Positions 1 through 64,000 of a stretch of 64,000 bases of DNA are shown in pieces. Position 1 is the stretch's first letter. Each line of letters opens with the position of its first letter. The position numbers were made by a program, and so were the translations under genes. The stretch lies in the NCBI GenBank assembly GCA_951406725.2, contig OX597839.1, positions 2,790,001 to 2,854,000 of the forward strand, written 5' to 3'. A model generated the notes under the pieces. That model was not told the origin of the DNA and did not search any database. It saw only the letters and a program-made list of their open reading frames with translations. This DNA is from Octopus vulgaris. Lineage: Eukaryota.

Positions 1-209
1 TGTGTGTGTGTATATATAGATGATGATGATGATGATGATAGAGAGAGAGAGAGAGAGAGGCATGTTTGTGTACTTAATATAAATACACACATACATACAC
101 ACACAAATATTCATGTGTAGAGCAGCCCATGGAAACACATGTATACACATATGGGAATACTTAAAACACAGGAACATGCATATACACACGTGCATGTGAA
201 TATATATAT

Positions 210-248
<39 letters not shown>

Positions 249-885
249 TACACACATATATATATATATATATATATGCATGTGTGTGTATATATGTATA
301 CATGCATGCATACTTACATACATACATACAAATACACTTTTGTACAGGCATATCTACACAGGAGTTCATGCGTGTGCACACACACACACACACACACACA
401 AGTACACACACACTTGCATCAGTTTACATTCATTTCTACATGTCTACACACAATCCCATGCACACACACAACACACACAAATCATTTCTATCTTTTTTTT
501 TTTCTTGAATATTATTTTCAATCTTAACATTTGCCAGAATTGTTGTGAAGAGTGCCCAGAATTAAGTTTTTGACATAACACTTCATCACCACCAACACCA
601 CCACCACCACCACCAACACCACCACACCACACTACTAACTAGACAGATATGGAATTGATGTTACTGGAGCTGTTCTGCATGTTGTATGTGTGTGTATTTT
701 CGCTGTTTGTCTTCACTGTATTTTTAACATCCTAATTGGATGTTATAAATATATTGAAGATAAACACGTGTGTTTTGGTGCACACACATACACTGATATA
801 GAGAATCATCATCATCATCATCATTAACATCACTGTCATCATCATCATCTTCGTTGCCGTCATCGTCATCATCATTACAACTACC

Positions 886-1102
886 AATTTCTTTACTGCC
901 CACAAGGGGCTAAACGTAGAGAGGACAAACGGATTAAGTCGAGTATATCAACCCCAGTGCATAACTGGTACTTATTTGATTGATCCCGAAACAATGAATG
1001 GCAAAGTCGACCTCGGCACAATTTGAACTCAGAACATAGCAGCAGACGAAATGCCGCTAAGCATTTCGCCTGGCGTGCTAACGTTTCTGCCAGCTCACCG
1101 CC
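886..1102 (-). mobile_element. SINE family A (tRNA-like head, Nin/Deu-like core)
   Basis: Reverse complement of ggcgg..gagctggcagaaacgttagc...gagttcaaat (A/B-box-like), core gtcgactttgcc(t)ttcat..ttcggg, tail ttagccccttgtggg..gtaaagaaat. Flanking duplication cattacaactacc. Confidence 0.85.
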
Positions 1103-1124
1103 TTATTACATTACAACTACCACC

Positions 1125-1520
1125 ATCACCATCATCATCATTTAATGTCCGTTTTCCATGCTGACACGGGTTGGATGGTTTGACTGAAAACTGGTAAGCT
1201 GGGGAGCTGCATCCAGACTTCAGTCTGATTTTGCATGGTTTCTTCAGCTTGATGCCCTTCCTAATGTCAACCACTCCAAGAATGTAGCGAGTGCTTTTTA
1301 TGTGTCACTGGCACAAGTGCCAGTTATGAAACTGAGCATTGGCCGCGACTACAATCTCACTTGCTTTGACAGGTCTTCTCAAGCATGGTATAACGAGGTC
1401 TTGGTCATTTGTCCCTGCCTTTCTGTGGCCCAAAATTTGAAAGATGCTATTTACATGCCACTAGCATCAGTAATGACTATGATTTCACTTGGCTGGACGG
1501 GTTTTCTCAAGCACAGCATA
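1125..1520 (-). mobile_element. SINE-like family C ((GAT)n tail), diverged copy
   Basis: catcatcatttaatgtccgttttccatgct...gatgcccttcctaatgtcaaccactcc...gtgcttttta, matching copies at 21315, 30218, 58731 and 63321. Confidence 0.75.
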
Positions 1521-1853
1521 TTGCCTATGTGTTCCTTTATTTATGATGATATACTATGAATTGGGGGAGATTTTGTGACTATTTCTAGCACATTGTGTGA
1601 TCCTGTAGTGGCGTTTATTTTCTTTGATGCATGTTTATTGGCAATGCTCTGCTGATGTCCACCTCTCAAGCTTAGATTTACGAACTCGCATCAGACTGTT
1701 GCTGGTGGAGAGAACATGCTGAGGCCATTGTCTTGCATTGTACTGAACATGGGCAACCCCAAAATACTGCACCCTCTGTCAAGCCAGTGTGGTAGAGTAA
1801 GCTCAACAAATGAATATGATCTCAAGATCAAATTCATGGTCTATACATCAGAC

Positions 1854-2046
1854 CAGTGCTGTTCAAACTTTTTGCTGGAGCGGAACCCCAAGGAAACATT
1901 CCACTGGCTCAAGGAACCCCTGTGCAATAATTTAATAGTTTTATGCATACATATCTGCACAGGAGAATAAAAAATTACTGCTGATTTTAGTAACTTCTTG
2001 CGGAACCCCTGGACTGTACTGGTGGAACCCTGGTTGAAAACCACTG
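1854..2046. mobile_element. hAT (Charlie-like) MITE
   Basis: TIRs cagtgctgttcaa / ttgaaaaccactg (11/13). Perfect 8-bp TSD catcagac at 1846-1853 and 2047-2054. Confidence 0.9.
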
Positions 2047-2602
2047 CATCAGACCATGGTTGATGGAGAGAACATGCTGAGGCCCTCATTCTGCAATGGA
2101 CTGAACATTGGCAATCCAATCCAATCAAGTTCAACTTGGTATACGTTCTTACATGTTTGTCGGTTAAATCAATCTTGATATTTGATATTTGTTTAACAAA
2201 AGAACTATGCTAAACTTTTCTAATTAGTTTTGACTTAAAAAGTATTAAAACTGATTGAAACTAATTAGTGGACAGTTTAATAAATTAATGAACACCATCT
2301 GGTAGGTCATATTTAGGTTTCAAATGAATGAGCTAGCACAATAACTACCACTTCCAACTATTACAGCTACTGCTGCTGCTGCTACTACTACTACTACATC
2401 GGGTTTTTAATATAAGCACAAGGCTGCAAATTTAGGGAGAAGGAAGTCAATTCAGTTGACCTCAATGAGTAGCAAGAATTGAAATTGGAGTTTTAAAAGC
2501 TGTTACTGAATGCTTTAAAGCATTTTGTCTGGCGCTCTAATCAACTTTGCAAATCCACTGAATTTATTAATAATAATAATCATAATATTATCATTATTAC
2601 CA

Positions 2603-3150
2603 AGTTGGCAATCTGGCAGAATTGTAAGTATGCCGGACCAATTTGCTTAGTGGTATTGCATCCGTCCTGACGTTCTGAGCTCAAATTTTGCTGAGGTTGA
2701 CTTTACCTTTTATCCTTTTGGGGTCTATGAAATAAGTACCAGTTACGCATTGGGATCAATGTAATTGACTATCTCATTCCCCCAAATTTCAGGCCTTGTG
2801 TCTTTAGTAGAAAGGATTGTTATTATTATTATTATTATTATTAGGGCAAAGGTGGTGAGCTGGCAGAATTGCTAGTATGCCGGGTGTAATGCTTAGCGGT
2901 ATTTTGTCTGCTGTTACGTTGTGAGTTCAAATTCTGCCGAGGTCGACTTTGCCTTTCATCCTTTCGGGGTCGATAAATTAAGGACCAGTTACGCACTGGG
3001 GTCGATGTAATCGACTTAATACCTATGTCTGTCCTTGTTTGTCCCCTCTGTGTTTAGCCCCTTGTGGGTAATAAAGAAATAGGTATTTTGTCTGCCATTA
3101 TGTTCTGAGTTCAAATTCAGCTGAGGTTGACTTTACCTTTCATCCTTTCA
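2603..3150 (+). mobile_element. Cluster of tandem or nested SINE A copies
   Basis: Older copy 2603-2820, younger copy ~2850-3082, then resumption of another head at ggtattttgtctgcc. Confidence 0.8.
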
Positions 3151-3472
3151 CGGTTGACATGGTGTGTGTGTGTGTGTGTGTGTGTGTTCTTGCTTTGGCT
3201 TCATGTGATAATTGTAAATGAGTGGTGTTGTTCCGTTTCCTGTCTTCTACCTTGCTTGGAAACTGATAGGGCTAAGTAAGAAGGAGAGCTGCCCCATACA
3301 AACATGGAAAAGTAGACGTTAAACTGATGATGATGGCATATATATATGTGTGTGTGTGTATGTCTGTGTGTGTTTATATGTGTGTGTTGGTACGTTTGTG
3401 TGTGTATATATATGTGCATATATATATGTGTAAGTATGTATGTATGTGTATATATGTATGTGTATCTATATA

Positions 3473-3513
<41 letters not shown>

Positions 3514-3570
3514 GTTTGTATGTGTGTATATATCTGAGCTTGTGTGTGTGTTTTAATTGTAATTAGCATT

Positions 3571-3657
3571 AAGTTTCAGAGTGACTCAAGGGCTGAGAGT
3601 TTCGTAATTTAAGTGCCAACATATGAAACTGTCAGCCTTTGAGTCACTCAGTAACTT
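3571..3657. other. ~87-nt inverted-repeat hairpin (MITE remnant or pre-miRNA-like)
   Basis: gagtgactcaagggctgagagtttcgta (3579-3606) pairs with tatgaaactgtcagcctttgagtcactc (3622-3649) with two G.U pairs and one mismatch. 15-nt loop; outer aagtt/aactt. Confidence 0.8.
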
Positions 3658-3677
3658 CAGATGATTATTAATAAAAA

Positions 3678-3722
<45 letters not shown>

Positions 3723-3743
3723 TATATATATATATATATACTC

Positions 3744-3789
<46 letters not shown>

Positions 3790-4179
3790 CACATACATAC
3801 ATATACATGCGTGTGTATGTATATGATGTGTATGTATGTGTGTGTGTGAATGGTCTATTGACACTGCTGTCCCAGTAGTTTCTTTTATGTCTCCCCCCCA
3901 CACACTCTACTCCATCTGCACTAATGACCTACTCCTGCATTACTGCTCTCCCAACACCCCTCTCCTGACACTTCCCCCCTCGTGCAGGTGATACCAGACT
4001 TCATTCCTCATTAACCTTCTCCACATGGGCATCAAGCACACAACCTAGACAGCTTACATCAGACATGCACTCAACTTCCAGGGAAGTGGGACACTATTCT
4101 CCTCCTCTCCTCCCCTTTTTTATGCTGATGTGTTGGACAGGGTTATACATACATACATACATACGTTATGTATATATAT

Positions 4180-4567
4180 ACTCTTTACTGTTTTACTGGT
4201 TTCAGTCATTTGACTGCGGCCATGCTAGAGCACCGCCTTTAGTCGAGCAAATTGACCCCGGGACTTATTCTATCGGTCTCTTTTGCCGAACCGCTAAGTG
4301 ATGGGGACATAAACACACCAGCATCGGTTGTCAAGCAATGCTAGGGGGACAAACATAGACACACACAAACACACACATATATATATATATATATACATAT
4401 ATACGACAGGCTTCTTTCAGTTTCCGTCTACCAAATCCACTCACAAGGCATTGGTCAGCCGGAGGTTATAGCAGAAGACACTTGCCCAAGGTGCCACATA
4501 GTGGGACTGAACCCGGAACCATGTGGTTGGTTAGCAAGCTACTTACCACACAGCCACTCCTGCGCCT
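4180..4567 (-). mobile_element. SINE family B, near full length
   Basis: Head aggcgcaggagtggctgtgtggtaag...ccgggttcagtccc, internal (TA/TG) microsatellite, tail ...gcatggccgcagtcaaatgactgaaac.agtaaaa. More than 15 copies in the window. Confidence 0.9.
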
Positions 4568-4830
4568 ATATATATAACATATATGTTATGTATATATTTA
4601 TTTTATCATTTCATTGGAATATGGCCATGCTGGGGCACCATCTTGTAGGGTTTAGTTGAACAAATTAACTCCAATACTTGTTTTCCTTTTAAGTGTGGTA
4701 CTTATTCTATCAGTTGTTTTTCCCCCTAAACTGCCAAGTTACATGGATGCAAACAAACCAACACTAATTGTCAAGCAGTGGGGGTGGGGACAAAGACACC
4801 ACCCATGTGTTTATATGTGTGTGTAATGTA

Positions 4831-4898
<68 letters not shown>

Positions 4899-5156
4899 CA
4901 TGCACACACTCATATATATATGACCAGGGTCCTTTCTGTTTCTGTTTACTAGATCCACTTTCAAGGCTTTGGTCAGGCCAGGGCTATAATAGAAGACACT
5001 TGCCGAAAGTTCCACACAGCCACACCGTATGACTGAACCTGGAACTATGTGATTGGGAAGCAGACTTTTTACTACATTACTATGCCTAAATGTATATAGG
5101 CACACACCTGTGCCTATATACATTTATACTTTGTTACATTCATGCATACATATATA

Positions 5157-5699
5157 TCTCTTATGATAAATGGCAGATTTTCTCTGCCTGTGACTATGTT
5201 TCTTTTTAATACAATTGTACAATATAGAATTTCTTCAATTGGAATTTACCTATGATTTTTCGAAGTAGATTCGATTGGGTCATTGCATATACATTTTTTT
5301 CAATTTCACCCCCAATTAAGCAAAAATTCGAGAAAACTCAATATTTTACGATTTGCCTCTCTCATTTCAAATGCTTTACTCCTGCTATTACCACACTTTC
5401 TCCTACTTTCTCTTTGCAAGATAGAAGAAGGGTTGCTCTTCCTTCCGTAGAAGATAAAATTCAAATCGGACCATGTTAAGACCAAAAATTATTTACATCA
5501 AAAAGGTGCTTTTTTCTATGAAAATCACTATTTTTTACGATTTTTTCACTGCTGTGTCGCAACTTTTCGGTGTATTTCAACCAGAAAAATGTTCACTTGA
5601 AGAGAATAACAAGCTACATAATTCAAAATTTTTACTTTTCAAAAATTCCAATTCCAGTGGGTCGAAACAAACCCGAGCAACGCTGGGCGATACTGCTAG
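5157..5699 (+). mobile_element. Non-autonomous Helitron
   Basis: Starts with TC after A and ends with CTAG before T. Subterminal hairpin cccgagc-aac-gctggg about 9 nt before CTAG. No TSD. Confidence 0.75.
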
Positions 5700-5989
5700 T
5701 CTATAGATACATATATACACATCCATGAATGAATGAATGAATGAAAAGAAAGAGTATTCAATATATTTTCAAAGAGATAGATGAGTTGATAGAGGCACAG
5801 GCAAGGTTGTGTGGTTAATAAGTTTATTCGGCAGCTACATGGGTTCCAGTTTGATCTGACCGCGTTTCACTTTGGGAAAATGTCTGTTACTGTTGGCTTG
5901 GATTTATTTATGCACACTTACACACAAACACACACATACACCTTTATTTTCCCAATCGTGCTTTTTCATGTTTTCTCACATTCCTTCTC

Positions 5990-6420
5990 ATACACTTCTC
6001 TCTTTCTCTCTCTCTCATCCTCTCTCTCTCACTAACTTTCTCACTCATTCTCTCATCCATCTCTTACCTTGCTTGCTCTCTGCTCTCTCTTTCTCCTCTC
6101 ACCTATTGCTCAACTTTGTCTTATTTCACATATTCATATATCTTTCTCTCACTATTCTCATCTATGTTTCTCTGACCCCTCTGTGTCTCTCCTCTTTATC
6201 TCCCCTCTCTCTCTCTCTCTCACTTCTCACTCTTCTCTCTATCTCACCCCATTCCTCTCTTTATCTCACCTTCTCAGTCTCACCTTCCCTCTCTGTCTAC
6301 CTCTCTCTTTCATCTCCTCCCTCTCTCTTTCTCTCACTACTCTTTCTCTCTCGCCTTCCTCTCCTTTCTCTCTCACCTTCCTCTCCTCTCCCTCACCTCC
6401 ACCTTTCCTCTTTCTCACAT
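5990..6420. repeat. Degenerate (CT)n polypyrimidine tract
   Basis: About 430 nt made almost entirely of C/T on the + strand. Confidence 0.9.
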
Positions 6421-8844
6421 ATGCCAACCAACTACCCACATTATCTCCACAAATCATTTTTATTTTATGCTGATTTGTTGAAAGGTAAAATAAAATTGTA
6501 TCCCCCCCTCCCCAAAAGGAACATTATTAAAAAAAACCCCAGTAAAACAGAACCAACAAAAATACCTCCCTCCACTTACTACTACTACTACTACTACTAC
6601 CAACAACAATAACAGACGTAACATTAATAACAACAATAATAATAGTAAGAAGAAGAGTGTGTTGTAATGTGCATTGGTAATCTGTGGAAGATCTCAGCAA
6701 AGTGGACATCAAATAGATTGTGCCGGAAATTTTTGGAACTGCTCCCCCACCATCTCATGCTCCAGCTCCTCCCATCACATTGTTTGATATTACATCACTT
6801 GTTGACAGTGTTGCTGTTGCTATTGTTGTTGTCGTCATTGCACTTTTTTTTTTCTTTTTTACTGTTTTGTTGTTGTTGTTGCTGTTCATGTTATTTTCAG
6901 CATTTTGACATTTTCTCTTCATGTCATCAACTGGCTTCCAGACAATGTCAATGTAATGAAACAGATGCTCTCTCTTTCTCCTTACTTTCTTCTTGCGCCC
7001 CCCCCCCCCGCCGTCCTCCTGCCATGAGACAGAACAGAGCAATATTGGTTTGCCCCCCCCCCCCACACTCCCCCCTCATACTCCCTATACACGCTCATGC
7101 ATACACACACACATTCGCATGCATCTCTCCTCTGGTCCATGTGCTGCTTCACTGCTTCCTCTTCTTACACAGCACCAAATCCCCCCTTCCCCATCCCCTC
7201 ATTCACCTCTTCGTACCTCTCCACCAACATCCTTCACCTCTTCCTTTTCCCCCACCCCCACCTACCGTCATCCACTTTCTCATTATACCGGTTCCTTCTC
7301 TCGTTATTCTGAACCTCACCATCTGCCTACCATAGCACCCACCTTCCCTCCAAAGCCACCTTTCTTCAAACCCCCCTCTTCCCTCCACACTCCCCCTCAT
7401 TATATTAGCTACGACTCCCTCCCCACCCTCACCCTTGTTCCTTATGCCTTCATTCTGTCCTCCTCTTTCTTGTTATGCAAGCGCCACTCTATGTTACTAG
7501 ATTGGAGAATTTATTAAAGCTTTTTTCTTTTTTATTTATTCTGTTTCATTTTTTAGGTGAGGGGCTTTTTTTTTTCTGAAGCAAAGAAATGGATTTTCTT
7601 TGAGGCAGAGTAATAACTTTGGTTCTTGAGATTGTGTCTGTGTGTTTGGAATTGGAATTAAGGATTGCAAATCCACACAGCCAACGAGCAAGCCTCTGTG
7701 TAATTACCCTGTCCCTTATTCATTTCAGCTTTTACTTGTTTCATTCAGTCAGAGGACTGTGGCTGTGTTGAGGCACCACAAATTGACCCCCAAGTGCTTA
7801 TTTTTAAGTCCAATACTTATACTCTTGGTTTCTATTGCTGAACCATTAAGTTATGGGAACGTAAACAAACCAACACTGGTTGACAAGTGTTGACAGACAC
7901 ACACAACACACACACACACACACACACACATACATAGGTGCAAGCGTGGCCGTGTGGTAAGAAACTTGTTTCTCAACTACATGGTTGTGGGTTTTGTTCC
8001 GCTGCATGGCATCTTGGCAAATCTCCCCTACAATAACCTTGGGCTGACCAAAGCCTTGTGAGTGGATTTGGTAGATGGAAGCTGAAAGAAGCCCATTGTG
8101 TGTGTGTGTATATATATAAATATATAGATATAAATATATATATGAGGGGAAATCAAAAATTATGTACACTTTGGTCATAACTTATCCTAAATATTAATAT
8201 GCTAACTTTTGTTTTTTTTACATATGTATGTACCTGTGGTGTGTGTCACACTTACTTCAAAGGAAGAGGTTAAATGGTTGAAGGGAGAGGTATAAAGAAA
8301 AAGAGAAATAAAAAGTGTTAAGCAGAGGAGGTCTAGGTGAAGTGAGTGGCAAAATGGGAGAGGAGGGACAGGAAGTGAGAGAGAAAGAGAGAGAGAGAGA
8401 GTGAGTGGTGACTGAAATGAAGGTGGCGTTCCTCCTTTTTTTAGTTTTTAAATGTTTATCAGTATTTTCAGAGTAGACTGATGCATATATTGAAAGAAAT
8501 GTAGATACATAAATACATTGTTAAATCAAGGACAAATAAGTACAGCAAATATAGGATGTCACACAAATTCTGTCCAACCCATACCAGTATGAACAAGTTA
8601 ATGTTAAATAATAACAATGCTTCTCAAAACAAAGTATTTAATTTTACTGTACTTACTGTACCTGTGTTTTATTAGGGTAATAAAACTTGTTATTTCCTAT
8701 TTCTCTCTCATATTCAGAACAAAAGCAGTGAGCTGGCAGAATTGTTAGTACACCAGGCAAAATCTATGTTCTGATTTCAAATTTGGCCGAGCTTGACTTT
8801 GTCTTACGTCCTTTCAGGGTTGATGTAATTGACTTACATATATG

Positions 8845-9024
8845 TACCGTTGGCGATTTTTTTTCCTCTGTCTTCCCTTCTCAGGATCTTTCCTTCTCCT
8901 ATGTTTCCGATGAAGAGCTCCGCTCGAAACGTTAAACCCTCCTTCTTCCCTGAGTGTCCAATAATACTATATTCATTCCACATCCTCGCATTGTTGTGTT
9001 TTTTTTGTGTTTTCTTGTTTGGAT

Positions 9025-9029
<5 letters not shown>
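8845..9029 (+). mobile_element. Short Penelope pLTR-like element ending at (TA)n
   Basis: Contains the hammerhead fold at 8903-8937. T-rich 3' part abuts (TA)n at 9030. Confidence 0.6.
8903..8937 (+). ncRNA. Minimal type-I hammerhead ribozyme-like motif
   Basis: GTTT-CCGATGA-A-GAGC(TCC)GCTC-GAA-ACGT-T-AAAC: stem I GTTT/AAAC, stem II GAGC/GCTC, palindromic stem III ACGT, GUU site. Confidence 0.65.
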
Positions 9030-9069
<40 letters not shown>

Positions 9070-9072
<3 letters not shown>

Positions 9073-9460
9073 TAGGAGTGGCTGTGTGGTAAGTAGCTTG
9101 CTTACGAACCACATGGTTCCGGGTTCAGTCCCACTGTGTGACACCTTGGGCAAGTGTCTTCTACTATAGCCTCAGACCAACCAAAGCCTTGTGAGTAGAT
9201 TTGGTTGAGGGAAACTGAAAGAAGCCCGTCATATATATGTATGTGTGTGTATATGTTTGTGTGTCTGTGTTTGTCCCCCCAACATCACTTGACAACCATT
9301 GGTGGTGTGTTTACGTCCCCTGTAACTTAGCGGTTCGGCAAAAGAGACCGACGATAGAATACGTACTAGGCTTACAAAGAATAAGTCCTGGGGATGATTT
9401 GCTCAACTAAAGGCGGTGCTCCAGCATGGCACATTCACATGACTGAAACAAGTAAAAGAG
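9070..9460 (+). mobile_element. SINE family B
   Basis: Full head-microsatellite-tail structure as at 22304. Confidence 0.9.
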
Positions 9461-9950
9461 TATATATATATATATATATATATACACATACATACATACA
9501 CACGACAGGCTTCTTCTGCAAGATTTTGGTTGAAGACACTTGTTGAAGGTGCCTTACAGTAGGACTGATCCCAGAATCATGTGGTTGTAACGTAAACGTC
9601 TTACCATACAGCCACACCTGTGCCTATGTGTAACTGTTTTGCTTGTCTCATATCTCCATTGTATGAAGGTAGACTTTCGTGAGGAGCATGTGTGTGTGTT
9701 TTGCACATGGCCTAACCATCAACATTGCAAGACAGCTCTGATAACCTTATTATCAGGACACCCCACCATGAAAACGAGCTTCAGAAGAATGTATTGTTGT
9801 ATATTCTTCTTGTCTCCTGACTTGTTAATATGAATAGTAAGGATTCTTTTACTCGGTGGTATTTCTGATGTTGCCTTACTGCATTCTATGTGTGTTTGTT
9901 TCTTATTACATATGTGTGTCTGTATGTGTGCTAGTATGGAGTTAAATGGT

Positions 9951-10009
<59 letters not shown>

Positions 10010-11129
10010 TTATAATATAGGGTGTGTGTGTATTGTGTGTATATATATATATATATAATATATATATTTGTATAGGCGTGTGTATTGTGTGTATATATAT
10101 CTGAATGTATGCATATATATAAAACACCTTTATATATGCACAAGCATATACATACATACACATACACACAACTGTGCATGTGCATGCATACATATATTTT
10201 CATATATATGTATACATGCACACATACATACACACACAGATGTGTGTGGCCAAGTGTTATAATGTATATGATTCCTATTTCTCAGTTTTGCGAGGAATTC
10301 TCTTTAACAAAGTTAGGTATGACTAATATTAAGAAATTTAAGAACTTTGTTTCTTTTTTTTGGGGGGGTTTTGTTTTGCTTTGTTTATATATTTTGATTT
10401 ACACTCTTCTCTTCTCTCTTCCTTTTCTTTTGTTTGTTTTTGAAACTACAGTGGAGGCTGTGTGGCTTAAGAAGTGCACTTTGCAACCACAGGGTTGTGA
10501 GTTTGATCCCATTGCAAGACACCTACTCCCACTGCTTCAGGTTGACCCATACCTAACATGCAAAATGCAGTGGACAGAAACCATGTAGGAAGTAGTCAGA
10601 TATGCTCTACAGGAATCTGTTGCCTCTTAACTCTTTCATTATTCCTTTATTCTTTTACTTGTTTCAGTCATTTGTCTGCAACCATTCTGGAGCAGAGCCT
10701 TGAAGAGTTTTATTCAAACAAATCGACCCCAGGACTTATTTCTTAAGCCTAGTACTGCTAAGTTTCAGGGATATAAATACACTAACACCAGTTGTCAAGC
10801 GGTGATTGGGGGACAAACACTGACACAAAGACACACACATGTATAATGTATAACGGGCTTCTTTCAGTTTCCATCTACCAAAGGCACTCACAAAACTTTG
10901 ATCAGCGTGGGGCTATAGTTGAAGACGCTTGTCAAAGTTGACTTGTAGTGGAACTGAACCCCGAACCATGCAGTTGGGAAACAAAATTCTTACCACACAA
11001 TCGCTCTTGCTCCTAGGATGTCATTTGAGGAGAGATTTAGATGCCATTTTATAGCAAGATGAGCTCATCATCTCTCTTTTATTGACTTCTGAAGTGTTGT
11101 GTTTTATCAATATATACTTTTATAATTTT

Positions 11130-11358
11130 GGCGGCGAGCTGGCAGAAACATTAGCTCACTGGGTGAAATGCTTAGCGGTATTTCATCTGTCGTTACGTTC
11201 AGAGTTCAAATTCCACTGAGGTCGACTTTGCCTTTCATCCTTTCGGGGTCGATAAATAAAGTACCAGTTTCGCACTGGTTGCGATGTAATCGACTTAATC
11301 CCTTTGTCTGTCTTTGATTTCCCTTGTATGTTTAGCCCCTTGTGGGCAGTAAAGAAAT
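11130..11358 (+). mobile_element. SINE family A with 20-bp TSD
   Basis: TSD atatatacttttataatttt at 11110-11129 and 11359-11378. Confidence 0.9.
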
Positions 11359-12432
11359 ATATATACTTTTATAATTTTGGAGAAGCTGGCTCTGTTGACC
11401 CTAGTATTCAACTGGTACTTATTTTATTGACTTTGAAATGATGAAAGGCAAAGTTGGAATGCAGACCTCAAAGGGCCGGAAGAGACACCACCAGGCATTT
11501 TGTCTGGCACCGTTACGACTCTGCCAGTTTGCTGCATTGTGTGTTATCAAAATAATGCGATGCGATTCCTCGTCATTGTGTTGTCGGAATACATGGGGAA
11601 GAGTGTGAAGCGCTGAAATGTTGGAATGATCTCCTGTATATTTAATCAAAATGTCATGAACTTTAGAAGAATTAACAGCTTTCACTGTTCCATTAGTGAT
11701 CCATTACATAGGCAGCAGCTTGTATTGCATTCTTAGGTGTTTTTGTAACGCCATTTGATAGAAACACTTGGTAAAACTTCCAATACTAACCTTTGATGTT
11801 TCCAATAACAAGATAGCTAGCAATCCTAGGCCGCTCCAAATTCTTCCACTGCTCGTTTCTTCTGGCTTGCTTCTGTTTTCCTAATGTATTTACATCTAAA
11901 GCAAATACACCTTCACTTAAGATAGTATTCCTTGGCATTCCAATGAGAAGGCCTCTACAAGGGTACTTTTTGACATGCTAGAAACAGCAGCTAAAGTGGC
12001 AGCTTAACCATATTTAAAAAGGAAGGATGTTTGAATAAAGTAGTCATAAAACCCATTGTTTCTGGTTGGTGGGGTGTGGAGGTGTGGAAGGGGAAGGCAT
12101 GATAAAAAGGAGGGATGGACATGGTTGGAACACCCTTTTGATCATAGGTCTGTGGGATCAGGGCTGATATGGGCTAAACGACGACACCACTTATCCATTC
12201 TGGTTTACTTGACATTTGAGTTTTTATTTTATTCTATAAAGTTAGATGAGTAGCAGTAGGAGGAGTAGGAAGAGATGGGTCACACTCATGACCTTTTGCA
12301 ACATATCCTTATCACCGCACTCATCTCCATCTCCAACTAGTGACATTGATGTGACTAATGTCCCGATATATATATATATGTAAATGTGTACAAACATATA
12401 TATATATACACACACAGAGACACACACTCACA

Positions 12433-12653
12433 CATGAGTGGGCACTGAAAAGTTGTTGGCTTTGGGTAAAAGAAAATACAAGAGGATCAGTTCATTATGA
12501 TTTTATTCAACATATTCCCCTCTCAGATTCACACACTTACTGCAGTGGTCCTTCAGTTTTTCTCAGTCCTGTAAAAGAACTCGAAATGTTAGGCCTCCAA
12601 CAAGGCCGGCCTTTGGCAACACCCTTAAAAGCAGGAACTTTTCAGCACCCCCT

Positions 12654-12657
<4 letters not shown>
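12433..12657. mobile_element. Mariner-like MITE
   Basis: Degenerate TIRs (catgagtgggcactgaaaagttg.. / ..ggaacttttcagcacccccttgta) of the TACGAGGGG type. A second copy lies in opposite orientation at 57551-57743. Confidence 0.7.
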
Positions 12658-12686
<29 letters not shown>

Positions 12687-12689
12687 ATA

Positions 12690-12913
12690 GGGTGCAGAAT
12701 CGTTAGCACGCCGGGCGAAATTCTTAGCAGTATTTCGTCTGCCACTACGTTCTGAGTTCAAATTCCGCCAAGGTCGACTTTGCCTTTCATCTTTTCGGGG
12801 TCGATTAAATAAGTACCAGTTACGCACTGGGGTTGATATAATCGACTTTATTCGTTTGTCTGTCCTTGTTTGTCCTCTCTTGTGTATAGCCCCTTGTGGG
12901 TAGTAAAGAAATA
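12690..12913 (+). mobile_element. SINE family A, slightly 5'-truncated, joined to a family D tail
   Basis: gcagaatcgttagcacgccgggcgaaa...gtagtaaagaaata followed by ggtacatgtgtctgtgtagtgctcagcc (family D). Confidence 0.85.
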
Positions 12914-13486
12914 GGTACATGTGTCTGTGTAGTGCTCAGCCACTTGCATGTTAATTTTATGAACTGACAGTTCAGTTGATCAGATCAACTGGAATACCTG
13001 TCATTGTAGTGGGCGGATAGCCAGGTCAAATATAAAGCTCATTTATTCACCTTGTTTTGAATTAACCGTGTGTTATCTGGTGGCTTCTAGATTTCAATGG
13101 TGTAATCGCTTAATTTCAGAATGGCATTGTAGGGTAGGTGTGTTCCCACTGATCATCCAAAGACAATTAGTATTAAAGATCCATATGCTGTTTCAAGTTG
13201 CTTTTTGGTTACACATGTAATGTAATGTAATGTAATGTAATGTGTGCGTCTTGAATAAATATTTACATAGAGTAATGAATCTCTGTCTAAAGTTTCATGT
13301 GTCATGTGTATGGTTTGGAACGTATGAAAATAATTGAATGTTGCTCTAAGATTAAAAAAAGCTAGTTTGTCCATTCCTGTTTCGTGTTGTTTTCTGTCAT
13401 TTGCAACCAAGCATACATTCTATGTGTGTGTGTGTGTGTGTGTGTGCATACAGACATACATGAATATGTACTCTCTCTCTCTCTCT

Positions 13487-13537
<51 letters not shown>

Positions 13538-13953
13538 AAATGTGTATGTTAGTGTGGTATGTATGCACTTTCTTTTTCTTAGCCTGAATTAGGTTTTTGG
13601 TTGCATTCCATCTAAATAAAGCTTAGCAACATCCCCTTCTTTTATAGTAAAGTTCAGTAAATATATATATAAGTTTATATGGCATATAGCATGCAGAAGG
13701 AAGAGAGAGAAGGAGAATACTGATGGATTTTAAGCAAAGCATGACTGTGGGCACAACTGTAATTTTGTGGTTAGTAAGTTCTCTTCACAACCATATGGTA
13801 TCTGGTAGTGCTAAGTTTGATCCCATGGTGTTGACATCCTGTGCTAGTATTTTTATATTCTACCTTAGACTTAGCTGGATCAATACCCTGTGAGTGGAAC
13901 TTGATAACACAGAAACTGTGTTATCATACATTAAACATTAGCTCTGTGGTAAG

Positions 13954-14002
<49 letters not shown>

Positions 14003-14098
14003 TAATATAATTAAATGATTGTGATATTCAAGTATGAAAGAAGAATTAGATAACGATTAGGAGTTAAAATGTAGACTTATAAGGTTATTAGGGATGAC

Positions 14099-14641
14099 CT
14101 AAGGGGTATTTTGGAAATATACTGTGTGGTCGTTTAGGCATTTGGATTTGTGGTAGAGTTTGAATGTGTGAAAAAAGCAGTGGTTGCATGTGCTTAGTGC
14201 CTCATTATGTTTATTTAGCAATGTTGAAGAGTTGGGCTCCAATATGTGAAGCGTCTCCTTCAGGCAAAGCTTGCAGGTAGAGTGTTGGCCTTGGTAGGGA
14301 AGCCCTGAATCCAATATGAACCATGATAAAGTATAGGGTATATTTGTATTTTTGAGATAATATATGTGACTGGCAATGGTTGTAGATTTACTATGTATAT
14401 CGTATCTAAAAGAATGGAAGTGAGCGGTATATCGTTGCTTAAAACTTATTGTTGATCCTATGTATGTGGCTGTAGAGTTGTGTAATGTATTAAGAACAGT
14501 GCATTTGTAAATTACATTATATCTTTTGCAATGGGTTTGCAATGTGCAGATGGTTTCAGGATGGCAGTTACAAGTGGGTGAATTTTGGGGATTGTTTTTG
14601 GGAATAGAGGAGGTAATATTGTCAGAAGAGATTGTGTCCAT
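14099..14641 (-). pseudogene. Penelope-like element GIY-YIG endonuclease fragment (Naiad-like)
   Basis: CNC..C....C...VIYKC...TYIGST..FKQRY..H..SF...SHIY.LK...W.IL...CKLCLKE...LLNK.NE...C.H. 5'-truncated; a short 3' UTR ends at (TA)n near 13999. Confidence 0.8.
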
Positions 14642-16493
14642 GCTGGAGCACTGCCTTCAAGAATTTTAGTCGAACCCCAGTTTTCACCCCAGTATTTGTC
14701 ATTTTATTTTGTTAATATTGATACTTATTCTACCTGTTCCTTTTTGCCAAACTGCTAAGTTACAGGGATGTAAATACACCAACACTGGTTGTCAGGTGGT
14801 GGTAGAGGACAAGCATACACAAAGGCATGTGTACACACACACACACACATGTACATGTGTGACATGAATCTTTCAGTTTCTAACAACCAAATCCACTCAC
14901 AAGGCTTTGGTTGGCCCAACACCCTAGTAGAAGTCACTTACTGAAAGTGCCAAGTAGTGGCACTGAACTTGAAACCACATGGTTGGGAAGCAAGCTTCTT
15001 ACCACACAGCCATGCCTGTACCTATAGGTTAGTTTATTTTTAAACTGACATTGTAGGGTAGGTGTGAGAGGTCAGATCTGGCCAGTTTGAACTCAAAGCA
15101 AGTAAAATATTCAGGCTGGATATGGCTGGTTTAAATGCTAAAGGGCTAAATAATAAAATGTATAATCATGCATTTAACCCTTACTTCCTAAAATTAGTGG
15201 CTCTGTGCCAAAACATAAAACCATTATCATTACTATGATCTTAGTACAATTTATTGTAATATTCTTATCAGGTCTGTTAGAGTAGCACAGATGGTATCAT
15301 GTTGAGCAGTAATTAATTTCATTTACTAATGACTGAGTTCAAATCCTGCCAGTCAGCTTCGACATTACATTTTATCCCACCATTGTTCTGCAGGAAATAT
15401 TTACTATATTCAGTTCAGTAGACACTTGCTGCTCCAACACAACATCTGTGTGCGCGCGCAAATTTTATTATGCAATAACTAATGCCAGTACGGACATAAG
15501 ACGTTAAATGACGATGATATAATACCTCAAAACCTGAATAACAGGCTGAACAGAGATGCCGACAGCAACAGATCTTTTAGCTGAGTAAATAGGGTAATAA
15601 TAGCCTGATATTTAGACTTTACCAGATAAATACAGTTGTTCAGATCACAAAGGCATACATCTTGCTTGACCATGTGTTGTTGTTGGTTAATCCTGGGTCC
15701 ATGACCTGTGATCTAAGGCATTCCAGTTGTGGCCATTCCATGATTTTTTCTAGATATAGTGTGTCACATACAGACTATATGTTATCTACTGTTTTCTTCT
15801 TTTTTTAAGACTTTGGTGATATGAGGGAGATTTGGTTGCTATTTCTTGCAGGTCAGGTGATAACATAGTTGATCCTCCATTTTATTGGTTTAACATTTTC
15901 GTTGCTGTATTGCTATTTGGAATACCCTGCCTTTGCTTTAATTAATTTTGAAAATAATGAAAGAATTTATTAAAATAACTATGTCATTAAGCCAGTGTTT
16001 CGAGTATAAACTAACATGAAATTTTGATGAAAGTTTTTGATCATTTTAAAACAGTGAATTAGTATAATAAGTGCAGTTTCATGCAGGTTAGTAGTGAAAG
16101 GATTATACAGAGAATTTAGCGTCTGTTCTCCTCATACCCTTGCCATGGGATTTCATATTGTAAAGGAAGTGAAGCAGCTTTCTACTGGGAATCAAAGCGA
16201 AATTGCTAACTTGGATTCATTTGGTGCCAGTCTCCACTTAGCCATATTCTACACTGCTGCACTGATTACCTATTTTAATTAAACATAAGCATCTAATCAA
16301 AAATAACATTCAGATAAAATAAAATTGAATTAATTATGTGTATCAGATTTCATCTGAAATAGTTTTCTTATCCACGTTTACTTTATGATAAAATGCTTCA
16401 CTCTATGTCTTGGTTGTTTTTTTAAACTTTTTCTCCGCTAACCATATTCCAGTGAAATACACAGCAACACATTTTGAAAATGATTAACTATAT

Positions 16494-16935
16494 AGGCACA
16501 GGCATGGCTGTGTGGTAAGAAGCTTGCTTCCCAACCACATGGTTCTGTGAACTCACTCTCACTGCATGGCACCTTGGGCAAGTGTCTTCTACTATAACCT
16601 AATCATCATCATCATTGGTTAACGTCTGCTTTCCATGCTAGCATGGGTTGGACGATTTGATTGAGGTCTGGTAAACCAGATGGCTGCACCAGACTCTAAT
16701 CTGATCTGGCAGCGTTTCTACAGCTGGATACCCTTCCTAATGTCAATCACTCCGAGAGTGTAGTGGGTGCTTTTACGTGCCACCGGCACGAGGGCCAGTC
16801 AGGAAGTACTGGCAATGGCCATGCTCAAATGGTGCTTTTTATGTGCCACTTGCACAGGAGCCAGTCCAGCGGCACTTGCAACAACCTAAGGCCAACCAAA
16901 GTCTTATGAGTGGATTTGATAGAAGGAAACTGAAA
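16494..16935 (+). mobile_element. SINE B head interrupted by family C (16600-16880, - strand)
   Basis: The B head breaks at ctactataacct and resumes at aggccaaccaaagtcttatgagtggatttg. Confidence 0.75.
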
Positions 16936-19349
16936 GAATTCCGTCATGTGTGTATGTGTGTGTGGTAAGAAGCTTACTTCCCAATCACAAGGTTCTGAAT
17001 TCACTCCCACTGCATGGCAACTTGGGCAGGTGTAAGTACTGGGGTTGATTAGTTTGACTCAAATTCCTTAAGGTGGTCCCTAGCATAGCCACAGTCTCAT
17101 TACTGAAACAAAACAAAAGATAAACTATAAAAGATCTAGGTGGTTTGTCCGGAACATAACTTACCAAAAGACGTGATTACTAATATATTAAGATGTTGTT
17201 TGGAATATACAATAGGCATTGGTATATTAAGATGGTGTGTGGAATATAAAAGACTAATATATATTGGTAGATGGTGTTTGGAACATTACATGAAAAAAAA
17301 CATATATTGGTCTTCCTTTTATTTGTTTTAGTAATTAGACTGCAGACATGCTGGGGCACCGCCTTGAATTTTTAGTCGAATGAATCAGTTCCAGTACTTT
17401 TTTTTAAAGCCTGGTACTTATTCTATTAGTCTCTTTTGCTGAACTGCTAAGTTACATGGACACTGGTTTTCAAGTGGTGGTGGTGGGACAAACGCACGCA
17501 CACACACACACACACACATGATGGGCTTCTTTCAGTTTCTGTCTACCAAATCCACTCACAAAGCGTTGGTTAGCCCAAGGCTATAGTAGAAAATACTTGC
17601 CTAAGGTGTCATGCAGTGGGACTGAACCTGGAACCATGTGGTTGGGAAGCAAGCTTCTTATCATACAGTCACATATACATTTATCGACTCTTTTACTGCA
17701 AACCCCAGATATATCCCCTCAAAATTTCATCACCCTTAACTGCAAAACCTGTTTTATATACCAAACTGTCTTTTGTTCAGGAATGTCACGTTTGAAACTA
17801 TTTTTTTGTTGAGATATGTCAAGTTTATTGATACAATGTGATTTGTAGAAAAAAGAAAAACAAGCATACTATATTTTGGTAGATATTTAAAATCATTATT
17901 GGAATAACCTTGAAATTTAATTTAGTAGTTAAAAGGTTAGAATGGTGTTTGGAACAACAAACAAGGAAATTGCAGCAAAGCTGTGTGATAGTGGTGTAGA
18001 CATGGCATGCAGACCATCATATAACTTGTTTTATTTTGACATGCACATTGCATTTTTTTCTCTTCTGTTTTATGAATCCAGTGTGCACATGTGCATTGTG
18101 TGTTCATACCTCTCTTTCAAATTCCTACACAAAACTGTTTACAGATCACAACCATCTCATGAACCTGTGGTCATGAGGAGCACTTTGTGCTCCAGTAGTT
18201 GTAAAAAAAACAAATGTATACTGGTATATTTAAGATGAGTCTTGGGAAAGACAATATTGGTATATTAACCTTTAGCACACTGTGGGCGCATCATGTCACA
18301 GAATGAATTTTCTCCCCTGTAGTTGCAGGGAAGTGGTAGGGAAAACAATTCTAGAAAAATATGCAGTGTGTTAACAGTTAAAATGGCATCCAGAACATAA
18401 CTTAACCACAAATATTCTTGCATAAAATACTGCACAGTTGTGATTTCAATATCATCATCATTTAATGTCCATGTTCCATGCTGGCATGGGTTAAATGGTT
18501 TGACTGGATCCAGTGTGTCCAAGAACTGTATTGAACTCCAATGAGCACTTAAAAATTTTTTTTTTTGTAATCTAGGACCGGAAGCAGTCGCTCTCAGGTG
18601 GGTTGGTATTAAGTAGGTTACACAAAAGGGTCAGTTTACACCTCCTTAGCCTCTAAACTTTTTATATATTTTTTTTCTTATAACTTTTCTCTTTTATTTA
18701 GATCTATTAACTTCGGTTTCATTTATAGAAAATTTGATTTCCCTCATGCATATAGCATTTCAATATGGTTATATCAAATAACTAACGAATTTAAAATTTG
18801 TTTTGCTCTTGGCTAACATTTCAAATCTTGACTAATAATAATAATGATAACACCGCAAAATTGCTTGATTCCAATTTGCTTTTTTAATTATAAAAATTAC
18901 TTTAGTTTCATTTTTTTCTCTCCTTCTTCATCCTTGTCTTCAACAACCAATACCAATGTTGATGTTTTCATTTGTTTGTATGTGTTTAAACTATATAAGT
19001 ATATATATATATATATAAAATAAAAAGGGATGGTATTGATATCTTTGCACTTACTTTTTACCTTATGTTACATATTTTATGTAACTTTTTCTTGTTTTCT
19101 TATTGCTGTGTAATGGCAGTAAGTACTGGCTTCCACTGCCAACAAGCTCCCACCTTTCAGCCTGCCACTGGATTCCCAGTGGAGTTATTTTATTTCACAT
19201 AACCTCTCTACTACTACTTCCGCCATCATCACCATCTCCACCAATAATAGTTTCAAATTTTGGCTCAAGGCCAGCAATTTTGGAGGAGGGGATAAGTTGA
19301 CTACATCGACTCCAGTGTTCAACTGGTATTTATGCTATTGACCTTGAAA

Positions 19350-19580
19350 GGCGGCGACCTGGCAGAAACGTTAGCACGCCGGGCGAAATGCTGAGCGGTA
19401 TTTCGTCTGCCGTTACGTTCTGAGTTCAAATTCTGCCGAGGTCGACTTTGCCTTTCATCCTTTCGGGGTCGATTAAATAAGTACCAGTTATGCACTGGGG
19501 TCGATGTAATTGCCTTTATCCATTTGTCTGTCCTTGTTTGTCCCCTCTGTGTTTAGCCCCTTGTGGGTAGTAAAAAAATA
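19350..19580 (+). mobile_element. SINE A nested in an older, oppositely oriented SINE A
   Basis: 25-bp TSD ggtatttatgctat(t/c)gaccttgaaa at 19325-19349 and 19581-19605. The host spans ~19250-19710 on the - strand. Confidence 0.9.
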
Positions 19581-19883
19581 GGTATTTATGCTATCGACCT
19601 TGAAAAGATGAAATGCAAAGTCGACCTCAGTGGCATTTGAACTCAGAACACAAGGCAGATGAAATGCCACTAGATATTTTATTTGGTGTGTTAATGATTC
19701 TGCCTGCTCAGTGGTCATCATCAACATTGTCTATTATTTAAAGTCCACAAGGTCAGTTGCCTTGTGGATGTGAGCATGCTGTTAAAAGTTTAGGGAAAAG
19801 AAAACACTTATGGTGAACTAATATGAAGCATAAGGATCTTGTATTCTAGTTAGAAATTTTCATTTGTATCAGTCATTTTAGGT

Positions 19884-20265
19884 AAGGCACAGGCATGGCT
19901 GTATGGTAAGAAGCATGCTTCCTGACCACATGGCTCTGGGTTCAGTCCCACTGTGTGGTGGCTTAGGCAAGTATCTTCTACTATAGCTTTGGGCTGACCA
20001 AAGCCTTGTGAGTGAATTTGGTAGACAGAAGCTGAAAGAAGTCCACACATAAATATGTGTGTGTTTGTCTCACTACTGTTTGACAACTGGTTTTGGTTTG
20101 TTTACATCCCAATAACTTAGTGCTTTGGCAAAAGAGACTGATAGAATAAGTACCAGTCTTTAAAAACAAATAGGTACCGGGGTCAATTTGCTTGACTAAA
20201 ATACTTCAATGCTGTGCCCCAGCATGGCCAGAGTCTAATTACTGAAACAGAGAAGAGATAAAAGA
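19884..20265 (+). mobile_element. SINE family B, older copy
   Basis: Diverged head and tail motifs of family B. Confidence 0.8.
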
Positions 20266-21314
20266 TTCACTCAAAAACCTAGAAATACTAGGATTTTCTA
20301 CGAAAGAGCAAAAGAAAGTGATGGGCATCCTTCAAATCCTATTTATCAGCGGCACAGTAAAAATGTGTAAGACGTTTTAAAGATTCTCCATCTGAGATTC
20401 TTTAAATGAATACACGCACACAATTTTTTTGTGTGCACCCACAAAGACACATTAATAAAAAAGAAACTACACACACACACACATGTATGCACATGCTCAT
20501 TCAACCACACATAAAAACCCTGGGAAGTCTTGTTACTTGGTTAGTAGCAGGTTTGAGACTCCGGTTTCAAAGAAAATATACATACACACATATTCACACA
20601 TACATGCACATGCACACATATGCGCACACATGTGCACACACACACAAAGAGTGGGAGCTGCTTATAATATGGACAATGTTACCAGCTGATTGTTTTTATC
20701 AAAACCAGTGGGTCCTTTATTTGTTTAATGTGATCAGCTGGTTATCGTTATTCAAAAGGCTTCCAGCCACAGTGATCACAACAAACATCTTCCACTCTGT
20801 ACACACCTTTGTGGATATTTGGTAAAAATCTCCATAGCTTCGTTTCTTCTCTATGCACCTGTTACATTACATTTTTTATTCTTTCTTTCATTCTTAATTA
20901 CATTCATTATTCTAAGTAGAAGAGATTGGACGGGAGATTACGACTCACCCATCTTTTGTTTACTTTTACTGGGCTGCTGGTGAATATGGCATCGTTGGTG
21001 GTTGTTTTGGTGGTGGTGGTGATGATAGTGGTAGTTGTTAAGCTTCCAGAGGAATTAAAAATGGGTGAAGCTGTAATGAAAACGATTTCAACCATGACAT
21101 TGCCTCTTTATTTTAGGTACAGTGTATCTAGAAGTATTTTTGTTAATGTCTCCTTTATTATTGCTCTTTAGCTCTATCTTGATCCCAACCCAGCAAATCT
21201 ATACATAAACACATTCCATTCCAGTCCATTTTGGAGGTGGCGGTGGGGGGGATACCTAGGACATTATCTAATGTATGCTTTTATTTCTTAGGTTTTTTGT
21301 GTATATATATATAT

Positions 21315-21650
21315 ATCATCATCATCAACATCGTTTAACGTCCGTTTTCCGCACTAGCACGGGTTGGACGGTTCGACCGGGGTCTGGGAAGCCAGGGGCT
21401 GCACCAGGCTCCAGTCTGATCTGGCTGTGTTTCTACAGCTGGATGCCCTTCCTAATGCCAACCACTCCGTGAGTGTTATAGGTGCTTTTTACGTGCCACC
21501 TGCACAGGTGCCAGGGGAGTTTGGCAACGGCCACGATCGTTTGGTGCTTTTAACGTGCCACTGGCACGGAAGCCAGCCAAGGCGGCGCTGGCATCGACCA
21601 CGTTCGGATGGTGCTTTTTATGTGCCACCGGCACAGAAGCCAGTCAAGGC
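21315..21650 (-). mobile_element. SINE-like family C
   Basis: (CAT)n tail at left, ggatgcccttcctaatgccaaccactcc domain, and three tandem modules starting ggtgcttttta.gtgccac. Confidence 0.85.
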
Positions 21651-22116
21651 GGATATATATACATACATAATAAAACTGAAGTGAAGAATGAATATATAAT
21701 GTGTGTGTTTATTTAAGACAAAAAAAGAAAAAAGATCATCCCGAAATATTGTTGAACAATGAGAATGAGTGCTCAAAACTGCATTGGTGGATAGAATTTC
21801 TTTATGGATTAAAGCTACCATTGGTTTGTATCCAAAATGGAGACGAACACCATTCCTCCATGTGTTAGGCTTGAAATATTAGGACATTAAGACATTTTTC
21901 TTTGTGAAACCAATGGTAACCTTAATGCACACACACACACACAAGTACACACACACATATAGGTGCAAGCATGGCTGTGTGAATAAGTTTGCTTCCCAAC
22001 AACATACTTTGGGGTTTAGACTCACTGTATGGCACCTTCAACCAGTGTCTTCTATTGTAATCCCAGGCCAGCTAAATGTTTATGCATGGCTTTGTTAGAC
22101 AGAAACTGAAAGAAGT

Positions 22117-22159
<43 letters not shown>

Positions 22160-22303
22160 TGCGCGCATGGGTGACTGTGTGTGTGTTTGTGTCTCCTTGT
22201 CGTTACATCGTATGATTGTTCTTTCATTGTCTTAGAGGCAGTGACATTCATTTCAAATATTCTGCAAAGACATGTCTGACCATGGGGGAAATATTACCTT
22301 ACT

Positions 22304-22706
22304 AGGCGAGCGTAGGAGTGGCTGTGTGGTAAGTAGCTTGCTAACCAACCACATGGTTCCGGGTTCAGTCCCACTGCGTGGCATCTTGGGCAAGTGTCTT
22401 CTGCTATAGCCTTGGGCCGACCAATGCCTTGTGAGTGGATTTGGTAGACGGAAACTGAAAGAAGCCTGTCGTATATATGTATACATATATGTATGTGTTT
22501 GTGTGTCTGTGTTTGTCCCCCTAGCATTGCTTGACAACCGATGCTGGTGTGTTTACGTCCCCGTCACTTAGCGGTTCGGCAAAAGAGACCGATATTATAA
22601 GTACTGGGCTTACAAAGAATAAGTCCCGGGGTCGATTTGCTCGACTAAAGGCGGTGCTCCAGCATGGCCACAGTCAAATGACTGAAACAAGTAAAAGAGT
22701 AAAGAG
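22304..22706 (+). mobile_element. SINE family B, young full-length copy
   Basis: Complete head, internal microsatellite and tail ending aagtaaaagagtaaagag. Confidence 0.92.
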
Positions 22707-22804
22707 TACTTGGAAATAGGTATGGGCTGTCGACAGGAGGATTCTGCCTCAATAAAATCTGTTTAACCCATTTAATGTGCATTAAAACTGAGGAAATTAC
22801 AAGG

Positions 22805-22841
<37 letters not shown>

Positions 22842-23675
22842 GCTTGAGGGAGTTTTTACAATTATTTCTTGTAAGTTGAGTAACCACATAAAGGGTTCCT
22901 CATTGGCTTGTGGTTTCCATTTTTTAAGGTAGTAAAGTTTGATTTGAGGGACATTTGGCTGCTATCTCTTGTAAGTTGGGCAACATCAAAGACACACCTT
23001 TGGTGGTCTGGTTGCTCCTTCATGGATATTATTGTTTATTCAATCAAAACCTGGCTGTTATCATTGGTGTTGATAATTTGAAATGTCAGAGTGGTATCTT
23101 TGCTTTCTTTCTTTCTTAATCTTTGATGAAAGGTTCACTTGAAATGTTAGTTTACTTTTCCTCCATTTTGGTGTACAATTTGCTGGGTACAACTTTTATT
23201 GTTCATTTTTCTTTTGTTTATATTTTGTTCATCATCATCGTTTAACATTCGCTTTTTCATGTCTGCATGGGTTGAATGGATTTTCTATAACAGGATGCAC
23301 TTCCTGCTGCCGCCAACCCTCACCTGTATCTAATGGAAGATTGGAAATGATCATGTGACATCATATACACAAAGGGCTTTCAGTTTCTGTGTTTTACATC
23401 CACTCACAAAGCTTTGGTTGGCCTCAGGCTATAGAAGAAGACACTTGATCAAGGTGCCACGCAGTGGGACTGAACCCCAAATCATATAGTTTGTGAAGCA
23501 AACTTCTTATCACACAACTACACCAGCCTGTGTCAGCTTTTGAATTGTCTACCTGTTGTAACCTCTCTTGCTATTTGATTCTTATTTTCCTTGTTCCATT
23601 TGTGCTATTTTATCTACCTGCTATTTTATTTGTTGTTTGAATATTAATTTTGACCTTTCTGCGATTTCTTTACAG

Positions 23676-23788
23676 TTGGTCCCCGCAGAGAGTAGTGATA
23701 ACCAGTCCCAGTGTACAGATTCTCAAGCAGGAGATATACCCCCTGAACGATTAGGGGGCATCGGGGACAGCCGACCACCTTCATTTCA
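23676..23788 (+). CDS. dvl: Dishevelled coding exon immediately after the DIX domain
   Basis: Acceptor tttctttacag|TTG and donor TTTCA|gtaagc. 113 nt encode LVPAESSDNQSQCTDSQAGDIPPERLGGIGDSRPPSF+CA, containing the Dishevelled-specific motif ERxGGIGDSRPPSFH. Phase 0 start and phase 2 end. Confidence 0.93.
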
Positions 23789-23928
23789 GTAAGCACATCA
23801 GTTTCCTCTTTACTTTTGAATGTTCATTCAATTCTCTTTTTATTATTACACACATACACACACACACATTTATACAAACACATCTCTTTCTTTATGTATC
23901 CATGTGTCTATACACACATGTACACACA

Positions 23929-24083
23929 CAGGGACAGACTGAGGCATCAGTCAATTGGGCACTGCCCGAGGGCGTGGAGCTCTGAGGAGCCCGCACCCTA
24001 CATGTTAACTCTACTAAAGCACAGATTCAAAGGGGCTCGATAAGCAGTTATGCCCGAGGCCCTTAATACTCTGTCTGCCCCTG
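23929..24083. mobile_element. hAT-like MITE
   Basis: TIRs cagggacagactgag / ctctgtctgcccctg. Imperfect 8-bp flanks tacacaca / aacagaca. Confidence 0.65.
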
Positions 24084-24482
24084 AACAGACATATGTATGC
24101 ACCTATCTTTCTGTATGTAGCCATCTGTATGCATGCATACATACATACTTACCTACCTTCCTCTATATATTCCCCTATCCACACACATGCTCGTGTACCA
24201 CCCCAGATTTATTTATTATTCTTAATTGATTTCAATCGTTGGGCCACGGCCATGCTGGGACACTGCTTTCAAGGGTTTACCATATCATATTGGATCCCCC
24301 CTCCAAGCATATATTTCAATCTGGTTACTTATTTTATTGATCCCTATTTGTTGACCCTTTTAATTTATAGGATGTAAGGAGACACTTGTAGCATAAACTA
24401 CTTTGGCTCTTAGATCATTTTATTTCATATTCTGGCCGGGTTTGAACCAGAGACCTAAGGCACGTATATATTGGATGGAGGG

Positions 24483-24709
24483 AAACTTCTTGAGAATGTA
24501 AGCTGTTGATGTCAACACAAATTTTTGAGTCTCATAGATTGTTGGTTTCCCAGGAATCTGGTCAAAAAAAATTGTCACTACTTTTCTTGATCATTCCCAG
24601 GGCACCTACAACAACAGGGATGGTTTTGGTTTTTAATTGCCATGACCTAGATATCTCAGTCTCAAGGTCCTTATATTTCGACAGTTTGTTAAATTCCTTT
24701 GCTGAGATT
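24483..24709 (-). pseudogene. Dong/R4-like LINE restriction-like endonuclease fragment
   Basis: Reverse strand reads ISAKEFNKLSKYKDLETEISRSWQLKTKTIPVVVGALGMIKK. Confidence 0.75.
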
Positions 24710-24759
24710 ATCATTATTACTATTGTTGTTGTCATTATTATTATTATATTTTGAACTAT

Positions 24760-25350
24760 TGCTTTCTATTTGTACAAGTTGACTCCGAGTCTCACCCAGA
24801 GATCTCAAGAGAGAAGTTAGAAGTTCAAGTTGATGTTATGACTAGGTTGCCATTATATTTGGTTTTGCACAAAGTATTGTTCTAGAGAATGTCTAAGAAA
24901 ACTAAGAAAGTTATAAGTTTGTTTTAAAATTGGGATTACACAGACAGTATTTTATGTAGGATATGGGCAGTTCCCATGAGCACTATTTTTTGAATTTCTG
25001 CCAGTTTTGGATTTCCTGGTATCTGAGCTAGGTAGCAATCAACCCCTTTTGCTATCATTCTTAGGGTACCAATGACAACAGATATTGTTTTCCACATTTT
25101 GCCAATTTCTATTTCAAGATCCTTATGCTTGCTCAGTCTTTGGTGGGTCTTGAAAGATACATTTATGTCTATTGGGATAGTCATATCGACGAAGAGGCAT
25201 GATTTTTGTCTGATGTCCTCCAATATAATGTTTGGCCTATTTGCACCTATCTTTCTGTCAGTTTGAATGGTGAAGTTCCAGAGGAGTGAGATGTGATCAT
25301 TTTGAAGCACTGGAAGTGGTTTGTCTCCTCACCAGTTTTTATCATGGCAG
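24760..25350 (-). pseudogene. Dong/R4-like LINE 3' end (RLE domain plus 3' UTR)
   Basis: ORF 24936-25310: LLWNFTIQTDRKIGANRPNII...VDMTIP...KLSK.KDLEIEI..MW...VVIG (PD..D-type RLE). The 3' end lies near (TAA)n-like repeats. Confidence 0.85.
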
Positions 25351-25964
25351 TGAGCCAGCAGAATCATTAGCAAGCTGGACAAAATTGCTTAGAAGCATTT
25401 CAGCCATCTTTATCTTTTGAGTTCGTATTCTGCCAAAACCAGATTTGTCTTTCAGAATTGATGAAATAAGTACTGCGGATCAATGTAACTAAGCACTAGG
25501 GTCAATGTAACCAAGTGGCCACCCCACCTCCAAAATTTCTGGTCTGATGCTTGTAATAACTTGAAGGCTAAAGTTTTGAGGAAATTTAGCTGTTATTTCT
25601 AGTACATTGAATGATCATACAAATGTTCCTGTGATGGCTTGGGCTTCCTCTCTAGGTTGTTTGTTTTAAAGAAATTAATTTTCTCTCTACTCCCCCCATC
25701 TCTCTTTCTCTCTGTCATTTTAATTAATTTCTAAGAATGTGAAAATAACAAGAAAAACATAAAAACAAACAAATGCAACAGCGCCATCCTCACCACTAGG
25801 AATCGTTCAGATTTTGTAAAACGCAATGATGTTTATATTGGACTGTTTCAAGTGTTGATACGGTTAGCTTTAAAAGGTTTCAAATTACAATTTAATTTTA
25901 AATACATTAATACCAAATTTCCTTTCTTCTTTTTCATTAAATAATGATTGCAACAACAATAATA

Positions 25965-26006
<42 letters not shown>

Positions 26007-26256
26007 GCAATAACAACAACAACATGAATAATAATCCTTTCTACTATAAGCACAAGGCCTGAAATTTGTGGTGGGTGGACTAGTTGATAACATTGACTCC
26101 AGTGTTTCACTGGTACTTAATTTATTGACCCCAAAAGGATGAAAGGCAATGTTAACCTCAGCAAGATTTGAGCTCAGAACGTAAAGAATACCATTTTACC
26201 CGGCGTGCTAACAATTCTGCCAGCTTGTCACATTGATAATAATAATAATAATTAAT

Positions 26257-26470
26257 TCTTTTTATTGGCCACAAGGGCTGACTAACATGATTGGAAAACA
26301 TAAAGGGACAAAACAGGATGAAAGGTTACAAAAGGTTTTGTCCGTTTTTCGAAGGAAAAAAAGTCCGTGTAAACAAGCTTTACAACAACGAAAAAATTCA
26401 ATAATTTATAAAACTCCCAATGGAGGAGACGCTTCGAAAAAAGGAAAGGTCTCGCGTGGAAAAACCCATA
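26257..26470 (-). mobile_element. LINE-like 3' UTR sharing its terminus with SINE A
   Basis: Reverse complement ends tttgtccctttatgttt...agcccttgtggccaataaaagaa, similar to the SINE A tail. Upstream sequence is unrelated to SINE A. Confidence 0.5.
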
Positions 26471-26723
26471 ATAATAATCCTTTCTACTATAGGCACAAGG
26501 CCTGAAATTTCTGAGGAAAGGGGCTAGTTGTTTGCATTGACCCCAGTTCTTCACCAGTATGTATTTCATTGATCCTGAAAGGTAAAACTAACTTTGGCAA
26601 AATTTGAACTTAGAATGTAAAGACAAATGAAATGCCACAAAGCATTTTGTCCAATTTGCTAACGAGTCTGCCAGCTTACCACCTTAATGATAATAATAAT
26701 AATAATAATAATAACAACAACAA

Positions 26724-27153
26724 CACACAGATAGAGAAATTAAGGCCAATAGGTCAGATATAGTTGTCAGAGATCATGAAGAAAAAAAATGCTTTCTAAT
26801 TGATGTTTCAATACCAGCAGGCGACAACGTGTCTCTAAAAGAAATGGAGAAACTTTCAAAATGCAAAGACCTGGAAATAGAGGTAACCAGAATGTGGAAT
26901 CTAAAAACAGAAACAATTCCTATCATAGTAGGTGCATTAGGCATGATAAAAAAATATTCAGACAAATACATAACAAAAACACCAGGATTTACAAACACAT
27001 ATAACATACAGAAAATTGCACTAGTAGGCACTGCACACATCCTACGTAGAACACTTTCCATACAATAACCATCAGAGCATCACAACAAATCACAGCACAT
27101 ACCCAAGGCACACAGAGCTGCGCTCAGTTGTGAAGTGAAAGCACGCTATAAAA
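26724..27153 (+). pseudogene. Dong/R4-like LINE 3' end inserted in (TAA)n
   Basis: HTDREIKANRSDIVVRDHEEKKCFLIDVSIPAGDNVSLKEMEKLSKCKDLEIEVTRMW...IPIIVGALG. TAA repeats on both sides. Confidence 0.88.
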
Positions 27154-28104
27154 GAATAATAATAACAACAGTAATAATAATGAGGACAATGATGATGATT
27201 TCTTATATTCACTGTAGGGGCACATAAAGGGGACATTATAAAGACTTTATAATTTGTGTGAGGTTTTAGTAAAAGTTATGGGGGCACAGAAATATAAAAG
27301 CGGGTGAAATGAGGTAAAAGTACACAGAATATACGAAGTATGTAAATATATGAATGATGCAATCCTCCTGATGCAGGAGAACCTCCAACTAGGGCCAGCC
27401 AAGGAACCCCACATATCCAGGGTCACCCTGACCACCAAAGGCGGAACCCAAGACCAACTGTTGTTTCCCAGTCTACAGGTGCATGGTTAGAGTAGGGCCC
27501 TTTACCTAAACCATTTTTACCTCAGTCACCCACCTGTTGACTAATTCATTGGGGATAATAATACTACTACTAATAATAATAATAGTAATGATAATCCTTT
27601 CTACTAAAGGCACAAGACCTGAAATTTGCAGCGAGGGGACTAGTTGATTACATCAACCCCAGTGTTTTACTGGTACTTGATTTATTAACCCTGAAAGGAT
27701 GAAAGGCAAAGTTGACCTTGGTGGATTTTGAACTCTGAATGTGAAGATGGACAAAATGTTGCTAAGCATTTTGTTAGCACTCCAATGATTGTGTCAGCTT
27801 GGTGCCTCAATAATAATAATAATAATAATAATAATGATGATAATATGCATCAAGTTTTCAATTCTAGTTATATATGTTATAAGAATATTAATCGTACTAT
27901 ATGGCATAAGCTATGTATATTCCAGTTTTCACTAGTTTGCCTTTTAGCAAAAGGCTTATATTTACATTTCAAAATTAGCATCTAGATTATAATCTGGCGG
28001 AGGTGGTGGTGGTGTAGAACTAGCTCAAACAGTTAATTAATTTGTCGTTAACCTAGGATTATTCAAACATTTATTCTCAAGTATGTAATAATGATGATAA
28101 TTAA

Positions 28105-28153
<49 letters not shown>

Positions 28154-28545
28154 GTTTGTCAGGAATAATTTATTTGACTTTGTCAACTTTTCATTACTCA
28201 CCAGTTGCCAATGTACTCTGCCGTGGTTGTCACTAATTCCGTTAGCTTCTACTGTTTCACTGTGTAACAGAAGAATGTAGACTTTAGATACATAAGGAGA
28301 GAGGGTAGACCTGCAGAGAGTGCCACCTTGTGGTGTATTTGATTTTGTTTCTCTTTGTTGCCATTTGTATTTGTATTGGCTGTTTGATTGACATCTCTTG
28401 GAATATTTTCTCTCTGCCACATTCTGGCATTTAGTGAGGAAAAGAAAGACAAAAAGAGAAAAGAAACTCCTGACTATTATTGGTATAGCTGTGTGGTTAC
28501 AATCACAGGGTTTTAAGTTCAATCCCACTGCATAATGCCTTGGGC

Positions 28546-29310
28546 GATGAAGTAACATTGTTGTGGGTTTTTTTGCTGTACAGGGGCAGGGGGGAAGCAC
28601 TCCGTCGATTACGACGACGAGGGTTCCGGTTGATCCGATCAACGGAACAGCCTGCTCATGAAATTAACGTGTAAGTGGCTGAGCACTCCACAGACACGTG
28701 TACCCTTAACGTAGTTCTCGGGGATATTCAGCGTGACACAGAGAGTGACAAGGCCGGCCCTTTGAAATACAGGTACAACAGAAACAGGAAGTAAGAGTGA
28801 GAGAAAGTTGTGGTGAAAGAGTACAGCAGGAATCTTCACCATCCCTGCTGGAGCTTTAGGTGTTTTCGCTCAATAAACACTCACAATGCCCGGTCTGGGA
28901 ATCGAAACCGCGATCCTACGACCGCAAGTCCGCTGCCTTAACCACTGGGCCATTGTGCCTCCTGCTGTACAGACTGAAAGTATGAAACACAACAGACCGG
29001 ATATTGTAGTTGTTGACAAGAAGAAGCTGATTTATAATTGGCATGGCATGTCCATCTGACTGAAATAAAAAAAAGAAAAGAAGCAGTGGAGTAGTATACC
29101 TACTTGAAGTATGAAATCCTCAAGTGCTGGAACAAAGGAATTAACAAAGTCATGACATTGCTCATTATTGTAGGAGCCTTGGAAACTGTGATAAAAAAAT
29201 TTCTGGCAATAAGCCTTGAAAAACTTGACCTTAATCTGGGAATAGGTGTAGTGCAAAAAACATGTCTATTAGGTTCAGAAAAATTCTCCAAAATGATTCC
29301 AATCCATTGA
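28546..29310 (+). pseudogene. Decayed Dong/R4-like RLE fragment interrupted by SINE D
   Basis: DEVTLLW..AVQT before the insertion; KHNRPDIVVVDKK...LKYEI..CW...IIVGAL after it. Confidence 0.7.
28584..28962 (-). mobile_element. SINE family D (tRNA-like head) with 10-bp TSD
   Basis: Head (rc) ggaggcacaatggcccagtggttaaggcagcggact...gcggtttcgattccc. TSD tgctgtacag at 28574-28583 and 28963-28972. Confidence 0.9.
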
Positions 29311-29445
29311 AGTCATTTTGGAGAAAGCAGAACAATAAAAAATTTTTTATACATTCTAGACCACAAGTTGTGTGATTTAATAGGATGAATAATGAAACTG
29401 GTTGAAATACCAATTCTATGAAACAACAAATGATGATGATGGTAA

Positions 29446-29743
29446 TGCTGGTGGTGGTTGTGGTAGCAGCATTAGCAGCAGTGCTGGTGGTGGTTGTGGT
29501 AGCAGCATTAGCAGCAGTGCTGGTGGTGGTTGTGGTAGCAGCATTAGCAGCAGTGCTGGTGGTGGTTGTGGTAGCAGCATTAGCAGCAGTGCTGGTGGTG
29601 GTTGTGGTAGCAGCATTAGCAGCAGTGCTGGTGGTGGTTGTGGTAGCAGCATTAGCAGCAGTGCTGGTGGTGGTTGTGGTAGCAGCATTAGCAGCAGTGC
29701 TGGTGGTGGTTGTGGTAGCAGCATTAGCAGCAGTGCTGGTGGT
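29446..29743. repeat. Perfect 36-bp minisatellite, ~8.3 copies
   Basis: Unit tgctggtggtggttgtggtagcagcattagcagcag with no visible variants. Confidence 0.97.
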
Positions 29744-29987
29744 TTCTGATTGAGGCAGGAGGCAGCAGTGTTTAGAGGGGAATGGTTGATACCACCGACC
29801 CCAATATTTGACTTGTGCTTAATTTTATTGGTCCCAGAGGGGATCAGTAGGAGGCAGTCACTGTATTTCCTGCATGGCGTAAGGGGTGGGGGTGAAGGGA
29901 TTGGGAATCCTCTCCTCCTAGTAAATCCATATTCCTAAAAAGACAGCAAGAAAAAGAATATTGGAAGGTGAACATTTAAAAATTATG

Positions 29988-30141
29988 GATGGCTGTGTGG
30001 TAAGTAGCTTGCTAACCAACCACATGGTTCCGGGTTCAGTCCCACTGCGTGGCATCTTGGGCAAGTGTCTTCTGCTATAGCCCCGGGCTGACCAATGCCT
30101 TGTGAGTGGATTTGGTAGATGGAAACTGAAAGAAGCCCGTC

Positions 30142-30200
<59 letters not shown>

Positions 30201-30660
30201 TATATGTGTGTGTGTGACACGTAAAAACACCATCCGTTCGTGGCCGTTCGCCAGCTCTGTCTGGCACCTGTGCAGGTGGCACGTAAAAAACACCCACTAC
30301 ACTCGCGGAGTGGTTGGCGTTAGGAAGGGCATCCAGCCGTAGAAACACTGCCAAATCTGACTGGGCCTGATGAAGCCTTCCCCAGTTAAACCGTCCAACC
30401 CATGCTAGCATGGAAAACGGACGCTAAATGATGATGATGATGATGATGTGTGTGTGTTTGTGTGTCTGTGTTTGTCCCCCTAGCATTGCTTGACAACCGA
30501 TGCTGGTGTGTTTACGTCCCTGTCACTTAGCGGTTTGGCAAAAGAGACTGATAGAATAAGTACTGGGCTTACAAAGAATAAGTCCCGGGGTCGATTTGCT
30601 CGACTAAAGGCGGTGCTCCAGCATGACTGAAACAAGTAAAAGAGTAAAAGAGAGTAAGAA
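29988..30660 (+). mobile_element. SINE B with family C (30218-30447, +) nested in its internal microsatellite
   Basis: B head, (TA)n(TG)n, C body with (GAT)n tail, then (TG)n and B tail. Confidence 0.9.
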
Positions 30661-32434
30661 TAAATGTGGATACCCTTGTCTAGACATCATGTGATGGTTA
30701 TAAATGAGCATCATCATCGTTGTCATCATCATCATACAAGCAAGGTTGTTTTCATTTCTACTCTTTTGTGGAAAACATGATATAGCTATTGGAAAATTTT
30801 ACCTTGTTTGGAAACAGGTGAGGGTTAGTGATAGCAGGGGCATCTGACTGTTGAAAATCTGCCTCAGCAAATTCCTTCAGACCTATGTGAGCATGGAAAA
30901 ATGCACATTAGATGATGCTGTTGATGATGATTGGGGATGATCTATATCCTCCGTCCCGCTATTATTTTTTCCATTTTTCATGAACTGTTAATCTCTTTTA
31001 TTTATTTATTTTTTTGTTTCTTGTTGAAATAAATATAAAATAGAGAGTAATTATTGTAGAGATTTTTATTATTTTTTCTTATGGATGACTATTGGATTAA
31101 TGAGTTCATCAGATTCTCGTTAACTGTCTATCACTGCAGTGTAGATTTCAATAGCTCTGCTAACCTATATTCTTGAGGCCTGCTTATGCTGCTGCTTGAT
31201 GTTAACTGCAAAACTGGTAGAATTATTTTTAAGAATAGAAACGCATATCCATTAATGGTATGTTTAAAAAGTCAACGAGTGGAATATAGTGAGGGGAGTG
31301 AGAAAAGAAATAAAAAGGTGAGAAAGACGAAAGAAGAAGAACAAACAAAAACAATTAACCTTTTGTTGTGCTCTCCTTTACCTCAATTCTTCTCTGTAAA
31401 AGCACCTGCAATTGTTATTGTTAATCTGCATTTAGAAAAGAATTATGTCAGAAAATCTAAAAATAACTCGTCAAGCTAATTTTAGATCCATTTAAGTGTT
31501 TCCATTTCAATAGAGATCACAATGAACTGTTTGTGAAAGTGTGTTGCAATGATTTTACAGTAGGTAAATTGGTGCACTTTCTTGGTATCTTTTATATCCT
31601 GGTGTTGGATAAATAATTTAATGAAGCAGTGGAGAAGAAAGTATTCACATGATGCAAAACTATTACTGTTACACAAGGTTAAATGCTCTCTGCCAATGGC
31701 TCACAGTGAACTGCTTTCCCTCAATTGCTCTCGGTACTTTTATTTTATGGCAATGTGTCAGTCCACTTTTAGTCACTTGGTGGGTGGTCAGAATCCTTCC
31801 ACAACAGTATCACAATAGGCAAATCAGTACACTTTCTCTGATTTCACCATAGGTAAAAAGATGCTCTTTCTCAGTTAGCAATAGACACAGGCATGGCTTT
31901 ATGGTAAGAAATTTGTTTCCCAATCACATGGTTCCAGGTTCAGTCCCTCTGCATGGCACTTTAGGTAGCTGTCTTCTACTATAGCCTTGGGGCTGACCAA
32001 AGCCTTGTGAGTGAACTAGGTTGGTGTGTTTCCATCTCCATAACTTAGCAGTTTGGCAAAGGAAAGTGATAGAATAAGTACCAGGGCCTAAAAAACATAC
32101 GTACTGAGGTTGGTTTGTTTGACTAAACTTTTTCAAGGTGGTGCTCCAGCATGGTCACTGTCTAATGACTGAAACTAGGTAAAAGCAAAAGAGCTGAAAG
32201 AAATACTGCTAAGCATTGTATCTGATGAGCTATCAATCCAGCCAGTTCACCACTTTACTTTCTGATATCACAATGGCTAAAGTGGATATGCTTTCTGATA
32301 TAGCAATAGGTAAACGTGTACAGTTCCTGATTTAGTAAAAGGAACATAAGTATTTTGTGAGACTTAGCTAAGTCTGGTTAATCAGGAACATTTCCAACTT
32401 AACATATTTTCAAATTTTATTTATAGGAACATTG

Positions 32435-32672
32435 AAATTTAGTTATGGGTATATCATAGATTTGGCTATAGGTACAGCACAGATTTAGCTATGGACACAT
32501 CACTGATTTAGCTCTAGGCACATTATAAATTTAGCTCTAGGCACATCACAAATTTAGCTATGGACACATCACTGAATTAGCCCTAGGCACATCACAAATT
32601 TAGCTCTTGGTGCAGCATAGATTTTGCTTGAGGTACAGATTTAGCTAAAGAATGGCACAGATTTTGCTATAG
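32435..32672. repeat. Degenerate 23-bp minisatellite
   Basis: Units atttagctatggacacatcactg and atttagctctaggcacatcacaa, about 10 copies. Confidence 0.85.
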
Positions 32673-32806
32673 GAGCAATGGTAAACTTCCAGATTTATCA
32701 GTTAGTGCACCCAGATTTGTTGTTACACTTTCAGATGTTTAAAAAAAATAACCTCTTTATTTGTTTTAGGATTACATTTAGCAGATTACCTTATTTATTT
32801 ACTGGC

Positions 32807-32854
<48 letters not shown>

Positions 32855-33197
32855 AATAAAAATACAAGAACAAAATTCAAGAAGTTATTTCAGGAGCTGG
32901 ATAGATTACTGCCCAGAAAGCCATATGTTGGATAAGATATATATATATATATATATATATATCATATGCACATAAGGTACATTTTTCATTTGCTAGGACT
33001 GAAGGAAGGGATAGATAAAAAAATTAAATCTAGTGTGTATATTGGTGTTTATGGGCGATTATAGTCCCTGTCAGTATATATGTATACAATTATGTGTTTT
33101 TGACTACAGCATGAGAGTATTTTAGGTCTTATTTTTGGCAATGTAGGTGTTTCTAACACCGTTGTCATATTTAGTGACAATTATAGTAAATTTCAAC

Positions 33198-33231
<34 letters not shown>

Positions 33232-33233
33232 AA

Positions 33234-33580
33234 GGGTAAATGGTAAAGACCCCCTTCACTCATGAATAGCCATGGGATTGCACTTAGAAAGTTCCCCTCT
33301 GAGGTACAAGTGTGGCCAAGTTGTTTATGGAGCACCAGCAGTTGCCCATGCATACTAGTCTCTCCTCTCTATGCCACTGATGTTATCCAAGGGAAAGGCA
33401 AAGGCCAATACAGCTTGGCATCAGTGATGTCACAACTCATTTTTACAACTGAGTAGAACTGGAGCAACAGTGAGATAAAGTGTCTTGACAAAGAATACAA
33501 AACACATCCCAGTCCAGGAATTGAACTCACTACCTCATGATTGTGAGCCTGACACTCTAACCACTGAGCCATGTGCCTTC
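33234..33580 (-). mobile_element. SINE family E (tRNA-like head)
   Basis: Head (rc) gaaggcacatggctcagtggttagagtg...gagttcaattcc; tail tgaagggggtctttaccatttaccc. A second copy at 37482-37815 (+). Confidence 0.85.
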
Positions 33581-33597
33581 ACACACACACGCGTGTG

Positions 33598-33664
<67 letters not shown>

Positions 33665-33951
33665 TGCTTTCAGTTTCTATGGACCAAATTCATTTACAAA
33701 GCTCTGGTTGGCCTGGGCTTATGTTAAAAGACATTTGCCCAGTGTACAATGCAGTGGGACTGAACCTGAAACCATGTGGTTGGGAAGCAAACTTCTTAAC
33801 CACACAGCCACACCTGAAAAAGAAAACCTGTCTGAATATAGGTGTGTTTTTAATATATGTTTGAAAGTGCATGCTTTTCCTTATTTACATCACACAAGCA
33901 CACACATACATGTGCACACGCTCATATATACTTACATGCATACGTATTACC

Positions 33952-34183
33952 TGTTTCTTTACTACCCACAAGGGGCTAAACACAGAGAGGACAAACAAGG
34001 ACAGACAAACGGATTAAGTTGATTATATCGTCCCCAGTGCATAACTGGTACTTATTTTAATCGACCGTGAAAGGATGAAAGGCAAAGTCGACCTCGGCAG
34101 AATTTGAACTCAGAACGTATCGGCAGACAAAATACAGCTACGCATTTCGCCCGGCGTGCTAACGTTTCTGCCAGCTCGCCGCC
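33952..34183 (-). mobile_element. SINE family A, young copy
   Basis: Full length. Flanks share atgcat(a/g)cgtattacc. Confidence 0.9.
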
Positions 34184-34666
34184 TTTATACGGTAATGCAT
34201 GCGTATTACCAACCCAGAACAAAATAGAAGTACATGTAATATGTATTCATACACACACACACACACATCTGTTCATATCTGGGTGTGTGTGTATATGTAT
34301 ATGTGTAGATACGTGTGTGTGTGTAAATTCATATATTCATCAGTGTCAACATGATTTTAACTGACAAAATGTCAGACTTTTAGCATCATTGCAAATATAA
34401 CCATAATTTTTGTTGTTGCTCTGGCACTAGCTCTAGTTTGATGAGATGGTGGTGGTGGTTGCGAGGGTGGGGTTCCTATACCAATTATTAGTGGATGTGG
34501 TGGTGGTGTAGGTTAGAATTATGGTGCTACACTGTTGATGCCAGAAGGCACTTATGAAGATAACACTGGTGGAGGGGTTACAGGGGTTTATGGCCTTGCA
34601 GTCTCCTAGACACAACACTATATGCACATACATACACACAGACTGTCCCACTCACACACTTTCTTG

Positions 34667-34708
<42 letters not shown>

Positions 34709-34909
34709 TTCGCACACACACTTTCTGACACTCATATACCACACATCACTCTCTCTCACACTCCCTCTCATATTTATACATTCTCTCACCTACACATACA
34801 GAATCTCTCTCTCCATCTCATACACACATATGGTCTCTCTCTCTCTCACACACACACACACATACAAACACATATACATACAGACCCTCCCCCTCTCTCT
34901 CTCTGTCTT

Positions 34910-34944
<35 letters not shown>

Positions 34945-35420
34945 TCTCTCTCTCTCTCACTCTCTTTCACTCACACACATGCCTCTTTCTCTCTTCTCCT
35001 CCTCTAAGAAAGAGCCTTCTATCTCAGGAAGAGATCAGTGTCAAGGGTTGCAGTGTTCTGTTCCTGTGTGAACTGGTCCTTCTGCAAATTGGTTTTGATT
35101 CTTTTTAGATAGCCACTGTTGTTGTTATTTAGCCATAGGTCAGTCCTGCTGAAACAAACACATCTGATGAAAGGCTTTCAAGTCATGACCCCCACCTTCC
35201 TGTCATACTTTTGATAAATATTTCATTTAATTTTTTTTTTCAATTTAATTGTTTTTCTTGTTTTACTCTTAGTTGAGAAAGTCGAAAAGACTGAAACCAG
35301 TACTAACCGTTACAAAATGTATTTCATGATAAAATAATTTTAAGCATTTTCTACCTTGTCTTATTTCCTTATACATATCAACTAGTGTGTTACTTTTCAA
35401 CCTTTACACACACACACACA

Positions 35421-36924
35421 CAAGTAAAAAGTAGACTGTATGACACCACCATCACCACAGATATATACTATAAACACACAGACACACATCAATACCTAAA
35501 TTTTAAGTCGTGCCATCCACCACATACAAAACGCAACATCCCATACTGCCTAGCCAGAAGAATTTGTACCATTATAGAAGATGCAAATATCAGGAACAAA
35601 CGCCTAATAGAACTAAGAGAATTTTTGCTCAAAAAAAAAAAATAATCTCTACTTATAGAAAATGGCATACAGCGGGTTACAAAAATACCCATACAACAAC
35701 TTAGGACAACCCAAGGAAGAGGAAAACAAGAACAAGTCATACCATTCATAGTGACACACAACCCATGTCACCAGAATATCTTCAACTTGTCAAAGCAAAC
35801 CTACCAATCATTGCCCAAAGTAATTAATTAAAAGACATAATCACGGATCGAGCTATGGTGCTTAGTAAAAGACAGCCTAAAAACTTGAAAAAATTACTAA
35901 CAAAGGCAAAATTTGACCTTAGCAACAAAGACCAAACATTCACTGTATCTAAATGCAATGTAGCCGATGTGGCACATGCCAATTCATACATACCGGTCAA
36001 TATATAAACACAAAAACTGGGAAAATATTCACAAACGCGAATATGAACTGCAAAAGCAGAAATTTAATTTACTGCATCAAATGCCCAAATTGTGAAGAAA
36101 TATATGTAGGTCAGACGGGAAACGCACTATCAGAACGCTCACGTGTACACCGGCAACAGATTAGAGACCCAGAGGTCCGTCAGATACCTTTGAGTAACCA
36201 CCTAGCAACATGTGGCCGGAAAATATATATATTTCCATTCTACAAATTACACAGCCCAAGTGAAATCGAGAGGAAAATCAGAGAAAAGAATTTTATTGAT
36301 AAATTCGAACCCAAGCTAAATAAGCAATAATAATAATAATACTTAGATAGCAGGAAAATTATCTTATTTAGGGTTAAAAGTTCTATTGCCACCACCATCA
36401 CCACTAGCAACAATAATTAAGGTGCTGACAATGATGATGATGACAATTAAAATATAAAAATATAAAAATCTCTGACAAAGGCTATTTACAACATTTCTAA
36501 AAATAGCCCAACAATTGCTGCTTAGGCCAGGGTCTAGTTACAGGACTCTTGACATGTCCAACAAAGCGTGATGCCTTAACCAATCAGCTTAACCAACCAA
36601 TCAGCTTAAGTAATTGAGTGATACTACACACTGATTGGTCAGAATACAGTTTGCAAAACCTAGCATCTGGAGCCTACACAGCTGTATTTAAAGCACAGAT
36701 TCAATCATCTCGCTACAGTCAAAAATTGTGAAGCATGACTGTCACCACTATTACATGAACCTGAAGACTGCAGAATTTAATGCATAAAAGTACTAGTTCA
36801 ATCAGAATGAACATTTAACATTCTATTATTTTATTTTATTTTATTATATTATATTATATTATATTATATCATTATAAGATTGTAAATAAAACGTGAAAAT
36901 CAGACAAGGTTGGAATTCCTTTTA

Positions 36925-36925
<1 letters not shown>
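35421..36925 (+). mobile_element. 5'-truncated Penelope-like element (Neptune-like): RT C-terminus, GIY-YIG and 3' pLTR
   Basis: TDIYYKHTDTHQYLNFKSCHPPHTKRNIPYCLARRICTI (PLE RT thumb region), frameshifts, then C..C.TC...NCKSRNLIYCIKCPNCEEIYVGQTG...R...H...E..FI.KF.PKLN. The downstream non-coding part has a hammerhead fold and ends in (TA)n. Confidence 0.9.
36756..36800 (+). ncRNA. Hammerhead motif of the Penelope pLTR (G12 apparently mutated)
   Basis: TGAAC-CTGAAGA-cTGCA(gaatttaa)TGCAt-AAA-AGTACT-A-GTTCA: 5-bp stem I, palindromic stem III, and AAAA where GAAA is expected. Confidence 0.65.
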
Positions 36926-36969
<44 letters not shown>

Positions 36970-37481
36970 CTGTGTATGTATGTACATGTTACATTAATCA
37001 CTATGCCAGACTGAAACAGCCTAGATGGCGAGGTAAGGGTATGAAGGAGGTGGCAGAAGAGTGTACCTACCAGGAATGTTGCATATTCCTAGTCATTGTC
37101 AAAATTACGTGTTAGGGGTGCAAATAATATAACATACACAAACCCCATCACACACACCTTATCTGAACTACTGGAAGAAAAATAAATAAAAATAAAGTGT
37201 CTCCCTCTCTCCAACCTGAATAAAAATTTACATGTCAAACTGTGAACTGCTATGATAGAGAGTGAGGTCAGCCAGTGGTCTGTAGTGTTACTATGGAGTC
37301 AGTTGGTGCAACATTGGCAGGAGTTCAACTGATCTATCCCCAGCTACTCACGTTTTACAACATAACAACATAGCAACATACATATGTGTTTGTTGTTGCC
37401 ATTTAGATTCCATGTCAGCCCCTGACAGAGAGAGAAGACTTATGAGGAAAAGCATTCTTGCTGTTCTTGTATTCTTTTTAT

Positions 37482-37815
37482 TGGTGCATGTCTCAGTGGT
37501 TAGAGCATCAGGCTCACAATCACGATGTAGAGGGTCTGAGTCCCAGAGTGGTCTGTGTGTTGTGTTCTGAAGCAAGATACTTTATTTCATGTTGCTCCAG
37601 TTCACTCAGCTGTAGAAATGAGTTGCGACGTCACAGGTGCCAAGCTGTATCGGCCCCTTTGCTTTTCCCTCGGACAACATCAGTGGTATGGAGAGGGAAG
37701 GCTGGTATGCATGGAAGACTGCTGGTTTTCCATAAACAACCTTGCCTGGACTTGTTCCTCAGAGGCAAACTTTCTAGGTGCAAGCCTATGGTCATTCATG
37801 ACTGAAGGGGTCTTT
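37482..37815 (+). mobile_element. SINE family E
   Basis: Colinear with the reverse complement of 33234-33580. Confidence 0.85.
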
Positions 37816-38247
37816 ATGCTAGAGAAAGAAAAATTAGAAAATAACACACCAACATGTCAGATATTTGGATAGTTAATGGCTGTTATGCTTTATTTTGATA
37901 TACAGGCAAACCTGATGTTGTTTTAAGTTATATCTTCTTTGACTTTACATTGTTTTTCCAAGAAGTTAATTGAAAAAAAAAAAAATAAAGAAACTCAGCT
38001 TCAGTTGATTTATTCAACTTTATGTCAGTCAGAGTGAACTTATTTAAAAGCATCAAGTTTGAAAAAAAAACTTATTTAAAACCCAGTACTGAAGTAGAAA
38101 ATCATATAAAAAATACACATGGAAACCATTTATTCAGACATATGAGATTTGAAATTTAAAAAAATGTTTTTTCATGTTAAGTCAGTTTTTGAGTTAAGTC
38201 ACATGTCTGGGAACTGGAGCCAATGACTGCTGTGAGATGAGATATGG

Positions 38248-38464
38248 CTCTCTTTACTCTTTTACTTGTTTCAGTCATTTGACTGCGGCCATGCTGGAGC
38301 ACCGCCTTTAGTCGAGCAAATCGACCCCGGGACTTATTTTTTGTAAGCCCAGTACTTATTCTATCGGTCTCTTTTTGCCGGACCGCTAAGTGACAGGGAC
38401 GTAAACGCACCAGCATCGGTTGTCAAGCAATGCTAGCGGGACAAACACAGACACACAAACATAT

Positions 38465-38515
<51 letters not shown>

Positions 38516-38640
38516 TACGACAGCCTTCTTTCAGTTTCTGTCTACCAAATCCACTCACAAGGCATTGGTCGGCCCGAGGCTATAGCAGAAGACACTTGCC
38601 CAAGGTGCCACACAGTGGGACTGAACCCGGAACCATGTGG
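38248..38640 (-). mobile_element. SINE family B, young full-length copy
   Basis: Reverse complement of the 22304-22706 structure. Confidence 0.92.
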
Positions 38641-38950
38641 TTGGTAAGCAAGCTACTTACCACACAGCCACTCCTGCGCCCTATGGCTGTGTATCATTCA
38701 GATTATTATTATGTTTTTTGTTTATGTAAATGCTGTATGCCTTTACTATCTACTTCCAAAAGAAACACTAAAACTGAAAAGTAATAATAAAACTGTATAA
38801 TAAACATCCATGTCTCTCTCTCTCTCTCTCTCTCTCGTTTTTTTTTGTTTAATTTATTTACATACCAATTGAAGTTTGAAATTGTAATATTTTGAGATAC
38901 TAACATATAAACTTCTTTCTTTCTTTCTCTTTACCATTTGCTTCTTGAAG

Positions 38951-38995
38951 GAAGAAGTCATTGGAAGGAGGTCATGATCTCAGGCATAAATGCAG
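38951..38995 (+). CDS. dvl: Candidate 45-nt alternative cassette exon of dishevelled
   Basis: Perfect TACTAAC branch point (38898-38904), long pyrimidine tract, first downstream AG at 38949-50, donor CAG|gtataa. 45 nt, open in the phase-2 frame (Q-KKSLEGGHDLRHKC-S). No transcript evidence available. Confidence 0.5.
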
Positions 38996-39651
38996 GTATA
39001 ATATCATTAAAAATATTAACTACTCTCATTTCATTTTCCTTTTTTTATTACTCTTTACTTGTGGTAAACATAATTGTTGTTAAAAGTTGCTGTTGTTTGA
39101 TTTTTGGAAAAAAATACCTGGTTATTGCTATTGCTTCCATCACCAACTCCACAACCAGCTGATATGGCATTATTTATCTTGTCTGTGTGTCCTATCTTGC
39201 TCTGCTCTGTTTACTTGTTACATCAGCTCTCCTCCACCTCGTCTTTATATCCACCCCTAATTATACTAGAGAGAAAGAGAGAGACTGTACATGTCACTAG
39301 CTGTTGTCTCATTACCACCCCTGCTTAGCTCTCACTTGCACCATTGACTTCCAGTTTGGCATTTTAATCTGAACAACAACAACAACAGCAACAACAACAA
39401 CAGCAGCAGCAGTAACAAAAATGGTGAGCCTATTGTGAAGAGCCTCTTTGTAATCACTCAACTGCTAGAAATAGCTGCCAAACTCATTACCCTGTCTAAC
39501 ATAATTTTTGTCCTTGGGTGGCTGCTGTTATTTTCTGTTTACTTACCCCCTAGAAAGTATGAAAAATGGCTTCAAACTTTGCTTTTGAAACAACAATTAT
39601 TCAAACCCCAAAGAATCCCTCTCAATATGTGGCTATCATGTCACCTCACAA

Positions 39652-39882
39652 GGCGGCGAGCTAGCAGAAACGTTAGCACACCGGGCGAAATGCGTAGCCG
39701 TATTTCATTTGCCATTACGTTCTGGGTTCAAATTCCGCTGAAGTCGACTTTGCCTTTCATCCTTTCGGGGTCAATAAAATAAGTACCAGTTATGCACTGG
39801 AGTCGATGTAATCGACTTAATCCGTTTGTCTGTCCTTGTTTGTCCTCTCTGTGTTTAACCCCTTGTGGGTAGTAAAGAAATA
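39652..39882 (+). mobile_element. SINE family A
   Basis: Full length. Imperfect TSD tatcatgtcacctcac / tattatgccacctcac. Confidence 0.9.
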
Positions 39883-41016
39883 TATTATGCCACCTCACTA
39901 CTCTTGCTCATGATTAAAAATGCACATATTGTCAGCCCCTAAGGGACATGCTCAACTGGTTAAGGTCAAGCAACTGAAAAGCAGATCTGTGGTATTGAGC
40001 AGAATATTTACTAATATTTCTGCTTCAGCAACTCAGAGCTGAATCTTTCTGAAATGTACTGGAAAATAGGTCAGTTTCAAAACACTGATGTCTAGGTGAC
40101 AAAAGCAAGGTTTGGAGGGAATAATAGTTATTTCTTTTGATTTCTAGATAGAAGCACATACGAAATAACACCTACTACTGACCCCCCCCCTCTTAAAAAA
40201 AAATCGTTATGCAGTGTTAATTCTATTTTCATTATCATTGAAAGTTGCAAGGCAACAGGCTACAGAAACATTAGCATGTTGGGTAAAATGCTTAGCAATA
40301 TTTCTTCTAGCTCTTTAGGTTCTGAGTTCAAATTCTGGTGAGGTTGACTTTGCCTGGCTTCCCAGACCCCAGTCGAACCGTCCAACCCATGCTAGCATGG
40401 AAAACGGACGTTAAACGATGATGATGATGATGATGATAATACATGTCCCACTTATCTGCAGTTGCACAGGAATTGAACCATGAGTTATGTGGTTAGAAGA
40501 AAGCATCTTAACTATATATCTATGTCTGCTCCTAACGATTTATGCAAGCATTTCAATTTCTCAGTTGCACCTAATTCAAGTACAGGTGAATGTGAACTGG
40601 ATGGATGAGGCAGTTATTGATGACATGTCATTAGGGTTTTTATAATTTTTTTTATAAGGAAATTCTGATTTTATTGATTAATATTTTCAAATTAGCTAAG
40701 CGCTTAATTGTTGTTGTTTTCTTTATTGCATACAAAATAAAACAAAAAGGCAAACTGAAGGGGAAAGGTAGAGAGAGGGAGAGAAGTTGTGGGAGGGGAG
40801 AGAGAGAGGTAGAGAGAGAGAATGAATGTGTGGGAAGAAGGGAGGGAAAGTGGGAGGATAGGAGGGAGAGTGTGTGTGAGAGTGTGTTTTTGAGAGAGAG
40901 AGAGAGAGAGGGAGAGAGAGAGTGTGTGTGTGAGTGAGAGGGGGAGAAAGTATAAACAAATTTTCTTTTACCGATTTCAAGAAATTGATGAGAATAATAA
41001 TTGGAATAATAATACT

Positions 41017-41047
<31 letters not shown>

Positions 41048-41694
41048 GTAATGCAAAATAAAGAAAAAGAAGTCTGTCTTAATTTTCACTGCAATCCCTT
41101 AATTATGATAGGAAGAAAATTTGTTAATTAGGTCACAAGTATCACTGCGTCTTCAGTCACTTTCATTGGCAACTGATAGTTCTGCAAAGCTTCCAAAAAT
41201 CCATCACTAATTACCAATTCTGTGATGCCAACACCTTTTCCTTTCTTTTAGTCCTGATATTCTTTGTTCAATACTATTTGTAAATTTAATGCTGATACTG
41301 GCAAATTGTAACTGCACATCCAGGAATCCTCCCTTATTTCTTTCATTCTAACTCCTCCTCTACTCAGCTGCTAGAGAAAGAGAAGTTAAGGTTTGATCAC
41401 TTGTCTTAAGTATTAGGGCTGGAATTTCTTTATTTATTGAAAGGCAAAGTTGATTATAACACAGGGCCAACTGCTGCTTTATGAGTGAATTTGTTTGACA
41501 GAAACTGTATAGAAACCCATTGTCTGTGTGTGTATGTCTGCATGTATGTATATATGATTTTATGTGTATATACAGTGTGTGTGTATGTATATATACAATC
41601 AGGGTGGAACCTGGTGCAGCCTCCTGGCTTATTAGCTCTCAATCAAACCACCCAAACATGTCAGCATAGGAAGCAGACATTAAATGATGACTAT

Positions 41695-41995
41695 CATCAT
41701 CATCATACGTCCGTTTTCCATGCTAGCATGGGTTGGACGGTTTGACCAGGGTCTGGTAAGCCATGGAGGCTGTACCAGGCTCTAGTCTGATTTGGCAGTG
41801 TTTCTATAGCTGGATGCCCTTCCTAACGTCAACCACTCCGTGAGTGTAGTGGGTGTTTTTTACGTGCCATCGGCATAGGGGCCAGAGCAGGCTGGCAAAT
41901 GGCCATGATCGGTTGGTGCTTTTATGTGTCGCTGACACGGATGCCAGTCAGGCGACGCTGGCATCTGCCATGTTCACATGGTGCTTTTTACATGT
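41695..41995 (-). mobile_element. SINE-like family C
   Basis: Same tail, central domain and tandem modules as at 21315. Confidence 0.85.
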
Positions 41996-43200
41996 CTGTC
42001 AATGAAATTCACAAGGTGTTGGTCAGTCTAGGGTTATGATAGAAGATACTTATCTCCAAGATGCTGCACAGTGGGACTGAACCTTAAACCACATGGTTGC
42101 AAAGCAAGCTTCTTAACCATAGAGTCACGTCTGCTCCTCTCCCTTTTTTTTCCCACCCGGTATACCTCCAATGATTATACAACAGTTTGGAACGGAAGAA
42201 ATAATTACCTGTTGTTATTTGCCAGGAATTGTACCTTTGGAAAATATTTGGAGGAAGGAACAATCTCTTAAAGGGTCTTAATGCTTGACAGGTCCTTTAT
42301 CTAATTAATCTCAGGGAAAATGAACAAATTTGACCTCAGTGGGAATTGAATTTAAAATGTAAAATGCTTCTATTAAATACTGTAAATATTAGTTTTAAAT
42401 TTTGGTCAAGGCCAGCAATATTGGGAGAGGGTGGTCAGTCGATTACATTGACCCCAGTGTTTAACTGGTACTTATCAACCCCGAAAGGATGAAAGGCAAA
42501 ATTGCTCTTGGCAGAATTTGATCTTAGAGCATAAACACTGTAAATATTTTCGAGGTGGTGAGTTAAGGGAGATTTGCTGCTATTTCTACCTCATTACTTC
42601 TTTGCTGATGCTTGTGATGCTGGTGGTGGTGGTAGTGATGATGGTGGTGGTAGTGATGATGGTGGTGGTAATGATGATAATATTACAAAGAAGAAAAAAT
42701 AGGTAAAAAAAAGGAAAAGAAAGAATTAGAATTCAAGACGACTTGAGGTGGTCTGTGTTGCCAAAGATTGTATTTGTTGGTGAAGTGTTATGTTTCTTAA
42801 GGAAAAAAAAATGAAAGGCAAAAAAAAAAAAAAAAAATTTACTTTATTGATCTAACAAGATTATTTACTTTGCAGATATTGAAAGTAATGTAAATAAAAT
42901 CTAGTTAGCAGGAACAACAGCAAGACTACAGAAAACAAATATAATAAAAATGGGGACCCCCTCCCTTCCCTGACGCTGTAGTTCTTCTCTATCTGTCTCT
43001 CTTTCTTTTCTTACCACCTCATTTTCTGTTTCACTACTTCACTAGTTGCCCTTGTATTACTTGTAACACAGATTTTATATATCTTCTATTAACTAATTGG
43101 CACTCCATCAGTTACAATGACAGGGGTTCCAGTTGATCCGATCAATGTAACAGCCTTCTTGTGAAATTAATGTGCAAGTAGCTGCGCACTCCACAGATAT

Positions 43201-43482
43201 ACTCTTTTACTCTTTTACTTGTTTCAGTCATTTGACTGCGGCCATGCTGGAGCACCGCCTTTAGTCGAGCAAATCGACCCCGGGACTTATTCTTTGTAAG
43301 CCCAGTAATTATTCTATCAATCTCTTTTTACCGAACCGCTAAGTGACGGGGACGTAAACACACCAGCATCGGTTGTCAAGCAATGCTAGGAGGACAAACA
43401 CAGACACACAAACATACACGCACGCACACATTATATATATATATACATATATACGACAGGCTTCTTTCAGTTTCCGTCTATC
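43201..43482 (-). mobile_element. SINE family B, 5'-truncated, next to a family D tail (43100-43198)
   Basis: B tail and microsatellite are present; the head stops at gtttccgtcta. Confidence 0.85.
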
Positions 43483-44079
43483 AGATCCTGGGCCACATTT
43501 CTAGCACCCAGCACCCCACTCACAACTACAACCATTTACTGCTTTCTGTAGCAAATTCAAAACTACTGTATTTCACAAATAAAACTTATCCATACCCTGT
43601 ATATTTCATTGACCCATTGAATTTTTTCAGCAAGTAAGGGAGAAAAACACTGGACTTGTTTCAGTCTTATTATAACCTCATTAGACTTCATTATGGTTGC
43701 TGAAGTAGTGATGAGAGTATCACAAAGTAAATATACCAGATTGTTTTGAATAGAAATATAGAACTGTTAACTGAATAAGTAATGGTTGAAATTAAAAATT
43801 CTGTTTAAAGATTTGGTTAGTAAAGAATGTTTGGCAAAAATAGATAAAATAAGAAATATAAAAAGAAATTAAAAAAATGTATGAAAGAAGTTCGGCAAAA
43901 TGAAATTACTAGTTCGTTCTTAAATTTTTGTTTTTGCCAAATTTTTATTAGTTAGAATAGAATAAAAAGATCTTTACTCAAATAAGTAAGAAAAAAATAT
44001 ATTAGAATTTGAGACCGGCTTGTTTCATCAAGAAATTATAGTTAAGGTTACAGAGGTACACAGAAGTGAGAAAATAATA

Positions 44080-44124
<45 letters not shown>

Positions 44125-44799
44125 GTAATAACAGCAATAGCAATTTTTCTTTTCTCTGTTTGCTATTTCTATTTGCTCTGTAGGAAATTACTTGAATAAC
44201 AGCTCAGAGAAAATAAATTGAATATAGACTTTAAATGAAATTATCATCATCATCATCATCATCATCAAACATCTCTTTTCCCATGCTGGCATGGGTTGGA
44301 CGCTAAGGTTTGACATGAGCTGACAAGCCAGAGGGCTGCACTGAGCTCCAGTGTCTGTTTTAGCATGGCATTTACAGCTGGATGCCTCCCCTGATATCAA
44401 CTACTTCACAGTATATTTGGTCCCTTTTTGTGTGGAACTAACACTGGTGAGGTCATCAAGGACCCGCAAGACAAAGCCCCCTCAACTAAGTGAGGCTATT
44501 ATATTAAAGGATAGGAAAGTATGGCAGAGAGACTATAATAATAATAATAATAATCCTTTCTATTATAGGCAAAAGGCCTAAAATTTTGTCCTCTCAATTT
44601 CTTATTACCACTCAGTACTCAACTAACACTTTGTTCTGGAGGATATGTATATTGAGTGAGTTCTACACCAAATTATTAACATTGCAATACTTAATTAAGC
44701 AAATGTTGTCCCTGGGTAAACAAGACATTAGAACGCAGGACCTGGTACCAGTCCTGCTTCCCCTCATCTCAAAGATTTCAGCAAAGTTGACTCCAGCAT

Positions 44800-45085
44800 C
44801 ATGTACAAGCATGAAGGCACTCTGGCAAAACGCTGCTCCTCTAAATGGGAACTTTACCTGTCATTGTGGTTTTGTGGCATGAAGCAAAGCAGGCCCTGCC
44901 GTCCACTCAAGAAAAGACATAGTAAATGGTTAACAAGCACTCAAGCAAACTGAGTCCTCGACTTGTTCCATGGGCCAAAAGGTTTGCAAGGCATCAGCAG
45001 GCCTCAAGAGACACATTCGTGTCCTTAGAACATGGTTACTACTTTATTCTACTAAACCCTCATTTGTCATTCATGACGAGAGAAT

Positions 45086-45090
<5 letters not shown>
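44800..45090 (+). pseudogene. Possible RTE-like LINE 3' end with decayed C2H2 fingers
   Basis: FTCHCGFVA*SKAG..VHSR and ..KVCK.SAGLKRHIRV across frameshifts. Ends cgagagaatccatc before (AT)n. Confidence 0.45.
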
Positions 45091-45129
<39 letters not shown>

Positions 45130-46092
45130 TGTGTGAAATTTGATTTAGTATTTCTAAATTGAATTTTTTCCCTGTAAGTTAGGATTAATTTTCTCTCAAA
45201 TAATAATTATTATATATGTAGATATATATATATATATATATATATAATAGTAATAATAATAATTCACTGAAATATTGCAGAAGTATTTTCATCCAAGTAA
45301 TATCTCAATGTAGCACTAAACTGCTTCAGGTCCTTCATTTTAGTTGCAACTAAATTCATCCTGGAACTGATAACACATACACACACACACACATGCCTGC
45401 ACAGACTCACACACAGAGTGTGAAGCAATTTGATTAATAAATAAAGTTCAAAGCAACAAGTCAGATGTTTACAGCTTCACCAGTAGAAAAAAAAATATAT
45501 ATTAAAATAACTTCCCATTTCCTACTCGTCATCTCTGAAAACCTCTTCATTTGAGAGAGAGTGTGTGTCTGTGTATATATTTGTGTATATGTGTGCTTCT
45601 GCAATATACTAGTTGACCTGAGAGCTATACATCTATCTATGTATTTATTTGTATATTTACTGCTGCTACTGATCATGATGATGATGATGCTAATGATGAT
45701 AATGATTGATGTTAGTTGTCAGTTGTCTATTAGGAGGTGCATCTTGTGTGATCCGCAGCAGAGCTATCCTTCATGTCAAGATCTACCACATGTGATGCAT
45801 CATGGTTTGGGCTGGCACTGGATCTGGCTTCAGTGTGATCCCTTGCAGAGCTATCCATAGCAGCCTCTACAACATTGTGGATCTATCAAACGGTCAGATT
45901 TGTGGATCAGATGCACGTGTGTGTCATCATCATCATCATTTAACATCTGTATTCCATGTTGGCATAGGTCGGATGATTTAACAGGAGCTGGTAAGCTGGA
46001 GTGCTGCACGGGCTCTAATTTTCTGTTTTGGCATGGTTTCTATGGCCAACTGCTAATGCCAACTACTTTACAAAGTGTAATGGGTGCTTTTA

Positions 46093-47100
46093 TCTTTATA
46101 TATATAAAACTGAGAATGTGTGTCTGTCTGTCTGTTTCCCTAAAACTTGAGAACTACACAACCAATTTCATTCAAATTTTACACATGCCTTACTTATGGT
46201 CCATGTAGTTTCATGGGCAAAAAAAAATGTTCAACTTCTTGCCTAGAACGAGCCCATAGCAATATCATATCTTCTCCACTATTTCAGTATTATGTGTTAA
46301 AAGTGAAACAAAAACGTTTCTCTATTTTATGTCAGATACTTTCACTTTAACAATAGAAATAATAATAACAATTGAATTATATGTAGTAAGTAATAATTAA
46401 AATCAAACTAAAGTATAATATAATCGTAACATAACAAAAGTAAAAATAGCAATTGGTATAAAATTGCATCTATGATTTGAACTTGAATAAGTGGTTTCAC
46501 ATGAATGGGAATAAATTAAAAATAAAATTAGCGTGCAGAAATGGAATAGTCCAGATGGATAATAAAAAATTAAATTAAAGTATACAATGTAGAGAAAAAA
46601 GAAGATTTGAACACATGGAGGAAAGCACTTTCGAAAAGTGTCTTGGTGCGGCTATGAAAGGTATCTAATCAGAGGCAGTAAATTCGCCACAATAGAAGCA
46701 AGGTTTGAGTCAACGGAGCGTGCAAGGGAGTACTCGACTCGAACTTGCAAAGTGGAAATATTTTACCTTTACTTCTATATCTGGGACGTAGGACGTCCCG
46801 GAAAAAAATTTAGAATGCCCCCACCCCAGAAGTAGAGGTAGGCTGGATTGTAGCCACAATTCTATACAAGAGGGAGGACAAGATACAATTGATCGAAATT
46901 ACAAGAGACGGGCTAACAATTCCAGTCTGTTATATATTTTGAGTATTGTTATCACTAGCGATATCAAGATATAACTTTGTATTTTGTATTTTATGTGTAG
47001 ATGTATATATATAGATGTACATGTAATATGTACACATATATATACACGTATATACATGCACTAGCACTATGACCCGGCAACGACGGGTCTTTAATGCTAG
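46093..47100 (+). mobile_element. Non-autonomous Helitron (~1 kb)
   Basis: A^TCTTTATATATATAAAA start with (TCTG)n, 3' hairpin gacccg-gcaacga-cgggtc (47071-47089), and CTAG^T end. Inserted at an AT site in a family C copy with no TSD. Confidence 0.92.
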
Positions 47101-47475
47101 TGTATATATATTCCACTCTGTTGAGTGGTTGGTCTTAGGAAGGGAACCCAGCTGTAAAAACTGTCAAAACAGAAACAAAAGTCTGGTGTTGTCTTCTGCC
47201 TAGCCAGCTCCTGTCAAACTGTCCAACCAGCATGGAAAGTGGACATTAAACAATGATGATGATGATGATATATGCATATATACATATACATGACAAGGCT
47301 TCTTTTAGTTTCTGCCTGTGAGATCTACTCAGAAAGCTTTGGTGAGCCTGGTGCTATACTAGAGGACACTTGTTCAAGGTGCCACACAGTGAGATTGAAC
47401 TCAAATCCTTTGTGGTTGGGTAGCAAATCTTCTTACCACACAGCAATGTCTGCATCTATACATGCCTGTGTATGT

Positions 47476-47512
<37 letters not shown>

Positions 47513-48410
47513 GTACTGTAACAAATTCTGTTCCACTCCCATTGAGCTGTATCAAATCACAGTTGTTTGATCAGATTAACAACTGTAATCCTCTCTTGGA
47601 ACTGTAAACACATAGATTCTGAATGAATACCATGAAATTTGTGCTTGTAAGCGCGCGCATGTGTGTGTATGTCTGTTTATGTAGGCATGCAATTGTGTGT
47701 ATGGGTGTGTGTGCTTATGTACCATAGCCTATGTGTTTGTATGTGCGTATCTGATCATTTTGTGTGTGTGTGTGTGTGGGGATTTCGATGCCTCCTAATT
47801 TGGGCTGTAAATACTCCGTTGTAAATCAGATAACACAACAAATAATGAGACGAAATGATGTGAGATGAGATGGTAGAGGATTGGAGACCAAGATGGAAAG
47901 AAGACAACAGTGGCTGGGCAGTGCACTGGTGGGGCGCCAGTGGTGGTGGTGGTGGTGGTGGTTGTGGTGGTGGTGCAGCATGTGTGGAATGGCAGATGAT
48001 GAAGTGATAATGGCGGGTGATAAATTTCAGAGATGGAATAAAAAATGAATGGGGATAAAAAAAATAAAAAAATAAACGAGGAAAAAAACATTTAAAGAAA
48101 ATACATTATTTTGTGTCAAAATGGGTTTAGCATTGGTTTCAATGATGAGCCTTCCAGCTGTTCTCATCAACGGTATACCCATTGTATTATCATAGTGTAA
48201 GGGACATAGATCAGAGATACCGGTAATACAAGCAGAATCTGCATGACACAGCATGTTGACAAGGCTAACCCTTCCAATTGCCTGTAGAGTACATTTAACT
48301 CTTTAGCATTCAGAGTACTCAGCCAAAAAGTAATGCTTATTTATTCATGTTGCTTTGAATTAATCATGCACATGAATGTTTCTTATTTTTAGAATATCAA
48401 GTGTTATGAA

Positions 48411-48877
48411 GGCGGCGAGCTGGCAGAATCGTTAGCACACTGGGTGAAATGCTTAGCAGTATTTCGTCTGACGTTACGTTCTGAGTTCAAATTCTGCCGA
48501 GGTCGACTTTGCCTTTCATCCTTTCATCCTTGATTAATTAAGTACCTATTTCTTTACTACCCACAAGGGGCTAAACACAGAGAAAATAAACAAGGCCAGA
48601 CAAACAGATTAAGTCGATTATATCGACCCTAGTGCGTAACTGGTACTTATTTAATCGACCCTGAAAGGATGAAAGGCAAAGTCGACCTCGGCGGAATTTG
48701 AACTCAGAACGTAACAGCAGACGAAATACAGCTACGCATTTCGCCCAGCGTGCTAACGTTTCTGCCAGCTTAATTAAGTACCAGTTACACACTGGGGTCG
48801 ATTTAGTCGACTTAATCCATTTGTCTGTCCTTGTTTGTCCCCTCTGTGTTTAGCCCCTTGTGGGTAGTAAACAAATA
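48411..48877 (+). mobile_element. SINE A containing an inverted SINE A (48547-48769)
   Basis: 13-bp TSD ttaattaagtacc at 48534-48546 and 48770-48782. Confidence 0.92.
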
Positions 48878-49309
48878 AATGTTTTTTAATTTTTAGGATG
48901 GCATAGTAGGGTAGGTGTGAAAGGCTGGATCTGACCGGTTTGAATGTAAAACAGGTAGAATATTTGGGCCAAATATGGTCAACTTAACTGCTAAAGGGCT
49001 GCTTGGTGGTGAACTGAGGCTGTTAGAGAAAACACGTATGAGGTATCATGTAAACTCTCTGCTTGGCACAGCATGTTCTCAAGGCTGGCCTTTTAAGTTG
49101 ATGGTAGAGGACGTTTGTCCCTTTATCATTCAGATTACTCTGTCAAATGTAATGCTTATTTATTCACATTGTTTTGAATTAACCATGCATTATTTCATAG
49201 CTTTGGGATTCCAATGATGTGATAGTTAATTTTTAGAATGACATCAGATAGGTGTGAAAGGCCAAATCTAGCCAGTTTGAACACAAATCATGTAGAATAT
49301 CTGGGCTGG

Positions 49310-49311
<2 letters not shown>

Positions 49312-49346
<35 letters not shown>

Positions 49347-50270
49347 TGTGTACAGTGCTCAGGTGCACTACAACTCATCTAAAGTGTATATATAATCAGG
49401 TGTAGTTTCGGCAGATTTCGGAAAGCATGAGGGCCTTAAAGGATGCAGTGTCATGGCAGTCAACAACTGACGCAGGCAGTTTATTCCATGCTTCAGCAAC
49501 TCTGAGCGTGAAAAAATGTTTCCGAAAGTCATGGGAGCTGTGTTGTTTTCTGACTTTGTAGGCATGTCCACGTGTGTTAGACACATGGAGATCAAAAAGG
49601 TGTTCAGTGTTGTTGGTGAGGTGGTTGATAACTTTGCGGGTGTTTACCAAGTCCGTCGCCAGACGCCGGAGCTTCAGTGAATCCATGCCCAGGGAAATAA
49701 GGCGCTCAGAATATGGTAGGTGTCTGATGGAGGGTATGCGTTTGGTTGCACGTCTCTGGACAGATTCCAGGAGGTCAATGTTCTGAGCAAGATAGGGGTT
49801 CCAAACTGATGATGTGAATTCCAAGTGTGGTCGTACCATAGCTATATACAGTTTTAAATAGATGGCTGGAGAGCGGCTAACAAAAGTCTTGCTGAGTGAT
49901 GCCAAGACACCCTCGGCCTTCTTGACAATTTTAGAGATATGCTTTGTCCAACGCAAATCACTGCTGACAGTGATGCCTAGGTCACGCTCGCAAGAGGATT
50001 TCTTGATATCAGTGTTGTGGAGGGAGTATGTGGACGCAGGGTTTTTTCTCCCAAAATGCATGGTGGTACACTTGTCCACAGCCAGTTTCAGTTGCCAGTC
50101 TGTGATCCATTGCTGCATTGTGTCTAGGTCTGATTGCAGGAAATAGTTATAGACATCAGGATCTGTCCTCTTGATTTCAAGGTACAGCTTGATGTCATCT
50201 GCATATTTCAATACTGTGGCATTCTTTAAATTGGCATCTATGTCATTAATGTATGCCACAAACAAGAGGG
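49312..50270 (-). mobile_element. 5'-truncated CR1-like LINE (RT C-terminal half)
   Basis: Intact 289-aa frame with YINDI..., KYADDIKLY, LQSDLD...W...WQL.LAVDKC, ERDLGI, VRPHLE, ESVQRRATK and RVAEAWNKLP. Short 3' UTR and (ATT)n tail. Confidence 0.93.
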
Positions 50271-51714
50271 GGGGGGGCTGGTTCAGTCCTGTAGCATCCA
50301 GGTTACTCTGTCAAATGTAGGGCTTATTATTTATTCACATTGTTTTGAATTAATCATGCATTACCATGATGGTGCTCCAGCATGACCACAGCTGAAACGA
50401 GTAAGGAATAAAAGAATATCTTGTAGTTCTGAGATTTTGATAATTTGATTGTTTATTTTTAGAATGACATTGTGGGTTGTGTGTGAGAGGCTAGATCTTA
50501 CTTGTTTGAAAATAAAATAGGCAGAATATTTGGGCCAGATAGAGCCAGCTTAATCCTTTGGCATTGAGATTATTCAGTCAAATGTATTACTTATTTATTT
50601 ATTCACATTGTTTTCAGTTAATCTTGCATTATCTCAAAGCTCTGATATTTTCATGATGTTATTGTTTATAGAGCAACATTGTAGGGTTGGTGCGAGAGAC
50701 TGGATTTGGCCAATTTGATCATAAAACATGTAGATTATTTGGGACTGATATGGCCAGTTTAAATGCTAAATGGTTAAAGACCAAACTGAAAGAAAATAAT
50801 GGCATTATCCCTCAGCATTCAGATTACTCTGTCAAATGTAATCCTTATTTGTTCCCAATGGTTTGAATTAATCATGCATTATCTTGTAGCTTTCAGTGGT
50901 GTTATTGTTTATCTTTAGAATGGTATTGTAGGGCAGGTGTAACAGGCTGGATACGGCAAGTTTGAACATAAAACTGGTAGAATATTTGAGCTGGATATGG
51001 CTGGTTTAATCCTTTAGCATTTAGATTACTTTGTCAAGTTTTAGAATGATATTGTAGGGGTTGTCTGAGAGGTCACATCTGGCCAGTTTGAGCATAAGAA
51101 AGGCAGAATATTTTGGCTGGATTAAATGCTAAAGGGTTATACTGTAGGAAGTTGGTTGAAACATGTCTTGGCTATTATTTCTTGTAGGTCTCTGTGTATA
51201 TGACGAATCAGATATTATTTTCATCTCTGCTCATTCAATCATTTTTTTCTCTCCAATATAATATATCCAGTGCTACATTTTCAAATGATTTCCATTCTTA
51301 AGCTGGTAAGGAAGTAAGGAATGATTTGATGGATGTTTTGGCTGCTATTTCTTGCATGACATCTTGGTATAAGAGGATTCACGTATTAATTTTCATTACA
51401 AAAGACATCATCTGCGCTCATTTAGTCATTTTCTCCATCATATATCCACTGCCACATTATCAAACACGCTTTTGTTTTAGATTGGTCGGAATCGATGTTT
51501 GACTGCTATTTCTTGCAAGCCGAGCAACTGTATAGAGACTCCCTAGTTTTGGAAGTAGTGCTGCATTTAGCTATTCTAGCAATGTCTTCTTGATTTCGAA
51601 GCAATAACTTTCCATGGAATCTAATACTAATCAACATTGAAAGATCTTATCACCCCCCTCTCCCACTGTTACTCTGAGATTTATGGAGTCATGCGGTACA
51701 CGCTTAAATCTCCC

Positions 51715-51945
51715 ACCCACCCCCTCTACTCAACAATGGACTCACTCTATTTCTGGTGTTAATCAGTACATACTATGTCCCTCTCCCCCAGCAATGGACC
51801 CATTCAATTTCTGGTGTTGCTCTGTTACATTCCATATCTTTCTGTACAATGGACCTACTCTACTCTGGTGTTATTCAGTACATGCTGCACCACCCCATCT
51901 CAGCAATGGACCCCTCACTTTTTCTAGTGTTACTTTGTACGAAGT
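51715..51945. repeat. Degenerate ~57-bp tandem repeat, 4 copies
   Basis: caatggac...tctggtgtt recurs at about 51734, 51792, 51847 and 51904. Confidence 0.75.
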
Positions 51946-52297
51946 AGCCCCGCCCACCACCCTACTCTCTTTTATTTCTATTTTCCCTGATGATTTTGCT
52001 TTAAAAAAATCATCAAATTGCTTTTTAACCCCTGGTTGGCTCTGGTAAAGTAGCTTATGTAATCAGGAGTGTTCAGATTTCACCATGGTCGATTTCTTTC
52101 CGTCCGTCCTTTTAGGATTGATGAAATAAGTACCAGCTGAGCACTTGGGTCAAAGTAATTGACTTAGCCCCTCCCCAAACTTGCCGGCCTTGTGCTAAAA
52201 TTTAAAAGCAGTATTTATCTGATACCTTATGTTTTCAATTCAAACCCTACCGAAGACCACATATATGTATGTATGTGTGTGTGTGCGCATGTTGAGT

Positions 52298-52552
52298 GAA
52301 GGTGCGTGGCTTAGTGATTAAGGCATTTGGTTCACGATCATAAAGTCATGAGTTCCGATCCTGGTGAAGGCATTGTGTCCTTGAACAAGACACTTTATCT
52401 TCACATTGCTATCAAAAATGAATTGCGCCTGTATTTCAAAGGGCCAGCCTCGACACATTCTGTGTCACGCTGAATCTCCCAAAGAACTATGTTAAGGGTT
52501 CACATGTCTGTGGAGTGCTCAGCCACTTGCATGTTAATTTCACGAGCAGGCT
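52298..52552 (+). mobile_element. Chimeric SINE: family E-like head and core with a family D tail
   Basis: gaaggtgcgtggcttagtg...tgtgtccttgaacaagacactttat then cctgtatttcaaagggccagcc...ggagtgctcagccacttgc. Confidence 0.65.
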
Positions 52553-52731
52553 TTGTGTGTGTATGTATTACGTTCTGAGTTCAAATTCCGCCGAGGTCAA
52601 CTTTGCCTTTCATCCTTTCGGGGTCGATAAATAACGTACCAGTTTCGCACTGGGGGGCTATATAATCGACTCAATCCCTTCGTCTGTCCTTGTTTGTCCC
52701 CTCTATGTTTAGCCCCTTCTGGGCAGTAAAG

Positions 52732-52771
<40 letters not shown>

Positions 52772-52865
52772 TTATGTGTATGTATGTTTTAGTGCAATTA
52801 ACTCCTGTTTGTATATCCAAGACATATGTTTTTATATATTCCTCCATGTCTGTTTGTCCTTGCAG

Positions 52866-52948
52866 TGCTAACCCTCCACACCATGGCAGAGAAAATGAAC
52901 CATGCGATACGTGTACAGAAACAGAATCCATTTTAAGTAGTCGAAGAG
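52866..52948 (+). CDS. dvl: Next Dishevelled coding exon (DIX-PDZ linker)
   Basis: Acceptor tgtttgtccttgcag|T and donor AGAG|gtaaca. The first T completes CA|T = His of RPPSFH, then ANPPHHGRENEPCDTCTETESILSSRR, similar to the Dvl 'DxETxTESxVSxRR' segment. Frame is compatible with 23676-23788. Confidence 0.88.
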
Positions 52949-53244
52949 GTAACATTCTTCTTTTTATATATGTTTGTCCGCTGTTTATTACTTTTTGTTT
53001 TTTAAAAACATTTCTCATTGCTGCTGCTTCTGTTGTTGCCGTTTTATGTGAGAAGATACCTGGGTAAGTTAGTGTGAAAGGATTTGATAAACAGAAGGGT
53101 CCACTGTATGTGCACATATGTGTGAGCACAGCCCTGGTTCTGCTAGATGACTGATTGAGAAGCATGATGTTTGCTAGACTATTGGCATTGCAGTTGTGGT
53201 TGTTTCTGTAGGATTTTTGCTTCCTTTTCCACTTCGTCTTGTGG

Positions 53245-53517
53245 TTCATCACTACCACCACCAGTACTATCACCACCACAACCACAAACACTATCATTAT
53301 CACTACAACCACTACCACCATAACAACCACAACCATCACTGATGATATAACCACCACAAGCATAACGACCACCACCACAAGCATAACGACCACCACCACA
53401 GCCAGCAGTACCATTATAATTACTACCACCACAATCATTACCATCACTACCACTATCATCACCACCATTACTACTGCTGTCGGCATCATCACCACCACCA
53501 CCACCACCACCACCACC
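53245..53517. repeat. Degenerate (ACC/ATC)n trinucleotide tract
   Basis: Source of the poly-T/poly-V ORFs. A similar tract lies at 59265-59482. Confidence 0.9.
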
Positions 53518-53939
53518 TGGTAAATAAATGAAGACTTATTTTCAGGTGTAAAATTAGACTTTAGATTTTTGTGGGACCTTCATGCACCTTACCACTCACA
53601 AAAAGTCTGAGCTGTTGGTACATTGCCAGCGATTATAATTAGCACTGGGATACTCTTCTTCTTCTTCTTCTTCTTCTTCAGAATTCCTTCCAGGAAAAAG
53701 AAAAAAAGACAAATAACACAAAATAAGATATTCATCTAGATATAGTAGAATTGGTGGTTATGGTGCGTGTGTATGTGTGATACATGCATATATGTGGCTG
53801 TGTGTATGTGTATGTATCATCATCATTTAATGTCCACTTTCCATGCTAGCATGGGTTGGACAATTTTGACTTTTTCATAATAGCAATGATATGTGTGTGT
53901 GTGTGTGTATATTCTTACACACACCCCAACCTTGCTCTC

Positions 53940-54395
53940 CCCACTCTCGCCTCCCCCATATCACACCACATCACATCACATCACACCACCACGCACACAC
54001 TAACACTGACCACTTCCCAGCTTCACACCATAATCCACACACCTACACATGCACACACGTCAAGGTGACCAGTCCTCTTCCACATGCTCATACATGCTCT
54101 CTTATACACACGCACATGCACCTTCGTTTTGGATCGCTACTACTTCATTATCTCCCCTTCTTCCTAGGTCTCCTGTGTGACCCCTCTGTCCGGCATTCGC
54201 CATGATAGATCGCTAGCCGCTACACATTCTTTATTTTCTCTTCCTGTTTCTTTCTGTGTTCCTTTCTGTGGAAGAGCGTAGGCTCGAAACGTTAAAGACT
54301 TTTTCACTTCCTGAGCATTAAACTAATACATCTGTTTGTTGTCTGCACCACCTGTCTTCATCTTTTGTTTGTTTTTTGTGAATTCTCTCCTCATA
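53940..54395 (+). mobile_element. Penelope pLTR-like element ending at (TA)n
   Basis: Carries the hammerhead fold at 54262-54297. T-rich 3' part ends ttctctcctc-atatata. The 5' boundary is uncertain. Confidence 0.55.
54262..54297 (+). ncRNA. Minimal type-I hammerhead-like motif (variant core CUGUGGA)
   Basis: CTTT-CTGTGGA-A-GAGC(GTAG)GCTC-GAA-ACGT-T-AAAG. Same architecture as 8903-8937 with a compensatory stem I. Confidence 0.6.
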
Positions 54396-54748
54396 TATAA
54401 AATATATATATAGCCTTCTTACATTTGATTCTATGAGGCAAACCCCATCATCATCATCATCATCATTTTGTGTCTGCTTCTCAATGCGGACCTGTGTGGG
54501 ATTGTTTTTTCTGAGGCAGAACTTTATGGTTGAATGTCCTTCTTAAACACAAGTGCAGGCTGTACTTAGTCTAAAACCAGGATATACTAGGTTTATTTTG
54601 GGGTTTATTGTACTGACAATGACACCAGGGTGCATATCTGACTGTGATGCAGTTGAAATGCATATAGGTCCAGAAAAGAATGCTGTAAATAACTGTTTAA
54701 TAAATTTATAGATGTGGAAAATCTCCTTTCTCTTTAGAATTATTAATT

Positions 54749-54825
<77 letters not shown>

Positions 54826-55059
54826 TTCACATAAAAATATCGTGTACATTGTGAATAATATTTCTATGTGGATAATATATAGTCTATTGACTAATTTTTG
54901 TGTAGGCCACTGTAATAATAATTTCTATAATTCTTATTACCCTAATATTATTTATTATATATATATATATATATATATATACAGAGAGAGGGAGAGAGGG
55001 AGAGAGAGATCATCAGTAAATATGGGTATGTATCTATGTAGTATTTACATACAAAATAT

Positions 55060-55332
<273 letters not shown>

Positions 55333-56205
55333 TCTATAAAATTCCCTACTGGGAATGACCAACTTTAAGAGAATCTTATATTGCTTATAAACTCTATATC
55401 TGGATGGACTCATATTAAACTCTGTTGGACTTTTGGATTTTACTCAAATTTGCATGTGTATATGTGTTAATATAATATGTAATATGTGTATATATGTATA
55501 TTATATTGTATTATATTAACACACACACATTCCCTGTGTGTGTGTGTGTGTGTGTGTAAGACAGTGATATCCCAGCCAGCTGAACATAACCTAGTCAGCT
55601 TTACCTAGGCTCATTCACCCTTGCATTACTACACCTATGGTTTCCCCAACCCCACCCCTTTCACCTACCTACTGCTCTCTTGCAGACGTTGCCTAATACA
55701 CTAACGAACAGCCTTTCCTTTTCCTCTGTCTGCCAGCCTGTCTTTCAGGAAATCTCTCTCTCTGTCTCTCTTTCTTTATCTATCCTCATCTTTGCACCCA
55801 TCCATCCATTCAAACTCAGGCTCAGGAACGTATGTATTACCTCTGCTTAGTGTAATTTCACTATCCCTCTTATCACTATATCTTCTGCTGCTTGTTTTTT
55901 TTAATTTTTTTTTTATTTCTCTCTCAATGTATGCTTGTGAATGTGTGTGTATGTGTGTTATGGTAATGGTGGTGGTGTTATCACTACTTTCTTATTACAG
56001 TTATCACTACTACCATCACATAGTTTACTCATTCCCTTTGTGTGTGTGTGTGTAAATGATATCACTTCTTTTAAATACCATGTTTAAATAAACAAGACTA
56101 CAGAATCCACTTGCACTATTCGTTTACTAAATATATGTATGTATGTATGTATGTATCTATCTATATATGTCTATATATATATTTACATATGTGTATATAT
56201 TTAAA

Positions 56206-56236
<31 letters not shown>

Positions 56237-56344
56237 GTATGTATATATACATATATATGTATATATTTATATATGTATGTATATGTATATATGTATATAT
56301 ACATATATATATGTATGTATATGTATATATGTATATATACATAT

Positions 56345-56375
<31 letters not shown>

Positions 56376-56403
56376 CATGTATGTATATATATATATATAC
56401 ATG

Positions 56404-56481
<78 letters not shown>

Positions 56482-56511
56482 CATTTATGTATATATATAT
56501 ATACATGTATG

Positions 56512-56550
<39 letters not shown>

Positions 56551-56554
<4 letters not shown>

Positions 56555-57205
56555 TCTATAAAATTCCCTACTGGGAATGGCCAACTTATTGCTTATAAAC
56601 TCTATATCTGGATGGACTCATATTAAACTCTGTTGGACTTTTGGATTTTACTCAAAGGACATTTGAATATTACACATATATACCATTATACCTATAAAAC
56701 AGATTTACGAATTCAATACCCATACATATCTTACATCTATTTTCTTTACTTCACCTCACTCTCTATTTGTATCACATCGAAACTAACTATGACTTAATTT
56801 TTCCTCTCACACCGTTTCCAATGAAGGGATATTATTAATTAATATCCTAGAAACAGCTGTAAGACCTATCTATAAATGCTCTAATATCTATACAGCCTTA
56901 GTTTTTTTATCTCATTACGCAAAAAATTCGTATATACACACGCTGACATAGAACCAACGTTGAACCCTTTAGTCGCAATATTACTGAATTCTGGAACTTA
57001 ACTATGGTCTGTCTATAGCACTTATTCAGCATTACCTTTGGGTCTCAATGACACCATTATCTCTTATAACCTCAATATATGAATCGAACAGCTTTTGTGT
57101 GTTTCTTAAATGGCTTACAAACACCTTCCACGCTGCAATTGTTTTCGTTTCAGCACACAATCTCAGATCAAATCACTTGCTATGCAAGTACATCTCCGTA
57201 ATAAA
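56551..57205 (+). mobile_element. Penelope pLTR-like element between (TA)n tracts; first ~105 nt duplicated at 55330-55448
   Basis: Hammerhead fold at 56814-56865. Both ends abut TA repeats. Confidence 0.6.
56814..56865 (+). ncRNA. Degenerate type-I hammerhead motif
   Basis: GTTT-CCAATGA-ag-GGATATTA(ttaat)TAATATCC-ta-GAA-ACAGCTGT-A-AGAC: 8-bp stem II, palindromic stem III, GUA site. Confidence 0.6.
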
Positions 57206-57224
57206 TATATATATATATATATAC

Positions 57225-57420
57225 TTTTGCTGAAATAGTGTAAGGAATAAGAGACTGCTCCAGGCTAACATTAGGCAAGAAGTTGAAAATTGTTTTTGGC
57301 CCATGACACTGCATGGCCCCTAAGTAAGGCATATGTAAAATTTGAATGAAATCGGTTGGATAGTTCTCGAGTTTTAATGATGTTCACATAGACACAGACA
57401 GATTTGCTCAATTTTACACA
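57225..57420 (-). mobile_element. 5' fragment of the Helitron family seen at 46093
   Basis: Reverse complement aaaactcgagaactatccaaccgatttcattcaaattttacatatgccttactta...caacttcttgccta matches 46140-46290. Confidence 0.8.
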
Positions 57421-57550
57421 CACACACTTACACATATGTACATATCTCTCTAGCTGTCTATCTATCTATCTGTCTATCTATCTATCTATCTATCTATCTA
57501 TTTCTCTATGTATCTATCTATCTATCTATCTATCTCTCTATCCACACACA

Positions 57551-57743
57551 CACAAGGGGGTGTTGAAAAGATCCTGGCTTTAAGTGTATCACAAAAGGCC
57601 TGGTTGCAGGCCCAATCTTCTGAGTTCTTTTACAAGGTTTAGAAAAACTGACAGATAACTACAATAAATGTGTGAATCAGGGAGGGGAATAGGTTGAATA
57701 AAATCATAACTGATCCTTCTTTATTTTCTTTTACCCAAAACCA
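57551..57743. mobile_element. Mariner-like MITE, second copy
   Basis: Reverse-complement match to 12433-12657. Confidence 0.7.
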
Positions 57744-58730
57744 TTTTGTGACTGAGATTAACTGAAAACCTGGGGTGTGATATGCACAACAGTAAATACA
57801 GTATATATGTGTGTGTCCACACACACACACACACACACACTCTCTGGACTTCCATGTAATTTCCATATACACCAAATGAATTTACAAGGCATTGGTCAAC
57901 CAAGGGCTATAAGAAAAGACACTTGCTAAAGATGCCATGTTGTAGGACTGAACCCAAAATCTGGTTACAAAGCTCGTTTCTTAACCACCCAGCCACAGCA
58001 GTATTTCCAGTACCTGGCGTTTCATGGCAGAGAACTTTACACAACTCTGATTGCTATGATCTGACCCTTACAAAGCTCCAATGTTGCTTGCCTACATACC
58101 TATTCACTAAGATTTCTGAAACCTGTGTATGTTTCAAAGAGCTTTTGAGTGAGAGTGCAAAGTAAATAGCATGTGTGTGTGTGTGTGTGTCTGTTATTAC
58201 TCCTTTCTCCTCACATACCCCACATCAACTTTGTTTTAACTCACAGCATGCCTGTGAAACAAAAATGAAATGAACAGTCTAGTAATTAAAGTTCATAATA
58301 AATCAAGTGCACCATGAAAATTTTGGATTTCTTCTGAAAATTATTCTTTTTCTTGTCAAATTCCTCTAATTAACACTGATTAAAATTTCCATATAGAAGG
58401 AGAAGTCTAATAACTGTTATTATATTTTTTTAATTTTGTATTATTTTCCTATTTCTCTCTGAAGATCTTGTTTTTTTTGCTATTTATTTATGATTTGTTT
58501 TCTTTTAATTAGCAATTAATTTATTTCTTTGCAAAATAGAATATTGGATCTGATTTAGGTTTTGGGGTTCTTCTTTGGCAAGAGTGTCATTTTAATTAAG
58601 TTAATAAAAAGTATGTTGAAGGCATGAATGTCACAGCATAACTTCCCCCTCTCTCTGTCTGTCTGTCTGTCTTTCTCTCTTTTGTATTAGAAATATCTTC
58701 AGCCATATGCCTGTTCATGAAATTATTTAA

Positions 58731-58965
58731 ACGTAAAAAGCACCAACCGATTGTCACCGTTGCCAGCCTCCCCTGGCACCTGTGTCGGTGGCATGTAAAA
58801 AGCACCCACTACACTCATGGAGTGGTTGGCGTTAGGAGGGCATCCAGCTGTAGAAACACTGCCAGATCAGACTGGAGTCTGGTGCAGCCCCCTGGCTTCC
58901 CAGACCTCCGGTCGAACCGTCCAACCCATGCTAGCATGGAAAACGGATGTTAAACAATGATGATG
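58731..58965 (+). mobile_element. SINE-like family C, followed by an old SINE B (58987-59250)
   Basis: ggagtggttggcgttagga.gggcatccagctgtagaaac...catgctagcatggaaaacgga.gttaaac.atgatgatga. Confidence 0.85.
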
Positions 58966-60425
58966 AGAGTCATAGAAAAACTGTGACGCACAGGCATGGC
59001 TGTGTAAGTAAGAAGTTTGCTTCCCAACCACATGGTTCTGGGTTCAGTCCCACTTTGGGCAAGTGTTTTCTACTATAGCCTCAGGCCAAATAGATTTGGC
59101 AGATGGAAACTGAAAGAAACCTATATAAAAATGTGTGTGTCATTATGTTTGTGTTTCTTCCCCATCGCTGCTTGACAACCATTGTTGTGATTATGTACCT
59201 GTAACTTAGCAGTTTAGCAAAAGAAACTGATAGAATAAATACCAAACTTGCAAAATGTAAGGACGATGATGATTATGATCATCATATTGGTTGTAACAAT
59301 GGTGATAGCAGTGATGATGATGATAATAATAGTCATTGTTTTGATGATGACAATGATGATGGTGGTTGTTGTAATGGTGATGACGATAGTGGTGGTGGTT
59401 GTGATGATGATAATAATGATGGTGGTGGTTGTTATAGTGATGAGACTGATAATGGTTGCCGTTGTGATGATGAAGATGATGTAGCATGAAGGTGTTAAAC
59501 TATGTCTACCTATATACACATATACACACACACACATTCATACACAAACATACAATCACTCATGCATCGTTGCTGTCATGCACACCTTGACACTGTCAAA
59601 CTGTTGCACCGATCATTGCTCCTCCCCCTCTCTCACTCCATCTCTGTCTCTCTTTCTTATTCCCTACACTCATTTTCATTCTCACTCACACGTATGCACC
59701 CACTCACATTCACCCACATATGCACTTCTATGAATTCTGTCTGTTTGTCTGTCTCACATAAATCCACACTCATGTTTGTATGTTTTTATGTGAGTGTTAT
59801 GTGTATGTGAGTGTGTTAACTTTTCCATCATGAACCAAGAAGATAGCAGAAGAAAAATATCTTGTATGGTAGTTAATCGGAATAGTTGGGATTTGAAACA
59901 ACAGCTCTTCACTTTCTGATTTACTGTTGGTGTAAGTAACTGCCAGGCTCCAGATGGCCTTTTACAGATGGCTCAGCACTGATAAAGACATCATGATACT
60001 GTGTTGTTCTGTGTGTGTTTTACTGATTCAGTTGAGGTATACAGTTAACATACAGTTAACTCTTACTAGAAGTTAGAACTCCCTTCCCCTGATAATATCT
60101 CCTGGGTTTGAAAATGCCTAAAACAGATTACCTCTGTGGTTATAAAATATGGCTTTATAGTGCCCTTCCCTCCTTCCATCTCTAGTTTGAAACAGACCTC
60201 CTTACCTTAAATCCTGAGTTCTTTTCTGATTTTAGATCTGTGTAATATCTTAGGGCACATGGCCGTGTGTAGTTAAAATGTTTGCTTTGCAAACTTGTGT
60301 GTAGTTTACCAGATGTGATCATACTGCATGGCAACCTAGGCTAGGGTTTCTTCTTTTTTTTTAACAATGGCATTGAATTGGTATGCATTATGAGTAAAGT
60401 TTGGTAGATGGAAACTGTGAAAGCC

Positions 60426-60460
<35 letters not shown>

Positions 60461-60462
<2 letters not shown>

Positions 60463-60622
60463 CCGGAATAAACACATAAATGTGAAACAAGGTGGAAAAA
60501 AGAGTACTCAAATACCAGTGGTAGAGTAATATGCTTTATTTAAAGCAGCAGAAAATTCAACAAAACCTGTTACTCTGAGTTTCATGTTGCCATTCGTCGG
60601 ACAGTTTTTGCCAGCAATAAAG
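60461..60622 (-). mobile_element. ~160-bp hammerhead-bearing element embedded in (TA)n
   Basis: TA repeats on both sides. Contains the hammerhead at 60562-60608. Confidence 0.65.
60562..60608 (-). ncRNA. Type-I hammerhead ribozyme-like motif
   Basis: Reverse complement AAAACTGT-CCGACGA-ATG(GCAA)CAT-GAA-ACTC(A)GAGT-A-ACAGgTTTT. All three stems form, with a GNRA loop II and a GUA site. Confidence 0.72.
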
Positions 60623-61215
60623 TATATATATACATATACAGTCAGCGGATGAGATCCAGAGATTCTCAGTATAGAAAACACTTAGTAGTGCTCAAATGAT
60701 CCAAACTTAGTCTATGTCTTTATGAGCTGTTATATTTAATTTGCTTATCTACATAATTGTCTCTCTCTGTATATATATTACTTAGGCATTTCAATTCCTA
60801 GACCAAATGGTGTGTTGTGTTCTTGAGCAAAACACTTCATCTCATGTTGCTCTGCAATCACCTTGATACCTGGCACATGGTACACTGCGCACCTGTTCAA
60901 GCAATGTCAATTTGATGTCAATGTCAATCCTCTCTGTGTTTAGCCCCTTGTGGGCAGTAAAGAAATAGATATATAAATTATGCTTTTACAAGAAGTGAGA
61001 CAGTGACTTAAGTTGCTAGCCTTTGTTGATCTGTCTGATGAAAGCTAGCTGACTGACAGAGGCTAGCAGGCTGAAACTACAAAGTCCCTGTCAACTCTCG
61101 TCTTGTAGAAGTATAATAAATAGGTACTCTGCAGAAAAAAAAAGTGTTGAGTAATTCTTCTGTTCATGGAAACAAAACAATGCATGCACTATCTCTCTCT
61201 CTCTCTCTCTCGCGC

Positions 61216-61254
<39 letters not shown>

Positions 61255-61989
61255 CCAGCCAAAGCCTTGTGAGTGGATTTGGTAGACAGAAACTGAAAGA
61301 AGCCTGTTGTGTGTGTATGTGTGTGTTTGTCCCCCTATCATTGCTTGACAACTAATATTGGTGTGTTTTCATCCCCGTAACTTAGTGGTTCAGCAAAAGA
61401 GACCGATAGGATAAGTAATATTTGTATCTATGTCTGTGTGACTGCTGTTTGACTAAAACCCTGCAAAGCAGTGCCCGATCATGGCCACAATCCAATGACT
61501 GTAACAAGTAAAGGATAAATGATAAATAGGAAAAAAAGGGACAAATTTTTTGGTTATGGCAATTGGTGTACCTTTCATTGTATGACTGCTTGATCACTAC
61601 CTTCCTGGGGCTAAACAACAACAACAATGATAGTATGTCTTGGTGAATGCACTGGTCCTTCAAGAGACCAGTGTTGGTATTTCTTCTTAAGGGAGGATGG
61701 TGATGGTGGTGAAAGGATTCTGTGAAACGGACTGTGACATGAAGCATCACTTCTTAACAGACTTTGCAAGGTTATGTCTTACAGGAAATGTTTTAGTATC
61801 TGCAATTGAAAGAAAGGGAAGATTTGCTAAAGACCAATTACCTATTCTTGAAACCTAGCTGCTGCTGCTAACATCACTACTTTTATTACTACTACTACTG
61901 CTACCCTATAAAACAAAAACAGCCGGAAGTTTTCTGCTCCAGACACATACGTGATGGTGCTGTTTGACACACACACACACACACACACA

Positions 61990-62027
<38 letters not shown>

Positions 62028-63065
62028 CACACACAAACACACACACACACAAATATATATATATATATATATATTTGTTTGTTCAGATTCTGGACATAGT
62101 GTGTCTCAATCTTTGTTTCTTTCTGTCTCACACACATTATTTTCTCTTTCTCACATACACACACACACACACACACTCTCTCTCTTGTGAATGTATTCAG
62201 TAAAAGGCCTATTAACTGATTGGCATGAAATCAGTCATAAGAAAACAGACCCTCACCCCCCAACCATCACCACCACCTACATTACAGAAATGCTGTGTTC
62301 CTGGAAATTTTTCTAGAACATGGAATTCTGTAATGTAAAACATATTCCCATGGAATTCCAAATGAATTGCCTTTCATGCAAGACAGCAGTCAATGGGGGG
62401 AAATTAGGTTTCGCATTATGGAATTACTAATACATGGTATGGCAAGACTTTCAGGATGTCATGCTTCCACAATGTAGAAGGTTGGATGCCTCTACATTCA
62501 AACCTTCATCTGACTCCAATTGTGCTTTCTCCTCTCTCTCTGTTTGTCTGTCTGTCTGTCTCTGTCACTTTTACTGCTACTACAATGGCTTCTGTATCCA
62601 TTGTTGCCGTAAAACAATTTTAATACATTTTACCATCTTACCCCTTCCCCACCCACACATTCAGTCCCATCCTCTGTATAACCTCACCTATATTTACCAA
62701 CCCATTATACCTTTAGGGTGTATCTTGACATATCTCCATCACCATCTCTCCTGCTTCTCTCATCCTATTTTTCTCACTAAGTGTCTTTCTGTTTCCAACT
62801 TTATTTTCTATATTTCCAACTTGGGTATCCTTGAATCTCTTCTACAACTTGACACCTATTTCCTCCTGCTATTATTCTTTTTAATCTCTCCTTAATTGCC
62901 ACCGATCCGCCTCCCTCAGTACTTCTCTCCCCCCACTTGAGGATTCTTTATCTTGCCAGTGTCAGTGATCCAACTGGTGTTGGTGCCATAAAAAAGCACC
63001 CAGTATTCTCTGTAAAGTGGTTGGTATTAGGAAGGACATCCAACCATAGAAACCAAACCATCTAT

Positions 63066-63283
63066 ACTCTTTACTCTTTTACTTGTTTCAGTCATTTGAC
63101 TGTGGCCATGCTGGAGCACCACCTTTAATCGAGCAACTTGACCCCGGGACTTATTCTTTGTAAGCCCAGTACTTATTCTATCGGTCTCTTTTGCCGAACT
63201 GCTAAGTGACGGGGACATAAACACACCAGCATCGGTTGTCAAGCCATGTTGGGGGGACAAACACAGACATACAAACATACACG

Positions 63284-63320
<37 letters not shown>
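63066..63320 (-). mobile_element. SINE B 3' half, interrupted at its microsatellite by the family C palindrome
   Basis: B tail motifs followed by (AC)n(AT)n and then the (CAT)n tail of family C. Confidence 0.88.
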
Positions 63321-64000
63321 CATCATCATCGTTTAGCGTCCGTTTTCCATGCTAGCATGGGTTGGACGGTTCTACTGGGGTCTGTGAAGCCAGAAGGCTT
63401 CATCAGGCCCAGTCAAATCTGGCAGTGTTTCTACGGCTGGATGCCCTTCCTAACGCCAACCACTCTGTGAGTGTAGTGGGTGCTTTTTACATGCCACCCG
63501 CACAGGTGCCAGACAGAGCTGGCAAACGGCCACGAACGGATGGTGCTTTTTATGTGCCACCGGCACAAGGGCCAGGCGAGGCTGGCAACGGACACGAAAC
63601 GGGCGGTGCTGGCAACGGTCACGAAACGGAAGGTTCTCTTACATGCCACCGGCACTGGTAACACATCTGCAATTTCCATTTATCGATTTCCATTTGGAAA
63701 TTGCAGATGTGTTACCAGTGCCGGTGGCATGTAAGAGAACCTTCCGTTTCGTGACCGTTGCCAGCACCGCCCCGTTTCGTGTCCGTTGCCAGCCTCGCCT
63801 GGCCCTTGTGCCGGTGGCACATAAAAAGCACCATCCGTTCGTGGCCGTTTGCCAGCTCTGTCTGGCACCTGTGCGGGTGGCACGTAAAAGCACCCACTAC
63901 ACTCACGGAGTGGTTGGCGTTAGGAAGGGCATCCAGCCGTAGAAACACTGCCAGATTTGACTGGGCCTGATGAAGCCTTCTGGCTTCACAGACCCCAGTA
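63321..64000. repeat. Head-to-head inverted dimer of family C (long palindrome, runs off the window)
   Basis: 63373-63678 is the reverse complement of 63695-64000 with 4 visible differences. 16-nt spacer tttatcgatttccatt. Confidence 0.95.

Follow-up and report, generated by a model that had tools for sequence, protein, structure and literature searches.

The stretch analysed here (the window) comprises 64,000 nt of Octopus vulgaris DNA (assembly GCA_951406725.2, contig OX597839.1, positions 2,790,001 to 2,854,000). At 60461-60622 it holds a short island between TA repeats, in which the parts of a hammerhead ribozyme surround a core with C in place of U at position 4 (hereafter C4, as opposed to U4). 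This raises the question of which kind of element the island derives from, how C came to occupy position 4 and whether a hammerhead altered in this way can work. Read on the minus strand, 60461-60622 yields CTGT, CCGACGA, ATG-GCAA-CAT, GAA, ACTC-A-GAGT, A and ACAG, with TA repeats on both sides, which confirms the parts listed in an earlier note made from the sequence alone.

Two pieces of one family make up the island. The larger one is a direct, 5'-truncated piece of about 153 nt (60463..60614, minus strand), consisting of a pLTR end and a tail, and its 5' break lies 80 nt upstream of the tail, inside the zone of 60-85 nt in which breaks are modal. Next to it, a 7-nt remnant of an inverted partner copy (60616..60622, plus strand) ends at the family's first, no-tail 3' end point, the same point at which the inverted partners of other copies start. 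A TA-rich target repeat (60623..60640) adjoins the element's 5' side and a (TA)17 target repeat (60429..60462) its 3' side. Within the direct piece, all features being on the minus strand, the 5' arm of stem I (60601..60613) is composed of a distal 8 nt, one mismatch and the proximal CTGT. It is followed by the core C3-A9, CCGACGA (60594..60600), with the C of position 4 at 60599, and by stem II with its GNRA loop, ATG-GCAA-CAT (60584..60593), which derives from ACG/CGT by CpG-type transitions. The segment 60572..60583 contains G12-A13-A14 (GAA, 60583-60581) and the palindromic helix III, ACTC-A-GAGT (60580-60572); the 3' arm of stem I occupies 60558..60570. By hammerhead numbering, cleavage is predicted at 60570..60571, after A17 (60571) of the GUA site. 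Copies of the family end at one of two fixed 3' points, AATAAAG or, 71 nt beyond it, CCGG. In the window copy the first lies at 60534..60540; no-tail copies join TA here, and it would represent the first start site of the reverse transcriptase (RT). The 71-nt tail (60463..60533) runs from there to the second.

The arrangement of helices I, II and III around the core, with stem I open, corresponds to a type I hammerhead in which helix III needs a dimer, and the earlier suggestion that the palindromic helix III suits dimers is supported. Stem I was likewise recognised correctly, albeit at too short a length, as it comprises 4 bp, a mismatch and up to 8 bp. The complete hammerhead fold that had been claimed is obtained in the predicted dimer only. 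Energy folding of the monomer gives a lowest-energy structure that is not the hammerhead (z = 0.76), whereas the predicted dimer fold is a dimeric hammerhead, both for the window copy and for one young copy. The dimer energies are no better than those of shuffled sequences (86/300 and 296/300 shuffles do as well), so that folding by itself is weak proof. A search of the 231-nt region against the Rfam hammerhead families gave no match at E up to 10, none of the seven matches obtained being a hammerhead, and the Rfam matches listed for the whole window are simple repeats.

By sequence comparison, the window copy corresponds to the 3'-terminal part of a Hydra-clade Penelope-like element (PLE) that is autonomous, with a 3.36-kb unit and an RT–GIY-YIG ORF. 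The genome-wide search for copies that the earlier note had proposed covered 2.8 Gb and rules out a single-copy sequence: the 162-nt query returned 566 candidates, of which the 40 scored are 95-100% identical, and an exact 33-nt pattern from the tail matches 4,497 times. In the upstream direction some copies extend for over 1.3 kb and enter the end of the nuclease ORF, others continue downstream into the RT ORF, and in tandem copies the tail continues into the 5' UTR and ORF. A protein search yielded 6,974 candidates, and a stop-free open frame of 727 codons is present in 45 of the 150 scored (counted by eye). In 20 long loci (8-10 kb each), a 711-aa ORF stands beside direct pLTR copies spaced about 3.36 kb apart, every printed core among them being CTGATGA.

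The 711-aa ORF contains YRDD at 344 and then GVVY..YTG at 580, the order of an RT before a C-terminal GIY-YIG nuclease. It further shows RWK at 37, DKT at 113 and no DKG, a CxCX5C linker (CNCKNESSC at 562), the absence of CCHH (no cysteine between GVVY and YTG), a CxxC (CRLC at 667) and a CxH (CRH at 695). The features given for the Hydra clade are RT followed by GIY-YIG, RWK, DKT, CxCX5C, no CCHH, CxxC and CxH (PMC8557442, accessible text). GNKY at 51 fits the pattern of GxKF/Y, an N-terminal motif that is unconserved in the Hydra clade, and may be its homologue. Scans with Pfam and NCBIfam assigned the ORF to no family and a PDB sequence search returned nothing useful; homologues that are 43-58% identical do exist. 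The insertion features of the clade are all present, namely the (TA)n target, pLTRs, an inverted 5'-truncated copy and an optional tail, while the 3.36-kb unit, with its long AT-rich 3' UTR, exceeds the descriptive norm of under 3 kb. The placement in Hydra is based on the ORF motifs together with the likeness to the published hammerhead and layout; an initial assignment to the Nematis clade was dropped in its favour. The clade and the layout of the element are already known, as is the U4C change, from a viroid.

Thus, the proposal that the island is a solo copy of a Penelope-like pLTR, bearing a type I hammerhead and produced by a Penelope-like RT, is supported, but its description as a retrozyme-like non-autonomous element is not. 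Short and long copies share subfamily variants, and the family is continuous with an ORF-bearing element, while a retrozyme would have no protein-coding parent to depend on. Pairs arranged head-to-head in (TA)n are common: an inverted partner accompanies 53 of 90 tail-bearing copies, and the tail is absent from all but one of these partners (52 of 53). Inverted copies and tails are standard for PLEs. Two younger fold-back pairs flank an older one of the family (L145/L146), having inserted into the (TA)n at its ends.

The positions at which copies break bear on the template from which they were made. In a sample of 90 consecutive tail matches on one contig, 46 direct pieces (46 of the 69 at risk) have their break 60-85 nt upstream of the tail, in a zone that stops at a sharp edge (83-85). 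Of the inverted partners, 33/53 break in the same zone, though they started 71 nt closer. The break hazard amounts to 3.5% per nt in the zone versus 0.1-0.5% elsewhere, and a second sample, which overlaps the first in part, has 24 of 45 copies of the youngest subfamily (Y) ending at 77-84. The edge coincides with the A of a CATTCT or TATTCT motif that recurs in old subfamilies; this short motif, read from the edge itself, presumably fits the initiator consensus. Copies followed by the ORF correspond to a second RT pass, and among 43 such distinct copies (identical-flank copies merged, seven broken earlier) none of the 36 at risk breaks in the zone (Fisher p ~1e-12). Ends at the GUA site had been put forward as a signature of this element, and the DNA gives no clear sign of it: two of 90 copies start at the cut site, where about 0.35 would be expected from neighbouring rates, and both are ambiguous in that microhomology can explain them. 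Because the 5' ends cluster at an initiator-like site, not at the cut site, and never do so on the second pass, the window stub is most likely a run-off cDNA. The RNA 5' end would accordingly be placed just before the hammerhead, with uncut linear RNA serving as the template for run-off stubs, and longer-than-unit copies would come from another template, either a read-through multimer or a circle. A circle joined at the cut site has the junction of tandem DNA, so that DNA cannot separate circles from multimers; circles would require cleavage.

The two core states pass the edge with equal frequency (beyond 90 nt, 19/43 C4 and 21/45 U4 copies; p = 0.83), and DNA therefore nowhere ties core state to template supply. 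A deficit of edge-passing copies in C4 subfamilies, hinted at by 2/29 versus 19/47 copies beyond 120 nt, did not hold up in the second sample. Among L371-L450, copies of at least 250 nt account for 5/43 of the C4 and 18/45 of the U4 class (p = 0.003), a difference that age, processivity or template type could explain. The window copy, with its extra CpG decay, is probably inert.

The C4 core itself is widespread. Exact patterns match 2,528 times genome-wide for C4 and 3,732 times for U4, a third pattern gives 3,151 matches and the reversed controls give 0; together with the 566 candidates, these counts show that the motif is not due to chance. In a positional sample chosen regardless of the core, C4 is found in 13 of 30 loci, and it is also present in contigs of a second organism. 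By subfamily, CCGA is the core of 106/129 O, 14/21 P and 12/28 R/Q copies, the last with CpG-decayed forms in addition, and CTGA that of 63/66 Y copies, CUGAUGA being the core of the youngest lineage. P and R/Q, which are older relatives and mostly CCGACGA, were gathered by patterns and their sets are not random samples. C4 travels with two other diagnostic bases, from which it follows that source elements carried it. A tree was built from 55 rows (all 23 old, 22/94 O and 10/71 Y) after masking positions 4 and 7; rooted at the midpoint, it forms a ladder from old rows through O to Y. Y is nested inside C4 lineages and the O+Y clade is supported at 100/98, while many inner branches are weak. 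A further pattern search retrieved point mutants only and no separate subfamily.

The C4 core is thus inherited: it is the majority state of three older subfamilies, among which the youngest lineage, the one with intact ORFs, is nested. The earlier note was right that CCGANGA is a real non-canonical core; that it was the ancestral subfamily state and later reverted had escaped it. As published Hydra hammerheads are U4, the simplest path would be a change from U4 to C4 early in the family and a return to U4 in the youngest lineage. Going back from C4 to U takes a CpG transition, and since no other change is as common in copies, selection is unnecessary to account for it. The U4C change was likely tolerated rather than a one-off error, since older lineages carried C4 before the youngest switched back. 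No description of a C4 core in PLE hammerheads was found in the literature searched or in the accessible text and supplements of PMC8557442 and PMC4209133, whose figures, like paywalled texts, could hold one.

Conservation of the stems was assessed across the same subfamilies. The ATG/CAT of the window copy's stem II results from two independent CpG-type transitions, and 4/129 copies have both where 2.9 are expected; its interpretation as a compensatory change was rejected in favour of independent CpG decay. Pair 2.1-1.1 is U-A in 31, U·G in 14, C-G in 11 and unpaired in three of 59 distinct rows, and among the copies listed, 29 of 100 that have G at 1.1 show C at 2.1, as opposed to 0 of 100 that have A at 1.1 (by eye). 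Three pairs have changed on both sides, where shuffles give 3.4, in rows that are related by descent. Stem covariation thus appears to rest mostly on one pair that is common by descent. Across the published Hydra families, the helix III arms vary in step (PMC8557442, File S2). Here they are constant across subfamilies and their central base varies (U, C, A); subfamilies also differ at N7, in the tetraloop (GGAA to GCAA), in the bulge of stem I and at position 11.1. The A15.1-U16.1 pair is A-U in 58/59 rows, GAA is present, the NUH site is GUA, and the ten other core bases are the majority state in every subfamily. In the youngest lineage, stem II has 2 bp and an A·A mismatch at its base, a position at which mismatches are frequent in the published Hydra rows (PMC8557442, File S2). 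The tail is likewise conserved across subfamilies, which means that constraint near the hammerhead need not be catalytic. Self-cleavage at GUA is a prediction from hammerhead numbering.

We regard as reasonably probable, and as the best explanation of the whole, that the island is a Hydra-clade run-off stub whose C4 hammerhead belonged to a weak but working type. A rather unlikely alternative retains the same element and origin but has a C4 hammerhead that does not cut, its fold serving RNA pairing, binding of the element's protein or, as the downstream part, an internal promoter. In the pairing variant, the helix III palindrome would join two RNAs and both ends of the DNA break would be copied, giving head-to-head inversions, as the inverted partners of 53/90 tail-bearing copies would suggest. 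That the helix III arms stayed constant while the core changed would suit such a role, although neither pairing nor binding would obviously need the ten other catalytic-core bases, which remain the majority everywhere. Lineages with C4 reached thousands of copies by transposition and gave rise to read-through copies (L046, L050); U4 was regained in the youngest lineage. In the accessible texts, hammerhead mutants of Poseidon still insert in vitro (PMC11167929) and the D. virilis Penelope promoter is internal (PMC2377424), both of which agree with a hammerhead that does not cut. The off-consensus cores of two other families in the window point in the same direction, whereas 26/26 published Hydra rows read CUGANGA (PMC8557442, File S2), though these were found with a canonical descriptor.

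Another alternative, which we consider improbable, holds that the short unit propagates itself as a non-autonomous element, a solo-pLTR SINE or retrozyme with its own initiator that is copied in trans by the Hydra RT. The form of about 150 nt is indeed the modal insertion and keeps the putative start site, but breaks scatter over 60-85 without a single master end and a regular tandem array is absent: a search for regular short arrays found 16 close same-strand pairs among 360 matches, irregularly spaced and with overlapping loci counted twice. A few variants are confined to short copies, such as a tail change in 8/47 short versus 0/33 long O copies; these are CpG sites enriched by window-like sampling, and the major variants all occur in both short and long copies. 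Trans-mobilisation of pLTRs has been reported in a rotifer (PMC3846280, accessible text), while the Poseidon protein needs ORF sequence downstream of the start sites (PMC11167929, accessible text), which the stubs lack. Finally, it is very improbable that the 5' pile-up arises from RT falling off at the hammerhead's structure and that U4C has drifted neutrally in a motif the element can do without: the break zone does match the hammerhead's 5' half, a single change among the eleven core bases is enough and Naiad elements spread without canonical hammerheads, but a structural block would be expected on each pass and is seen in 0/36 second passes, cDNAs started 71 nt apart share the same edge and the stems are paired across subfamilies.

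Four further hammerhead-like sites in the window (8903, 36756, 54262 and 56814) had been grouped with the island as one set; they represent separate families, for which blastn detects no extended similarity to the element. At 8860-9030 (plus strand, core at about 8907), an unrelated family of about 230 nt with a fairly fixed 5' start carries a minimal hammerhead. It has 6,609 exact matches, about 70 of the first 100 listed being C4 (by eye), with CCGACGA as the majority core, and no link to an ORF was found in 30 loci. A third family, at about 54266-54400 (plus strand), combines minimal hammerhead stems with U at core position 6 (CTGTGGA, CTGTTGA or CTGTAGA in 17/26 flank copies, G8 being preceded by G in 8 of these), a core more degenerate than C4. 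Another family, at about 36755-36815 (plus strand), has the canonical CTGAAGA and a palindromic helix III, with A replacing G12 in the copy. The decayed hammerhead-like motif at about 56815-56870 (plus strand), with a CCAATGA core, belongs to yet another family, of which L185 contains a CTGATGA relative. Other features of the window include, at 14099-14656 (minus strand) and near (TA)n, a fragment from the GIY-YIG end of another Hydra-like element, which shows 34% identity with the ORF of the present family, and, at 29446-29743, a perfect 36-bp tandem repeat of 8.3 copies with 100% matches. The open frames at 49396-50310 and 24936-25328 (both minus strand) resemble what we take to be C-terminal pieces of LINE reverse transcriptases.

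The window copy itself is an ordinary decayed stub, and the point of interest is the history of its family. A broader interpretation, which we put forward only tentatively, is that an autonomous lineage used the C4 hammerhead as its working ribozyme while it spread in several waves, the cut being made by a protein-assisted dimer. The genome would then keep both RNA forms, the uncut linear transcripts as run-off stubs and the cut-and-ligated unit circles as longer-than-unit copies without the 5' edge. Off-consensus cores being common in this genome (C4 in two unrelated families, U6 in a third), canonical descriptors would in that interpretation have missed a large class of tolerated hammerhead cores. 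The function of PLE hammerheads has been described as unclear (Craig 2021, PMC8557442, accessible text), and they are dispensable for insertion in vitro (Frangieh 2024, PMC11167929, accessible text). The family offers a natural experiment, as the older C4 form, with thousands of copies, and the youngest U4 form, with intact ORFs and possible expression, differ at a handful of positions. The 5' edge confined to the first pass predicts the RNA start precisely and provides a means of examining if circles are the source of full-length copies. Should C4 cores cleave, animal hammerheads would be undercounted by ribozyme surveys that insist on CUGANGA.

Among known systems, the closest likeness is with Hydra-2_aMil from a coral (PMC8557442, File S2), in which stem I, the helix III arms and the site are identical to those of this family. 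The Hydra clade as a whole shares the (TA)n targets and a hammerhead with four-base palindromic arms around one free base, but most of its members are under 3 kb with a typical tail of 30-40, compared with 3.36 kb and 71 nt here, and the 26 published rows are all CUGANGA, in contrast to the CCGANGA of the older subfamilies here (PMC8557442, accessible text and File S2). A stem II of only 2-3 bp is a further difference. The hammerhead differs from that of Hydra-1_oBim, and on this feature alone the present family is probably another one. In the Penelope-2_NV row (PMC8557442, File S2), loop II equals the family's stem II hairpin ACG-GCAA-CGT, as a shared tertiary element or by coincidence. The minimal hammerheads of PLE pLTRs in PMC4209133 are of the same type I, with a dimer-dependent helix III, mostly in solo copies of truncated PLEs and with low expected activity; in its accessible text the only core change is U3-A8, and C4, which its descriptor could not detect, occurs in 0/56 aligned examples. 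Poseidon of Anolis, studied in vitro (PMC11167929, accessible text), has the same two internal RT starts that define the tail and the same AT-rich targets; there, both DNA strands are cut and extended, uncut RNA is the main template and cleavage is protein-assisted. Its hammerhead overlaps the ORF start, unlike the present one, which is situated some 190 nt further upstream, where the RNA 5' end would be placed, and a 5' edge confined to the first pass, seen in this family, was not found described in the accessible text for Poseidon. Non-LTR retrozymes (bioRxiv 10.64898/2026.07.22.740005, accessible text) resemble the island in their short non-coding unit and type I hammerhead related to PLE pLTRs, but they form tandem arrays with a hammerhead per unit, whereas the short copies here are single or head-to-head and continuous with an ORF element. 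The core change itself is shared with a natural U4C hammerhead of a viroid, which is reduced in vitro and said to be sufficient in vivo; there it is a rare variant (PMC3088659, accessible text), while here it is the majority state of successive retroelement subfamilies, in thousands of copies.
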